From NCBI RefSeq assembly GCF_963921235.1, contig NC_086102.1, positions 137,206,001 to 137,270,000 of the forward strand: a stretch of DNA of 64,000 bases. Reading direction: 5' to 3'. Positions 1 to 64,000 of this stretch are shown here, piece after piece. The position numbers were made by a program, and so were the translations under genes. Numbering within the stretch: position 1 is the stretch's first letter; every line of letters begins with the position of its first letter. The notes under the pieces were generated by a model. That model did no database searches. It was not told where the DNA came from and was given only the letters and a program-made list of their open reading frames with translations. This DNA comes from Mobula hypostoma. Taxonomy: Eukaryota.

Positions 1-560
1 AAGTTCAGCAAGTTTATTGTTATGTTGTAAGAATCTTGTATGCAGAGGTGAAATGAAAAACTGACTTACAGTGGTACCACAGGCACACAGCATCATATTA
101 GCAGCATTCACATGAAAAACAGAAATTAAACAAAAGTTATACACAATTTTTACAAGAAAAAATATAACTCGATCAAAAATAAATAAAGTCCATTTTAGTG
201 CAAAGTAATCTAAGAGGCCATTGTGTTACTAACCTGCAGTAATTAGGCTCTGCCAGTTGGTTCAAGAACTTGGTGGTGTGGGGCTCCAGGGTTCTGTTCC
301 TACTGCCCACTAGTAGCTGTGCGATGGCACGACCTCGATGATAGACGTTGCCTTCTTGAGGTAGCACCTCGTGTAGGTACTATTGGTGGTGGGGAGGGAT
401 ATGCTTCTTGTGTATGGAATTGCTGTATCACTCTTTGATGCACCCTATCAGAGTATTTACAACAGTACATCTGCAGCAGTTTGTGAGTGGTATGCTGAAC
501 TTTTTTAATCTTCTAAGTAAAGACATTGGTATGCCTTGCCTTGTTAACGCCCAGAAATCT
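1..560 (-). mobile_element. degenerate Rex1/Babar-type LINE 3' fragment
   Basis: Minus-strand translation ...LRRLKKFSIPLTNCCRCTVVNTLIGCI..., typical of the Rex1 post-RT region; 3' UTR resembles other copies in the window. Confidence 0.6.
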
Positions 561-1080
561 AAGGCTGCTGACTCCAAACATTTGATAAACTGCCTTACCC
601 TTTCTCTCTCAACCCCCATTGTGTTGCTGACAGGGCACAGCGCTACAGTACTGCCTCGGCCTCAGAGACTTGGCTTCCATCTTGACATTGGTTGCTGTTT
701 GTAAAGGGTTTGCACAATTTCAGTGAGACAGTGTGGGTTCCCCACAGTGGAAACCGTTTGAAACATGCTGAGTAAATTTGTGTAAGCTAGCAATACTTGC
801 TACATAGTATGTAACAAATGTGTTGCTATTTTGTAACCATTCATTCGTGGTATACAAGTTATAAAGTTAGAATAAACTATTTCAATAAAGAAAAGCCAAA
901 GAGAATACACAACCCCAAGGACAATATTAGACAAGTTTGGCAAAACAGATTATGCAGTATTCACAGCATGATTCTCAGTTGCAAAGCCCCTGATGAGCAA
1001 TCTCTCAAGGCCTGTGTGTGCATTTGGTGAGTGCCAACTTTCCATTAAGTTATATTCGCTACACGCATAAAACTAAATAA

Positions 1081-1208
1081 CTCTCTCTATCTCTTTATCT
1101 CTTTCTCCTCTCCTCTTCACTCCTCCTCCACCTCTCCTCTTCCCCTCTCTTCCCCTCTCTCCCCCCTTCTCTCCCCCCCTTCTCTCCCCCCCTTCTCTCC
1201 CCCTTTTA
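1081..1208. repeat. CT-rich low-complexity / microsatellite tract
   Basis: (CT)n grading into CCCCCCTTCTCT units. Confidence 0.9.
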
Positions 1209-1229
1209 TTCTGAGGCACATACTCTCAA

Positions 1230-2640
1230 AATTTCATTTTTGAAGGCCTCCCACTTGCCAAGTACACCTTTGCCAAAAAACATCCTGTCCCAATCCACAC
1301 TTGCCAGATCCTTTCTGATACTATCAGTGTTGGCCTCTCTCCAAATTAGAATCTCAACTCTTGGATCAGACCTAACTTTTTTCTCATTTTACTTTGAAAC
1401 TAATGGCATTATGATCACTAGCTGCCACATGTTCCTGTACACAAACTTTCATCACCTGAACTGTCTCATTCCCTAATAGCAGATCAAGAACCGCACATTC
1501 TCTCATTGGGATGTCTACATACTGATTCAGTAAACTTTCCGCAACATATTTGACCAACTGTATCCCATCTAGTCCTTTTATGGGAGTCACAGTCTATAGC
1601 TGGCAAGTTAAAAATCATCTATTACAACCAACTTATGTTTCTTGCAACAGTCTGTGATCTCTCTGCAAATTTGTTCCTCTAAATCCCACGGACAGTTGGG
1701 TGGTCTGTAATACAGCCCAATTAACATGGTCATACCTTTCTTATTCCTCACTTCCACCTGTAATACCTCACTAGGTGAATTCTCCAGTCTGTCCTGACTG
1801 AGCACTGCTGTGACATTTTTCCTGACTAGTAACACCATTCCCCCTCCTTTGATTCCTCCCACCCTGTTGCATCTAAAACAAAGGAACACTGAAATATTGA
1901 GCTGCCAGTCCTGCCCCTCCTGCAACCAAGTCTCACTAAGGGCTACAATATCATAATTTCAGGTGTTGATCCGTGCCCTGAGCTCATCTGCCTTTCCTAC
2001 ACTACTACTAGCATTGAAATATATGCATCTCAGGACATTAGTTGCACTGTGATCAACCTTTTGATTCTTGACTTTGTCTGAGGTCTTAAGAACATGTCTC
2101 CACTACCTCTCCACGACCTGTTGTGGGGCACCCAAGTTCCCATCCCCCTGCAACTCTAGTTTAAACCCCACCACCACCCTACCCCCCCCCCCCAGCCTGT
2201 GCGGCACTATCAAATGTTCCCACTAGGATATTAGTCCCCCTCCATTCCAAGTACAATGTCTCTTCTGTACAGGATGCAGAAGAAAGCCCAATGATCCAAA
2301 ACTCTTAACCTACACCAACTCCTTAGCCATGTGTTAAACTGTATAATATTCCTATCTCCGGCCTCACTAGCATGTGATATGGACGGCAGTCCTGAAACCA
2401 TAAGCCTGGATGTCTGCCCTTTAACTTAGCACCTAACTCCCTGAACTCACTTCGCAGAACCTCATCACTCTTCCATCCATGTCATTGCTACGTACATGGA
2501 CCACAACCTCTGGCTTTTCATCCTCCCACTTAAGAATGCTGAGGCACCCCTGGAGGCAATGTACCATCTGGGAATCTCATTCTCGTTCACAGAGCCTCCT
2601 TTCTGTTCCCCCAGCTAGCAGATCCCCTACCACCACACAC
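1230..2640 (-). mobile_element. CR1 LINE fragment (ORF2 apurinic endonuclease region and upstream part), degenerate
   Basis: GGGMVLLVRKN, YYRPPN, VVIDDF, LDLLLGN and SDHNAISF motifs spread over several frames. Confidence 0.85.
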
Positions 2641-2819
2641 AAGCGTCTGGCGATGCTGGAATCGGGAGCAAGAAGCAAACCTGGAGGAAGTCGGCAGGCC
2701 AGGCAGCTTCTCTGGTGGCAAAGGGGTGGCCAGCGTTTCACGTTGAGAGCCCTGTATCAGGAATGAGACTAGAGAGGGAAGATAGCCAGTGTGTAGAAGT
2801 GACAGAGAGAGAGAAAGCA

Positions 2820-3140
2820 ATTAGCTTTGTTTTGTCACATATACATCAAAATGTACAGTGAAATGTGGTATTTACATCAAATTAAATCAGCAAGGGAGAT
2901 TGTGCTGAGGCAGACTTCAAGTATCACCTTGCTCCAGCACCAACATAGCATGCACACAGCTCACTAACCCTAATCACATGTCTTCGGAGTGTGAGAGGAA
3001 AATGGAGCATGCAGAGGATACCCACACTGTCATGGGGAGAACATACAAGTTCCTTACAGACAGCGGTGGGAATCGAACCCTGATCAGTGATAACTGGTAC
3101 TGTAGGGCGATTGCTCTAACTGCTATGTTATGGTGCCAAT
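2820..3140 (-). mobile_element. tRNA-derived SINE inserted in a degenerate Penelope fragment (about 2640-3260)
   Basis: Minus-strand B-box GGTTCGATTCC; tail TTTCACTGTACATTTTGATGTATATGTGACAAAACAAAGCTAA shared with other SINE copies. Confidence 0.7.
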
Positions 3141-4989
3141 TTGTGTTGTACCATGGGAGGATGAGGCAGAGAGTGGTCAGTGATAGGTGAAACCTGGTGA
3201 GGTGAGAGATGATGGGGAGATAGAGTCAAAAGGAGGAGTGAGCAGTTCGAGACAGAAGTTGGTGGTTCCAAGTTACCTGCAGTATAAGAATGGCTCTCAG
3301 GTCACTCACCAAGAACAATCTGTGTGAATGGTTTCATTTCTATCCCGATATTTCTTTAACCTCTCCGAACTTAGATTGATTACAATGAAGATTGTTTTAT
3401 ATCATTGCATGGTTTGAGAACTGGACTCTCACTGCCAATTTCCCCTTTTTTTAAGTAGCGACATCAGTTGTACATCATTTATATTCAAAGAGTGTTACAT
3501 ACCACATGAAGAGCTCTGATGGAAAATTTTAAAAGAAGTATCCTCGAGGGCTACAGTCCAGTAGTTCTGCTTGATCTGAACACATAATGGGCAAGTCTGG
3601 CATTAATCCAGCAGCCAGATGTGAAAATCAGAACAGTAATCCATCCTTGGCCCTTTATCTTCAAGTGCTTTTAAAATATTTGTCAGTTTTGAATGATCTG
3701 CCTTCTTAACAGCTTACAAAACTCATACCATCTGGAGTCTGCATTTTAACTCCTCTAAACAGAGGAAGTATTTGCTCTGAAATCTTTCCCCTCTTAATCT
3801 TTCTTAACACCACAAAATTACAACTCCTTGTTTTTCCTTCCATTCCATCTTTATTCTGTAAGTTCTTGTGTTACATTCAGGTCTTTTTGTCAGATAAGAT
3901 ATCTGGGCTTTGATTACTTCAGTACGTGCAAATCAATGTGATATGAGTTATATCAGGATGTTGAATTTTCCTTGCTCTGTGGAGTTAAAATGACAATGAA
4001 GGAGTTGAATTTGTGTGGCACCAATGTAGTGCAGCTCATGTTGTCATGTTGGAAACAAGGCAACTGTTTGCCACATTGTGAGTCTAGAGACAGCAGTGAC
4101 CAGTCTGCCGTTCTAGTCATCTCCGAGGATAAATATTAGTAAGAGACTGAGGATAGTTCCCCTGTCCTCTGAAGTAATTCCACCCGAAAGTGCAAAATTA
4201 TCTTTTATTTCACATTTCACATTTCCATCAGCATCCACCCCACCCTAGTAGTGTGACACTCCCTCAGCACTGCACTTAACGGTTAGCCGAGACTTCCGCA
4301 CTCGGATCTGGAAAAGCAGTTGATCCACATCCAGTGGGGGATATGGGGGAGCTAACTACCCTATCAGGTATAATTAGCAGACAACACCAAATCTGGGTAT
4401 TCCATTCATAATGCAACAAAATGCAAGAGCATGTTCATACACTTGGCCAGGTATTGCATGTGTTTGGTGAATGAATTCTCAATGAACAGAGCTTTCACGC
4501 AATGCATTTTGACCAACGTTATCGAGACGTAACATAGGGGCTAATACTCCGAGACCTGAGTTCATCTTTTGGTATAGAATCAAACCTACTTCAGAGTCCC
4601 AAAGGACTCTGTGAAATTGGCCAAAGTTACGTGAAAAGTAGAGCACCGTACAAGCCTTCATGCAGAGGAATGGGAGTTTAGTAGTTCCTATGACACCTCA
4701 GTGCAGATATTATAGTTGTCACACTGAACACTGGGAAACAAGCCAGCATTTCACAAAAATATTTTCCCAGGACAGCCACAGTATAGCACCAAAAAGGTTA
4801 TTATGGAGGGGAGTCTTAGGTAGTGTGAGAACAGACCTTTCCAGTGTGTCAATGAACTCACCTTGCAATAAAGGACTTGTTGGACCATGGCATTGTGAGT
4901 ACGTCCAAAATGTTACTGCAAAGGAAGGCTGAGATAGGTGAAAGGAACTCCAGTAAATTATTAACATAACACTGTATACATGGTAAAGA

Positions 4990-5720
4990 GTATAGAACAT
5001 AGAACGTAGAAACCTGCGACACATTACAGGCCCTTCTGCCCGTGATTTTGTGCTGACCATGTAATCTACTCTAGAAACTGCCTAGAATTACCTTACTGCA
5101 TGGCCCTCTATTCCTCTAAGCTCCATGTACCTATCCAAGAGTCTCTTGAAAGATCCTATTGTATCCGACTCCAACACCATCACCGGTAGTACATTCCACA
5201 CACCCACCACTCTCTGTGTGCAATACTTATCCCTGCCATCCCCTCTGTACCTGCTTCCAAGCATCTTAAAACTATGCCCTCTCATGTTAGCTATTTCAGC
5301 CCTGGGAAAAAGCCTCTGGCTATCCTCAGAATCAATGCCTCTTATGATCTTTTACACTTGTATCAGGTCACCTCTCATCCACCACTGCTCCAAGGAGAAA
5401 AGGCCAAGTTCACTCAAGCTATTCTCATAAGGCACCTTCTCCAATTCAGGCGACATCCTCGTAAATCTCCTCTGCACTCTCTCTCGATAGTATGCACTTC
5501 CTTCCTGTAGTGAAATAACAAGAACTGAGCACAGTACTCCAGTGGAGTCTGACCAAGCTCTGAAATAGCTGTAACATTGCCTCACGGCTCCTGAGCTCAA
5601 TCCCACGGTTGATGAAAACCAACACACCTTCTGTCAACCTATGCAGCAGCTTTGAGTGTCCTTTGGACATGGACCGCAAGATCTCTCTGATCCTCCACCC
5701 TGCTAAGATTCTTATCTTTA
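4990..5720 (-). mobile_element. CR1 LINE 3' fragment
   Basis: ERVQRRFTRMSPEL, LFSLEQWWMRGDLIQV, RGHSFK, TQRVVGVWN; TTCTA-type tail. Confidence 0.9.
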
Positions 5721-6259
5721 ATACTGTATTCTGCCTTCAAATTCGAAATGAGTATGAGCCTGACAGTTCTGACCCTTTAATTCACATCATTCTCAAACAC
5801 TTCTAACATGTTCCTGTTTTGTTTTAAATGTAAGACAATAACAGAGGCTAAGGTTTGCCCCCCGCCCTCCCAAAATCTCCAGTTTCTTCCATCATTGGAG
5901 GAAATGTATTCCAAATGATCATTGGTTGATCGAGTGACAACAGGCTGTCAGCTGATGTGCTGAGGAACCTTGTGCTAGGGGGCAGAGCCCAGAGCAATTG
6001 CTAAAAAAAACATATTAGCCTGGAAATGGTTACTGCCCTGGGTTAACCTCTGTAAGAGAGCTTTTTGTGTGCTATTTGTGTGCTATGTACTTGCTAATGG
6101 AGTCCAGTTTCTAAACATAAAAGATCAGTGAAGTTGAGGTTGCAAATATACTAGTCATGAAAATAAATGTATTTTAAGGTAATAAAAATAGAAATGAAAC
6201 ATAGTGATTCATTTCTGAACAGTTAGTATTGAAGATCAAGGAAATAATATTAAACAATG

Positions 6260-7014
6260 GTTCAAGCAACATACATCAAAGTTGCTGGTGAACGCAGCAG
6301 GCCAAGCAGCATCTATAGGAAGAGGTGCAGTTGACGTTTCAGGCTGAGACCCTTCGTCAGGACTAAGTGAAGGAAGAGTGAGTAAGGGATTTGAAAGCTG
6401 GAGGGGGAGGGGGAGATGCAAAATGATAGAAGAAGACAGGAGGGGGAGGGATAGAGCCGAGAGCTGGACAGGTGATAGGCAAAAGGGGATACGAGAGGAT
6501 CATGGGACAGGAGGTCCGGGAAGAAAGACGGGGGGGGGGTGACCCAGAGGATGGGCAAGAGGTATATTCAGAGGGACAGAGGGAGAATAAGGAGAGTGAG
6601 AGAAAGAATGTGTGCATAAAAATGAGTAACAGCTGGGGTACGAGGGGGAGGTGGGGCCTAGCGGAAGTTAGAGAAGTCAATGTTCATGCCATCAGGTTGG
6701 AGGCTACCCAGACGGAATATAAGGTGTTGTTCCTCCAACCTGAGTGTGGGTTCATCTTTACAGTAGAGGAGGCCGTGGATAGACATGTCAGAATGGGAAT
6801 GGGATGTGGAATTAAAATGTGTGGCCACTGGGAGATCCTGCTTTCTCTGGCGGACAGAGCGTAGATGTTCAGCAAAGCGGTCTCCCAGTCTGCGTCGGGT
6901 CTCACCAATATATAAAAGGCCACATCGGGAGCACCGGACGCAGTATATCACCCCAGTCGACTCACAGGTGAAGTGATGCCTCACCTGGAAGGACTGTTTG
7001 GGGCCATGAATGGT
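6260..7014 (-). mobile_element. Penelope-like element 3' part: GIY-YIG endonuclease C-terminus plus terminal repeat
   Basis: ORF 6658..7044: FTCESTGVIYCVRCSRCGLLYIGETRRRLGDRFAEH...HFNS...EQHLIFRLGSLQPDGMN. Hammerhead motif in the 3' repeat. Confidence 0.93.
6327..6366 (-). ncRNA. hammerhead ribozyme copy with a stem I mismatch
   Basis: Minus strand TTAGTC-CTGACGA-AGGGTCTCAGCCT-GAAA-CG-TC^AACTG. Core intact; first stem I pair broken. Confidence 0.55.
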
Positions 7015-7039
7015 CGATTGCAAGGCATATTTTATGGCT

Positions 7040-7245
7040 TCCATTTTGTTTTTTTTTTGTTGTTCCTCTCCAAGCCTTGAAGTGCATCAGGCAACAATCT
7101 TGCTGCTTCTTTAGCATTTGTCAGTCTTTTACAAGGCCAAGTTGCTAGCTCAATGCTCAACCCAGCACGGATGGAAAGGGTGCAAGGAACTGGCCGGATT
7201 CGAACCAGAAAGTATGGTATGGATGCCAGTACACCACCAGCCGGG
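7040..7245 (-). mobile_element. tRNA-derived SINE
   Basis: Minus-strand A-box-like TGGTGGTGTACTGG, B-box GGTTCGAATCC, and an A-rich tail. Confidence 0.6.
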
Positions 7246-7834
7246 CAGGCTTCCATTTTACAGAAACCTCACAGATCTAGCAAAGAAGGTGCAACAAAGA
7301 ATCATATGGATGTTACTAGAATTCGGAAGTTATGAACGATTTAAATAATTGCATCCTGCTTTACAATCAACTTGCGGCCTTGCACTGGGAGATGAATGCA
7401 ACTTGCATTTGAAAACAAATGCTTTGATACCAGTCTTTTCTGGCAACTGATATTAATCGAGGAGGTTATTGGATAATCTGATATTAATCAAGGAGACAAA
7501 GGGGCAATATTATTGGCTACAAGGAACAATATAATTGAGAAACACTATTATTTCCAGAGCCTGCTGGAAATACTCAGCAAGTCAAACAACATCCATGGAA
7601 GTGTTAACATTGCAGGTCAATGACCTTCATCAGAATTTCAAGCAGACAGTTGCAGAGGTAACTATTGCCAAAACGCATGTTTACTTCCCTGTTTATTTCA
7701 ATACAAAACTATCAGCATATCCCCACATTTATTTTGAGTCAATTAAGTTCATGTAATTAAAAAATGGTTTGATGTTGATGTTTACTTTTTAAAAGATAGA
7801 TTTATATAAGTTCTTTAAATGTTTTAGAACACAA

Positions 7835-8215
7835 CTATTTTGGCAGTTGGATAAGGAGGAGCCTTTGCATGGTCAGGTTGATGATATTTTTCCAGCTGGT
7901 TTGCAGATGGAGCATGTATTGATCCCACAAACTGTGAAACAATCCCTCAGCACCATGCAGGATCAGGAGGACACATTTTGCTGAGAGGTAGTAAAAGTTC
8001 AGTGTGGATTTACTAGATGGATCACCAGATAGTCTAATTCCAAATTTCTTCAGAGATGTTCTGAAGGTGCCCTTCAATATTTCTTTTGACTTCGGTAAGA
8101 TCTTCATCCTGACTGAGATGGAATTTGAGAGCTTATTTGGGGATATGGTCATCTGATGGCTGTGCACAGTGACCTTGCAGAGTAACTGGGGTTTATCAGC
8201 CATGCCGATAGTGGG
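7835..8215 (-). mobile_element. degenerate RTE-clade LINE C-terminal fragment
   Basis: Frameshifted DDHIPK...KGTFRTSLKKFGI resembles the RTE C-terminal region (D.R.PK...K.TLK.SLK.FGI). Confidence 0.5.
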
Positions 8216-8546
8216 TAGCACGGTGGAGTAGCAGTTAGGGTAACACTATTACAGCATCAGTGACCTAAATTCAGTCCCCGTCACTGCCTGTAAGGTGCTT
8301 GTATGTTCTCTCCATCACCAGGCGGCTTTCCTCTGGGTACTCCGGTTTCCTCCAACATACCCTAGAATGCTTCGCTTGCATCCTTATCTTATCTTGGTTC
8401 CAAAGCTTAAACAAAAAGCCTATACAAAGAAGAGTTAGGTTTTCAATGCAAACACGAGGAATTCTGCAGATGCTGTAAGTTTAAGCAACACACACCAAAG
8501 TTGCTGGTGAACGCAGCAGGCTAGGCAGCATCTCTAGAAAGAGGTA

Positions 8547-8585
8547 CAGTCGACGTTTCGGGCCGAGACCCTTCGTCAGGACTAA
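8547..8585 (-). ncRNA. minimal type I hammerhead ribozyme in a Penelope terminal repeat (intact core)
   Basis: Minus strand reads TTAGTC-CTGACGA-A-GGGTCTCGGCCC-GAAA-CG-TC^GACTG: CUGANGA and GAAA core, stem II hairpin, stem I AGTC/GACT, palindromic ACGT in place of stem III, GUC cleavage triplet. Confidence 0.8.
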
Positions 8586-9290
8586 CTGAAGGAAGAGCTA
8601 GTAAGAGATTTGAAAGTGGGAGTGGGAGGGGGAGATCCAAAATGATAGGAGAAGACAGGAGGGGGAGGGATGGAGCCAGGAGCTGGACAGTTGATTGGCA
8701 AAAGGGATATGAGAAGGTCATGGGACAGGAGGCCTAGGGAGAAGGAAAGTGGGGGGGGGAACCCAGAGGATGGCCAAGGGGTATAGTCAGAGGGAGAAAA
8801 AGGAGAGAGAGAGAAAGAATGTGTGTTTAATTCCACATCCCACTCCCATTCTGATACGTCTATCCATGGCCTCCTCTACTGTAAAGATGAAACCACACTC
8901 AGGTTGGAGGAACAACACCTTATATTCCGTCTGGGTAGCCTCCAACCTGATGGCATGAACATTGACTTCTCTAACTTCCGCTAATGCCCCACCTCCCCCT
9001 CGTACCCCATCCGTTATTTATTTATATATACACATTCTTTCTCTCTCTCTCCTTTTTCTCCCTCTGTCCCTCTGACTATACCCCTTGCCTACCCTCTGCC
9101 CTCTGGTTTTTTTCCTCCCCTCCCCCTTTTCTTTCTCCCTGGGCCGCCTGTCCCATGATCCTCTCATATCCCCTTTACCAATCACCTGTCCAGCTCTTGG
9201 CTCCATCCCTCCCCCTCCTGTCTTCTCCTATCATTTTGGATCTCCCTCTCCCCCTCCCACTTTCAAATCTCTTACTAGCTCTTCCTTCGG

Positions 9291-9329
9291 TTAGTCCTGA
9301 CGAAGGGTCTCAGCCCGAAACGTTGACTG
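9291..9329 (+). ncRNA. minimal hammerhead ribozyme (Penelope), GUU cleavage triplet
   Basis: TTAGTC-CTGACGA-A-GGGTCTCAGCCC-GAAA-CG-TT^GACTG. Confidence 0.72.
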
Positions 9330-9930
9330 TACCTCTTCCTAGAGATGCTGCCTGGCCTGCTGCGTTCACCAGCAACTTTGATGTGTGTTGCTTAGGTTTT
9401 CAATGGCTGTGTTCAGCCTGCTGACTGCATTAGAAGATGTATGCAGACAGTCCCTGTTAGCTTATCATCTTGACTTACAAAACCATACATGCAGAAAAGG
9501 CCGTGCAAAGTGTTTGCACTTCCTTTTGATTGTGCATCATTTAACACTTTCCTTGCTGCAACTTCCACAGCCCTTGAGCAAGGTAGACAATGTATGTGGA
9601 TTTAGAATCAGTGGGATGTACAGCACTGAACTGGACATTTTCAACAGACCTTGTCCTTGCCAATTGTGATGTACCTGTGTTAATTCCATTCGCCCATATC
9701 AGCTCCATACGTCTCAATTCCTTTCCTATCCAAGCTCCTGTCCAAATACCTTTAAAACATCTGCAATTAACAAGTGAGTTTTCTTCATCATCCTGCATTG
9801 CCAATTATATTTTTGAGTTAGATCACCATTTATCACTATTAAACTTCTGTTTAACCAAGCTGCCAAAGATGGTCTTACCAGAAATAATAATAATATAAAT
9901 GACAATAATAATTATTTGTAGTATTATTGT

Positions 9931-10600
9931 TATTATTGGTACAAAAATTTACTTGACCAATTGTACATATGAATTTATATCAACAATTTTCTTAAAAAAC
10001 CTGAAAAAGTGCCGAAATTTTTGTCAGAAGGTAAAATGTATCTCTTAACTAAAAGGGAAGATGACCCATCAAAAATGACCCATCAAAATATCATCATATT
10101 ACTTGTTTATAAAATTGTAACACCATGCACCTCACAACTAATCACTACTCATTTAGATAACTACAATATAGTTACAAAAGCGCAGAAAGGATGATGTAAA
10201 GAACAACTGATAATAGATTCTGTAATTCAAAAATCAAACCTGGTAAAAAAGCAGAAATCCTTCATGTTGTAATATTGATTACCAAAAAGCATTTGATTCT
10301 GTCCTACAGTCATGGTTAAGAAATGCTTTTAATATATATAAACTACATCCAATACTTGTGAAATTCCAACAACATCTGATGAAGCATTGGTGTACTATTA
10401 TCACCCGATCTACTAACAACCAAAAAAGAACAACCAGCATTGTCAAAATAAACCGAGGCATTTTCCGGGGTAACTCTCTAAACCAACTATGGTCTTGTCC
10501 AGCATTAAACTTGCTCTTTAATTTACTGAATCAAATAAAAGCAGTGTATAAAATCAGATCCAAGCAAATGAATTATACCTTGACACACCTTCTATATGTG
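9931..10600 (+). mobile_element. R4/Dong-clade non-LTR retrotransposon RT fragment
   Basis: YWYK, PKFLSEGKMYLL.K, AQKG, KEQLIIDS, IDYQKAFDSV..SWL, KINRGIFRGNSLNQLWSC.ALN.L, LTHLLY: R4-type RT motifs up to the YMDD box. Confidence 0.75.
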
Positions 10601-11118
10601 ATGTACTCCAGTCTCAGATCAGTGAGAACTTGCAAAACAAGTAAGAGAATTTTAAAATCAATTCTAAAAGATATAGGAAGCCAATGCAGAGTAGCTAGGG
10701 CTGGAGTGATATGGTCCATCATCCTGGTTTTGGTTAAAATTCTAGCAGCAGTGTTCTGAATGAATTGAAGTTTTTCAATAGATTGCTTTGGAAGGCCTGT
10801 AAAAAGTATGTTGCAGTAACCTAGTCTATTTGATATAAAAGCACGTATTAGTTTTTCAGGATCATTATGTGAGTGAAATAGATATACCTTCGCAATATTT
10901 CTGAAGTGTAAAAATGCTGCTCTGGTCACATTCTTTAAGTGGGATTTAAAATTCAAGTCTGAGTCAAGGATAACACCTAGGCTTGTTACTTCTGATTTTA
11001 CAAAGGGAGCCAAATTCCCAAGTTTATCAAGAAGTTTATCTCTTTTGGCTTTGGGATCAACCAAAAGTATTTCAATTTTATCTTCATTTAGTTTTAGGCA
11101 AGTACTGATCATCCATTT
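10600..11118 (-). mobile_element. L2 LINE, post-RT fragment
   Basis: WM...LKLNEDKIEILL, SLGVILDSDLNF, LIRAFISNRLGYCN, LQFIQNTAARILT, HITPALATLHWLP. Confidence 0.92.
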
Positions 11119-12590
11119 GTGGCTCCGTATCTTTAGAGGAAGCCACAACACTAGTTTATGAAGCTTACTAACAGGACATACTGCTTTTGCAGAAAACTGC
11201 TAAAGTAAAAATACCTCAGAGCATAGCAATAGAAATCTTAACCAGGTCACTGCATTCTCTCACCACCAATAATAGTCATCCTCATGAAAGCTTCGGAACT
11301 TATCGATCCATTATTAATACCACAGTATTCAAATAAATGTTGTGATTTCAGGAAATGGAGGTAAAATATCTCACCATGGATATTGACATAACACTCTGTT
11401 TCCCAGGTGCATTATATGCCGGCCTGTCTGGGGGTTTCCTGACTCTCTGAGACCTCCTCATCTCATCTTCAGTTCCTTCGGCCTTAGGCACTCCTTGTGA
11501 CTGCTCATGTTGGCTTGGGAATGCCTTCCCCTGTACATCACTCTTACCTCCCGGTGACTCAGGTCCTCCTCCCCCCTGAATGAACTCAACTTCCTTCAGT
11601 TTAAGCAGGTGTTGCCGATCAACAATGTCCTCTGTCACTCTAGCTACCCCTCCAGAGCATAACATAACAGATTCAGAGTGGCCGTACCACACAGGCCCTC
11701 ATTTATGCTCATCATCCTGCTTAGGAGGAACTTACACCTCCTCAAAAACAGCTCTGAACACGGGTGAATGGACAGGATTTCCAAAAAATTCTCTCCATCT
11801 CTCTCCTTGCATGCGCCCACAAGCCTTCTCACAATGGGAGTATTTGCTCTCACAGGAATGGAAGCTTCACCCTTTTCAAGTGGATCCGGGCAGACCAATA
11901 CTAGTGTATCAATAATTACTCCAACATCTGCTTCCAAAGGCTCCAGTTTCAATGACATGTAAGCATTGTATGGGTAATCATCAGCACTAAGCCTCCAAAT
12001 CTCAAAGCCATTGAATGGTGTCAATGGTAAATGCATCAAATATTGGTTGTAAAAGGATCTGTAGAGTAAAGTAACTTGAAAACCTGTGTCAAGTATGGTT
12101 CTAACATAAATACCTTTTATCGGCATGGATACATCAGACTAAACGTTTGTCCCACTAAACATTTGGGAATAGTGTTTTGCAATTTAGTATTTCCCTTGAT
12201 ACACTGTTTGGAACGTATTCTCTCTGAGATGCCAGCACGTTCCTTTATTGGGTCCCTCCATAGTTTTGCTTCTTTTCTTCTCTGTTTGATTAACCACTGA
12301 CTGACTTTTCGAAGATTTTTCTGTCCCTCCCAGTTTCGCTTGAAATGTCCATGTTCTCCACAGTTGTAACAGAAAATACTGGTCGCCTCTCTAGCCAAAA
12401 GACCTGTTACCAAGCAAACCCAACTGGATGACACAACATTCCTAAGATGGACAAAATGGCTCCTTGTCTTTAGCCAAAGCCAAAACATAGTCTGTGAAGT
12501 TTACTCATAGGACATACTAAATTTTCGGAAAACTGCTGAAGTTAAAATACCTCACAGCATAGCAGCAGAAATCTTAACCAGGGCATTACA
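11119..12590 (-). mobile_element. heavily deleted Ty3/Gypsy LTR retrotransposon with remnants of both LTRs
   Basis: Gag zinc knuckle CYNCGEHGH (ORF 12117..12488); protease ILDTG (ORF 11644..12126); MRRSQRVRKPPDR pol tail. Diverged direct repeats at about 12456-12590 and 11119-11254, each starting TG on the minus strand; the downstream one is preceded by a purine-rich GGTGGTGAGAGAA. Confidence 0.82.
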
Positions 12591-13745
12591 TTTAAAATGT
12601 GTGGTAGGTTCAGAGTTGAGAGAGCAACTAGACTGTTTACTCCTTGTTACAATCTTATAGAGTTCTGAATCAGAAGTATTTTTACATAGTTGCTTTTATT
12701 TTCTTCCATTTTTCTTTCTTCCATGGCTTTCTGTCTCTTTCACCAATCAATTTCCCAGCTCTTTGCTTCATTCCTCCCCCTCCAAGTTTCACTATCGCCT
12801 TGTGTTTCTCTCTTCCTTCCCCCCACCTTTCAAATCTACTCCTCAGCAATTTTTCTCCAGACCTGCCAAAGGGTTTTGTGTGTGTTAACTTGGTTGCTGA
12901 CTTTTTACAAAGTTAGCTATTGAGGATACTGGTATCTGTAGCTATACTCTCCCTAATGGAAGTAACTTTGTTGATAAAAAAAAATATTATGAATTCCTCA
13001 CATTTTGTGGCAGATGCTTGACTGAGGACATTATAGTTTGGGGCAGGGTTCAACTGTCAGTTAATAGTTGAGAACGATATTCTTGAATTGCTGCTATTCT
13101 CTGTAATAATCTTGGGAAAATGGGCTCTTCTTGCAGAGCATATAGCGGCGTTAGAGACTAGTTTTCCTTGGAAATATTATGGTGTACTTGTAGCCTAGTT
13201 TTCCTCTATTTTCTCTCAGCTACTCTGTAGGATCTCTTGAGTTCATGGACAGAATTGTTTAACCGTCATGCTATTTTACTGCTTGATTTCTTTTTAACCA
13301 TAAGTGGGGTTACTGTGTTTAATATATATTTCAGTTATTGTTGAAAGAATCAACCAGTTCATTTACTGAGCAGTTTAGCTCACATGGGTCAGATAAACTA
13401 GCCAGCTCAGAGAATGTAATTTGTATTACAGCATCAAGACACCATTTTTAACTGTAATTGCTTTTGTGGTCTTGGTTACAGGCAAGAGGGCGTTAAAAAG
13501 TATACAAAAAATGATCAGAGATAGTGGTATCAGGCATGGAGAGTCATTAATAATATTTAACCCTCTTGTCATTACTAAGTCAAGTGCATTTCCAAGTTGA
13601 TAGGAGGGCTCTGTGATATGTGGGTATGATCTAGACTGTCTAGTTAGATCATGACTTTAGCTGCCATAGAGTTTGAATTTGGGTCGTCATTAATATGAAT
13701 ATTGAAATTACCAGCAATGACAATCCTAACATTGTTGAATATATG
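12591..13745 (-). mobile_element. L2 LINE endonuclease/linker fragment, interrupted by a Penelope piece at about 12700-12885
   Basis: Minus strand IVIAGNFNIH, GNALDLVMTRGL, LKRSYRVAERK*RKTRLQVH. Confidence 0.75.
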
Positions 13746-13876
13746 CAACACACATCAAAGTTGCTGGTGAACGCAGCAGGCCAGGCAGCATCCCTAGGAA
13801 GAGGTACAGTCGACGTTTCAGGCCGAGACCCTTCGTCAGGACTAACTGAAGGAAGAGTTAGTAAGAGATTTGAAAT
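13746..13876 (-). mobile_element. 131-bp Penelope terminal-repeat insertion with a 15-bp TSD
   Basis: ATTGTTGAATATATG at 13731-13745 and 13877-13891. Insert nearly identical to about 8486-8615. Confidence 0.93.
13807..13845 (-). ncRNA. minimal hammerhead ribozyme (Penelope)
   Basis: Minus strand TTAGTC-CTGACGA-A-GGGTCTCGGCCT-GAAA-CG-TC^GACTG; G-U wobble closes stem II. Confidence 0.7.
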
Positions 13877-14015
13877 ATTGTTGAATATATGTTACCATCC
13901 AAATGGCATTAGACATGGGTAAATTAGAGCAATGCAAAAATCCCTTCCATGTCAATGTTGCAAATATGTGAAAGCATGTGGATGTATAAAATGGAATTAA
14001 TTAGTGAGGCAATAA

Positions 14016-14548
14016 ACATTCAGTAGTCACTTTATTAGGTACAAGAGTGGAAACTGGTCTTGCCTTCTGCTACTGTAGATCATCCACGTGTTGTAAAGCT
14101 CTTTTGCATAGCACTGTTATTACATGTGGTTCTTTGAGTTACTGTCGCCTTCCTGTACAGCTTAAACCAGTCTGGCCATTCTCCTCTGACCTCTCTCATT
14201 AACAAGGTGTTTTCTCCCCACAGACTGCCACTGAATGGATATTTTGTTTTTGTTTTTCTCTCTATTCACTGTAACTCTAGAGACTGTTGTGCATGAAAAT
14301 CCCAGGTTATCAGCAGTTTCTGAGATACTCAAATCCCCTGTTTGGCACCAACAATCATGCCAATGGCAAAGTCACCTTGGTCACGATTATTCCCCATTGT
14401 GATGTTTGTTTGGTCTGAGCAACTACAGAACCTCCTGACCATGCCTATATTCTTTTATGCATTGAGATGCTGCCACATGATTGGCTGATTAGGTATTTGA
14501 TTAAAGAGCAGTTACACCAGTGCACCTAATAAAGAGGCCACTGAGTAT
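14016..14548. mobile_element. non-autonomous Tc1/mariner-type DNA transposon
   Basis: Imperfect TIRs: CAGTAGTCACTTTATTAGGTACA (14021-14043) and TGCACCTAATAAAGAGGCCACTG (14521-14543). Interior resembles fish Tc1-derived elements as I recall them. Confidence 0.75.
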
Positions 14549-15194
14549 TTATTAAGTAATTCCAGAAAGTAATGAGTTGTAGAACCATTTCATGAGCTGT
14601 GACATCATCAATGCAAATATGTGCAAGTCGTCAGTCTGATTATGTTCTTGCTTTTGCAAGTCCATTTGGAGACTCTGTTCTGAGGGAGGATCGCTGAGTC
14701 GGAACATTAACAGGATGTGATCTTTCCTCAGATGCTGCTTGACTGGGTGAGTTCTTTCAAAATTTCTATTTGTGCAAGAATTTCCACTGGAATGATTTCC
14801 AGCCTTTGCTCTGCAAACATATCCACAATATCAATATTCTCACTGGCAAGCTGTCCGAATTTTTTGGTTGGATGAAGCATCAGGTAGGCTTGTCACTGTG
14901 GGACAGAACATGTTCTAGTGTCTGTTCTCTTTTTGGTGGTCCACCTGTGAACAATTAAAAGATAGGAATCTGTCTTCCAGTTTATTGCACAATGAATTTA
15001 GCTGTGTGCGGAACCAGTAATTATCTAGCAATCTGTAGCTGTAAGGGTTGTAGATTCACTTACCCTTAAAAAGGCTACAAAGTTAAAAATGCACACCTAA
15101 TCTAAAGCCATAATCTCTCAGATAAAACAGCTGATGGAGTGTCAATGTTTGATGTCAACTACACCTGCAGCCAGTATTGTCAACAAAGCCAGAT

Positions 15195-15550
15195 CAGAGG
15201 TATGGAAAATCATGAGAGGAATAGATAACGTAAATGCAAGCAGGCTTTTTCTGCTGAGGTTGAGTGAGACTAGAACAACAGGTCATGGGTTAAAGGTGAA
15301 ATGTTTAAGGGGAACATGAGGAGGAACCTCTTTACTCAGAGGGTAGTAAGAGTGTGGAATGAGCTGCCAGAGGAATGAATGGATCCAGGTTTGATTTCAA
15401 TGTTTAGGAGAAATTTGGACAGATACATGGATGGGAGAGGTATGGAGAGCTAAGATCTGGGTGCAGGTCAATGGGACTAGGCCAGAATAGTATCTTGCCA
15501 TTGACTACATGGTCCAAAGTGCCTATTTCTGTGCCGTGGTCTTCTATGAC
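15195..15550 (+). mobile_element. CR1 3' end
   Basis: EVWKIMRGIDNVNASRLF, TTGHGLKVK, TQRVVRVWN. Confidence 0.85.
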
Positions 15551-15789
15551 TATTTCTATCGCATTTACAATATAGAGCATGGAAAAGGAGGATGAATGGG
15601 AGAGTGGAGGCTGGAAAGGAAGAATATCCACACAGATAGCCAGGAAGCTTAAAAGGCAAGTGATCTTAGTGGCTATTGACAATATAGAGGGACTGTATGT
15701 GATGAGGGGAGTATCTCCAATGCAGTGGGCTGGCATATGGTGGAAAAGTGAAATGATTGGAAGCAGTTGGAAAAGAGGAAAATGAGAAA

Positions 15790-16060
15790 AAGTGACATGA
15801 GGTCTAATTACAGTAGGTTGATTGCAGTGACATCTTTGAGGGACTAGAAGTGAGGATGATGAATTTCAGTGAGGTTTGTGAGGGATCAGTGCTGGTAGTA
15901 ATTACAGTGATGTCCTGATGAACTAGAGTTTCAAATGATGGTTATAATGAGTTTATTGAAGAACTAGAGGAGAGGAAGACTACAGTAAGCTCTATTAGGA
16001 ATGAAATGACAGGATGATTACAGTGAGTTTATTTAGGGATCAGAGCTGAGACTGATGATC
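15790..16060. repeat. degenerate minisatellite, unit roughly 35-40 bp
   Basis: Recurring ATTACAGTGA-like motif followed by GAGGGACTAGA/GATCAG-like motif, several times. Confidence 0.5.
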
Positions 16061-17039
16061 ACCAATCACAACCATTGATCACAGGTGAAGATTGATATTG
16101 GAGTTAGGGTGGAGCGGAGATCTTCTAGAATCAGTGGCATAAGTGATAAATGGAATGGAGATATGAAGAGAAGTGAATATCCTGAGGAGATCAGAGAAAC
16201 AGGAGCATCTTCATTGATAATGGCCACATTGCTTGTAAATGGCTAAGGAGATATGAAAACAGCTTCCCACCACCCCTTTCACAGCAGCATCAGTGGTTCA
16301 AATTTTGGCATTAGCACTGTGCAGTGCTCAAGTCCCAACGTACAAGAGCTACATCAATGGATGTTTGAGCAGAGTTAAAAATTGATAACTGGTTTTCTAA
16401 GGTTACATTTCTGGGGAACTGTAAACACGAAGTCCTGTGCAAGTGCAGCATAACAATGAAGTGGAAGTTTATGATTTAGAAGTTGGAGGAAGTACTACCA
16501 ATAACAAATGAATTTGTGCAGAAGATTGTGAAGATCACAATTTTAATTCCCTAGAATCCAAAGGTATTTGAATGAACAAAAGGAAATTTCCTATTAAATT
16601 TGTAATGTGTTGAAGTCCTTCTGTGGGCTTTTACCTCCTACCTTTGTACCCTCCTCTATAGCTCCTAGATCTCTGTATTCCTCCACTTCCTGCTACATGC
16701 ACAGCCCCAGTTTCATTTACCCTTCCAATAGAGACAAAGTGGATCATAATCCATTAGTTTGGTGACGTTTACTGCTAAACTTGCACACTTGGAAAGAGAC
16801 AATGCCACAAGAGATGACACCAAAGCCTGTATTCTGGCAAAAGCAAATAGATTTCTGGTAAATGGTTTGGGGTCTGATCTGCATAACTATGGCTCTGATG
16901 TGGACAATCAAGCCCTTCTATCTTCCCCCACACGCTCAACTTATTGGCCTCCTCTCCCCAAACCCCCTTTCACTGTTTACTCTTTCTTCCCTTCTGTTCC
17001 ACTCTAGGTTTTCTCTCGTTCACCTTTTCGCCTGTTCTT

Positions 17040-17670
17040 TCGCAGAAGTTTGTGCAGATTTGGCATGTCATCTAAAGCTCTGACAATCGTCAATAGATGC
17101 ACAATTGAGAATACCCTGAATGGTTGCATCAAGGCCGAAGAACGGAAAGGTCAACAAAAAGTGGTGGATGCAGCCCAGTCCATCACAGGAAAATCCCTCC
17201 TCACTATTGAGCACATACTCAAGAAAACAACATCTATCATTTAGGACGCACCATCCAGGCCTTGCTCTCCTCTCACCGATGCCATTGGGAATGATGTACA
17301 GGAGCTTTAGGTCCCATACCACTAGGTTCAGGAACAGTTATTACCCTTCAGCCAATAGGTTCCTGAAACAGCATGGATAACTTCACTCACCTCAACTCTC
17401 AACTAATTCCACAACCAATGGACTCACATTCTGGAATTCTACAACTCGTGTTCAGAGCATTATTTGTTTACTATTTATTTATTATTATCATGTTTTTTGG
17501 TATTTGCACAGATTGTTTTCTTTTGTGCATTGCTTGTTCGTCAATCTTGTGTGTAGCTTTTCATTGTATTTCTTTGTTCTACTGTGAATGCCTGCAAGAA
17601 ATTGAATCTCAGGATAGTTAGTGTATGGTGACATATGCATACTTTGTTAATACATTTCCTTTCAACCTTT
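17040..17670 (+). mobile_element. Rex1/Babar-type LINE 3' end
   Basis: RFGMSSKALTIVNRCTIENTLNGCI, HTTRFRNSYYPSA. Confidence 0.8.
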
Positions 17671-18444
17671 AAGCTTTGAGCAGCTCTCTGCAGTTTTTTG
17701 CAGTCCCAGAGCAGTTGCCATACCAGGCCATGATGCATCTGGATCAGATGCTTTCTATGGTGTACGCCAAGCACGTGCCAACAGTAAAGTTTCCCCTCAC
17801 TTCTCCTTGTAATCAATCTCAGTTTTAATGTCATTTCTGCAATAGAATTATACTAGTAGCTTTGTATCCTCACCTACATCACCACTCCACTGCCCTAACC
17901 AGCTATCCTTGTGACTCCCTACACAGCTAGTTTTACTGCATGTGCTCCAATCAAAGCCACGGCTTCTCCTATCAGGAGCAACTGGCAAGTCGAAGGCTGG
18001 ATCTGTTGGTCAGTACGCATCGATGTACCACAATGTCTGCTCTCCTTATTCTGACTGATGTTTATCCTGGCTGCTTTCACATTGTCCTCTCTGCAAGACG
18101 GGTTCAGAGACAATTCACATCAGTAAGTGCCTCATTTACTGTGTGAGCGTGGGTTCACAGACAGTTTCACATCAGTAAGAGTAGCATTCCGACATTCTCT
18201 AAAGTGTGGCAGGCTGCTCTGGAAAAATGAGATGTAGCATCTGTTATTTATTGGAGGGGAAAGAATTTGGGTGACTTGGAATGTGTGGGAGGATAATTAT
18301 CTTTCCATTTCCACTCTGGGCTCTGAGTGGAATTGATTGGTGTTAGATTGGAAGTAATGCTTTAAAACAAAACTGCGTCCTATTTTGGCATTTTCACCCT
18401 CAGCTTAACTGCATTTTGATCCACTTTAAATACTGTACAAGATG

Positions 18445-18725
18445 GCAGGGTTGTATAGCATTTAGCACAACACTATACTGCAGCAGCTTGTATAAAACTG
18501 GGGTTCGATTCCTGTCACTGTTTGTAAAGAGTTTGTATGTTCTCTCCTTGACCACATGGGTTTCCTCCAGGTGCTCTGGTTTCCTCCCACATTCCAAAGA
18601 TGTCTGGTTAGGGTTGGTGAGTTGTGGACATGCTACCACAATCCTTGTTGATTCGATTTGATGCAAATTACCCATTTCGCTGTATGTTTTGTTGTCGAAG
18701 TGACAGATCAAACTGATCTTCTTTT
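18445..18725 (+). mobile_element. V-domain (HE1-like) tRNA SINE; similar copies at about 8215-8360, 35690-35835, 36235-36350, 45315-45610
   Basis: B-box GGTTCGATTCC followed by the V-SINE core GGGTTTCCTCCAGGTGCTCTGGTTTCCTCCCAC. Confidence 0.75.
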
Positions 18726-19954
18726 GCAACACCCACTGACCTTCTTTTAATCTTTTACTTTTCTTTGTTTCCAACAATGTGGCAGTGTTCACAGACTGAC
18801 AAGATTTATCCCATTTGATTTGCCATTACTAATTTTTCAATCCTTCTCAAGCCCAAGGGGATTGAGCTTGAATGCTCTGCCTCGATTTACTTTTTTGTGT
18901 CGTACTTTCTCTTTGAAAGGAAGAGACTCCTGACAGAGAACTCTACTGGCAGAGTTTGTGTGGTCTTTTCAGATGTTTTGAAGAATTACCCTGTATAGTA
19001 GAATTTACTGTGTTTCACAGCCGGGCAGGTTATAGTTAAATGAAAACTTTGTATAATATATCAAACCTTATCTCTCACATCCCTCACCTAATGACTCTAA
19101 AGGAGGACATTCAATTCACTGAGGATTTGCTGACTCATACAGCAATCCCACTTATTTCATTAACCCACTGATCTCCCTGAAACTTTTCTCTCACACACAA
19201 CCAACTCCCCATTCAACTACATTCAGATAGAGTTCCGCTCTTTGGGTGAAAAACATTTCCCTCTATGACTCCACTATCCTGCCTTTCACCTGAAATCTTC
19301 AGTCATGAGCTATTGAGTTCTCTGCTGAAGGAAATAATTCCTTCCCCCTCATACGATCCAAGATTCTTAGGATTTTATACAGTGCATCCTCAGTTTTGAG
19401 CTATTGGTGATATATAGTCATGATAGTGCAGCTGTTTGCTTTCATAAATAGCCAGAGAAAGTGTACAGAATAACAGTCAGAGCACATTCCACTTAAATAA
19501 CTCAACATCCTTCCCTCATCAAATAATAAACCACATGCCTTGCCCCTTTCCCAAGCTGACCTACTTGTTTTTGGCATGCCTTTCTTTCCAGAAACTTTCC
19601 AGCAGTAAGAAACTATTCTTGCATTTCAGGCTTAGCCTAGAGGCCTACACGCCTGGCTGCCCAGATGCCATTTTGTCCATTAGAGAAATCCCGCCCTTTG
19701 GCCCCTCAAGTCGGGGATGACCATAACACACTGATCTAATCTCATCCAATTTTGTATTTCCCCCACAATCTCATCAACAACGTTATGGTATGCACCTGTG
19801 ATGCTGCTGCAAGTGAGTTTTTAGTGCACCCCTGCCTACCTACTCTTGTGCATGTGATAAAAAATAAACTCAAATTTGACTGTGACTTTGACTTTGAGTC
19901 TCCCACTCACTTACACTGGCTAAGTGAGCCACCAATATACACGCCTTTTATGGA

Positions 19955-20305
19955 TGGTGCCGATGACACTACACTGGTTGGTCTAATTTCAAATAATAAT
20001 GAGGCAGCCTGCAGAGAAGAGGTCATCACCTTGACATAATGGTGTCAAGAAAACAGCCTGTCCCTCAATGTCACAAAAACGAAGGAGCGGGTTGTGGACT
20101 ACAGGAGGAATGAAGACAGGCTAACCCCAATTGACATCAGTGGATCTGGGGATGAGAAGGTGAACAGCTTTAAATTCTTTGGCATAAACATCACTGAGGA
20201 TCTCACATTGTCTGTACATACCAGCTGTGTTTTGAAAAAGGGTCTTTTTCACCTCAGGCAGTTGAAGCAATTTGGTATGGGCCCTCAAATCCTAAGAACT
20301 TTACT
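19955..20305 (+). mobile_element. Rex1/Babar RT fragment
   Basis: ADDTTLVGLISNNNEAACREEV, KVNSFKFFGINITEDLT. Confidence 0.85.
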
Positions 20306-20354
20306 GCTCATGTATATGAAGGATAAAGTATTAATGTCAATTCAAGTTATATGG

Positions 20355-23285
20355 AATCAAGGGGCTTTCAGGTATGCAAACCAATGATTGGGTACAAATG
20401 CAGACAGAGCAAAGAGTTAAATTGTAACACAGAGGCAAAATTCAAAAGGGTGAAGAATACAGGACTGAAGGTGTTGTATTTAAATGCATGTAGCATTCAG
20501 AATAAGGTGGATGAACTCATGGTGCAATTAGATTGGTTGGTATGGATTTGCGGACACCGTTGAGTCGTGGCTGAAAGAAGGCCGTAGCTGGGAGCTTATA
20601 TATACTTTGTATCAAAAGGACAGACAGGAAGGCATAGGCGGTGGTGTGACTTTGTTGGTAAGAGATGGAACTACATCTTTAGAAAAAGATGACACAGGGT
20701 CAGAGAATGTTGAATCTTTGTGGATGGAGTTATGAAATTGCAAAGGTAAAATATCTATTATGGGAATCATACATAGGCCTCCAAATAGTAGCCAAGATGT
20801 GGGGTTAAGATTGCAAAGGGAACTGGAAAAAGCATGTAATAAGGTTATTGACACAATTGTTATGGGGAACTTCAGTATGCAAGGGAATTGGGAAAATCAG
20901 TCTGGTGTCAGATCATAATAGAGGAAATTTTTTTGTATGCCTATGAGATAGCTTTTTAGAGCAGCTTGTGTTTGAGCCTACTTGGGAAAAGGCTATCTTA
21001 GATTGGATGTTGTGTAATAACCAAGATCTTATCAGGGAGCTTAATGTAAAGGAACCCTTAGAAGGTGGTTATCATAATATGATTGAATTCATACTGCAAT
21101 CTGAGAGGAAGAAGCATAAGTCAGAAGTATTAGTATCACAATTGAATAAAGGGCATTACAGAGGCATGAGAGAGGAGCTTGCCCAAGTGAATTGGAAGAG
21201 GATACTGGCAAGGATGACAGCGGAGCAGCGATTGCTGAAGTTTCTGGGAATAGTTTACAAGGTGCAGGATAGGTATGTCTCACAGAGGAAGAAGTTCTCA
21301 AGCGGTAGGGGAGGCAACTGTTGCTGACAAAGGAAGTTAAGGACTGCATAAAAGCCAAGGAAAGGGCATATAAGGTAGCAAAAGCAAGTAGGAAGTTGGA
21401 TGATTGGGAAGCTTTTAAAATCTAAGACAACTAAAAAAAGCTATACTGTAAAAAGCTGTAAGAAGGGAAAAGATAATATATGAAGACAGACTAGCCAAAA
21501 ATATAAAGCAAGATACCAAAAGTATTTTTGGTTATATAAAGGGAGGTGACAGTTGATATTGGACCACTGGAAATGATGCTTGTAAGGTAGTAATGGGGGA
21601 TAAAAAAATGGCAGATGAATTTAAAGGGCACCTTGCATCTGTCTTCACTGTGGAAGATATTAGCAGTGTGCCAGAGGTCCGTGAGTGTCAGGGAGCAGGA
21701 GCGAGTGTCATTGCTATCACAAAGGAAAAAGTGCTAGGCAACCTCAAAGATCTAAAGGTGGATAAGTCACCTTGGCCAGATGGACTGCATCCCAGAGTCC
21801 TGAAAGAGGTTGCTGAAGAGATGACGGATGCATTGGTCATGATTGTTCATGAATCACTTGATTCTGGCTTGGTCCCGGAGGACTGGAAAATTGCAAATGT
21901 CACTTCACTCTTTAAGAAGGGAGGAAGGGAAAAGAAAGGAAATTATTGGCCCATTAGCCAAACCTCAGTGGTTGGGAAGTGTTGTAGTCTATTATTAAGG
22001 ATGAGATTTTGAGGTGCTTGGAGACTAATGATAAAATAAGTCAAAGTCAGCATGTTTTCTGTAGAGGGAAATCTTGCCTGATAAATCTGTTAGAGTTCTT
22101 CGAGGAAGTAATAAGCAGGTGGACAAAGGAGAGGTTTAGATGTCATTTACTTGGATGTTTCAGAAGGCATTTGATAAAGTGCCAACCAGCTGCTGCTTAA
22201 CAAAATAAAATTCTAAGGTGTTACAGGAGAGATACTGGCATGGATAGAGGAACGGCTGACAGGAAGGGGGCAGTGAGTGGGAATAAAAGGAGCCTTTTCT
22301 AGTTGGCTGTCAGTGACTAATGGTGTTCCTCAGGGATCAGTATTGGGACAGCTGCTTTTCACATTGTTTGTCAGTGATTTAGATAATGGAATCGATGGCT
22401 TTGTGGCAAAGTTTGTGGATGATACGAAGATAGGTGGAGGGGTGGGTAGTGCTGAGGAAATGCGATTGCAACAAAACTTAGACAATCAAAATGTTGGCAG
22501 ATGGAATATAGGGTTGGGAAATGTATCATAATGCATTTTGGCAAAAGGAACAATAGTGCATACTATTACCTAAATGGAGAGACGGTTCAAACATCAGAGG
22601 TGCAGAGGGACTTAGAAATCCTTGTGCAAGACTCCCAGAAGGTTAAAGAAGGCAAATGCAATGTTGGCATTTATTTCAAGGGAGATAGAATATAAAAGTG
22701 AGGAGATAATGCTAGGCCTTATACGACAGTAGTCAGGCCATATTTGGAGTATTGTCGACAGTTTTGGGCCCCATATCTCAGAAAGGATGTGTTGTCATTG
22801 GAGAGAGTCCAGAAGAGGTTCACGAGGATGTTTCTGGGAATGAAGCGGTTAACATATGAGCTGCGTTTTGCAGCTTTGGGCCTGTACTCACTGGAATTTA
22901 GGAGAATGTGTGGGGATCTCATTGAAACCTAGCGAATGTTGAAAGGACTAGATAGAGTGGATATGGAGAGGATGTTTCCTATGGTGGTGGGAATCCAGAA
23001 CTGAAGGGCACAGCCTCAAAATTGAGGGTTGACCCTTTAGAATAGCGGTAAGGAGGAATTATTTTTGCCAGAGAGTAGTAAATCTGTGGAATGCTCTGCC
23101 ACAGACTGTGGTGGAGGCCAAGTCCATGCGTATATTTAAGGCGGAAGTTGAGCGTTTCCTGAGCGTTCATGGCATCAAAGGATATAGTGAGAAGGATTGA
23201 GTGGGATCTGGGATCAGCCAGGATGGAATGGCAGACCAGACTCAATGGTCTAAATGGCCTAATTCTGCTCCTATATCTTATGGTT
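20355..23285 (+). mobile_element. CR1 LINE, most of ORF2 (endonuclease + RT) and 3' end, many frameshifts and stops
   Basis: LKVLYLNACSIQNK, KSPWPDGLHPRVLKE, GKSCLINLLEFFE, GVPQGSVLG, KFVDDTK, ERVQKRFTRM. Confidence 0.95.
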
Positions 23286-23924
23286 TTGTGTGGACATCCT
23301 CCCTGTCTGTCCTTCCCCCTCCCAGTCTTAAAAATGGGTTTGAAGAGATTGTGTACTGCTTCTCTCAAAATGAATGAGAGCGCTTCAACTGATAGGCTGA
23401 AATCAGTCAACTGCCCCTAAATGACACGTTCCACAAGCTGAACACTCTGCCTTTAAAATTGCCTTCAGTATCTACAGCCCATTGTTCAGTTTGACACGTG
23501 TGAAAACTTGGGGCTGTAATTTTGTTTGCAGTTCTGCTTTGGGCTTAATCCAGAGAAGGGGAACTTTATATCAGCCGCTTAGCATTTGCCAGGAAATTCA
23601 ATTCCTGAGTTTTTTTTCCCCTGTGGATTTTCATTTGTGTTAGCAGCTTTTTATTTTGAGAATACAACTCCCCAAAATCACATAAACAGAAGCACAATCT
23701 TCATAATTCTTCTGTACTATGACTTATTTTTTTCAGTCTCACTGCAGTGGAAAACAACAGATCTTATTTACTGATCCGGTAGGCTTTTGAACCTGTATTG
23801 TCTGGAGGTTCATCTCTCTACCCTCCATTAGTTATCCTTTGTTACCCCTACCCTCCCCAAATACGGGCTCCTTTGTGCATCAAGAATACCTTTCCCATGG
23901 AAGTCATGGGCATAATTACCTTCA

Positions 23925-24452
23925 GCTCAACACGCAAAAAGTGCTGGTGGAACTCCGCAGATCAGGCAGCACTTATGGAGGGGAATAAACAGTCGAAGTT
24001 TCAGACTGAGACCCTTCATCAGGAACTAAAAAGGAAGGAGGAAGAAGCCAGAATAAGAAGGTGGGAGGAGGGGAAGTAGAGTTGGCAGGCCAAAGGCAAG
24101 ACCAGGTGAGAGGGAAGCTGGTGAACGGCAGAGGGGAGTTGAAGTGAGAAACTGGGAAAAGGTAAGGGTCAAAGAAGAAAGAATCGGATAAGAGAAGACA
24201 GTGGCCCATGGGAGAAAGGGAGGGAAGAGGGGTACCAGGGGAGGTGATGGGCAGGTAAGGAGAAGAGAAGGGGTGAGAAGGGAATTGGAAAAGAGTAGCG
24301 GGGGGGAGGGGAGAAATTATTGGAAGTTAGAGAAATAGGTGTTCATGCCGTCAAGAAGGAGGCTACCCAGATGGAATAGGAGGTGTTGCTCCTCCAACCT
24401 GACATTGGCTTCATCATAGCAGTAGAGGAGGCCATGGACCAACATGTCGGAG
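23925..24452 (-). mobile_element. Penelope 3' fragment
   Basis: SDMLVHGLLYCYDEANVRLEEQHLLFHLGSL; mutated hammerhead at about 23990-24026. Confidence 0.88.
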
Positions 24453-25577
24453 ACCTTCAGCTTCCTGGCCTCAAGGTCACAGCAGTCTGCTGCTGCTAAT
24501 CTCTGCCGCAACTTCTGACAGTCACTGCATTCAGGTCATCAGCCAAGCTACACTAAAGGAGAGAAGCCATCATGTACTTTTCCTTCAATTCCTCAGGAGC
24601 AGGCAGAATAGATGTGCATGTTTCCCCAAAGCGCAAACATACATGGAGCACAAATGATATCCTGGCTAGAGTACCGGAGTATCTTTGGGCTTCCTTTCAT
24701 AAAGAACCTACCTCCTTTTGGCATTGTTCTTCATCATCCTGCCCACATAGAACATTGGGAGCTCGCTCCCAGACCACACTCCTCTCTCCTCATCACTGAC
24801 ATATCCATTCATTCAATTTTAATGCTCCTCTGTAGCTGGAAAGGTTAACTATAGTGCAACTTGTCCTAAGAATTGGCTGCGGATATCATACCTGCTGGGT
24901 TAAGTGTTGGCAGCTCTAGCTTCTCGAAATGATCCAATAGAAACCATTGTGCTGAGGGATATAATTTCAGTTTCAGTGTAACATTCTGCCAGGAGATGCA
25001 TCAAATGCCTTTCAGTAAAACTCTCAATTGAAGCTCCACTCTCTATGTCACTTACATAAAGAAGGACAGGGTGAAATACAATGCTACTTAATACGTTTAA
25101 ATGCAATTTCTAGCACTCTGAGTTGCAAATTACAACATTTCAGTGTAATTGGATCCAGAAAAACGTTCTACAAGGAAATTAGTCAAAAAATATGAAATAA
25201 TGTATAATGATCATTGATGATGGTTGAAGTTAATCTGAGTTACACATTTTTAGGGAGCGACACAGAGACTTCTAACAGCTTTACCTCTGGCTGTTACCTC
25301 ACCACTGAATAGAAGGTAAATTCCATGTTAAGAATTAGTATGATGTTGCCCTGTTGGATAGTGAAATGAAGTTGGTTTAGATTGAGCTGGACGGATTATG
25401 TCTAGGGGCTGAACTGACCTCCCTATGGTTTTGGGAACCAATGCCCATTCCAGAATGTGTCACCAACACCAAGTCATTGCTGGTTCTTTTCCACTGCTAT
25501 TTTGGAGACAGATAAACTACTGTGTTAGCCTGCATTGCAAGAGCAGTTGGGTTTCGTGAAATAACTTGTATAAAGTC

Positions 25578-26265
25578 CATAAGAGTATAAGATATAGGAG
25601 TAGAAAAAGGCCATTCGGCCCATCGAGTCTGCTCCGCCATTCAATCGTGGGCTGATCCAATTCTTCCAGTCATCCCCACTCCCCTGCCTTCTTCCCATAC
25701 TCTTTGATGCCATGGCTAATCAAGAACATATCTACCTCTGCTTTAAATGCACCCAATGACTTGGGTCTCCACAGCTGCTTGTGGCAACAAATTCCATAGA
25801 TTTACCTCCCTCTGACTAAAGTAACTTCTCCATATCTCTGTTCTAAATGGATGTCCTTCAATCCTGAAGTCATGCCCTCTTGTCCTAGACTCCCCTACCA
25901 TGCGAGATAACTTTGCCATATCTAATCTGTTCAGACCTTTTAACATTCAGAATGTTTCTATGAGATCCCCTCTCCCTCTCCTGAACTCCAGGGAATACAG
26001 CCCAAGAGCTGCCAGGCTTTCCTCATATGGTAACCCTTTCATTCCTGGAGTCATTCTCATGAATCTTCTCTGAACCCTTTCCAATGTCAGTATATTCTTT
26101 CTAAAATAAGGAGCTCAAAACTGCACACAATACTCCAAGTGTGATCTCACGTGTACCTTATAGAGCCTCAACATCACAACCCTACTCTTCTCTTCTATAC
26201 CTCTAGAAATGAATGCCAACATTGCATTCACCTTCTGCACCACCGACTCAACTTGGAGGTTAAGT
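25578..26265 (-). mobile_element. CR1 3' fragment
   Basis: KVNAMLAFISRGIE, HLEYCVQF, RTRGHDFRIEG. Confidence 0.92.
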
Positions 26266-26545
26266 TGAATAGAAGTTGAGGGACTAGGAAAAGGATGCAT
26301 CAAGGTACCACATTGATAGTATTCTTTCTTTTGAAAGCATGGGCCCTGCTTTGGAGAAATGAGGTAAAATGGGTTGAAAAGAGAATTATCAAGGTACAAG
26401 AGGTTCTGCAGATGCTTGACAAACATGCACAAATTGTTGGAGGAACTCAGCAAGTCAGGCAGCATCTATGGAGGGCGATAATGCTGCCTGGCTTGCTGAG
26501 TCCCTCCAAAATTATTGAGGTCTCCTTTCTTTCACCCTTTATGAA

Positions 26546-27963
26546 CTCCATTCAAAGATAGACTAAAGCCAGCATGGTTTCCTGGAAGGAAAATCCTGCC
26601 TGACAAACCTTCTGCAATTTTTTGAGGAAATTACAAGCAGGGTAGACAAAGGAGATGTAGTAGACGTGGTGTACTTGGATTTTCAGAAGGTCTTTGACCA
26701 TGTGCCGCACATGAGGCTGCTTAGCAAGATAAGAGCCCATGGAATTACAAGGGAGTTACTAGCAACAGTGGAACATTGGCTGATCAGCAGAAAACAGAGA
26801 GTGGGACTAAAGGGATCCTATTTTTGCTGGCTGCCAGTTACCAGTGGAGTTCCACAGGGGCTGGTGTTGGGACTGCTGCTTTTTACGATGTATATCAATG
26901 ATTAGGACTATGGGATTAATGGATTTGTGGCTAAATTTGCCAATGATACAAAGATAGGTGGAGGAGTGGGTAGTGTTGAGGAAACAGAGAGACTTGGATA
27001 GTTTAGGGGAATGGGCAAAGAAGTAGCAAATGAAATACAGTGTTGAAAAGTGTATGGTCATGCACTTTGGTGGAAGAAATAAACAGGCAGAATATTATTT
27101 AGGTGGGGAGCGAATTCAAAATGCAGAGATGCAAGGGTACTTGGGAGTCCTTGTGCAGGATACCCTAAAGTTGAGTCAGTGGTGCAGAATGTGAATGCAA
27201 TGTTGGCATTCATTTCGAGAGGTATAGATTATAAGAGCAGGGATGTGATTTTGAGGCTCTATAATGCATTCATGAGATCACATTTGGAGTATTGTGTGCA
27301 GTTTTGGGCTCCTTATTTTAGAAAGAATATACTGACATTGGAGAGAGTTCAGAGAAGATTCACGAGAACGACTCCAGGAATGAAAGGGTTACTATATCAG
27401 GAACGTCTGGCAGCTCTTGGGCTGAATTCCCTGGAGTTCAGAAGAATGAGGGAGGGTCTCATAGAAACATTCTGAATGTTAAAAGGCCCGAACAGATTAG
27501 ATATGGCAAAGTTATTTCCCATGGTAGAGGATTCTAGGACAAGAGGACACGACTTCAGGATTGAAGGACATCCATTTAGAACAGAGAAGCAGAGAAATTA
27601 CTTTAGTCAGAGGGTGGTAGATCTGTGGAATTTGTGGCCACAAGCAGCTGTGGAGGTCAAGTCATTGGGTGTATTTAAGGCAGAGAAACATAGGTCCTTT
27701 TTTTAATATAATTTTTATTGAGTTTTCAAACTTGATTACATGAAATACTAATATCTACCCTCCCCCCTCCCCTTAACCCTTCCCTCCGATATATACCCCA
27801 GAAAGATAGGTTTTTGATTAGCCAGGGCATCAAAGGGTATGGGGAGAAGGCAGGGGAATGGGGATGACTGGAAGAATTGGATCTGCCCATGATTGAATGG
27901 CAGAGCAGACTCAATGGGCCGAATGGCTTACTTCTGTTCCTATATCTTATAGTCTTATGGTCT
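26546..27963 (+). mobile_element. CR1 RT and 3' end, same subfamily as 25578-26265 in opposite orientation
   Basis: VYLDFQKVFDHVPH, GVPQGLVLG, ERVQRRFTR; TCTTATGG-type tail. Confidence 0.93.
27696..27799 (-). mobile_element. short poly(A)-tailed retroposed fragment inside CR1, 12-bp TSD
   Basis: Minus strand ends AATAAAAATTATATTAAAAAAA. Flanks AGAAACATAGGT (27684-27695) and AGAAAGATAGGT (27800-27811). Confidence 0.7.
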
Positions 27964-28004
27964 TAAATCCTGAGTCAAATCGCTCTCAGCAATCACCATG
28001 TATA

Positions 28005-28690
28005 ATAGAACGCAGAACAGCACAGCACAGGGAAAGGCCATTCAGTTGACAATGTCTCTGCCATGCACAATAATACAAAGGCCCCAACCTTTGATTGTTT
28101 ACTCTTTTTCACCTATGATTCCTGACCTACTGAGTTACTCCAGCATTTAGTCTGTGCTTCTTTGGATTTCCAGCATCTGCAAATTTTCTTGTGCTGTGAC
28201 AAATTAAACTCAATCCCTTCTGCCTGCTCATGGTTCATATCCCTCTCCCCTGTATATCCTCGTGCCTTTCTAAGCCTTTAAAATGCTGCTATTGTATCTT
28301 CTTCCACCGCTACTTCTGGCAGCCTGTTCTAAGCACCTACCACTCAGTGTATAAAATAAATCCTTATCCTGCACATCTCCCTTAAACTACTCCGCTCTTA
28401 CCTTAAACACATGCCCTCTTGTATATGACATATCTACTCTGGAAAAAAAATCTGGCTGTCTATCTATGCCTCTTTTAATTTTATAAATTTCTACTAGGAT
28501 TCCCTTCAGCCACTGACACTCCAGTGAAAATCACCAAAGTCTGGTCAACACTTTCTTTTAGGTTAAACCCTGTCTCCAGGCAGCATCCGAGTAAACCTCT
28601 TCTATACCTAACCTCCACATTCTTCGTGTAATAGGACAACCAGAACTGCACACAATACCCCAAATATGGCCCAAGCAATATTCTGTCTAA
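28005..28690 (-). mobile_element. degenerate CR1 3' fragment containing a small Penelope piece
   Basis: GPYLGYCVQFW; CR1 3' UTR motifs. Confidence 0.75.
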
Positions 28691-29010
28691 ACATATCAAA
28701 GAAGTCCCTATGTCATCTTCAGGGGTGTGGAATAAACAGAGGAGCTGAGGAATGAGCTGTGTCACTAAAGTGATGGCAACAGTCAGAGCAGAGATCAGAA
28801 ACTCAGCCCCAGGTCCAATATGACACTAAGTTTGTGAAAATCCTGCTTCAGACGCAGACAGCTCCCTGAAGCCATGACCATATGTAAATGTTAGAGGTGA
28901 AAAGCATTTAAGGAAAATAGTTGCATCAAGGTTTTGCTAGCCTCCTGTTTTGGTGTGGCTGGCACTTTGTGCGGTTACTCTGAAAATGCTGCAAGTATAT
29001 AAATAATGCA

Positions 29011-29031
29011 GCAACTTTGATGTATGTTGCT
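29011..29031 (+). mobile_element. 21-bp Penelope 3'-terminus insertion with a 15-bp TSD
   Basis: GCAACTTTGATGTATGTTGCT (compare 9372-9392) between TATATAAATAATGCA at 28996-29010 and 29032-29046. Confidence 0.85.
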
Positions 29032-29724
29032 TATATAAATAATGCATTTGTATTAGGATCAGATTTGGCAAAATTAGAATGCACCTCCTGATCCAGTCAT
29101 AACAAAATCTATGTCATTTAATCTTCCATTTCCTCAGCTAACCATCAGCCAGTTAACTCCCACTGAATTTGGCAACTGATTTTTATCACTGTTAATGTAA
29201 ATGCAGAAGGTTCATAACTCAGTCCTGAATGCAATTCTGCTTTCAGCCTAGTTTAGGTAAACTCATCAATCAAATCAAAGGAGGGGAAATTACTACACAA
29301 GCTATGAATTGTAAATAGTTTTAGATATATTAATCAGGGTAAAGTATTTTGAAAACTTTTGAGAGATGGTTTATATTATTTTCCATTCATTCTGTGAACT
29401 ATAAGACCGATGCAAATCCACTAAAGAAATAAAAGTCTAATGCAAAATAGTTGAATTTATTATGAAATATCTAGTACAAGACATTTTTTTCACTTTTGTC
29501 TGGATTCCTTGATGCCATGCTTGGTGAAATGTTGAGCAACACAAAGGAAATAGGAGAGGAACTCAGCAGGTCAGGCTGCACCTATGGAGGGAAATGAACA
29601 GCTGACATTTTGGACTGAGTCCCTCCAGCACCTGAGGAATCTCATGTGTCTGTTGTTGAAATGTTGCCTTGTTGGCAAAGGCAGTCACTCCCACCTTGCC
29701 TCTAAAATTCAGATGTTGAATGTA

Positions 29725-31495
29725 TACATAGAACATAGAACTGTACTGCACAAGGGCAGGCTGTTTGGCCCACAATGTTGTGCCGAACCAGCCATAAAGC
29801 AAATCAAAAATACCCAAATACCAATCCCTCCTACCGACACCATGTCCTTATCCCTCCATCTACCCCACGTCCATGTTCCTATCCAAATGTCTCTTAAAAG
29901 CCTCTAATGTATTTGTCTCTACCACCACACCAGGCAATGCATTTTAGGCATCCACAACTCTGAGTAAAAAACTTATTCCTCACATTCCCCTTGAACCAGC
30001 CTCCTTTCACCTTCAATGCATGCCCTCTGCTATTAGACACTTCAACCCTGGGAAACAGATGCTCCCTGTCCACTCAACCTATGCCTCCCAAAGTCTTGTA
30101 AATGTCTATCAGATCTCCCCTCAGCCTCCAGCGCTCCAGAGAAAACAACCCAAGCTTATCCAGCCTCTCGTGATAGCACATGCCCTCTAAATCAGGCAGC
30201 ATCCTGGTAAACCTATTCTGCACCCTCTCCAAAGCCTCAACATCCTTCCTATTGAGGGGCGACCAGAACTGTACGTAATACTCCAGATGTGGCCTAATCA
30301 GAGCTCTATAAAGTTGCAACATAACCTGACTTTTGAACTCAATGCTTTGACTAATAAAAGCAAGAATTTCATAAACTTTTTTAACCACCTTATTGACCTG
30401 TGTAGCTACTTTCAATGAGCTATGAACTTGGATCCCACGACCTCTCTGCGCAGCAACACTGTTAAGGATCTTGCCCTTAAGTGTAGTGCCTCCTTGCATT
30501 TGTTCTACCGAGGTGCAACATCTCGTATATATCTTGGTTAAACTCTATCTGCCATTTCTCAGCCTATGTCTGCAACTGCTCTATGTCATGCTGTATTCAT
30601 GCTACAGTCTTCTCCACTATCCACAACTCTTGGTATCATCCACAAATTTACATTTTATCCAGGTTATTTATATATATTACAAACAGCTGAGGTCCCAGCA
30701 CAGATCCCTGTAGAACTCCACTAATTACAGACCTCCAGCTCGAGTAAGTCCCTTCATCCTCCTCCCTCTTGTCTTCTGTGCGTAAGCCAGTTCTGAATCC
30801 AAATCACCAATTCTCCACAGACCCCATGCATCTTAATCTTCCGAATTAACCCCCCAGGAGGGTTTCTGTCAAACGCCCCACTGAAATCCATGTAGACAAT
30901 ATCCACTGCCCTACCCTCATCAATTTCTCTCGTCACTTTGTCAAAAAACTCAATCAAGTTGGTAAGACACAACTTGTCACACACAGGGCCATGCTAGCTC
31001 TCCCTAATTAGGCTATGGGTTTCCAAATGCTCATATATCCTATCACTAAGACTGTTCTCCAGCAATTTCCCTGCAATGACCTGAGACTCACCGGTCTATG
31101 GTTCCCAGGATTTTCCCTTGTTCCTTTCTTAAATAGAGGTACAACATTAGCTACTCATCACTCCTCCAGGATCTCACCTGTGGTCAGAGCGGGCATGAAG
31201 ATACTGGTGAAGGGCTCAGCAATCTTGTTTCTTGCCTCCTTCAATAACTTGCAATAAATCCTATCAGGCCCTGGGGACTTATCCACCTTAACATTTATTA
31301 GGAGGCCCAACATTTCCTCCTTCTTGACTTCTGAACACCATACTTGTCCTCCATATCCTTTTCCTTGGTAAATACTGAAGCAAAGTACTCATTAAGTACC
31401 TCACTCTCATTCTGTGCATCCAAGCAAATTTTCCCCCATTTATCCTCGAGTGGTCCCACTCTCTCCCTATTTATCCTCATACTCTTGATGTATAC
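29725..31495 (-). mobile_element. CR1 LINE fragment (RT and 3' end)
   Basis: CLTNLIEFFD, VYMDFSGAFD, RPHLEYYVQFWSP, LERVQNRFTRMLP. Confidence 0.93.
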
Positions 31496-32614
31496 TTGGA
31501 TCAGGACTGTGATGAGGTCCAGGGCAGCCTGATCCAGGGGTGAGACCTTCCATCACTTTGCTACTGATTGAGATTAGACTTATGGCCTAGTAACTATCTG
31601 GATCATATTTGGTTTGCCATTTGTGCAAAGGTATATACCTGGTTGATTTTCCACAGTTCCAACATGATGCAGTAAAGTGGGCATGCTGAAGCTCTTAGCT
31701 GAGGCTTCAACCTTCCCAGGAGTATTTTACTGTAATGTTGTTGAGGTGCAAAACCATTACTGTATCTAGCGCTCCCAGATGTCCCTTCATACCACATGAA
31801 TAAATCCATTTGGTTGCACACTGATGTCTTTGACTGTGGGGAACTCAGGAGGAAGCCAAGTGGATTATTCACCTTTGACTTGCACTCAACCTAGTAGCCA
31901 CAAACACCGTGGGTGACCAGGTTGTGGGTGAAGCCTTTTTCTTCCATCAGTTGTTTAATTGTCCTCTCCCATTACCATTCATGACTGGATGTGCCATGGT
32001 CTAAATGTGAGTTCAATAACTTCTAATCTGAATAAGCTCCTACCACTGTTGAGCATGACTGTGGAACTGTTTCAGCAGGCTGGCACCTCCTTTTATGGGT
32101 CCAGTGTGCTTCTCCTGGGATGTCCTTTCATCACTGCTGTCCTTGCTCATTTACACCATCCACTGCCACGTGATATCTGGATAAGAGGAAGTGCTGGAAT
32201 CAGATACTAAAAAAAACACAGAGAAAACTTACAAAGATATTGACAGAACTTGAGAACCTGAGTTATAGAAAGGTTGAATAATTTAAGATTTTATTCCCAA
32301 GAGTTTAGGAGATGGTCCCAGAACCATGCTGCCAAGGGTGACATCCTCATGGCAGGTCATGGAGCAATTCCTTTCACTTCAATTATGTCTTCTTTTTATT
32401 TTAGATTGGTTCTGCTACTGTTAGAGCACGTTGTTTCCATTCTGGCGGTGTGTTTTTGGCTCAATCGGGTGATCTGGTGCTTTGCTGTCTCCGAGAGGTT
32501 ACCATGAGGCTGCAACCAAAGTTTGCGACGTGGAGGCCGGGAAGGCAGGAGGCAGAGCGCAAGCCTCTGATCAATTCCACCTCTTGCCAACCTCGCCAAT
32601 TAAAGTACTGAGGA

Positions 32615-33285
32615 AGATTGTTCATCTTCTGTATATAGGTGAGACCCGACGTAGATTGGGAGACCGCTTCGCTGAGCATCTGTGCTCCAACCTCCAGAAC
32701 AAGCGGGATCTTCCAGTGGCCACCCATTTTAATTCCATTTCCCATTCCCATTCCAATAGGTCCATCCATGGCCTCCTCCACTGCCATGAGGAAGCCACAC
32801 TTAGATCGGAGGAACAACATCTTATATTCCGTCTGGGCTGCCTCCAACCTGATGGCATGAGCATCGATTTCTCAAACTTCCCGTAATGCCTCCCACCCCC
32901 CCACTCCCTTCACCATTTCCCATCCCCTTTTCCCTCCCCCACATTATCTCTTTGCCCATCCATCGCCTCCCTCTGGTGCTCCTTCCTCCCTGCCCCACCT
33001 TTTTCTTTCTTCCATGGCCTTCTGTCTCTTTCACCAATCAACTTCCCAGCTCTTTACTTCATCCCTCCCCCTTCAGATTTCACCTATCACCTAGTGTTTC
33101 TCTCTCGCCCCCCCCCCCACATTTTACATTTACTCCTCAGCACTTTTTCTCCAGTCCTGCCGAAGGGTTTCAGCCCAAAACATCAATTTTACCTTTCTCT
33201 ATAGATGCTGCCTGGCCTGATAAGTTCCCCCAGCATTTCGTGTGTGTTGCTTGGATTCCTAGCTACTTCAGATTTTCTCTTGTTT
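32615..33285 (+). mobile_element. Penelope GIY-YIG 3' fragment plus terminal repeat
   Basis: LLYIGETRRRLGDRFAEHL...EQHLIFRLGCLQPDGM. Confidence 0.92.
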
Positions 33286-33624
33286 GAGGAAGATTGAAAT
33301 GATCGAGACAAGTGCGGAAGGCGAGTGAGAGTTCAACACTATCTATCAGCCTCTCACTTGCTGCTGGTGAAGGAGGGTGTCTGAAATATACCTTTTGATT
33401 GTTGTATTTTATATCCTGTGTTTTCACTTGCTTTTTTGTTGCCGTTTGCATGATTTTTATTTTTTTTGCGCTTAGAGGAAGGGGGTGGTTTGATGGTTTT
33501 TTCCCTTTGAATGGGTTCCATGGTTTTTCTTTGTTTTGTGGCTGTCTGTGGGGGGAAATGAATCTCGGGATTGTATACTGCAGGCATACTTTGATAATAA
33601 ATGTACTTTGAATCCTTTGAATGA

Positions 33625-34165
33625 GGGGAGAGTTGATAGAAGTATACAAAATTACAGTATGAGGGGTATAGATATGGTAAATGCAAGTAGTCTTTTTCCA
33701 CTGAAGTTTTGTGAGACTAGAAATAGAGGTCATGGGTTGAAGGTGAAAGGTGAAATGCTTAAAGGGAACATGAGTGGGATCTTCTTCAATTGAAGGATGG
33801 TGAGAGTGTGGAATGAGTAGCCAGTGGAAGTGGTGGATGCAGGTTTGGTTTCAACATCTAAGTGAAATTTGGATAGGTACATGGTTGGGATGGGCATGGA
33901 GGACTATGTTCCAGATGGAATTCAACAGACTAGGCAGGTTAATAGTTTGGCATGGACTAGATGGGCCGAAGTGCCTGTTTCTGTGCAGTAGTGTTCTATG
34001 ACCCTACTAGTTTAAGGGCCACTTAGACAGACCCTTAAATTGGCAAGGCATAGAAGGATATAGTCCAAATGAAGACAAATGGGATTAGTGTTGATAGGCA
34101 AAAAGATTCATATGGAAGTGATGGGCCAAGAGGCCTATTTTTATTCTGTCCAGCTTTATGGCTTT
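33625..34165 (+). mobile_element. CR1 3' ends (two adjacent remnants)
   Basis: MRGIDMVNASSLFP, RGHGLKVKG, CR1 3' UTR. Confidence 0.75.
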
Positions 34166-34964
34166 ATACACAAGATTCCACTTTTGAAAATTCCTTTGCT
34201 TTTTTCAACCCACCAGTGGTAGTTGCACTTTCAGTCAGAGGACTTTGTGCTCAGAATATATCTCTGTAAAAGTCACTTTTTAGTCATCCACCCATCCCTG
34301 CAAGTGCGACAACACCTGTCTCTTTCTGATTATGCTTTTGCAATGTGACGTGGAATATTGACCAGTCTTGGCAGTGCTATATAAATGAAAGTTGGTTCTA
34401 CTAATGAGAGATCAGAAAATAATGAGTCATAACTGTAAAGAGCAGCAAAATAAGTCAGATGGACAAATTCAGATATGTTCCATAAATCAAGTGATTCAAA
34501 GTATTTTGTTTGGGAAGTCATATTTCCTGGGTCTAGAATCAAAGTTAATCTAAAAAAATCTAAAATTAGCTAATAATTATAGAGTGATGTCAACTATCCA
34601 TGTCTTTATTGTTTGTACAGAACAAGAAAACACTGCAGTAAGTGTTGTGTAATATACAGTTAGAAATTTCCCTGCTTTTTTAGTTCATTTTGGCCAGTTA
34701 TTTAACTTGAAAAACAAATAAAGAGCTTGTATATTCCCAAAGTTTTTCTTACGTACAGTGCCAGAAAAGGCTTTTACTGGATTTGGCATAAATCAGATTG
34801 AGGTTCTTTGTAAAGTGGATTGACGGAGGAATTAGATAGCTGAGTAGCCCAAAGAAATCTCAGACATTGTTTGTTCCCCAGATTAAAAAGATGGATTGTA
34901 TCATCATTGAATAATTCTATAGAACTTCAGAGTCAGTGTACAACTAGCAAAGTCTGGTACTGGA

Positions 34965-35515
34965 GATCAGAACCAGAATCAGGTTTAATATCATTGACAT
35001 ATGTCGTAAAATTTGTTGTTTTGCAGCAACAATGCAGTGCAAGCCACAAGGAATCTATACATTATATAAAAATATATATAAAGTATCAAATTAAATAAGT
35101 GGTGCAAAAAGAGAGCAAAAATCATGAGGTAGTGTTCATGGGTTCATGAACCATTCAGAAATCTGATGATAGAGGGGAAGAGGCTGTTCCTAAAACACTG
35201 AGTGTGTGTCTTCAGACTCCTGTGCCTCCTCTCTGATGGTAATAAAGAGAAGGGAGCAAGCCCTGGGTGTTGGGGCCCTTAATGATGGATGCCACCATTT
35301 GTGGCATTGACTTTTGAAGATGTCCTTGATGATGGGGAAGCTGGTGCCCACGATGGAGCTGGCAGAGTGCAACCCTCTTCAGCTTTTTCTAACCCTGTGC
35401 GGTGACCTCTCCATACCAGACGGTGATGCCACCAGCTAGAACGCTCTCCACATTACATCTGTAGAAATCTGCTAGAGTCTTTGGTGGCATACCAGAACTC
35501 CCCAGACTCCTAAAG
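34965..35515 (-). mobile_element. Rex1/Babar-type LINE 3' end; similar tails at about 41070-41340 (+), 56525-56770 (-), 58750-58955 (-)
   Basis: Shared 3' UTR ...AACAAATTTCA.GACATATG.CAATGATA.TAAACCTGATTCTG with a (GATTCT)-like tail. Confidence 0.75.
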
Positions 35516-37208
35516 AAATGGAAGATGTTACTGGAGATGGTGACTGAGTTTCACTGAGTGTGTGTGGATACTTGATAATAAAGTTGAAACTAGAAGAAAC
35601 ATTTATCTTGGTTTTACCTTCCAACCTGACATTCCAGAATTTTGATTACTTCAGGGGAGAAAGGCAATATAGCCCTCAAATTGGGTGCTATGGTAGCATA
35701 GTAGATAATGCAATGCTAGTGGCATCAATCTTCGGAGATCAGTCCCTGTGTCCTCCTTAAGGAGTCTCTGTATATCCTCTCTGTGGAATATGTCAGTGTT
35801 CTCTGGGTGCTCCGGTTTCCTCCCACAGTCTAAAGGTGCACTGGGTAGGAACTGAGCAGATCAGGCAGTTTCGATGGTGCGGAGTAGACAATTATTGTTT
35901 CAGACTGAGACCCTTCACCAAGACTACTGTGATTCAGTATTTGACTCTATCCCACAGTGACCTATCCTTTGCTTCCACTCCTGCCCAACAAGAAGGCAGA
36001 AGGGAAGAGGTGATTCTAATTCTTGACAGACCACAGTCAATCGTTCATTGTAAATTGTTCTGTGATTAGGTTAGGGTTAAATTGGGGTTGTGGTCCTGAA
36101 GGTCGGCATGTCCTGAAGTGCAAGAAGGCCCAATTCCATGCTGTATCCCTAAGTAAATAAATAATCGCAAGCAAAGGCACTTGAGAGAACTAAAACTGGG
36201 AATAGGATTACATTTGAAGCTGTGTAAAGCTGGTCAGCACAGTGGTGCAGATAGTAGAGCTGCTGCCTGCATCTCCAAGTGACCCAGGTTCAACTCAAAG
36301 CACAACTGTTGTCTGTGAAGTTTGAATGTTTTTCCTGTGACCGCTGGGAGGAGTGTGAGGACATGCCTGTACTGTATGTCTGAAGCCACTGTTTGCTGAG
36401 GATTAGAATCACCTGCTCCCTGCTGCCTTCTTGTTGGTCAGAACTGGTGGAAAAGTTGAACTAGACAGGGCACTGCAGGACAGAGTCAAAGACAGAATCA
36501 TAGTTCTCCCGCTGAAGGGTCCCAGCCATTGATGCTGCCTGACCTGCTGAGTTCCTCCAGCATTTTGTGTGTGTTGCTCTGGATTTCCAGTATCTGCAGA
36601 ATCACTTGTGCTGCAGAATCACAGTTAAGCAGGGAGCACAACAGCTTCCAACTTCAATAAGCCCTTCGCCTCCTTCAGTCAGAAGGAAACACACTCAAAT
36701 GCATCTTATGTTAGCTATATGGTGACTTGTAGAATAAGGAACTAACCAATAGGTTCACCACAGAGTCAGTAAAACTCAGTATGTGTAAGAGAGAGATGGT
36801 TGCCTTGAAATACATCCTGAATTGCTCACTATATTACACATCATTTCAATGGATAACCATCAACCCATTCTGTCTCTGCCTAACTTAATAGGTATATCAA
36901 TGCAACCTGCAGATAACCCATGTAAGAAAACTGCCTTGCACAAAATTAATTCCAGACTAAATGCTTGGTTATCTTTTTCTCTTTTGATTTTCTCACTTTT
37001 GTAATTGATACTTTATAGCATGGTAGACATGAGTGATGGGATGAATTCTCAGGCAAGTATCTGTGTGAGAAGTTGTGCATTGAGACTGCAAATGCATGAG
37101 ACAATGTAGAATGTATGATGACTCTGTTTGCACAGTTATGTGAGTGAGTGTAAAAATTGTGTACCGTGTGTGAGTTCCATGTTGATCCACACGTTCTAAT
37201 TGGACATA

Positions 37209-37228
37209 CCACACACACACACACACAC
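37209..37228. repeat. (CA)n microsatellite
   Basis: About 10 CA units. Confidence 0.9.
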
Positions 37229-38189
37229 AACTGGTGATCTGGGGGAATGTATGAATTTTACTTTATTCTGTGCTAATTGGATAAATGGGTGAAGAGTGAA
37301 AGATGGATAATCAGCGTGATTTCTAGAAAATGTTATTAGGAGATATCCATGTACAGCTTAGCTTTAAGCCAAATCAGTGTGTCTATTTCTATGAATCCGG
37401 GCACAGCAGCTATGGGTTGACCCTGTTCCATCTTATCAGTACAATAATTCTGCCACAACAACTTTGCTTCCTTTCAGCATGCTGACTAACCTCATTTATG
37501 AACTGAGCTTTTCAGTCCTTTTGGCAGAGACAGTCACTTTCCATTGGCCCTTTATTTTTCCCAGTCCTTCCATCACTGTGGTTGGTTTTATTTTAGGAAC
37601 ATTTCCATCTCATTGCTCTTTTTATCTATTTCCATGTCCACCGCTCTGTGGTTGGTTTTATTTTAGTAACATTTCCATCACTCTCATTCTGTCTGCTATT
37701 TCAGTCTTTCTCCTGATGCGCATTTTTGCTGAACTTCTCAGAGTATCCCAGCAGCAAACCTACAACCTACTCAGCGTAGCTGGGACCATGTATTTCCTGA
37801 ACAGATGTGATACTCATCCTACTGCTCAACCACAGTCACTGCTTTGGGCTGTTCTGACTGTAAATCACAGCAAGTATCACTTGGCACAGGCCATTAGTTC
37901 CACTGAACACTGGGTCGAACTCTTCACAAAGTCATTCAGTCTTAATATTAACCCCCACACAAAGATTGGGAAAGCCAACACAGAAATCACCAGCAATTAC
38001 TTCTCCACCATTTTATGTCATTGAGTATCAGGATAGCTCAGTGTTGCGTGTTTTATCTGGTGCAGTTATGAGCCTGATTAGCAACTCAGTGTTGCTGCTC
38101 AGGATCCCTGGACATCTGAAAACAAAATGGAGCAATGAAAGGGGGAAAGAAAGTGGCCTTCTCCACTTACCTTTGGGAGGAGCATTTGT

Positions 38190-40850
38190 GCTTCTCCCTA
38201 ATGGTAACAGCGAGATGGTGGAGGTCCTTGATGATGGGTGCTGCTTTCCTGTGGCAGTGCTCCGTGTAGATGTGCTCAGTGATGGGGAGGGCTTTACCTG
38301 TGATGGACTAACTGTATCCACTACTTTTAGTGGGCTTTTCCATACAATGGCATTGATGTTTCCCTACCAGGCCATGATACAACTAGTTAATATACTCTTT
38401 ACCACACTTCTGTAGAAGTTTGTGAAAGTTTTAGATAACATTTGAACCTTTGCTTATTTCTGTGAAAGTAGAGGCACTGCCATGCTTTCTTCATATTGAT
38501 ACTTATGTGCAGTACCCAGGACAGGTATTCTGAAATAATAACACCAAAGAATTTAAAGTTGCTGATCCTTTCCACCTCTGATTTCCTGATGAGGACTGGA
38601 TAATGGAGCTCCACTTTCCTCATGAAAATCATCTCCTTGGTCTTGCTGTCATTGAGTTGGAGGCTGTTGTTGTGGCGCCGCTCACCCAGATTTGCATTAT
38701 CTTTCCCATATGTTGATGTCAACAGCTTTGATTCAGCCAACAACAGCAGTGTTGTTGGCAAACTTAAATATGACATTGGAGTTGTGCTTGGCCTCAGTCG
38801 TAAGTATAAAGCAAGTAGAGCAGGGAGCTAAGCACCCTGTGGTGCCTAGTGGTGCACCTGTGCAAAGGGAGATTGTGGAGCAGATGTTGTTGCCAATCCG
38901 AACTGGCTGGGGTCTGCATGTGAGAAAATCGAGGATCTAGTTGCACAAGGAGTGTATTGAGGCGTAGGTCTTGGAGCTTATTGATTCGTTTTGAGGGGAT
39001 GATAGTATTGAATGCCGAGCTGTAGTCAATAAAGAGCATCCTGATGTACGCATCTTTGCAGTCCAGATGTTCCAGGATTGAGTGAAGAGCCAATGAAATG
39101 GCACCTGCTGTTGGCCTGTTGTGACAGTAGGCAAATTGGAATGGATCTAAGTCACTTCTCAGACAGGAATCTCATCACCAACTTCTCAAAGCACTACATT
39201 CCAGTGGATGTAAGTGCTGCTGGATAATAATCATTGAGGCAGGTTACCATGGTCTTCTTAGGCACCAGTGTAACTGAAGCCTGCTTGAAGCAGCTGGCTA
39301 CCTCAGACTGCCAAATCGACAGGTTAGAGGTATTGCTGAACTCTCCAGCCCGCTGAGCAGGTCTTCAGTAATCGACCAGGTATTCCGTCTGCTCTGGATG
39401 CTTTCTGTGAGTTCAACTTTCTGAAGGATGCTTTCACGTCGGCCTCAGAGACTGAAATCACAGGGTCATAGGGCGGCTGTGGAAATTTGTGAAAGCACCT
39501 TCATGATTTGATGGTCAAAGTGAGCATAAAAGGCACTGAGCACATTTGGGAGTGAAGTCTTCTGTCGCTTGGTGTCACTCTGTAGGACGTAATAGCATTC
39601 ATGCCCTGTCACAACTGTCAAGCATCCTTAGGTGACTCAGGTTTGTTTTGGAATTGCCACCTTGCACGTGCAATGGCTTTTTGGAGATTGTAGCTGGACC
39701 TCTTGTATTTAACTTGGTCACCAGAATAGAATGCCGATGTTTTGATCTCATGGTTCATCCAGGCCTTCTGGTTAGGGAAGAGTCTAAATGATTTTCTGAG
39801 AACACACACATCTACAACTGTTCTTGCAAAATCTGTGACAACCTTGATGTACTTATTCAGATCCTCTGAGTCTTTGAACATGGCCCAGTCTACCAACTTG
39901 AAGCAATCACATAACAGCTCCTCAGCCTCCCGTGACCATCTCTTTGTTGTCCTTATCTCTGGATCCTGTTCTTTAGCCTCTGCCTGTATGCAGGTAGAAG
40001 GAGGACAGCTAAGAGATCAGATTTCCTGAAATGTAGTCTCGGTATGGAACAGCAGGCATTCCTAATCGTAGTGTAACAGGGGTCGAGTGTGTAGCATTCC
40101 TGGTGCTGCAGGTGACAGGTTCAAGATAAATGGGCAGAGGTTTCTTCAAACAAGACTGATTGAAGTACCGACAATGATTTGAAAAGTGTCAGGGCATGCT
40201 GTTTCTTGTTTGCCAATCACGACATTCAAAATATCGGATGCCTTACATCTGACTTTTAACATCTGTCTTTGGCAGCATGTAAACTGTGGTTGGGGTCACG
40301 GAAGAGAATGCTCTTGGCAAGGAGGACAGTCGGCACTTAATTATCAGGTGTTCCAGGTCAGGGGAGCAAGAGCATGGCAAGACCACAGTGTCCGAGCACT
40401 GCTAAGATTTTATCATGAAATAGAACCCCCCCCCCGCCCCCCGCCCTTTTGCCTTCTCCAGAACCACTTTTGCAGTCCAGTCAATACAGCAATCTTGCCT
40501 TAGGTCTTCAGTCTTGTTCTCCAGCGTCAAACAAGGTGATGCGTAGAGGGCATTTCATCCCACCGTGTTTCAGTGTGGCCTGGCTTGGAGTCCTCCTCTC
40601 CTCCCTCTTTTCCAGCCATGGTGCTGTACCTTGGTCCACTTAAAGGTGCTGTACCTGCAAGATTGAGGGTTAAGTCTGCCGAGTCCTTCAGAAGATCATA
40701 AAATCTCTAGTTCATTAAGAAGGTACAAAATACCTTCCCTTAAAGGGAAATTGTAAGCTGTAGATTGAATGAGAGTAAGTCAGAAGTAGTATATCTGGAA
40801 ACTTGTAAGCAGCCTGCAACACATCACAATGATTCACCAGTGCCATCTTG
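38190..40850 (-). mobile_element. long Rex1/Babar LINE copy (5' end, endonuclease, RT), degenerate
   Basis: [54 protein letters not shown]. Minus-strand CAAGATGGC at 40850 is a likely 5' start. Confidence 0.9.
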
Positions 40851-42027
40851 AAACATCAGGACAATTGGTTAACTTGCTTAGCTTGTCTGTGTTGAGTAGA
40901 TCTGCCAGTTAGTTAAGAGTTGCTCCGAAGGATCTTGCTTACAGGACCATGCTAGTTTGTAAAGGTGCCTGCTAACCAACCTTACACTGTGCAATAACTG
41001 TCCATATTCACACTTCACCCATGCATATTGTCCAGATGGATCTCATTCTTATAAGCTGTGCATAGGGACAGGCCAGAATAGTTCAACCTCCGGACCCAGA
41101 ATGATCTTAAATAACAGAGTAACACCACACACTCAACATTTTCCCCTCTGATATTACATTTCTATACATTCCATGAACCCATGAACGTAACCTCACTCTT
41201 CTGCTCTCTTCTTGAACTTTTTAAATACTTATTGTAATTTATAATAATTTCTATGTATTGCACTGTAAAGCTGCTGCAAAATAACAAATTTCATGCCATA
41301 TGCCAATGATAACAAAACTGATTCTGGTTCTAATTCTGAACTTGGTAAAGGCACTTACATCAAATAAGCAACATTGCTTGTTCCCTCTGAACTTCTGATC
41401 CATATTCTCTGTCTAGCCAAGGTGTGCTGAATGCCGCAAAACAATCACATTCTGCACATTCGTACTTGTAAAGTCAGATCTCATCCCTGTTGGCCAACAT
41501 TATATTCAACATGTTGTTATTATTTTCCCCTGTCAGACCTGGTCATACATATGTTTTGAAATTATCAGTCTGGATGGCATGCAAAGCCAAGTTTTTCCCC
41601 ACAACTTAGTCCATGTGACAGTAATAAAGTAATTACCAATTATCAATCTATTCAGATTTGCTAACTGCTGGAGGTATACAGTAGATTCTGTAATTATGAA
41701 CATCTCTGTTCTGACCTGTTATGTACTTTTATCACATTCCATCATGTGATTGATAAGGACTGGGGCACATGCCTGGACAGACACTAATCTCAATCAGACA
41801 TCTTAATGATTTTTACAACATTTAACAGCTGGGTACAGTACTGACAAACAACACCTTATACTGCCATGCTGCAACCCACCAACAGGTCATGTTGAAATAA
41901 AAACTGTAACTGGCTCTGACTTGTTTCCCTTTTGACCGAGTTTGCACCTAAATTTGCAGTTATTAAAGCAATAGCTTCTGGTAGGTTTGTGATTCCCATG
42001 AATGGTACAGTAACATGCATTCAATGA

Positions 42028-42360
42028 GTAATGCACACAAAATACTCAGCAGGTCAGGCCACATCTGTGAAAAGGAATAAACAGTTGGCGTGTTGGGTCA
42101 AGAACCTTTGTCAGGACTGGAAAGGAAGGAAGAAAATGCCAGAATCAAGTGGTAGGTGAGGGAGGGAAAGAAAGACCAGCTAGAGGGTGATAGGGGAGTG
42201 ATAGGCAAAGCCCCCTTCTTTTCCAGACACGACGAAGGATCTTGGCTCAAAACGTCGACTGTTTATTTATCTTCATAGATTCTGCCAGCCCTGCTGAGTT
42301 CCTCCAGTACTTTGTCAGTGTTACTCTGGAATTTCAGCATCTGCAGAATCTCTTGTGTTT
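42028..42360. mobile_element. older inverted Penelope terminal-repeat insertion with a 13-bp TSD
   Basis: ATGCATTCAATGA at 42015-42027 and 42361-42373. Minus copy then plus copy, both with decayed hammerheads. Confidence 0.8.
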
Positions 42361-42474
42361 ATGCATTCAATGAATTACTTCCATGGTGAATTCAATCTGT
42401 TTCAATATGCTTGGAAGTACTCACTATAAAAACATACTCAGTTGTTGAATTCTTAGGTTTGCTGCCTTGCAGAA

Positions 42475-43510
42475 GCTAAAGAGTGAGAATAAAGGGTGCC
42501 ATTTCTGTTTGGCAGCCAGTAACTAGAGGTGTTGGGTCTGCTACTTTTCACATTATATGTCAGTAATCTGAATTACAGAATTGATGGCCTTGTGGCCAAG
42601 TTTGCAGTTGAAACAAAGATAGGTGGATGGGCAGGTAGTGTTGAAGAAGGATTTGAAAAGATTAGGAGAATGGTCAAGGAAGTGCCAGATGGATTGCAAT
42701 GTAGGGAGGTACATGGTCATGCACTTTGATAAACGGAATAAAGACATACACAATTTTCTAAATGGGGAGTGAATTAAGAAATCGGAAGTCTAAAGGGACT
42801 TGGGGGTCTTAGTGCAGGATTCCCGAAAGGTTAAGTTGCAGGTTGAGTCAATAGTATGGAAGGCAATGTTAGCATTCATTTCGAGAGCACTAGAATATAA
42901 AAGCAAAGGTGTAGTACTGATACTTTATAAGACATTGGTCAGACCACATTTGCAGTGCTGTGAGCAGTTTTGGACCCCATATCTAAGAAAAGATGCGCTG
43001 GCATTGAAAAGGGTCCAGAGGAGGTTTATGAGAATGATCCTGGAAATAAAGGATTAATATCTGAAGAACATTTGATCACTCTGGGTTTGTACTCACTGGA
43101 GTTTAGAAGAATGAGGGGGAATCTCATTGAAACCCACCAAATATTGAAAGACCTAGATAGAGTGGATGTGCAGAGGTTGTTTCTAATAGTGAGAGAGTCT
43201 AGGACCAGAGCCCACAGAACACAAGGACGTTCCTTTAGAATCAAGTTGAGGAAGAATTTCTTTAGCCAGAGGACCAAGAATCTGCAGAATTCATTGTCAC
43301 AGACGGTTGTGAAGGCCAGGTCATTGGGTATATTTAATGCAGAAGTTTATATTTCTTGATTCATAAGGGCTTCAAAGCTTACAGGGAGAAGGCAAGAGAA
43401 TGGGATTTAAAGGGAAAATAAATCAGCCGAAAAATAAATCAGCCATGATCAAATGCACAGCAGACTCGATGAGTTGAATGGCCTAATTCTGCTCTATGTC
43501 TTACGGTCTT
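42475..43510 (+). mobile_element. CR1 RT and 3' end, degenerate
   Basis: VAKFAVETKIGG, RPHLQCCEQFW, LYSLEFRRMRG. Confidence 0.9.
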
Positions 43511-44489
43511 AATTTTATGTTCATTAATGTTTTGGGGGTGGATGTCACAGCAGTTAAATCTGTCTATGGGTGGAATGGAAAGTGGCTGCAGGGCTGTATG
43601 TGGACTGGGTGCACAGTGGCTTTCGGCTAGAGAGCCACTGGGATTCTGAACAGAAGGAAAATTAATTATTAGAGTTTTACTATAAATGGTAATGTGATTT
43701 GCATGATTATGTGGATTTCAAAGGGATGTCTTGTTGTGAATTAAGTCTGTGGTGTGCTTTACAAGTGGGTGGAAATTGAGTTAATTATATATGGCTAAAG
43801 GTGATTAAACGAACACTAAAGAGAACTGGTAGTACTTGTGTTATATAAACAGGTAGATCTGTGGTTGTGATCATAAATACAGGTGAACCTCAAGGCTACA
43901 TGCTTAGGCCCTGCTCTATCCTTTTTACACCCATGTCTGTGTGGCTAAGCAATGCTCAAATTTGCCCATGACACCTCACTGGCAAGTTGTTTTACTTCGA
44001 TGGTACCAGCTCAGCCCCCGCTTCCATATGTCCATCACAATAACTGTAGTATCAGAGCAAAGAGAAGTTTCTTAACACCAACAAGGAAATTAAAGGGAAA
44101 ATGCAGACTCAATCCCCATTGAACACAGAGACAGAATTATCAAGTACTGCCGCTATTTAATCCATTGTATATGTCACAATTTGCTGAAAGTTTGACTTAA
44201 TTAACTACATTCCCTTTATTTTCCTTTGAGTCCTGGAAATTATTTTTTTAAATTTTATTTTACAGATACAGTGAGGAACAGGCCCTGCTGTCCCAGCAAG
44301 TCACACTGCTCAGAAACCCACAGGACAATTTACAATAACAAATTCACTGACAAACCGGTACACCATTGAACTGTGGGAGGAAACTCACGCAGTCAACAGA
44401 GTGAATGAACAAACTCCTACAGACCATGCCAGAATTGAATGTCACACCAACTACTACATTACTCTTCTAAATATTTAGTCAATTTCTGT

Positions 44490-45290
44490 TTGAAAGTTCA
44501 AAGTAAATCTATTATCAAAGTACATATATGTCACCATATACAACCCTGAGATGCATTTACTTGTGGGCATTCTCAATAAATTCACAATAGAATAATAACC
44601 ATAATAGAATCAATGAAAGACCATGCCAGCTTGGGTGTTCAAACAGTGTGCAAAAGATAAATACAGAAAGAAAGAAAAAATAATAATCAATAAATAAGCA
44701 AAGAGCATCAAGAATGTGAAATGAAGCATCCTCGAAAGTGAATCCATAGATTGTGGGAGCATTTCAATAATGGAGCAAGTGAAGCTATCCTCTTTGGTTC
44801 AAGAGCCTGATAGCTGAGGAGTAGTAACTGTTCCAGAAACTGGTGATGTGAGTCCTGAGGCTCCTGTACCTTCTTCAAGAAGGGAGCATGAGAGCACGAC
44901 CAGGGTGGTGGGCATCCCTGATGATGGATGCTGCTTTCCTGTGACAACGTTTCGTGTTGCTGTACTCAGTGATGGGGAGGGTTTTACCAGTGATGGACTG
45001 GGCTGTATCTATTACTTTTTGCAGGATTTTCCTTTAAGGACATTTGTGTTTCCATATCAGGCTGTGATGCAGCCAGTTAATATCTTCTCCACTACACATC
45101 TGTAGAACTTTGTCAGAGTGTTAGATGTCCTGCCGAACCTTCACAAGCTCCTAAGGTGCTGTTGTGCTTCCTTCGTAATTGCGTTTGCATGCTGGGCCCA
45201 GGACAGGTCCCCTGAAATATTAACACTGAGGAATGTGAACATGCTGACTCTCTCCACCTCTAATCCTCCAATAAAGGCTGTCTCACGGAG
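44490..45290 (-). mobile_element. Rex1/Babar-type LINE 3' part
   Basis: Similar to 38190-38600 and to 17040-17670. Confidence 0.75.
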
Positions 45291-45839
45291 GTTTCTTCCT
45301 CCTTTCAGCTGCATGTGGTGTAGTGGTTAGTACTGTCAGAGTACGGTGCTAGCAATCACCGATTGGAGTTTGATTCCAGCCGCTGTCTGTAAGGAGCTTT
45401 TACATTCTCCCCATGAATGTGTGGGTTTCCTCCAGGTGCTCTGGTTTCTTCCCATATTCCAAAAACATATGGTTAATGTTAGTGAGCTGTGGGCATGCTA
45501 TGTTGGTGTTAGAAGCAGGGCGACACTTGTGGACTGACCCAGAACAATCCTTGTTGAAGCAAATGACACATTTCACTGTATGTTTTGATGATAAGTAAAG
45601 CTAATCTCTTCAATCTTAACTGTCTCAATGTAGTTTATAGCAGAGTGTTGGGCTGACAATTGTTGCAGTTAAATTACAGATTTTAATAAATATGTATCTC
45701 ATCTTTCTTTGACAGATTAAATTACTTGCAACTTCTGAGAATGGTCAAATAGCAAAATACAATGTACTAAATGCTGAAACTTGAAGTAATATTTTTAAAT
45801 GTGGGTTGGTGAACAAAAATTTTAGATAATTGCAGATCT

Positions 45840-46030
45840 TTATAGCCAATAAATAGATGTGTGAAATATCTGCGTCTTTTCCAAAAGTCATAGTTATTAA
45901 ACCCTCTATTATTGAGTTGGCAGGAAAGTTCTTTCAGTCTGCCTCAATGTTGTGGTTTGAAAACATTGGTTGTGAAACCGTGAGTCATTAATTGAAGGGA
46001 TTGCAGCATATAAAAGGCAACAGCAGATAA
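45840..46030 (+). promoter_or_regulatory. proximal promoter of the spp2-like gene
   Basis: TATAAAA 46009-46015; AP-1 TGAGTCA 45981-45987; RUNX TGTGGTT 45951-45957; CCAAT 45846-45850; inverted CCAAT 45965-45969. Lies in repeat-free sequence just upstream of exon 1. Confidence 0.7.
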
Positions 46031-46091
46031 AGGCTCAGTGAGAGGGAGAGAGATAGACAGCATCAGCTGCTAAGTACCAAAGCTTGTCAAG

Positions 46092-46146
46092 ATGAAGTCA
46101 TTTCTATTGACTTTCGCTGTACTTCAGGCTTTCCAATACTGTGCTG
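46092..46146 (+). CDS. spp2: spp2-like gene, coding exon 1 (signal peptide MKSFLLTFAVLQAFQYCA + 1 nt)
   Basis: ATG at 46092 in context AAGATGA, about 80 nt after TATAAAA. Basic-hydrophobic-small-residue signal peptide pattern. Phase-1 donor G|GTATTT at 46147. Confidence 0.88.
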
Positions 46147-46288
46147 GTATTTAAAATTTAAAAGTTATTTTTTCATTAAGATGCCATGAAAACTGCTTTC
46201 TGAATGCCGACTGAATGAATTCTAGGAAGTTCAGAACAGGGAGGTTACTATAAATGCTAAGCACCCTTATTGCTGACTTATTTTACAG

Positions 46289-46410
46289 CCATCCCGGTGT
46301 TTGACTTCCTTCCAGTCTTTGAAGATGCACTGAGGCAATCCATTATACAGCTGAACAGTAACACAGCTGGTGGTTACCTGTTTGCTGCCATCAGTGACGA
46401 ACTGTTGCAT
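46289..46410 (+). CDS. spp2: spp2-like coding exon 2 (AIPVFDFLPVFEDALRQSIIQLNSNTAGGYLFAAISDELLH)
   Basis: Branch-point-like CTGAC at 46273, acceptor TTTTACAG, donor GTAAGT at 46411. 122 nt, open, phase-compatible with exon 1. Resembles the mature N-terminus of mammalian Spp24 as I recall it (FPVYDY...DAL..SV.KVN....YLF). Confidence 0.92.
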
Positions 46411-47850
46411 GTAAGTATTATTTCATCAAACAAGACTTAAGTTATTCTTCATTTGTGTATTTATTTTGTTTGATCTTCTCTTCATATTTGTTTTAACCCT
46501 CATGTCCTATTTCTGGCAGTCTGCTGCTGTCACTTCTTTAATTTTTCACACAGATGCAACGTATGTTTCTTACATAACGTATCCTGCAACTTATCATTCA
46601 GTTTTCTGTCTCCTCCTCTTAGGTGTTCTGCACATGTATTTCTACCCACTATTTCTTTGATCTCTTCAGTTGGGATATCAAATATTAATTAAGTCTCTCT
46701 TCTCTCTTTCATTTGTCTTCCTTAACTTTTGTCCCAATGATTCTGTTTTTCTTTCTCTGAGCCTGTTACCTTTTTTAAAATTTAGTCTTGTGAAATAAGT
46801 AGTGTTTTACTGGTCTGAAAAGGCAGTCAATTATCTGATAACCCATTTGAGGTATTCCTTCTGTACCGGTGGGGAGCCCACATGGGTTAAAGGTTTGCTT
46901 CTCTGTTTCAGTGTGGGACGTGGGAAGAGAACATTCCAACAGGTAAACTGAGCTTTTAAGGTACAGAATTGTCCTCAGTCACTAAGTTCACCTGAAGATA
47001 AACAGTGAACCTGGCAAGTTCTTTTTTTCCATTTGTTCAAGGTATTGAGAAGCTTAACTACCAAAGCTTGAAGAACTGCTAGACATTTGATTTAGAAACT
47101 GCCGTAAAATCCTTTATCATCTTTATAGTTTTGTGGTTAAGGTTCCTCCAGCCATGAAAAAGTTGCAGTCAGCAGATGTCCGGAACATTACTCTCGTTAG
47201 CATTGTTCCTTGGACCGTGCCTATCCCTTACTCTAGATGCTGAAGAGCAGGTGGCAGTGCAGTAAACAACAGTAGTGGAAACTGAGTTGCTTATTACCTC
47301 AAGGCAGCAACAATAAACAAGTATTGTGCACAATAGATATACAGATAGGTCTATCTTTCTATAATATTTCTGTCAGCCTCATCCCTTTTCTGCTTACTTT
47401 CAAGATATTCTTAATAATCTATCCCTTGAGTTTTGAACTGGAACTTTGCACCCAGGCTTCAGAATTCCCCTTTGAAGCTTCCTATCACTTTAAGTCTTTC
47501 TTGTTCTTTTAACATGTTCACTGAAACTTACTTCCTTCACCAATTACTATCGCAATCCATAAAAAATGTCTCTAAGTGACTCAAATCTAGTTCCCTGTAG
47601 TGTTTGTCAACTAAATGAGAATGGCTATCATATATCCACAGCTCCTTTGAGCCAACTTCACTGTGAGTTGTAATCCTTGTAATGCTGACCTATCCATATT
47701 GTAAATTGTTAGCAATTTCAATCCCTTGCTTACAAATAATTGCTGCAGGTCAATGTGAAAATGTGCGGTTTCAGTGACTTCAGAAGATTTTCATTTATCT
47801 TAATAAAGCTGGCAATTCACATCGATAAATCTCTATGTTTCATTCCTTAG

Positions 47851-47973
47851 ATTACCCCATCAGGACAAAATGATATTTCTGTGGACCTGAGATTTACTGC
47901 AAGGGAGACACTCTGTCCCAAAAATAGTGGAGTAGAGATCGAAAACTGTCAGCTGAGTAGAAACCCCCTGGCT
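47851..47973 (+). CDS. spp2: spp2-like coding exon 3 (ITPSGQNDISVDLRFTARETLCPKNSGVEIENCQLSRNPLA)
   Basis: Acceptor CATTCCTTAG, donor GTGAGC, 123 nt, phase 0-0. Has the cystatin/cathelin signature L.F..RET.C-x10-C (first disulfide loop). Confidence 0.93.
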
Positions 47974-48396
47974 GTGAGCATTATGTTTTTTTAATTCATT
48001 GACCTTAATGTTGTGGTTATAATGATGAAGAAACTGTGTACAATTGTCCTGATTATACTGTGAAAAATGACAGCATATTCAGAGTACAAGCTAACATTCT
48101 GGAATTGCCATAATGAAGCCTTGTCCTCCACTAGTTGAGCCAAAAGAGTCAAAAGAGAGCAAATACTTAATTGGCTTGAACTTGGCAGTGTGGGATCAAG
48201 CAAGGGTCTATATAAGCATATTTATTTTTTAGATGGAACTACTGAAATGAAGAGAACTTCAAAATATTATTCACACTGTAACAACCCTGGAAATGAAATT
48301 ATTGTTAACTGGATATTTAATGGCATAATAGCATACTTTCAGGCAAGCACTTTCTGTCACTGATAAGCTGACAGATTTCCTCGGGATAATTATTTC

Positions 48397-48476
48397 ATAC
48401 ACACTTAAAACAAAGTCAATATTTAGTTATTTTATTAATGAAATAACTAAATATTGACTTTGTTTTAAGTGTGTAT
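48397..48476. repeat. 80-bp near-perfect palindrome in spp2 intron 3
   Basis: Arm 48397-48432 (ATACACACTTAAAACAAAGTCAATATTTAGTTATTT) is the exact reverse complement of 48441-48476. The centre TATTAATG self-pairs with one T-G mismatch. Confidence 0.97.
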
Positions 48477-48936
48477 AGAGTTTTAATTGATACTTTAATC
48501 ATAAGTTTATGTCACGTCTTCATTTCTGTTCCTCTAACACATTTTAAGATGGGTTCTAGTCCTTCTCCAGGCAAATGCGTAAAATCTTGTACAGTAAAAC
48601 ACTGTTAAGCAGTGCTGTCTTTCCAATAAGATATTAAACCAGTATCCTAGTTATTCTCTCTTGTGGTTGTTAAAGAACATCATGAGATTATTTCAGAGAG
48701 CTAATAAATTACTCCCCTACCCATGTTGATCATTACTGGGGTAGAGTATTTTGCCAATATCACATTGTTGTTTGTGGGAGCTTACTCAGCATGTCATTTT
48801 CTGTATTACCCTAGTAATTCCACTTCAAAAAAAAACCCCAATTGGGTACTCAACATTTTGGGATGCTTTATAATGCACAATATAAATGCAAATCTTTATT
48901 TTACATCAATATGGTTATTCCTACTTTAAACCACAG

Positions 48937-49071
48937 GAAATGGTGACATGTCACAGCAGCGTTGGCTATTCATTAGGAAAATTTGTTGATGTTTTTCTAC
49001 GTTGCAAGAATGCAAGAAGCAGATTTGTGGACAGCAGCAGTGCATCGGCCTCCTTTGAAAGCAGTGAAGAG
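48937..49071 (+). CDS. spp2: spp2-like coding exon 4 (EMVTCHSSVGYSLGKFVDVFLRCKNARSRFVDSSSASASFESSEE)
   Basis: Acceptor CCACAG, donor AG|GTAAGC, 135 nt, phase 0-0. Second Cys pair (C-x17-C) then a Ser cluster ending SSEE, as in Spp24. Overlaps track ORF 48886..49104. Confidence 0.93.
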
Positions 49072-49349
49072 GTAAGCTGCAAGTTTATTCTGAATGCCAG
49101 TTAATATTTATATGGTATTTATTGGATTGCATGAAGTAAAATCTTGTCCTTTGCTACAGATGAGATATAGTTTCACTGCTGCTTATTGACAAGTTCTGAA
49201 TTGCCTTTCCCAATTTACATAAATGTGTTTAAGACCTACTCATTTCTAATCAATCAAATCAATTTATCAATGGATTTTAGTTTAACCTTGAATTTTAAAT
49301 ATTTGCCAAGACATCAAATCATTTTAATTGAATTCATATAATGAAAATT

Positions 49350-49716
49350 GGGTGGTGGAATGGAGATATGTCTCTACCAAAGGAACTGAAAGGCACTCCA
49401 CCCTTGGGCAAGGTGTAGCACCTGCTTGTCCCCCTGGTCTGGATCACGTGAAGCCATGGGATCAGGTGGTGGATGGTCGTATGAGCAGCTGGTGCATAAC
49501 ACAAGTCCTAGTTATGCAACCACTGCTGTCAAGCAGTCACCCTCTGAAGTGATAATGATAATGAAATGATAATGGCTGAGGTACCCATCTTGTAAAGACA
49601 CTACCCAGAAGAAGGCAATAGCAAATCACTTCTGTAGGAAAATTTGCCAAAAACAATCATGGTCATGGAAAAACAATGATCACCCACATCATACAACACA
49701 GCACATAACAACAACA
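49350..49716 (+). mobile_element. RTE-related non-autonomous repeat in spp2 intron 4
   Basis: AGAAGGCAATAGCAAATCACTTC resembles the RTE/BovB motif GAAGGCAATGGCAAACCACTCC; (CAA)n tail. Confidence 0.5.
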
Positions 49717-50009
49717 TTGATAGTGAAAATCACTTACATTTTTAATTGTATGTTTTAAAATGGCAAGCGCCTCCCTGTGAAAAGGTATAATGATATACAA
49801 TCTTAACTCTGGAGCCTGATTCCTAAGTCTGATCCAACCCAATTGTTCATGGTTGGTAAAGGGCCAGTTTAAAACCTGATCTGAGCACAGCTTTCAAACA
49901 AAACTAGATAGTTAGGGTGATGGTGGTAGAGGGTGTGAAACCTAAAGTAATATCCAAAACTGCTGGTAATATGCATTAGCTCTGGAATTCCAGCAAAGGT
50001 GAACAGAAT

Positions 50010-52465
50010 TACAGAAACATAGAAAATAGGTGCAGGAGTAGGCCATTCGGCCCTTCGAGCCTGCACCGCCATTTATTATGATCATGGCTGATCATCCAAC
50101 TCAGAACCCCGCCCCAGCCTTCCCTCCATACCCCCTGATCCCCGTAGCCACAAGGGCCATATCTAACTGCCTCTTAAACATAGCCAATGAACTGGCCTCA
50201 ACAGTTTCCTGTGGCAGAGAATTCCACAGATTCACCACTCTCTGTGTGAAGAAGTTGTTCCTAATCTCGGTCCTAAAAGGCTTCCCCTTTATCCTCAAAC
50301 TGTGATCCCTCGTTCTGGACTTCCCCAACATCGGGAACAATCTTCCTGCATCTAGCCTGTCCAATCCCTTTAGGATTTTATACGTCTCAATCAGATCCCC
50401 CCTCAATCTTCTAAATTCCAACGAGTACAAGCCCAGTTCATCCAGTCTTTCTTCATATGAAAGACCTGCCATCCCAGGAATCAATCTGGTGAACCTTCTT
50501 TGTAGTCCCTCTATGGCAAGGATGTCTTTCCTTAGATTAGGGGACCAAAACTGCACACAATACTCCAGGTGTGGTCTCACCAAGGCCTTGTACAACTGCA
50601 GTAGTACCACTCTGCTCCTGTACTCGAATCCTCTCGCTATAAATGCCAGCATACCATTCGCCTTTTTCACCGCCTGCTGTACCTGCATGCCCACTTTCAA
50701 TGACTGGTGTATAATGACACCCAGGTCTCGTTGCACCTCCCCTTTTCCTAATTGGCCACCATTCAGATAATAATCTGTTTTCCTATTTTTGCCACCAAAG
50801 TGGATAACTTCACATTTATCCACGTTAAATTGCATCTGCCATGAATTTGCCCACTCACCCAACCTATCCAAGTCACTCTGCATCCTCTTAACATCCTCCT
50901 CACAGCTAACACTGCCACCCAGCTTCGTGTCATCCGCAAACATGGAGATGCTGCATTTAATTCCCTCATCCAAGTCATTAATATATATTGTAAACAACTG
51001 GGGTCCCAGAGTGAGCCTTGCGGTACCCCATTAGTCACCGCCTGTCATTCTGAAAAGGTCCCGTTTATTCCCACTCTTTCCTTCCTGTCTGCTAACCAAT
51101 TCTCCATCCACATCAATACCTTACCCCCAATACCGTGTGCTTTAAGTTTGCACACTAATCTCCTGTGTGGGACCTTGTCAAAAACCTTTTGAAAATCCAA
51201 ATATACCACATCCACTGGTTCTCCCCTATCCACTCTACTAGTTACATCCTCAAAAAATTCTATGAGATTCGTCAGACATGATTTTCCTTTCACAAATCCA
51301 TGCTGACTTTGTCCGATGATTTCACCGCTTTCCAAATGTGCTGTTATCACATCTTTGATAACTGACTCCAGCAGTTTCCCCACCACCGACGTTAGGCTAA
51401 CCGGTCTATAATTCCCCGGTTTCTCTCTCCCTCCTTTTTTAAAAAGTGGGGTTACATTAGCCACCCTCCAATCCTCAGGAACTAGTCCAGAATCTAATGA
51501 GTTTTGAAAAATTATCACTAATGCATCCACTATTTCTTGGGCTACTTCCTTAAGCACTCTAGGATGCAGACCATCTGGCCCTGGGGATTTATCTGCCTTT
51601 AATCCCTTCAATTTACCTAACACCACTTCCCTACTAACAAGTATTTCGCTCAGTTCCTCCATCTCACTGGACCCTCTGTCCCCTACTATTTCTGGAAGAT
51701 TATTTATGTCCTCCTTAGTGAAGACAGAACCAAAGTAATTATTCAATTGGTCTGCCATGTCCTTGCTCCCCATAATCAATTCACCTGTTTCTGTCTGCAG
51801 GGGACCTACATTTGTCTTAACCAGTCTTTTCCTTTTTACATACCTATAAAAGCTTTTACGGTCAATTTTTATGTTCCCTGCCAGTTTTCTCTCATAATCT
51901 TTTTTCCCCTTCCTAATTAAGCCCTTTGTCCTCCTCTGCTGAACTCTGAATTTCTCCCAGTCCTCAGGTAAGCCACTTTTTCTGGCTAATTTATATGCTT
52001 CTTCTTTGGAATTGATACTATCCCTAATTTCTCTTGACAGCCACGGGTGCACTACCTTCCTTGATTTATTCTTTTGCCAAACTGGGATGAAAAATTGTTG
52101 TAGTTCATCCATGCAACCTTTAAATGCTTGCCATTGCATATCCACCGTCAATCCTTTAAGTGTCATTTGCCAGTCTATCTTAGCTAATTCACGTCTCATA
52201 CCTTCAAAGTTACCCCTCTAAGTTCAGAACCTTTGTTTCTGAATTAACTATGTCACTCTCCATCTTAATGAAGAATTCCACCATATTATGGTCACTCTTA
52301 CCCAAGGGGCCTCTCATGACAAGATTGCTAATTAACCCTTCCTCATTGCTCAAAACCCAGTCCAGAATAGCCTGCTCTCTAGTTGGTTCCTCAACATGTT
52401 GGTTCAAAAAACCATCCCGCATACATTCCAAGAAATCCTCTTCCTCAGCATCTTTACCAATTTGG
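50010..52465 (-). mobile_element. young 5'-truncated CR1 LINE, antisense in spp2 intron 4
   Basis: Long ORF2 pieces at 51045..52199 (384 aa) and 50101..50997 (298 aa) with full RT motifs (QHGF, LDFQKVFD, PQGS, FADD); only a few lesions. Confidence 0.97.
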
Positions 52466-53138
52466 TCCAGTTGTTGACCCTATGAGTATGATTTTAGAGA
52501 GGATAAGTTTTAGACAAGGTACCAACTTCTCTGCATGCCACAGAGTTTTACCTCCATTGCAGACATCTTCTGGAAATCAGCTTGGTTGACTGGCTTGCTT
52601 TAAGCTTGTAGGTGTACATTGGGAAGGAGTCTCCAAATATAATTGGTAGAAAGGAGAGATGTTTCATTCACAGATGGTCTAATGGGGGAGCTCTTTTCAA
52701 TGTATCTGACTCCGAGCATGTAAGTAAGCTTGGAAATCCATATTCCTGTGTCACAAACACTTGCCTTCCCTCTAAAGCACTGCCCATTTCCCTTCAGTGG
52801 TTGGTATTCCCAAACTCATGGAAAAATCCATTGTAGAGAAGTTAGAAGAGCAGCTTCTAGGCTCATGAGGGTATGTAAATGATCAACTCAGTTTGAACTG
52901 GGATTGTTTTAAGTACCTCATCCGCCACTCGGAAATCCAGGTGGACAAGACGCCCCCAGGCTGTGCCATCAAAAGTTTAACATCATATTTGACCCAAGTA
53001 GCTATTTCTGTGGATTGAATTTACCAGCATTGGCAAAGTTTAGAGATAAAGCATGTTTTGAACAATTAGAAAGGAATGGAAAGCATCTGAGATGGGTGGA
53101 AGTATAAGATAAACGTTGCATTAATTTATCCTTTTCAG

Positions 53139-53156
53139 ACTAAGGTCTTGGTTAAG
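53139..53156 (+). CDS. spp2: candidate spp2 microexon 5 (TKVLVK), 18 nt
   Basis: Strong acceptor TTTATCCTTTTCAG and donor AAG|GTATGT; phase 0-0; open. Supported only by splice signals and frame. Confidence 0.6.
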
Positions 53157-54216
53157 GTATGTTGAGGAATTGAATATTATGCCAATTTTGTTATGCTATA
53201 ATGTTATGAATAACTTCTAAGTCAAGCGTGCTATGGAACAAAAAAATGTAAAACTCCTTGTATCATGAGCCATCGCCATATCTTCAGTCAAGCTTAAGAT
53301 GCACTTACGTTGTTATAGCTATCTCACACAGATTTGTGTGATTTATTGGGAGATGGGGAGATAGCTGCAGTGTTTAGAGCTTAGTCATAGGATTACCATA
53401 CTTTGGGATTGCATGTGGCTGATGGAGCCCACCTGGCCCCTCAGAATGTAAAATCAGTTCAATTACACTGACAGGAAAAGAGATCCTCCCTCAAGAGCAT
53501 GTGACAATGATTTTACAGGCCTAAAGCACCAAAATATCCTCCCCTGCAATTCCAAAAGAAAGGAACTTGGATTTTAGGAGAAAAATATTGGTATTACCCC
53601 CAGGGAGCTGTCCTTAGTCACCAAAAAGAACTATCTCTTATTCTGTATTAAGAAAATCAAACTAATAAATACAAGAGAATGATATGGATTTGTATTATTA
53701 ATCCATATGATATAGAAACCTATTTTGGCTCATTGAATCAATAATCATTCTCCGAACAATCCCATTCTCCCTGTAATTTTCCTTATAATTGATTCTCCCC
53801 CCATTTTATCAATTCCCCCTATTTCCTACCACTCATTTATAGACAAAGTGTAATTTAAAACCATTTAACCTATCAACCTGCACATCTTTGAGGTGGGGAG
53901 GTAAATGGAATGCTCACAGTCACAGGGAGAACACACAAATGTCACACAGACAGCACCAGAGGCTGCAACTGAACCAGAGCTATTGGTAACACCATCCTGA
54001 CACCTATCACTATTGAGCACCCCGGACTTGGAGACAGATCAGTTCAGGAATGGGGAGTCAGGGAGCTAAGTAGATGCCTTCTGCACATGGTTTTACAAGC
54101 CTTCCTCCCAGGCCTATTTGAATCTACAGCTTGTACCAATTACTCTGCCTTGAAAAGTATTTTCTTCACAACATCTTTCTTCACTTCTAACATCAGCCTT
54201 GATGTTTTCATTGTAG

Positions 54217-54264
54217 GTCATGCACCAGAGGGGATCAAAATTTCAGGATGAGTACTACTCATCA
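54217..54264 (+). CDS. spp2: candidate spp2 exon 6 (VMHQRGSKFQDEYYSS), 48 nt
   Basis: Acceptor GTTTTCATTGTAG, donor GTAAGT at 54265; phase 0-0; open. Confidence 0.65.
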
Positions 54265-55126
54265 GTAAGTATAAATGACCATTAAAATCTGTCCAGTCAC
54301 TACATGGTGGTCACATAGCCGTGCCTCTTCCAGTTATCAAGCATCACCAGGTGCTAAAGGCGTAGACCTCTGAGAAATCCTGGGAGGCCAGTGGAGTACG
54401 AGGAGGTGGCTGAAGACCTTATTACTCATTCACAGTGTGTAGACATTGGCCATTTAACTTCCACCCCTGGGAGACAATGAACCAAATCTTTAAGCCACCG
54501 TCATGTATGCCCTTTGCACTCACGACTTAAGTAACCTGGTGGTCAATAAACATCCTCCAGTTCAAAGGGTATGTGAGTTCCTGTCTCCATGGCACAGAGT
54601 GGTGCCAATTGTCACGTCAGCAGAGAACCTTTGGTGACATTTGACATGAGTTAGAAATGCATCTCGTAAGGTATCACAGAATGGAAAGTCTCACATTGAT
54701 TACCAGGATAATGCACCCCATTTCTTTAAAATTCAGATCCCTTTGCCTTCTGTGGCACTGAGTCGTGGCACTTGTTAACTGGTTCCAGTGATACCTCCAT
54801 AGAGGCCATTATCTGAGGAGAATATTCAGACAGCGTGCTGTCAGTTGTGTGGGAGCTATACTGGAGTTCTATGCTACATCTTATTTCAGGCAGTGTCTTC
54901 CTGAGTTTGTGAGGCCACGTGGTAGAAGTGTCCCAGGCATGTACCCTCGTGGCACAAGTCATTCCAAATTAAAAGGACATCTTGTGAATACTGGTACAGT
55001 GGAGATATCATCAGATATCAAACACACTCCAATTGCTACCACTTGCCCATGGGTTGCTAATGACTAAAATGACATAGGATCCAACCATGAGACTATTGGG
55101 TTTACACTCTCTTCGCTCCACACTAG

Positions 55127-55264
55127 ATCGACTGGAATAGGCAACAACCTGATGAACACCAGCGGAACGGCTCTGCTATGGAAAAGAAAATTAACCAGAG
55201 ACAGAATATGAACCGGGGTCTGTCAACCAAGAAGATTCCACGTCGTAAACAGAGGCCGGAATAA
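55127..55264 (+). CDS. spp2: spp2-like terminal coding exon (IDWNRQQPDEHQRNGSAMEKKINQRQNMNRGLSTKKIPRRKQRPE*)
   Basis: Pyrimidine-rich acceptor CTCTCTTCGCTCCACACTAG. Open in phase 0 to TAA at 55262-55264. Arg/Lys-rich like the Spp24 C-terminus. AATAAA follows about 145 nt later. Confidence 0.75.
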   Translation: MDWNRQQPDEHQRNGSAMEKKINQRQNMNRGLSTKKIPRRKQRPE

Positions 55265-55408
55265 GCAGTCAAAATACGTACAAAACTGCATAAGTATATA
55301 CCATGCATGCTTTAAAGTAAGCAGTAGAATCTAAAAAAAATCTTAATTGTATCTTTCATTCAGTGATATAAGATACATTGCTCTTTATGTACAAGTTGAA
55401 AGCAAGAC

Positions 55409-55414
55409 AATAAA
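55409..55414 (+). terminator. polyadenylation signal AATAAA of the spp2-like gene
   Basis: First AATAAA after the stop codon; TGTA elements upstream and GT-rich sequence downstream. Confidence 0.6.
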
Positions 55415-56831
55415 GCAAGTCGATGATAGTGTGAAATGTCCTGTCACAGTTTTGTGATAACTGACAATCTGAAAATGCCCCAGACTTGTTCTCAGGCACT
55501 GAAATGAATCATAAATTAATTAATGAAGTTGAAAATATCTCAGACTATTGCCTTCAAAAGAATTCTTGGTAGATAAACCAAATCTGGAACATAAATGAAA
55601 CTAGAGTCACAGCAGGTTATATTTATAAGTTAGGTAAGAAGTGCTTCTCCTGTTAACGTTCCCATGGTTTGCGCGACCTCCTGGTCGGCTTTGGATGAGT
55701 TGAAGAGAGTGTGGAGAATTGTTTTCCAGAATGAAAATTGTTGGTCCAGAAGACTTTCTGTTTCTTGGCTTGTCCAAGCAAATTAAATGTCTGAGGTTCG
55801 AGGAGGAGGATGGAGAAGTGTAACTGGATGTGAATGCAGGAAACTGAGGCAGGAGTCAAATGCTCAGTTGGGGAGTCTGCTCCACCTTTCCACATCGTGA
55901 CTAAACCTTGGCCTCACTCCATTTCCTGACTTCATTCCTGAAAGGACTGGTTATATTTTCAGAGTCTGTCTGTTTGTCTCAAACTCATTAGCTACTACCC
56001 TATCAGTTCATTATAATAACCCATGAAAAAATGGGACAACTTATCAATGAAACTTCAGAGTTCCAGGAACTACAATGTAGTTTGTGTGATCAAAGCTCAA
56101 ATGTATCACATTATCATGGTACAGTCCAGACAGATGCCAAATCCTTTCACACGTGTATGATGATCAGAATTGCTCACACAGCTTCATGTGTGATATAACC
56201 AGGGATTAATCTGCCTATATAGCATTTCTATAGACCTCCTTCCAATATTTTGTATTAGAAGTCAAATCATAAACATGGAAACATGCTTTTAGGCCCAACT
56301 CATCAACATCAATGGATGGTACTTAACCCATCTCCCAGTACTTGGTTCATAACCTTCTATGCCAAGGTGATTCAAGTGTTTATCTAGATCTTTCTTAAAT
56401 GCTATCAGCAACCCAGTTTCAACCCTTCTCTCAGGCAGTACATTCCAGATACCACTTTCTGGGTGAAGGTCTCTTCAAACATGCCCTTGAATTCTTTTTT
56501 GCCTTTGCTAAATATATGAATTTAGAATTTAGAATCAGGTTTAATATCATCAGCATACATCATGAAACTTGTTTTTTTGGCAGCAGTACAATGCAATACA
56601 CAGTAATAAAAGCTATAAATTACAATAAATATACAGTATATAACAAAATAATTTAGTTAAGTCGTGCAAAAAGGAAGGGGAAAAATACTGAGGTAGTGTC
56701 AAAGGGTTCAATGTCCATTTAGAAATCTGATGGCAGAGGGGAAGAAGCTGTTCCTGAAACATTGAGTGCATCTCATCTAGTTTATCCACCAAAATTATAG
56801 GGAAAAATTTTCTACAATATATTCTATGTAC

Positions 56832-57130
56832 ATAGGCATCCGTTAGTCTCGTAAGACCATGGATTTGCGCCTTGGAAGGTTTCCAGGGTGCAGGCCTGGG
56901 CAAGGTTGTATGGAAGACCGGCACTTGCCCATGCTGCAAGTCTCCCCTCTCCACGCCACCGATGTTGTCCAAGGGAAGGGCACTAGGGCTGATACAGCTT
57001 GGCATCAGTGTCGTCGCAGAGCAATGTGTGGTTAGGTGCCTTGCTCAAGGACACAACACACTGCCTCAGCTGAGGCTCGAAATAGTGACCTTCAGATCAC
57101 TAGACCGACGCCTTAACCACTTGGCCACTT
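56832..57130 (-). mobile_element. tRNA-derived SINE, well preserved
   Basis: Minus-strand GTGGCCAAGTGGTTAAGGCGTC A-box head and GTGTTGTGTCCTTGAGCAAGGCAC core. Confidence 0.75.
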
Positions 57131-57239
57131 ATACTGTATGTATAGCCCTCATAATATTATATACTTCAATTGTTCCTTCTTTTAACCTCCTCCATTCCAA
57201 GGATAACAACCCAGCCTCTCCAGTTTCTGCTCATAACTC

Positions 57240-58308
57240 TTACGGCTTCATCATAAAATTATGCTGTGAACCTCCACCATCAACGCTGCCATCAACTGTA
57301 TCTCTTCCATTTCAAGCATGTCTGCTCTTACCCCATCCTCCCGCCACCCTACCAGGGATAGGGCTCTTCGTCCTCACCAGCCTCCCCATCCAGCACATAA
57401 TTCTCCGGAACTTCCGTCATCTCGAACGGGATCCCATCACCAAGCACATCTTTCCCTACCAACCCTCCACTTTCTGCTACCCGCAAGAATTGCTCTCTAG
57501 CTGACTCCCTTGTCCATTCATGACTCCCCATTGATCTCCCTCCTGCCACTTATGCTTGCACACGGAACAAGTGCTACACCTGCCCCTGCACCTCCTCCCT
57601 CACTACCATTCAGGCCCCAAACGATCCTTCCAGTTGAGGTGATACTTCACCTGTGGGTCTGTAGGTGTTATCTACTGTATCTGGGGTGCTCTCGGTGTGG
57701 CCTTCTGTATATCGGTGAGACCTGACGCAGATTGGAAGACCATTTCGCCAAGCACCTACATTCCGTCTGCCAGGAAAAGCAGGATCTCCCACTGGCCACC
57801 CATTTTAATTCCACTTCCTATTCCCATTCTGACTTGTCAGTCCATGGCCTCCTCTACTGTCGTGATGAGGCCTCATTCAGGTTGGATGAGCAACACCTTA
57901 TACAGTATTCCATCTGATAGCATGAATGTTGATTTCTCGAACTTCCAGTAACTGTCTCCCCTCCTGTCCCCATCCCTATTTCCCTCTCTCACCTTATCCC
58001 CTTACCTGCCCATCACCTCCCTCTGGTGCTCCTCCCATTTTCTTTCTTCCATGGCCTCTGTCTTCTCCTATGATTCCACTTTCTCGAGTCCTGTATCTTC
58101 TTCACCAATCAACTTCCCAGCTCTTTACTTCATTCCTCCACCCTCTATTTCACCTATCACCTTGTACTTCTTCCTCCCCTTGCCCGTCTTCCTTACTCTG
58201 ACTCCTCATCTGTTTTCTCCAGTCCCGATAAAGGGTCTCAGCATGAAATGTCGAGTGTACTCTTTTCCATAGCTGCTGCTTGGCCTGCTGGGTTCCTCCA
58301 GCATTTTG
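57240..58308 (+). mobile_element. Penelope fragment (linker, GIY-YIG, terminal repeat)
   Basis: IQHIILRNFRHLERDPITKHIFP, CSRCGLLYIGET, DLPLATHFNS. Confidence 0.9.
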
Positions 58309-58955
58309 TGAACCTCCTCCTCAACCACTCCAGGATTACTACATTCTTCCTGTAGCATGATGAACAGAACTGCATGCTGTACTTCACCTGAAGTTTTATG
58401 AAGTTGGAGCATAACTCCCTTACTTCTATATTAAATGCCCTGGCTACCTTTACAATCTGAGCAATGCCTTTGAAGGTCAGTATCCCATATGTCTTTCTAA
58501 CCACATATTCAACTTGTGTTACCACCTTCAAGGCTGTATGGATGAACTCCAATTTCCCTGTTCCTCAATACTCCTGCGACAGTATTCTAGTCCTTTTATT
58601 AAAAAGGATGGCATTCCATTTGGTAGATCAAAGGCAAGTTCACTGCTAGCCAGCAATGATGGCCCATTCTTAGTGTTCTAAATGCTTGTTAGACCACTTA
58701 AAAGGGAAAGTTACTCTTAAAGCTTGCTAAGCCACAGTTTCTTACAGGCCAGAATCAGAACTAGATTCAGTTTTATTATCAATGACGTGAAATTTATTGT
58801 TTTGTGGCATTAGTACAGTGCAACACATAAAAAGATATTATAAGTTAGAATAAGAAATATATTAAAAATAAACATATAATGAAAAAGAGCAAAAACTGAG
58901 GTAGTGTTCACAGTTTCATTGTCCATTCAGAAATCTGTTGGCAAAGGTGAAGAAA

Positions 58956-61900
58956 CTATTGGAAATTGGTAAGTATGATGTTGCGGGAATAACAGAGACA
59001 TGGCTTCAAGTGGACAGGGCCTGGGAAATGAATATTCAAGGATATACGTCCTATCAAAAGGACAGACTGATGGGCAGAGGGGGTGGGGTGGCTCTGTTGG
59101 TGAGGAATGATATTCAGTCCCTTGCGAGGGGGGACATAGAATCAGGAGACGTAGACATAGAGTCAGTATGGATAGAACTGAGAAATTCTAACAGTAGAAA
59201 GACCCTAATGGGAGTTATCTACAGGCCCCCAAACAGTAGTCTGGATGTAGGGTGTAAGTTGAATCAAGAGTTAAAATTGGCATGTCGCAAAGGTAATGCT
59301 ACAGTTGTTATGGGGGACTTCAACATGCAGGTAGACTAGAGGAATCAGGTTGGTACTGAACCCCAAGAAAGGGAGTTTGTGGAGTCCCTCTGAGGTGGAT
59401 TCTTGGAACAGCTTGTACTGGATCCTACCAGAGTGAACGCAATTCTAGATTTAGTGTTGTGCAATGAACTGGATTTGATCAGGGACCTCGAGGTAAAGGA
59501 GCCATTAGGAGGTAGTGACCATAATATGATAAGTTTTAATCTACAATTTGAGAGGGAGAAGGGAAACTCGGAAGTGTCAGTATTACAGTTGAACAAAGGG
59601 AACTATGGTGCTATGAGGGAGGAGCTGGCCAAAGTTCAATCAAACAATACCCTAGCAGGGATGACAGTGGAACAGCAATGGCAAGTGTTTCTGGGAATAA
59701 TGTGGAAGGTGCAGGATCAGTTCATTCCAAAGAGGAAGAAAGATCCTAAGGGGAGTAAGGGGAGGACGTGGCTGACAAGGGAAGTAATGGACAGTATAAA
59801 AATAAAAGAGAAGAAGTACAACATAGCAAAGATGAGTGGGAAGCTGGAAGATTGGGAAACTTTTAAAGACCAACAGAAGGTAACTAAAAAGGCAATACGC
59901 AGAGAAAAAATGAGGTACAAAGGTAAACTAGCCAAGAATATAAAGGAGGATAGTAAAAGCTTCTTTAGGTATGTGAAAAGGAAAAAAATAGTTAAGACCA
60001 AAATTGGGCCCTTGAAGACAGAAGCGGATGAATTTATTATGGGGAACAAGGAAATGGCAGACGAGTTGAAACAGGTACTTTGGATCTGTCTTCACTAGGG
60101 AAGACACAATCTCCCAGATGTAATAGTGGCCAAAGGACCTAGAGTAATGGATGAATTACTCTAATGAATTAGGAAGCAAGGATCAGATGGGTCTATTGAG
60201 GAATATAGGGAAGCAAGAAAGGAGCTTAAGAAGGGGCTGAGAAGAGCAAGAAGGGGGCATGAGAAGGCCTTGGCAGGTAGGGTAAAGGAAAACCCCAAGG
60301 CATTCTTCAATTATGTGAAGAAAAAAAGGATGACAGGAGTAAAAGTAGGACCGATTAGAGATAAAGGTGGGAAGATGTGCCTGGAGGCTGTGGAAGTGAG
60401 CGAGGTCCTCAATGAATACTTCTCTTCGGTATTCACCAATGAGAGGGAACTTGATGATGGTGAGGACAATATGAGTGAGGTTGATGTTCTGGAGCATGTT
60501 GATATTAAGGGAGAGGAGGTGTTGGAGTTGTTAAAATACATTAGGACAGATAAGTCCCCGGGGCCTGACGGAATATTCCCCAGGCTGCTCCACGAGGCGA
60601 GAGAAGAGATTGCTGAGCCTCTGGCTAGGATCTTTATGTCCTCGTTGTCCATGGGAATGGTACCGGAGGATTGGAGGGAGGCGAATGTTGTTCTCTTGTT
60701 CAAAAAAGGTAATAGGGATAGTCCAGGTAATTATAGACCAGTGAGCCTTACATCTGTGGTGGGAAAGCTGTTGGAAAAGATTCTTAGAGATAGGATCTAT
60801 AGGCACTTAGTGAATTATGGTCTGATCAGGGACAGTCAGCATGGCTTTGTGAAGGGCAGATGGTGTCTAACAAGCCTGATAGAGTTCTTTGAGGAGGTGG
60901 CCAGGCATATAGATGAGGGTAGTGCAGTGGATGTGATCTATATGGATTTTAGTAAGGCACTTGACAAGGTTCCACACGGTAGGCTTATTCAGAAAGTTAG
61001 AAGGCATGGGATCCAGGGAAGTTTGGCCAGGTGGATTCAGAATTGGCTTGCCTGCAGAAGGCAGAGGGTGGTGGTGGAGGGAGTACACTCAGATTGGAGA
61101 TTGTGACTAGTAGTGTCCCACAAGGTTCTGTTCTGGGACCTCTACTTTTCGTGATTTTTATTAACGACCTGGATGTGGGGGTAGAAGGGTGGGTTGGCAA
61201 GTTTGCAGACGACACAAAGGTTGGTGGTATTGTAGATAGTGTAGAGGATTGTCAAAGATTGCAGAGAGACATTAATAGGATGCAGAAGTGGGCTGAGAAG
61301 TGGCAGATGGAGTTCAACCCGGAGAAGTGTGAGGTGGTACACTTTGGAAGGACAAACTCCAAGGCAGAGTACAAAGTAAATGGCAGGATACTTGGTAGTG
61401 TGGAGGAGCAGAGGGATCTCGGGGTACATGTCCACAGATCCCTGAAAGTTGTCTCACAGGTGGATAGGGTAGTTAAGAAAGCTTATGGGGTGTTAGCTTT
61501 CATAAGTCAGGGGATAGAGTTTAAGAGTCACGATGTAATGATGCAGCTCTATAAAACTCTGGTTAGGCCACACTTGGAGTACTGTGTCCAGTTCTGGTCA
61601 CCTCACTATAGGAAGGATGTGGAAGCATTGGAAAGGGTACAGAGGAGATTTGCCAGGATGCTGCCTGGTTTAGAAAGTATGCATTATGATCAGAGATTAA
61701 GGGAGCTAGGGCTTTACTCTTTGGAGAGAAGGAGGATGAGAAGAGACATGATAGAGGTGTACAAGATAATAAGAGGAATAGATAGAGTGGATAGCCAGCG
61801 CCTCTTCCCCAGGGCACCACTGCTCAATACAAGAGGACATGGCTTTAAGGTAAGGGGTGGGAAGTTCAAGGGGGATATTAGAGGAAGGTTTTTTACTCAG

Positions 61901-63697
61901 AGAGTGGTTGGTGCATGGAATGCACTGCCTGAGTCAGTGGTGGAGGCAGATACACTAGTGAAGTTTAAGAGACTACTAGACAGGTATATGGAGGAATCTA
62001 AGGTGGGGGCTTATATGGGAGTCAGGGTTTGAGGGTCGGCACAACATTGTGGGCCAAAGGGCCTGTACTGTGCTGTACTATTCTATGTTCTATGTTCTAA
62101 TTGAAGGAAATTTATATTAGGCAGAAAATGGTGTTGGATAGGCTGTTGGGTCTGAAGGCTGATAAGTCCCCGGGACCTGATGGTCTGCATCCCAGGGTAC
62201 TTAAGGAGGTGGCTTTAGAAATCGTGGATGCATTGATAATCATTTTCCAATGTTCTATAGATTCATGATCAGTTCCTGTGGATTGGAGGGTGGCTAACGT
62301 TGTCCATCTCTTCAAGAAGGGAGGAAGAGAGAAAACAGGGAATTATAGACCAGTTAGCCTGACGTCGGTGGTGGGAAAGATGCTGGAGTCAATTATAAAA
62401 GATGAAATTACGACACATCTGGATAGCAGTAACAGGATCGGTCCAAGTCAGCATGGATTTACGAAGGGGAAATCGTGCTTGACTAATCTTCTGGAATTTT
62501 TTGAGGATGAAACTATGAAAATGGACAAGGGAGAGCCAGTGGATGTAGTGTACCTGGACGTTCAGAAAGTCCCACATAGGAGATTAGTGGGCAAAATTAG
62601 GGCACATGGTATTGGGGGCAGAGTACTGACATGGATTGAAAATTGGCTGGCTGACAGAAAACAAAGAGTAGCGATTAACGGGTCCCTATCGGAATGGCAG
62701 GCAGTGACCAATAGGGTACCGCGGGATTCAGTGCTGGGACCGCAGCTGTTTACAATATATATTAATGATTTAGATGAGGGAATTAAAAGTAACATTAGCA
62801 AATTTGCCAATGACACAAAGCTGGGTGGCAGTGTGAAATGTGAGGAGGATGTTATGAGAATGCAGGGTGACTTGGACAGGCTGGGTGAGTGGGCAGATGC
62901 ATGGCAGATGCAGTTTAATGTGGATAAATGTGAGGTTATCCACTTTGGTGGTAAGAACGGGAAGGCAGATTATTATCTAAATGGAGTCAAGTTAGGAAAA
63001 GGGGAAGCACAACGAGATCTAGGTGTAGTTGTACATCAGTCACTGAAAGCAAGCATGCAAGTACAGCAGGCAGTGAAGAAAGCTAATGGCATGCTGGCCT
63101 TCATAACAAGGGGAACTGAGTATAAGACCAAAGAGGTCCTTCTGCAGCTGTACAGGGCCCTGGTGTGCAGTTTTGGTCTCCAAATTTGAGGAAGGACATT
63201 CTTGCTATTGAGGGAGTGCAGCGTAGGTTCACAAGGTTAATTCCCGGGATGGCGGGACTGTCATATGTCGAAAAATTGGAGCCACTGGGCTTGTATACTC
63301 TGGAGTTTAGAAGGCTGAGAGGGGATCTTATTGAAACATATAAGATTATTAAGGGATTGGACATGCTGGAGGCAGGAAGCATCGTCCCGCTGATGGGTGA
63401 GTCCAGAACCAGAGGCCACAGTTTAAGAATAAGGGGTAGGCCATTTAGAACGGAGTTGAGGAAAAACTTTTTCACTCAGAGAGTGGTGGATATGGTCTGT
63501 CCCAGAAGGCAGTGGAGGCCAAGTCTCCGAATGCTTTCAATAAAGAGATGGATAGAGCTCTTAAAGATAGCGGAATCAAAGGTTATGGGGATAAGGCAGG
63601 AACTGGATACTGATTGTGGATGATCAGCCATGATCACAGTGAATGGTGGTGCTAGCTGGAAGGGCCAAATGGCCTACTCCTGCATCTATTGTCTATT
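58956..63697 (+). mobile_element. outer CR1 LINE (endonuclease through 3' end), split at 60157/62099 by a second CR1 and itself inside a Rex1-type tail
   Basis: GITETWL, YRPPN, GDFN, SDHN at 58960-59540. Sequence resumes at 62099 (AATTGAAGGAAATTTATATTAGG), then KSPGPDG and RT ORF 62278..63189. Rex1 sequence continues at 63698. Confidence 0.93.
60171..62098 (+). mobile_element. inner, younger 5'-truncated CR1 of a different subfamily
   Basis: ORFs 60270..61106 and 61031..62032 form ORF2 with a single frameshift; (TTCTATG)n tail at about 62081-62098. Confidence 0.96.
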
Positions 63698-64000
63698 CCT
63701 AAAAAGTTGACTGTAAGACTTCAGGTTTCAGTACCTCCTCGACAGACTGGGTAGAAATGGCAAATTCCTCCCCTAAATGATGTTAATGAATCAAAGTCCT
63801 TTCTGATGATCTGGTAGTCTTACGGTCATCATTATTTTAATTTTTTTTTTAACCCCAGAAAGACTTAAATTTCTTCTTTGTCGTATTTAAATTGAGATCT
63901 CTGGATCCAGTCCAGCCCTTTGAACATGGGATCAGCAACTTAACCATGATGCTGTTGTATCCAGTGAACATCATTAAATGCAACAGAGGCAATTCATTCT

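What the first reader, a model, noticed from the sequence alone, without database searches (positions are those of the whole stretch)
46009..55414. Hidden 7-exon spp2 (secreted phosphoprotein 24)-like gene in a probable cartilaginous fish
Seen in sequence: seven phase-compatible GT-AG exons give a 212-aa protein with signal peptide, four-Cys cystatin/cathelin domain, Ser cluster ending SSEE and basic tail, bracketed by TATA and AATAAA. The ORF track captures only exon 4. Established: Spp24 is a cystatin-superfamily phosphoprotein of plasma and bone matrix that binds BMP/TGF-beta through the RET.C..C loop. Inference: this is a diverged orthologue or paralogue in a lineage without endochondral bone. 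The loop reads RETLCPKNSGVEIENC, and there appears to be an extra stretch (KNARSRFVD) between Cys4 and the Ser cluster relative to the mammalian protein as I recall it.
Basis: partly seen in the sequence, partly recalled or inferred. Interest (0 to 1): 0.72.

Follow-up and report, generated by a model that had tools for sequence, protein, structure and literature searches.

The report
Devil-ray spp2.1 gene, already published
The stretch holds a real, intact gene for a secreted cystatin-like phosphoprotein of the Spp24 family, but it is the already annotated and published spp2.1 gene of the lesser devil ray, so the finding is correct in kind and ordinary.

Summary
The multi-exon gene is real. 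Six GT-AG coding exons on the + strand (46092-55264) give a 206-aa protein. That protein is 100% identical to RefSeq XP_062906094.1, "secreted phosphoprotein 24-like" of Mobula hypostoma (LOC134347655). The same accession is listed as Mhy7655 in the dataset of Debiais-Thibaud et al., BMC Biol 2026 (PMC13188829), which describes the spp2 expansion in cartilaginous fishes.

My tree places it, with 100/100 support, in a single-copy clade with catshark Spp2.1. The whole protein passes Pfam's Spp-24 cut-off. An AlphaFold model shows a cystatin fold, and its nine best Swiss-Prot structural matches are all Spp24. A skate cDNA contig maps onto exactly these six exons.

- **"Hidden":** the gene is annotated and published.
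- **Seventh exon:** the 18-nt microexon behind the 212-aa model is in no orthologue protein and not in the skate transcript.
- **BMP-binding element:** the published BMP/TGF-beta-binding element is the 19-aa Cys3-Cys4 loop, not the RET.C..C loop.

The spacer after Cys4 is real relative to human, but it is present in all 16 orthologues.

This scan found the neighbouring spp2.3 copies of the same cluster before, on DNA 123-192 kb upstream, with the same verdict. Novelty: already known. Interest is low.

The parts
45981..46016 (+). Conserved proximal promoter block with TGAGTCA (45981-45987) and a TATA-like TATAAAAG (46009-46016)
   Evidence: Both motifs are conserved in the alignment with the Pristis and Amblyraja genomic loci. 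The TATA role is unproven: the skate cDNA 5' end maps directly after the motif.
46019..46146 (+). Exon 1: 5' UTR (about 46019-46091) plus CDS 46092-46146, encoding the signal-peptide region (aa 1-18 and the first base of codon 19)
   Evidence: ATG, GT donor and phase. The skate cDNA contig L001 aligns to 46016-46144. The 5' adapter junction is seen.
46289..46410 (+). Exon 2: aa 19-59, the N-terminal helix and first strand of the cystatin-like domain
   Evidence: AG/GT and phase. Skate cDNA block 46286-46404. dN/dS 0.15 against skate. AF2 helix 26-43.
47851..47973 (+). Exon 3: aa 60-100, holding RET.C and the Cys81-Cys92 loop
   Evidence: Alone it hits Pfam Spp-24 at E 3.6e-5. Skate cDNA block 47851-47974. 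The same boundaries occur in Pristis and Amblyraja. dN/dS 0.14.
48937..49071 (+). Exon 4: aa 101-145, holding the 19-aa Cys105-Cys123 hairpin (TRH1-like), the 9-aa spacer and the Ser cluster DSSSASASFESSEE with three SxE motifs
   Evidence: Skate cDNA block 48937-49071. AF2 strands 102-112 and 115-124.
50012..52462 (-). LINE-type retroelement inserted antisense in intron 4; not part of the gene product
   Evidence: RVT_1 hits on ORFs 51045-52199 and 50101-50997. It is absent from the orthologous Pristis intron, where L002 6699/6700 is contiguous.
53139..53156 (+).
   Evidence: It is one of 10 chance candidates. It is absent from all orthologue proteins and from the skate cDNA. AG and GT are both lost in Amblyraja and kept in Pristis.
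54217..54264 (+). Exon 5: 48 nt, aa 146-161, the start of the disordered tail
   Evidence: Skate cDNA block 54242-54266. YSS is conserved in orthologues.
55127..55416 (+). Exon 6: CDS 55127-55264 (aa 162-206 with the basic tail, stop TAA 55262-55264), then the 3' UTR with AATAAA at 55409-55414
   Evidence: The skate cDNA aligns to 55130-55416. AATAAA and the adjoining upstream 3' UTR stretch are conserved in skate and Pristis.

Best explanation
This is the spp2.1 gene of the lesser devil ray Mobula hypostoma (RefSeq LOC134347655, protein XP_062906094.1). It is the single-copy, one-to-one orthologue of catshark spp2.1 and sits at the edge of the chondrichthyan spp2 tandem cluster.

Shown here: six coding exons give a 206-aa precursor. 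It has a hydrophobic signal sequence (about aa 1-19) and a cystatin-fold domain (about aa 25-124; one helix packed on a four-stranded antiparallel sheet). The domain carries four invariant cysteines, placed to close two loops, Cys81-Cys92 and Cys105-Cys123. After it come a Ser cluster with three S-x-E motifs (aa 132-145) and a disordered tail of net charge +7 (aa 146-206). The cystatin domain is under purifying selection.

Inferred from the family: the protein is secreted. Its S-x-E serines are phosphorylated by the Golgi kinase Fam20C. The phosphoserine cluster binds calcium phosphate. The 19-aa Cys105-Cys123 beta-hairpin, helped by the C-terminal tail, binds BMP/TGF-beta-type ligands. It does not inhibit cysteine proteases, because the cystatin QxVxG and PW loops are absent.

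Inferred from the catshark orthologue: it is made mainly in gill, olfactory and oral epithelia and denticles, not in liver or mineralising cartilage. Its role is therefore more likely epithelial ion and mineral handling or growth-factor buffering than skeletal mineralisation.
For: - **Identity:** blastp of the spliced model gives 206/206 identical residues to P0019, which is XP_062906094.1 of Mobula hypostoma. The CDS span of 9173 bp equals the span of the gene called on GCA_963921235.1. The same accession appears as LOC134347655 / Mhy7655 in supplementary file 9 of PMC13188829.
- **Family:** Pfam Spp-24 scores E 1.3e-9 and 38.5 bits against a cut-off of 26, over aa 65-124.
- **Clade:** the tree of 49 chondrichthyan proteins puts the window protein in a 16-row clade with catshark Spp2.1 (XP_038644123.1) at 100/100. 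That clade has one row per species and branching that follows batoids versus sharks.
- **Structure:** the AF2 cystatin-like domain has pLDDT 84-95, and the tail is below 50. Foldseek ranks nine Spp24 entries first, at E 5e-12 to 2e-8, then kininogens, cathelicidins and cystatins. PDB matches are cystatin F, cystatin E/M and the cathelin-like domain, with TM by target 0.6-0.72.
- **Transcript:** skate cDNA contig L001 (900 nt, 211-aa CDS) aligns in six blocks that coincide with the six exons and both UTRs.
- **Selection:** dN/dS against skate is 0.32 overall and 0.14-0.15 in exons 2-3.
- **Conservation:** 60 invariant columns, including all four Cys and the S/E cluster, in 16 orthologues.
- **Expression and family functions:** PMC13188829 and PMC3753320.
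Against: - There are no Mobula transcript data in the collections searched. The splice junctions rest on the RefSeq model, on orthologue proteins and on a skate cDNA.
- Every functional step (secretion, phosphorylation, mineral and BMP binding, tissue of expression) is transferred from mammals or catshark. None is tested in a ray.
- The Cys3-Cys4 loop matches the bovine TRH1 loop in length (19 aa) and in its disulfide frame; I made no formal sequence comparison of the two loops.
- PMC3753320 itself says the true binding site of Spp24 is not defined.
- I could not put bony-vertebrate Spp24 sequences into my tree, so the relation of the spp2.1 clade to the osteichthyan gene rests on the paper.
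- Only four S-x-E motifs occur, fewer than the 'large number' the paper reports for catshark duplicates.
Confidence: 0.93

Rival explanations
1. The reader's 7-exon, 212-aa model is the true or an alternative product. An 18-nt phase-0 microexon, most likely 53139-53156 (TKVLVK), would be spliced in between the SSEE exon and the 48-nt exon.
For: The candidate has a good polypyrimidine-AG acceptor and a GTATGT donor. Pristis keeps AG, GT and an open frame at the orthologous place. Microexons are easily missed by automatic annotation.
Against: Ten stop-free AG-N18-GT candidates occur in this intron by chance. None of the 16 orthologue proteins has six extra residues there. The skate cDNA goes straight from the SSEE exon into the 48-nt exon's homologue. 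Amblyraja has lost both splice dinucleotides. Identity to Pristis around the site is 79%, against about 74% for the whole intron, so there is no clear conservation island.
Confidence: 0.04
2. It works as a cathelicidin-type precursor: a cathelin-like pro-domain whose cationic C-terminal tail is cleaved off as a host-defence peptide in gill and oral epithelia.
For: The domain also gives a weak Cathelicidins hit at 18.9 bits and matches the cathelin-like domain of LL-37 structurally. The tail has net charge +7 and is disordered. The catshark orthologue is expressed in gill epithelium and taste buds.
Against: The Cathelicidins score is below the cut-off of 21, while Spp-24 is above its own. All nine best structural hits are Spp24. 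The Ser/SxE cluster is an Spp24 feature. There are six coding exons, not the four of cathelicidin genes (that number is from my own knowledge). The tail is rich in Q, N and R and poor in hydrophobic residues, so it is not amphipathic, and it evolves fast, with dN/dS 0.67.
Confidence: 0.02
3. It is a decaying or non-functional duplicate of the spp2 cluster that merely keeps an open frame.
For: A LINE has landed in intron 4. The Mobula protein ends four residues earlier than the other orthologues.
Against: The ORF is intact and all splice sites are canonical. dN/dS is 0.14-0.15 in the domain exons. It is a single copy kept in 16 elasmobranch species, with 60 invariant columns. The catshark orthologue reaches 6145 TPM in gills. 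The promoter and 3' UTR are conserved across batoids.
Confidence: 0.01

Closest known systems
Catshark Spp2.1 (Scyliorhinus canicula XP_038644123.1; clade spp2.1 of Debiais-Thibaud et al. 2026, PMC13188829)
   Same: One-to-one orthologue: 55% identity over the full length and the same clade at 100/100. The architecture is the same: signal peptide, four-Cys cystatin-like domain, 9-residue spacer, Ser cluster ending SSEE, and a basic C-terminus with the P-x-RKQ motif.
   Different: Mobula lacks the last four residues and has several small tail indels. Expression in Mobula is unknown.
Mammalian, avian and teleost Spp24 / SPP2 (e.g. human Q13103)
   Same: Same Pfam family, above the cut-off. It is the best structural match at E 5e-12 to 2e-8. 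The C-x10-C first loop and the 19-aa Cys3-Cys4 loop have the same lengths, and a Ser cluster ending SSEE follows the domain.
   Different: Only 21-26% identity. Nine residues separate Cys4 from the Ser run, against two in human. The tail sequence is different. The bony-vertebrate gene is a single liver-expressed copy, whereas this is one of four chondrichthyan clades, and its catshark orthologue is silent in liver.
Chondrichthyan spp2.2 / spp2.3 paralogues (cartilage-mineralisation copies of the same cluster)
   Same: Same family and same chromosome cluster, with 21 invariant columns shared, including the four Cys.
   Different: Only 25-30% identity, separated by long branches of 1.78 and 0.95. 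The paper reports many SxE motifs in their tails and an arginine-rich C-terminus only in spp2.1, and the spp2.2/2.3 sequences I read have acidic tails, whereas this tail is basic (net +7) with four SxE motifs in the whole protein. They are expressed in mineralising chondrocytes; catshark spp2.1 is not.
Cathelicidin precursors and type-2 cystatins
   Same: Same cystatin fold with two C-terminal disulfide loops.
   Different: It scores below the Cathelicidins cut-off. There is no QxVxG or PW inhibitory loop (read from the sequence). A phosphoserine cluster is present.

Membership tests
Spp24 / SPP2 (Pfam PF07448) | Whole protein scores above Pfam's gathering cut-off for the Spp-24 cystatin-like domain | tested here: met
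   38.5 bits against 26, E 1.3e-9, aa 65-124 on profile positions 4-63 of 64. Exon 3 alone gives 24.3 bits.
Spp24 / SPP2 (Pfam PF07448) | N-terminal signal peptide (secreted protein) | tested here: inconclusive
   The hydrophobic stretch FLLTFAVLQAF is followed by C-A-A before Ile20, which fits the -3/-1 rule (read). No signal-peptide predictor was available. The paper reports a signal peptide for the family.
Spp24 / SPP2 (Pfam PF07448) | Cystatin-like fold with four conserved cysteines | tested here: met
   Cys81, Cys92, Cys105 and Cys123 are invariant in 37 family members. AF2 gives a helix plus four strands at pLDDT 84-95. Cystatin and cathelin matches have TM by target 0.6-0.72. Disulfide geometry was not measured.
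Spp24 / SPP2 (Pfam PF07448) | Serine-rich region with S-x-E (Fam20C-type) sites directly after the domain | tested here: met
   DSSSASASFESSEE at aa 132-145, with SxE at 139, 142 and 143. S135, S137, S139, E141, S142, E144 and E145 are invariant in 16 orthologues. Phosphorylation itself is not testable here.
Spp24 / SPP2 (Pfam PF07448) | 19-aa disulfide-bounded TRH1-like loop that binds BMP/TGF-beta | tested here: inconclusive
   The loop length (19 aa, Cys105-Cys123) and the beta-hairpin are met, and the definition comes from PMC3753320. I made no formal sequence comparison with the bovine loop, and binding cannot be tested with these tools.
Spp24 / SPP2 (Pfam PF07448) | Best structural relatives are Spp24 rather than other cystatin-superfamily members | tested here: met
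   Ranks 1-9 are Spp24 of pig, rat, human, mouse, chicken, sheep, cow, trout and salmon. Kininogens start at rank 10.
Chondrichthyan spp2.1 clade (PMC13188829) | Groups with catshark Spp2.1 to the exclusion of spp2.2 and spp2.3, with one copy per species | tested here: met
   A 16-row clade at 100/100, present in 100% of the bootstrap trees counted, with one row per species. Catshark labels were taken from supplementary file 9 and from accessions. spp2.Like and bony-vertebrate sequences were not in my tree.
Chondrichthyan spp2.1 clade (PMC13188829) | Location in the sh3bp4/arl4c - nme9/vps8/cops8 spp2 locus | not testable with these tools
   The 64-kb window holds no other spp2 exon and no flanking gene was found. 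The paper lists 12 Mobula genes under a 'chr6' heading, this one among them. Earlier notes place spp2.3 copies 123 and 192 kb upstream.
Cathelicidins (Pfam PF00666) | Score above the gathering cut-off | tested here: not met
   18.9 bits against 21.
Inhibitory type-2 cystatins (Pfam PF00031) | Pfam Cystatin hit and the QxVxG / PW protease-binding loops | tested here: not met
   No Cystatin hit at E up to 1 for P0019. The first hairpin loop reads PSGQND and the second LGK, with no QxVxG or PW (read).

The most novel reading that the evidence does not exclude
The single-copy spp2.1 clade is not a mineralisation protein at all. It would be an epithelial (gill, olfactory, oral) secreted factor whose conserved basic C-terminus, ending in the P-x-RKQ motif, is released or used as a separate functional module. 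That could be a cathelicidin-like defence peptide or a glycosaminoglycan or ligand anchor. If so, one branch of the Spp2 family was re-purposed before sharks and rays split. A smaller variant is that batoids use the 18-nt microexon at 53139-53156 in an alternative isoform.
Probability: 0.05. Interest if true: 0.45.

Novelty: already known. Interest (0 to 1): 0.1.

Why it matters
The gene, its family name, its clade and its evolutionary context are all already public, in RefSeq LOC134347655 and in BMC Biol 2026;24:121. A few small points seem not to be stated in the parts of that paper I read:
- the exon-level structure of spp2.1, with phase 1 after exon 1 and phase 0 at every later junction;
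- the strong purifying selection on the domain exons against a fast-evolving tail;
- the batoid-conserved promoter block;
- the Mobula-side LINE insertion in intron 4.

The biological question that remains open is what spp2.1 does in gill and sensory epithelia. That needs experiments, not sequence analysis.

Tried and rejected
- **My own false exon.** I first took 46912-46942 (31 nt), or its 15-nt sub-version 46928-46942, for an exon between exons 2 and 3. It breaks the frame or adds five residues that no orthologue has.
- **Single-exon Pfam scans.** Only exon 3 gave a hit; exons 2, 4 and 6 alone gave none. The spliced protein has no reference of its own, so full-length searches had to wait until the identical database protein P0019 was found.
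- **phmmer with exon 3 against 1.84 billion representatives.** It gave 7 hits, 2 of them true orthologues. The rest were mammalian cathelicidin tandems, a two-domain bamboo-shark Spp24 prediction and two repeat proteins that are spurious.
- **Reaching bony-vertebrate Spp24.** The search with P0005 and the profile search with alignment A1 listed only cartilaginous-fish proteins, and the search with P0002 had returned only spp2.1 orthologues. Of the 144 profile hits only 120 were shown, and those were all chondrichthyan. My tree therefore lacks osteichthyan, lamprey and spp2.Like rows.
- **Tandem paralogues in the window.** tblastn with the model and with ten family members found nothing beyond this gene.
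- **Other scans.** Rfam at gathering threshold gave no match in 64 kb. Tandem Repeats Finder on 44-58 kb gave none.
- **Own genome record.** The Mobula genomic record could not be fetched because the file is too large.
- **Cathelicidins in cartilaginous fishes.** A literature check gave no clear statement either way.

Full report
**1. What is in the sequence**

I read 45500-56000 and rebuilt the gene in a script. Six coding exons on the + strand join in frame: 46092-46146, 46289-46410, 47851-47973, 48937-49071, 54217-54264 and 55127-55264. Every acceptor is AG after a pyrimidine run and every donor is GT. The exon 1/2 junction is phase 1 and all later ones are phase 0. The CDS is 621 nt, or 206 aa.

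The protein has these features:
- a hydrophobic N-terminus;
- Cys at 81, 92, 105 and 123;
- the loop RETLCPKNSGVEIENC;
- a 19-aa Cys105-Cys123 loop;
- the spacer KNARSRFVD;
- a Ser cluster ending SSEE, with SxE at 139, 142 and 143;
- a 61-aa tail of net charge +7.

**2.

The intron 49072-54216 contains ten stop-free AG-N18-GT candidates. The only one with good signals is 53139-53156 (TKVLVK).

- No orthologue protein from 16 elasmobranch species has six extra residues at that point.
- A skate cDNA contig passes directly from one exon to the next.
- In Amblyraja both the AG and the GT are lost. In Pristis they are kept, but the surrounding identity (79%) is hardly above the intron average of about 74%.

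I therefore treat the microexon as a chance match, with a residual probability of about 4%.

**3. Identity**

A phmmer search with exon 3 against 1.84 billion representatives found a 214-aa horn-shark protein that matches over aa 60-100, the same position as in the model. Searching with that protein returned 14 "secreted phosphoprotein 24-like" proteins, one per elasmobranch species.

The spliced model is 206/206 identical to one of them, P0019. P0019 is XP_062906094.1 of Mobula hypostoma; the M. birostris protein is 97% identical. The gene called for it on assembly GCA_963921235.1 spans 9173 bp, exactly the length of 46092-55264. So the window is lesser-devil-ray DNA, and RefSeq already carries this six-exon model.

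**4. It is published**

A full-text search found Debiais-Thibaud et al., BMC Biol 2026;24:121 (PMC13188829). The paper makes these points:
- Bony vertebrates have one spp2 gene, whereas cartilaginous fishes have a tandem cluster.
- The cluster falls into four clades: spp2.1, spp2.2, spp2.3 and spp2.Like.
- The locus is flanked by sh3bp4/arl4c and nme9/vps8/cops8.
- spp2.2 and spp2.3 are expressed in mineralising chondrocytes.
- spp2.1 is single-copy, has an arginine-rich C-terminus and is expressed in gill epithelium, taste buds, brain/olfactory tissue and denticles. It reaches 6145 TPM in gills and 0.07 in liver.

Its supplementary table lists [quoted passage not shown], and the protein is in its alignments. 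The catshark orthologue I had retrieved, P0011 = XP_038644123.1, is the paper's Spp2.1.

**5. Tests done here**

*Family.* Pfam Spp-24 scores 38.5 bits against a cut-off of 26. Cathelicidins scores 18.9 against 21, and there is no Cystatin hit.

*Clade.* I fetched about 130 further chondrichthyan family members and labelled the catshark and Mobula rows by accession. I then built an IQ-TREE tree of 49 rows.
- The window protein sits with M. birostris, then Pristis, then skates.
- This lies inside a 16-row clade that contains catshark Spp2.1 (100/100, present in 100% of the bootstrap trees counted).
- The clade has one row per species and is separated by long branches from a spp2.2 + spp2.3 + elephant-shark group.

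*Fold.* AlphaFold2 with a 37-row alignment gives a confident domain, pLDDT 84-95 over about aa 30-125. It has helix 26-43 and strands 48-62, 67-82, 102-112 and 115-124. The tail is disordered.
- Foldseek against Swiss-Prot models ranks nine Spp24 proteins first, from pig, rat, human, mouse, chicken, sheep, cow, trout and salmon, at E 5e-12 to 2e-8.
- Kininogens, cathelicidins and cystatins follow.
- Against the PDB the domain matches cystatin F, cystatin E/M and the cathelin-like domain of LL-37.

*Transcript.* A 900-nt contig assembled from run SRR13269317 (L001) encodes the 211-aa skate orthologue.
- It aligns to the window in six blocks: 46016-46144, 46286-46404, 47851-47974, 48937-49071, 54242-54266 and 55130-55416. 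These are the six exons with both UTRs.
- Pristis and Amblyraja genomic loci show the same exon 3 and exon 6 boundaries.

*Selection.* Nei-Gojobori dN/dS against the skate CDS is 0.32 overall. By exon it is 0.15 (exon 2), 0.14 (exon 3), 0.36 (exon 4) and 0.67 (exons 5 and 6).

**6.

*BMP/TGF-beta-binding element.* The element described for Spp24 (TRH1, the "BMP binding peptide") is a 19-aa loop closed by a disulfide, beginning CRSTV in cattle (PMC3753320). That is the Cys3-Cys4 loop, here Cys105-Cys123 in exon 4, not the RET.C..C loop of exon 3. The same paper stresses that the real binding site is undefined and that the C-terminus contributes.

*The "extra stretch" KNARSRFVD.* It is real against human, where two residues separate Cys4 from the Ser run in the paper's alignment. 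An equivalent 9-residue spacer is in all 16 spp2.1 orthologues, and the one spp2.3-type sequence I read has about seven residues there.

*The TATA motif.* The motif is conserved in three batoid genomes, together with an upstream TGAGTCA. However, the skate cDNA contig begins with what I recognise, from my own knowledge, as a template-switch cDNA adapter. Its first genuine bases align to about 46017-46019, directly after the motif rather than 25-30 nt downstream. The motif's role as the TATA box is therefore open.

*The 3' end.* The 3' end of that contig runs into what I recognise as a transposase adapter a few bases after AATAAA. It shows only that the 3' UTR reaches the signal.

**7. Surroundings**

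The window holds no second spp2 gene. Intron 4 contains a 2.45-kb LINE-type element in antisense (50012-52462), with reverse-transcriptase ORFs of 384 and 298 aa. It is missing from the Pristis intron. Downstream, 56.8-63.6 kb carries further reverse-transcriptase ORFs. Rfam and tandem-repeat scans were empty. Earlier notes of this scan describe spp2.3 copies 123 and 192 kb upstream and reached the same "published in 2026" verdict.

**8. How it most likely works**

*Shown:* an intact, conserved gene for a signal-bearing cystatin-fold protein with a Ser/SxE cluster and a basic disordered tail.

*Inferred from the family* (PMC13188829; PMC3753320):
- secretion;
- Fam20C phosphorylation of the SxE serines;
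- calcium-phosphate binding by the phosphoserine cluster;
- binding of BMP/TGF-beta ligands by the Cys3-Cys4 hairpin with help from the tail;
- no protease inhibition, since the QxVxG and PW loops are absent.

*Inferred from catshark:* an epithelial rather than hepatic or skeletal site of synthesis.

**9. Verdict**

The family assignment is right. "Hidden" and the microexon are wrong, and the binding loop is misplaced. The gene is already annotated and published, so novelty is "already known" and interest is low.

Noticed in passing
window 50012-52462 (- strand): A 2.45-kb LINE-type retroelement lies in intron 4, with two long reverse-transcriptase ORFs (384 and 298 aa). It is absent from the orthologous Pristis intron, so it was inserted on the Mobula side and looks young.
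   Followed up: partly
window 56872-63623 (+ strand): A string of ORFs of 210-333 aa, three of them with RVT_1 hits and interrupted by frame changes. This is one or more decayed retroelements just downstream of the gene.
   Followed up: partly
window 48397-48476: A 40+40-nt palindrome, 98% complementary with no spacer, lies in intron 3. It may be a small foldback or MITE-like element.
   Followed up: no
window 45981-46019; L001 1-25: The promoter block with TGAGTCA and TATAAAAG is conserved in Mobula, Pristis and Amblyraja. The skate cDNA contig starts with a template-switch adapter, and its cDNA begins right after the TATA-like motif, not 25-30 nt downstream.
   Followed up: partly
P0007 (Rhincodon typus isoform X3): This predicted whale-shark isoform of the orthologue skips the exon that carries Cys3, Cys4 and the Ser cluster (169 aa). 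It may be an annotation artefact or a real exon-skipping form.
   Followed up: no
window 55244-55264: The Mobula protein (both species) stops four residues earlier than 13 of the other 14 orthologues: it ends RRKQRPE, whereas they carry four more residues and end in E.
   Followed up: no
P0001, P0004 (hits): Database proteins of 331-348 aa consist of four or five tandem cathelin-like repeats of mammalian type. They look like fused gene predictions across cathelicidin clusters.
   Followed up: no
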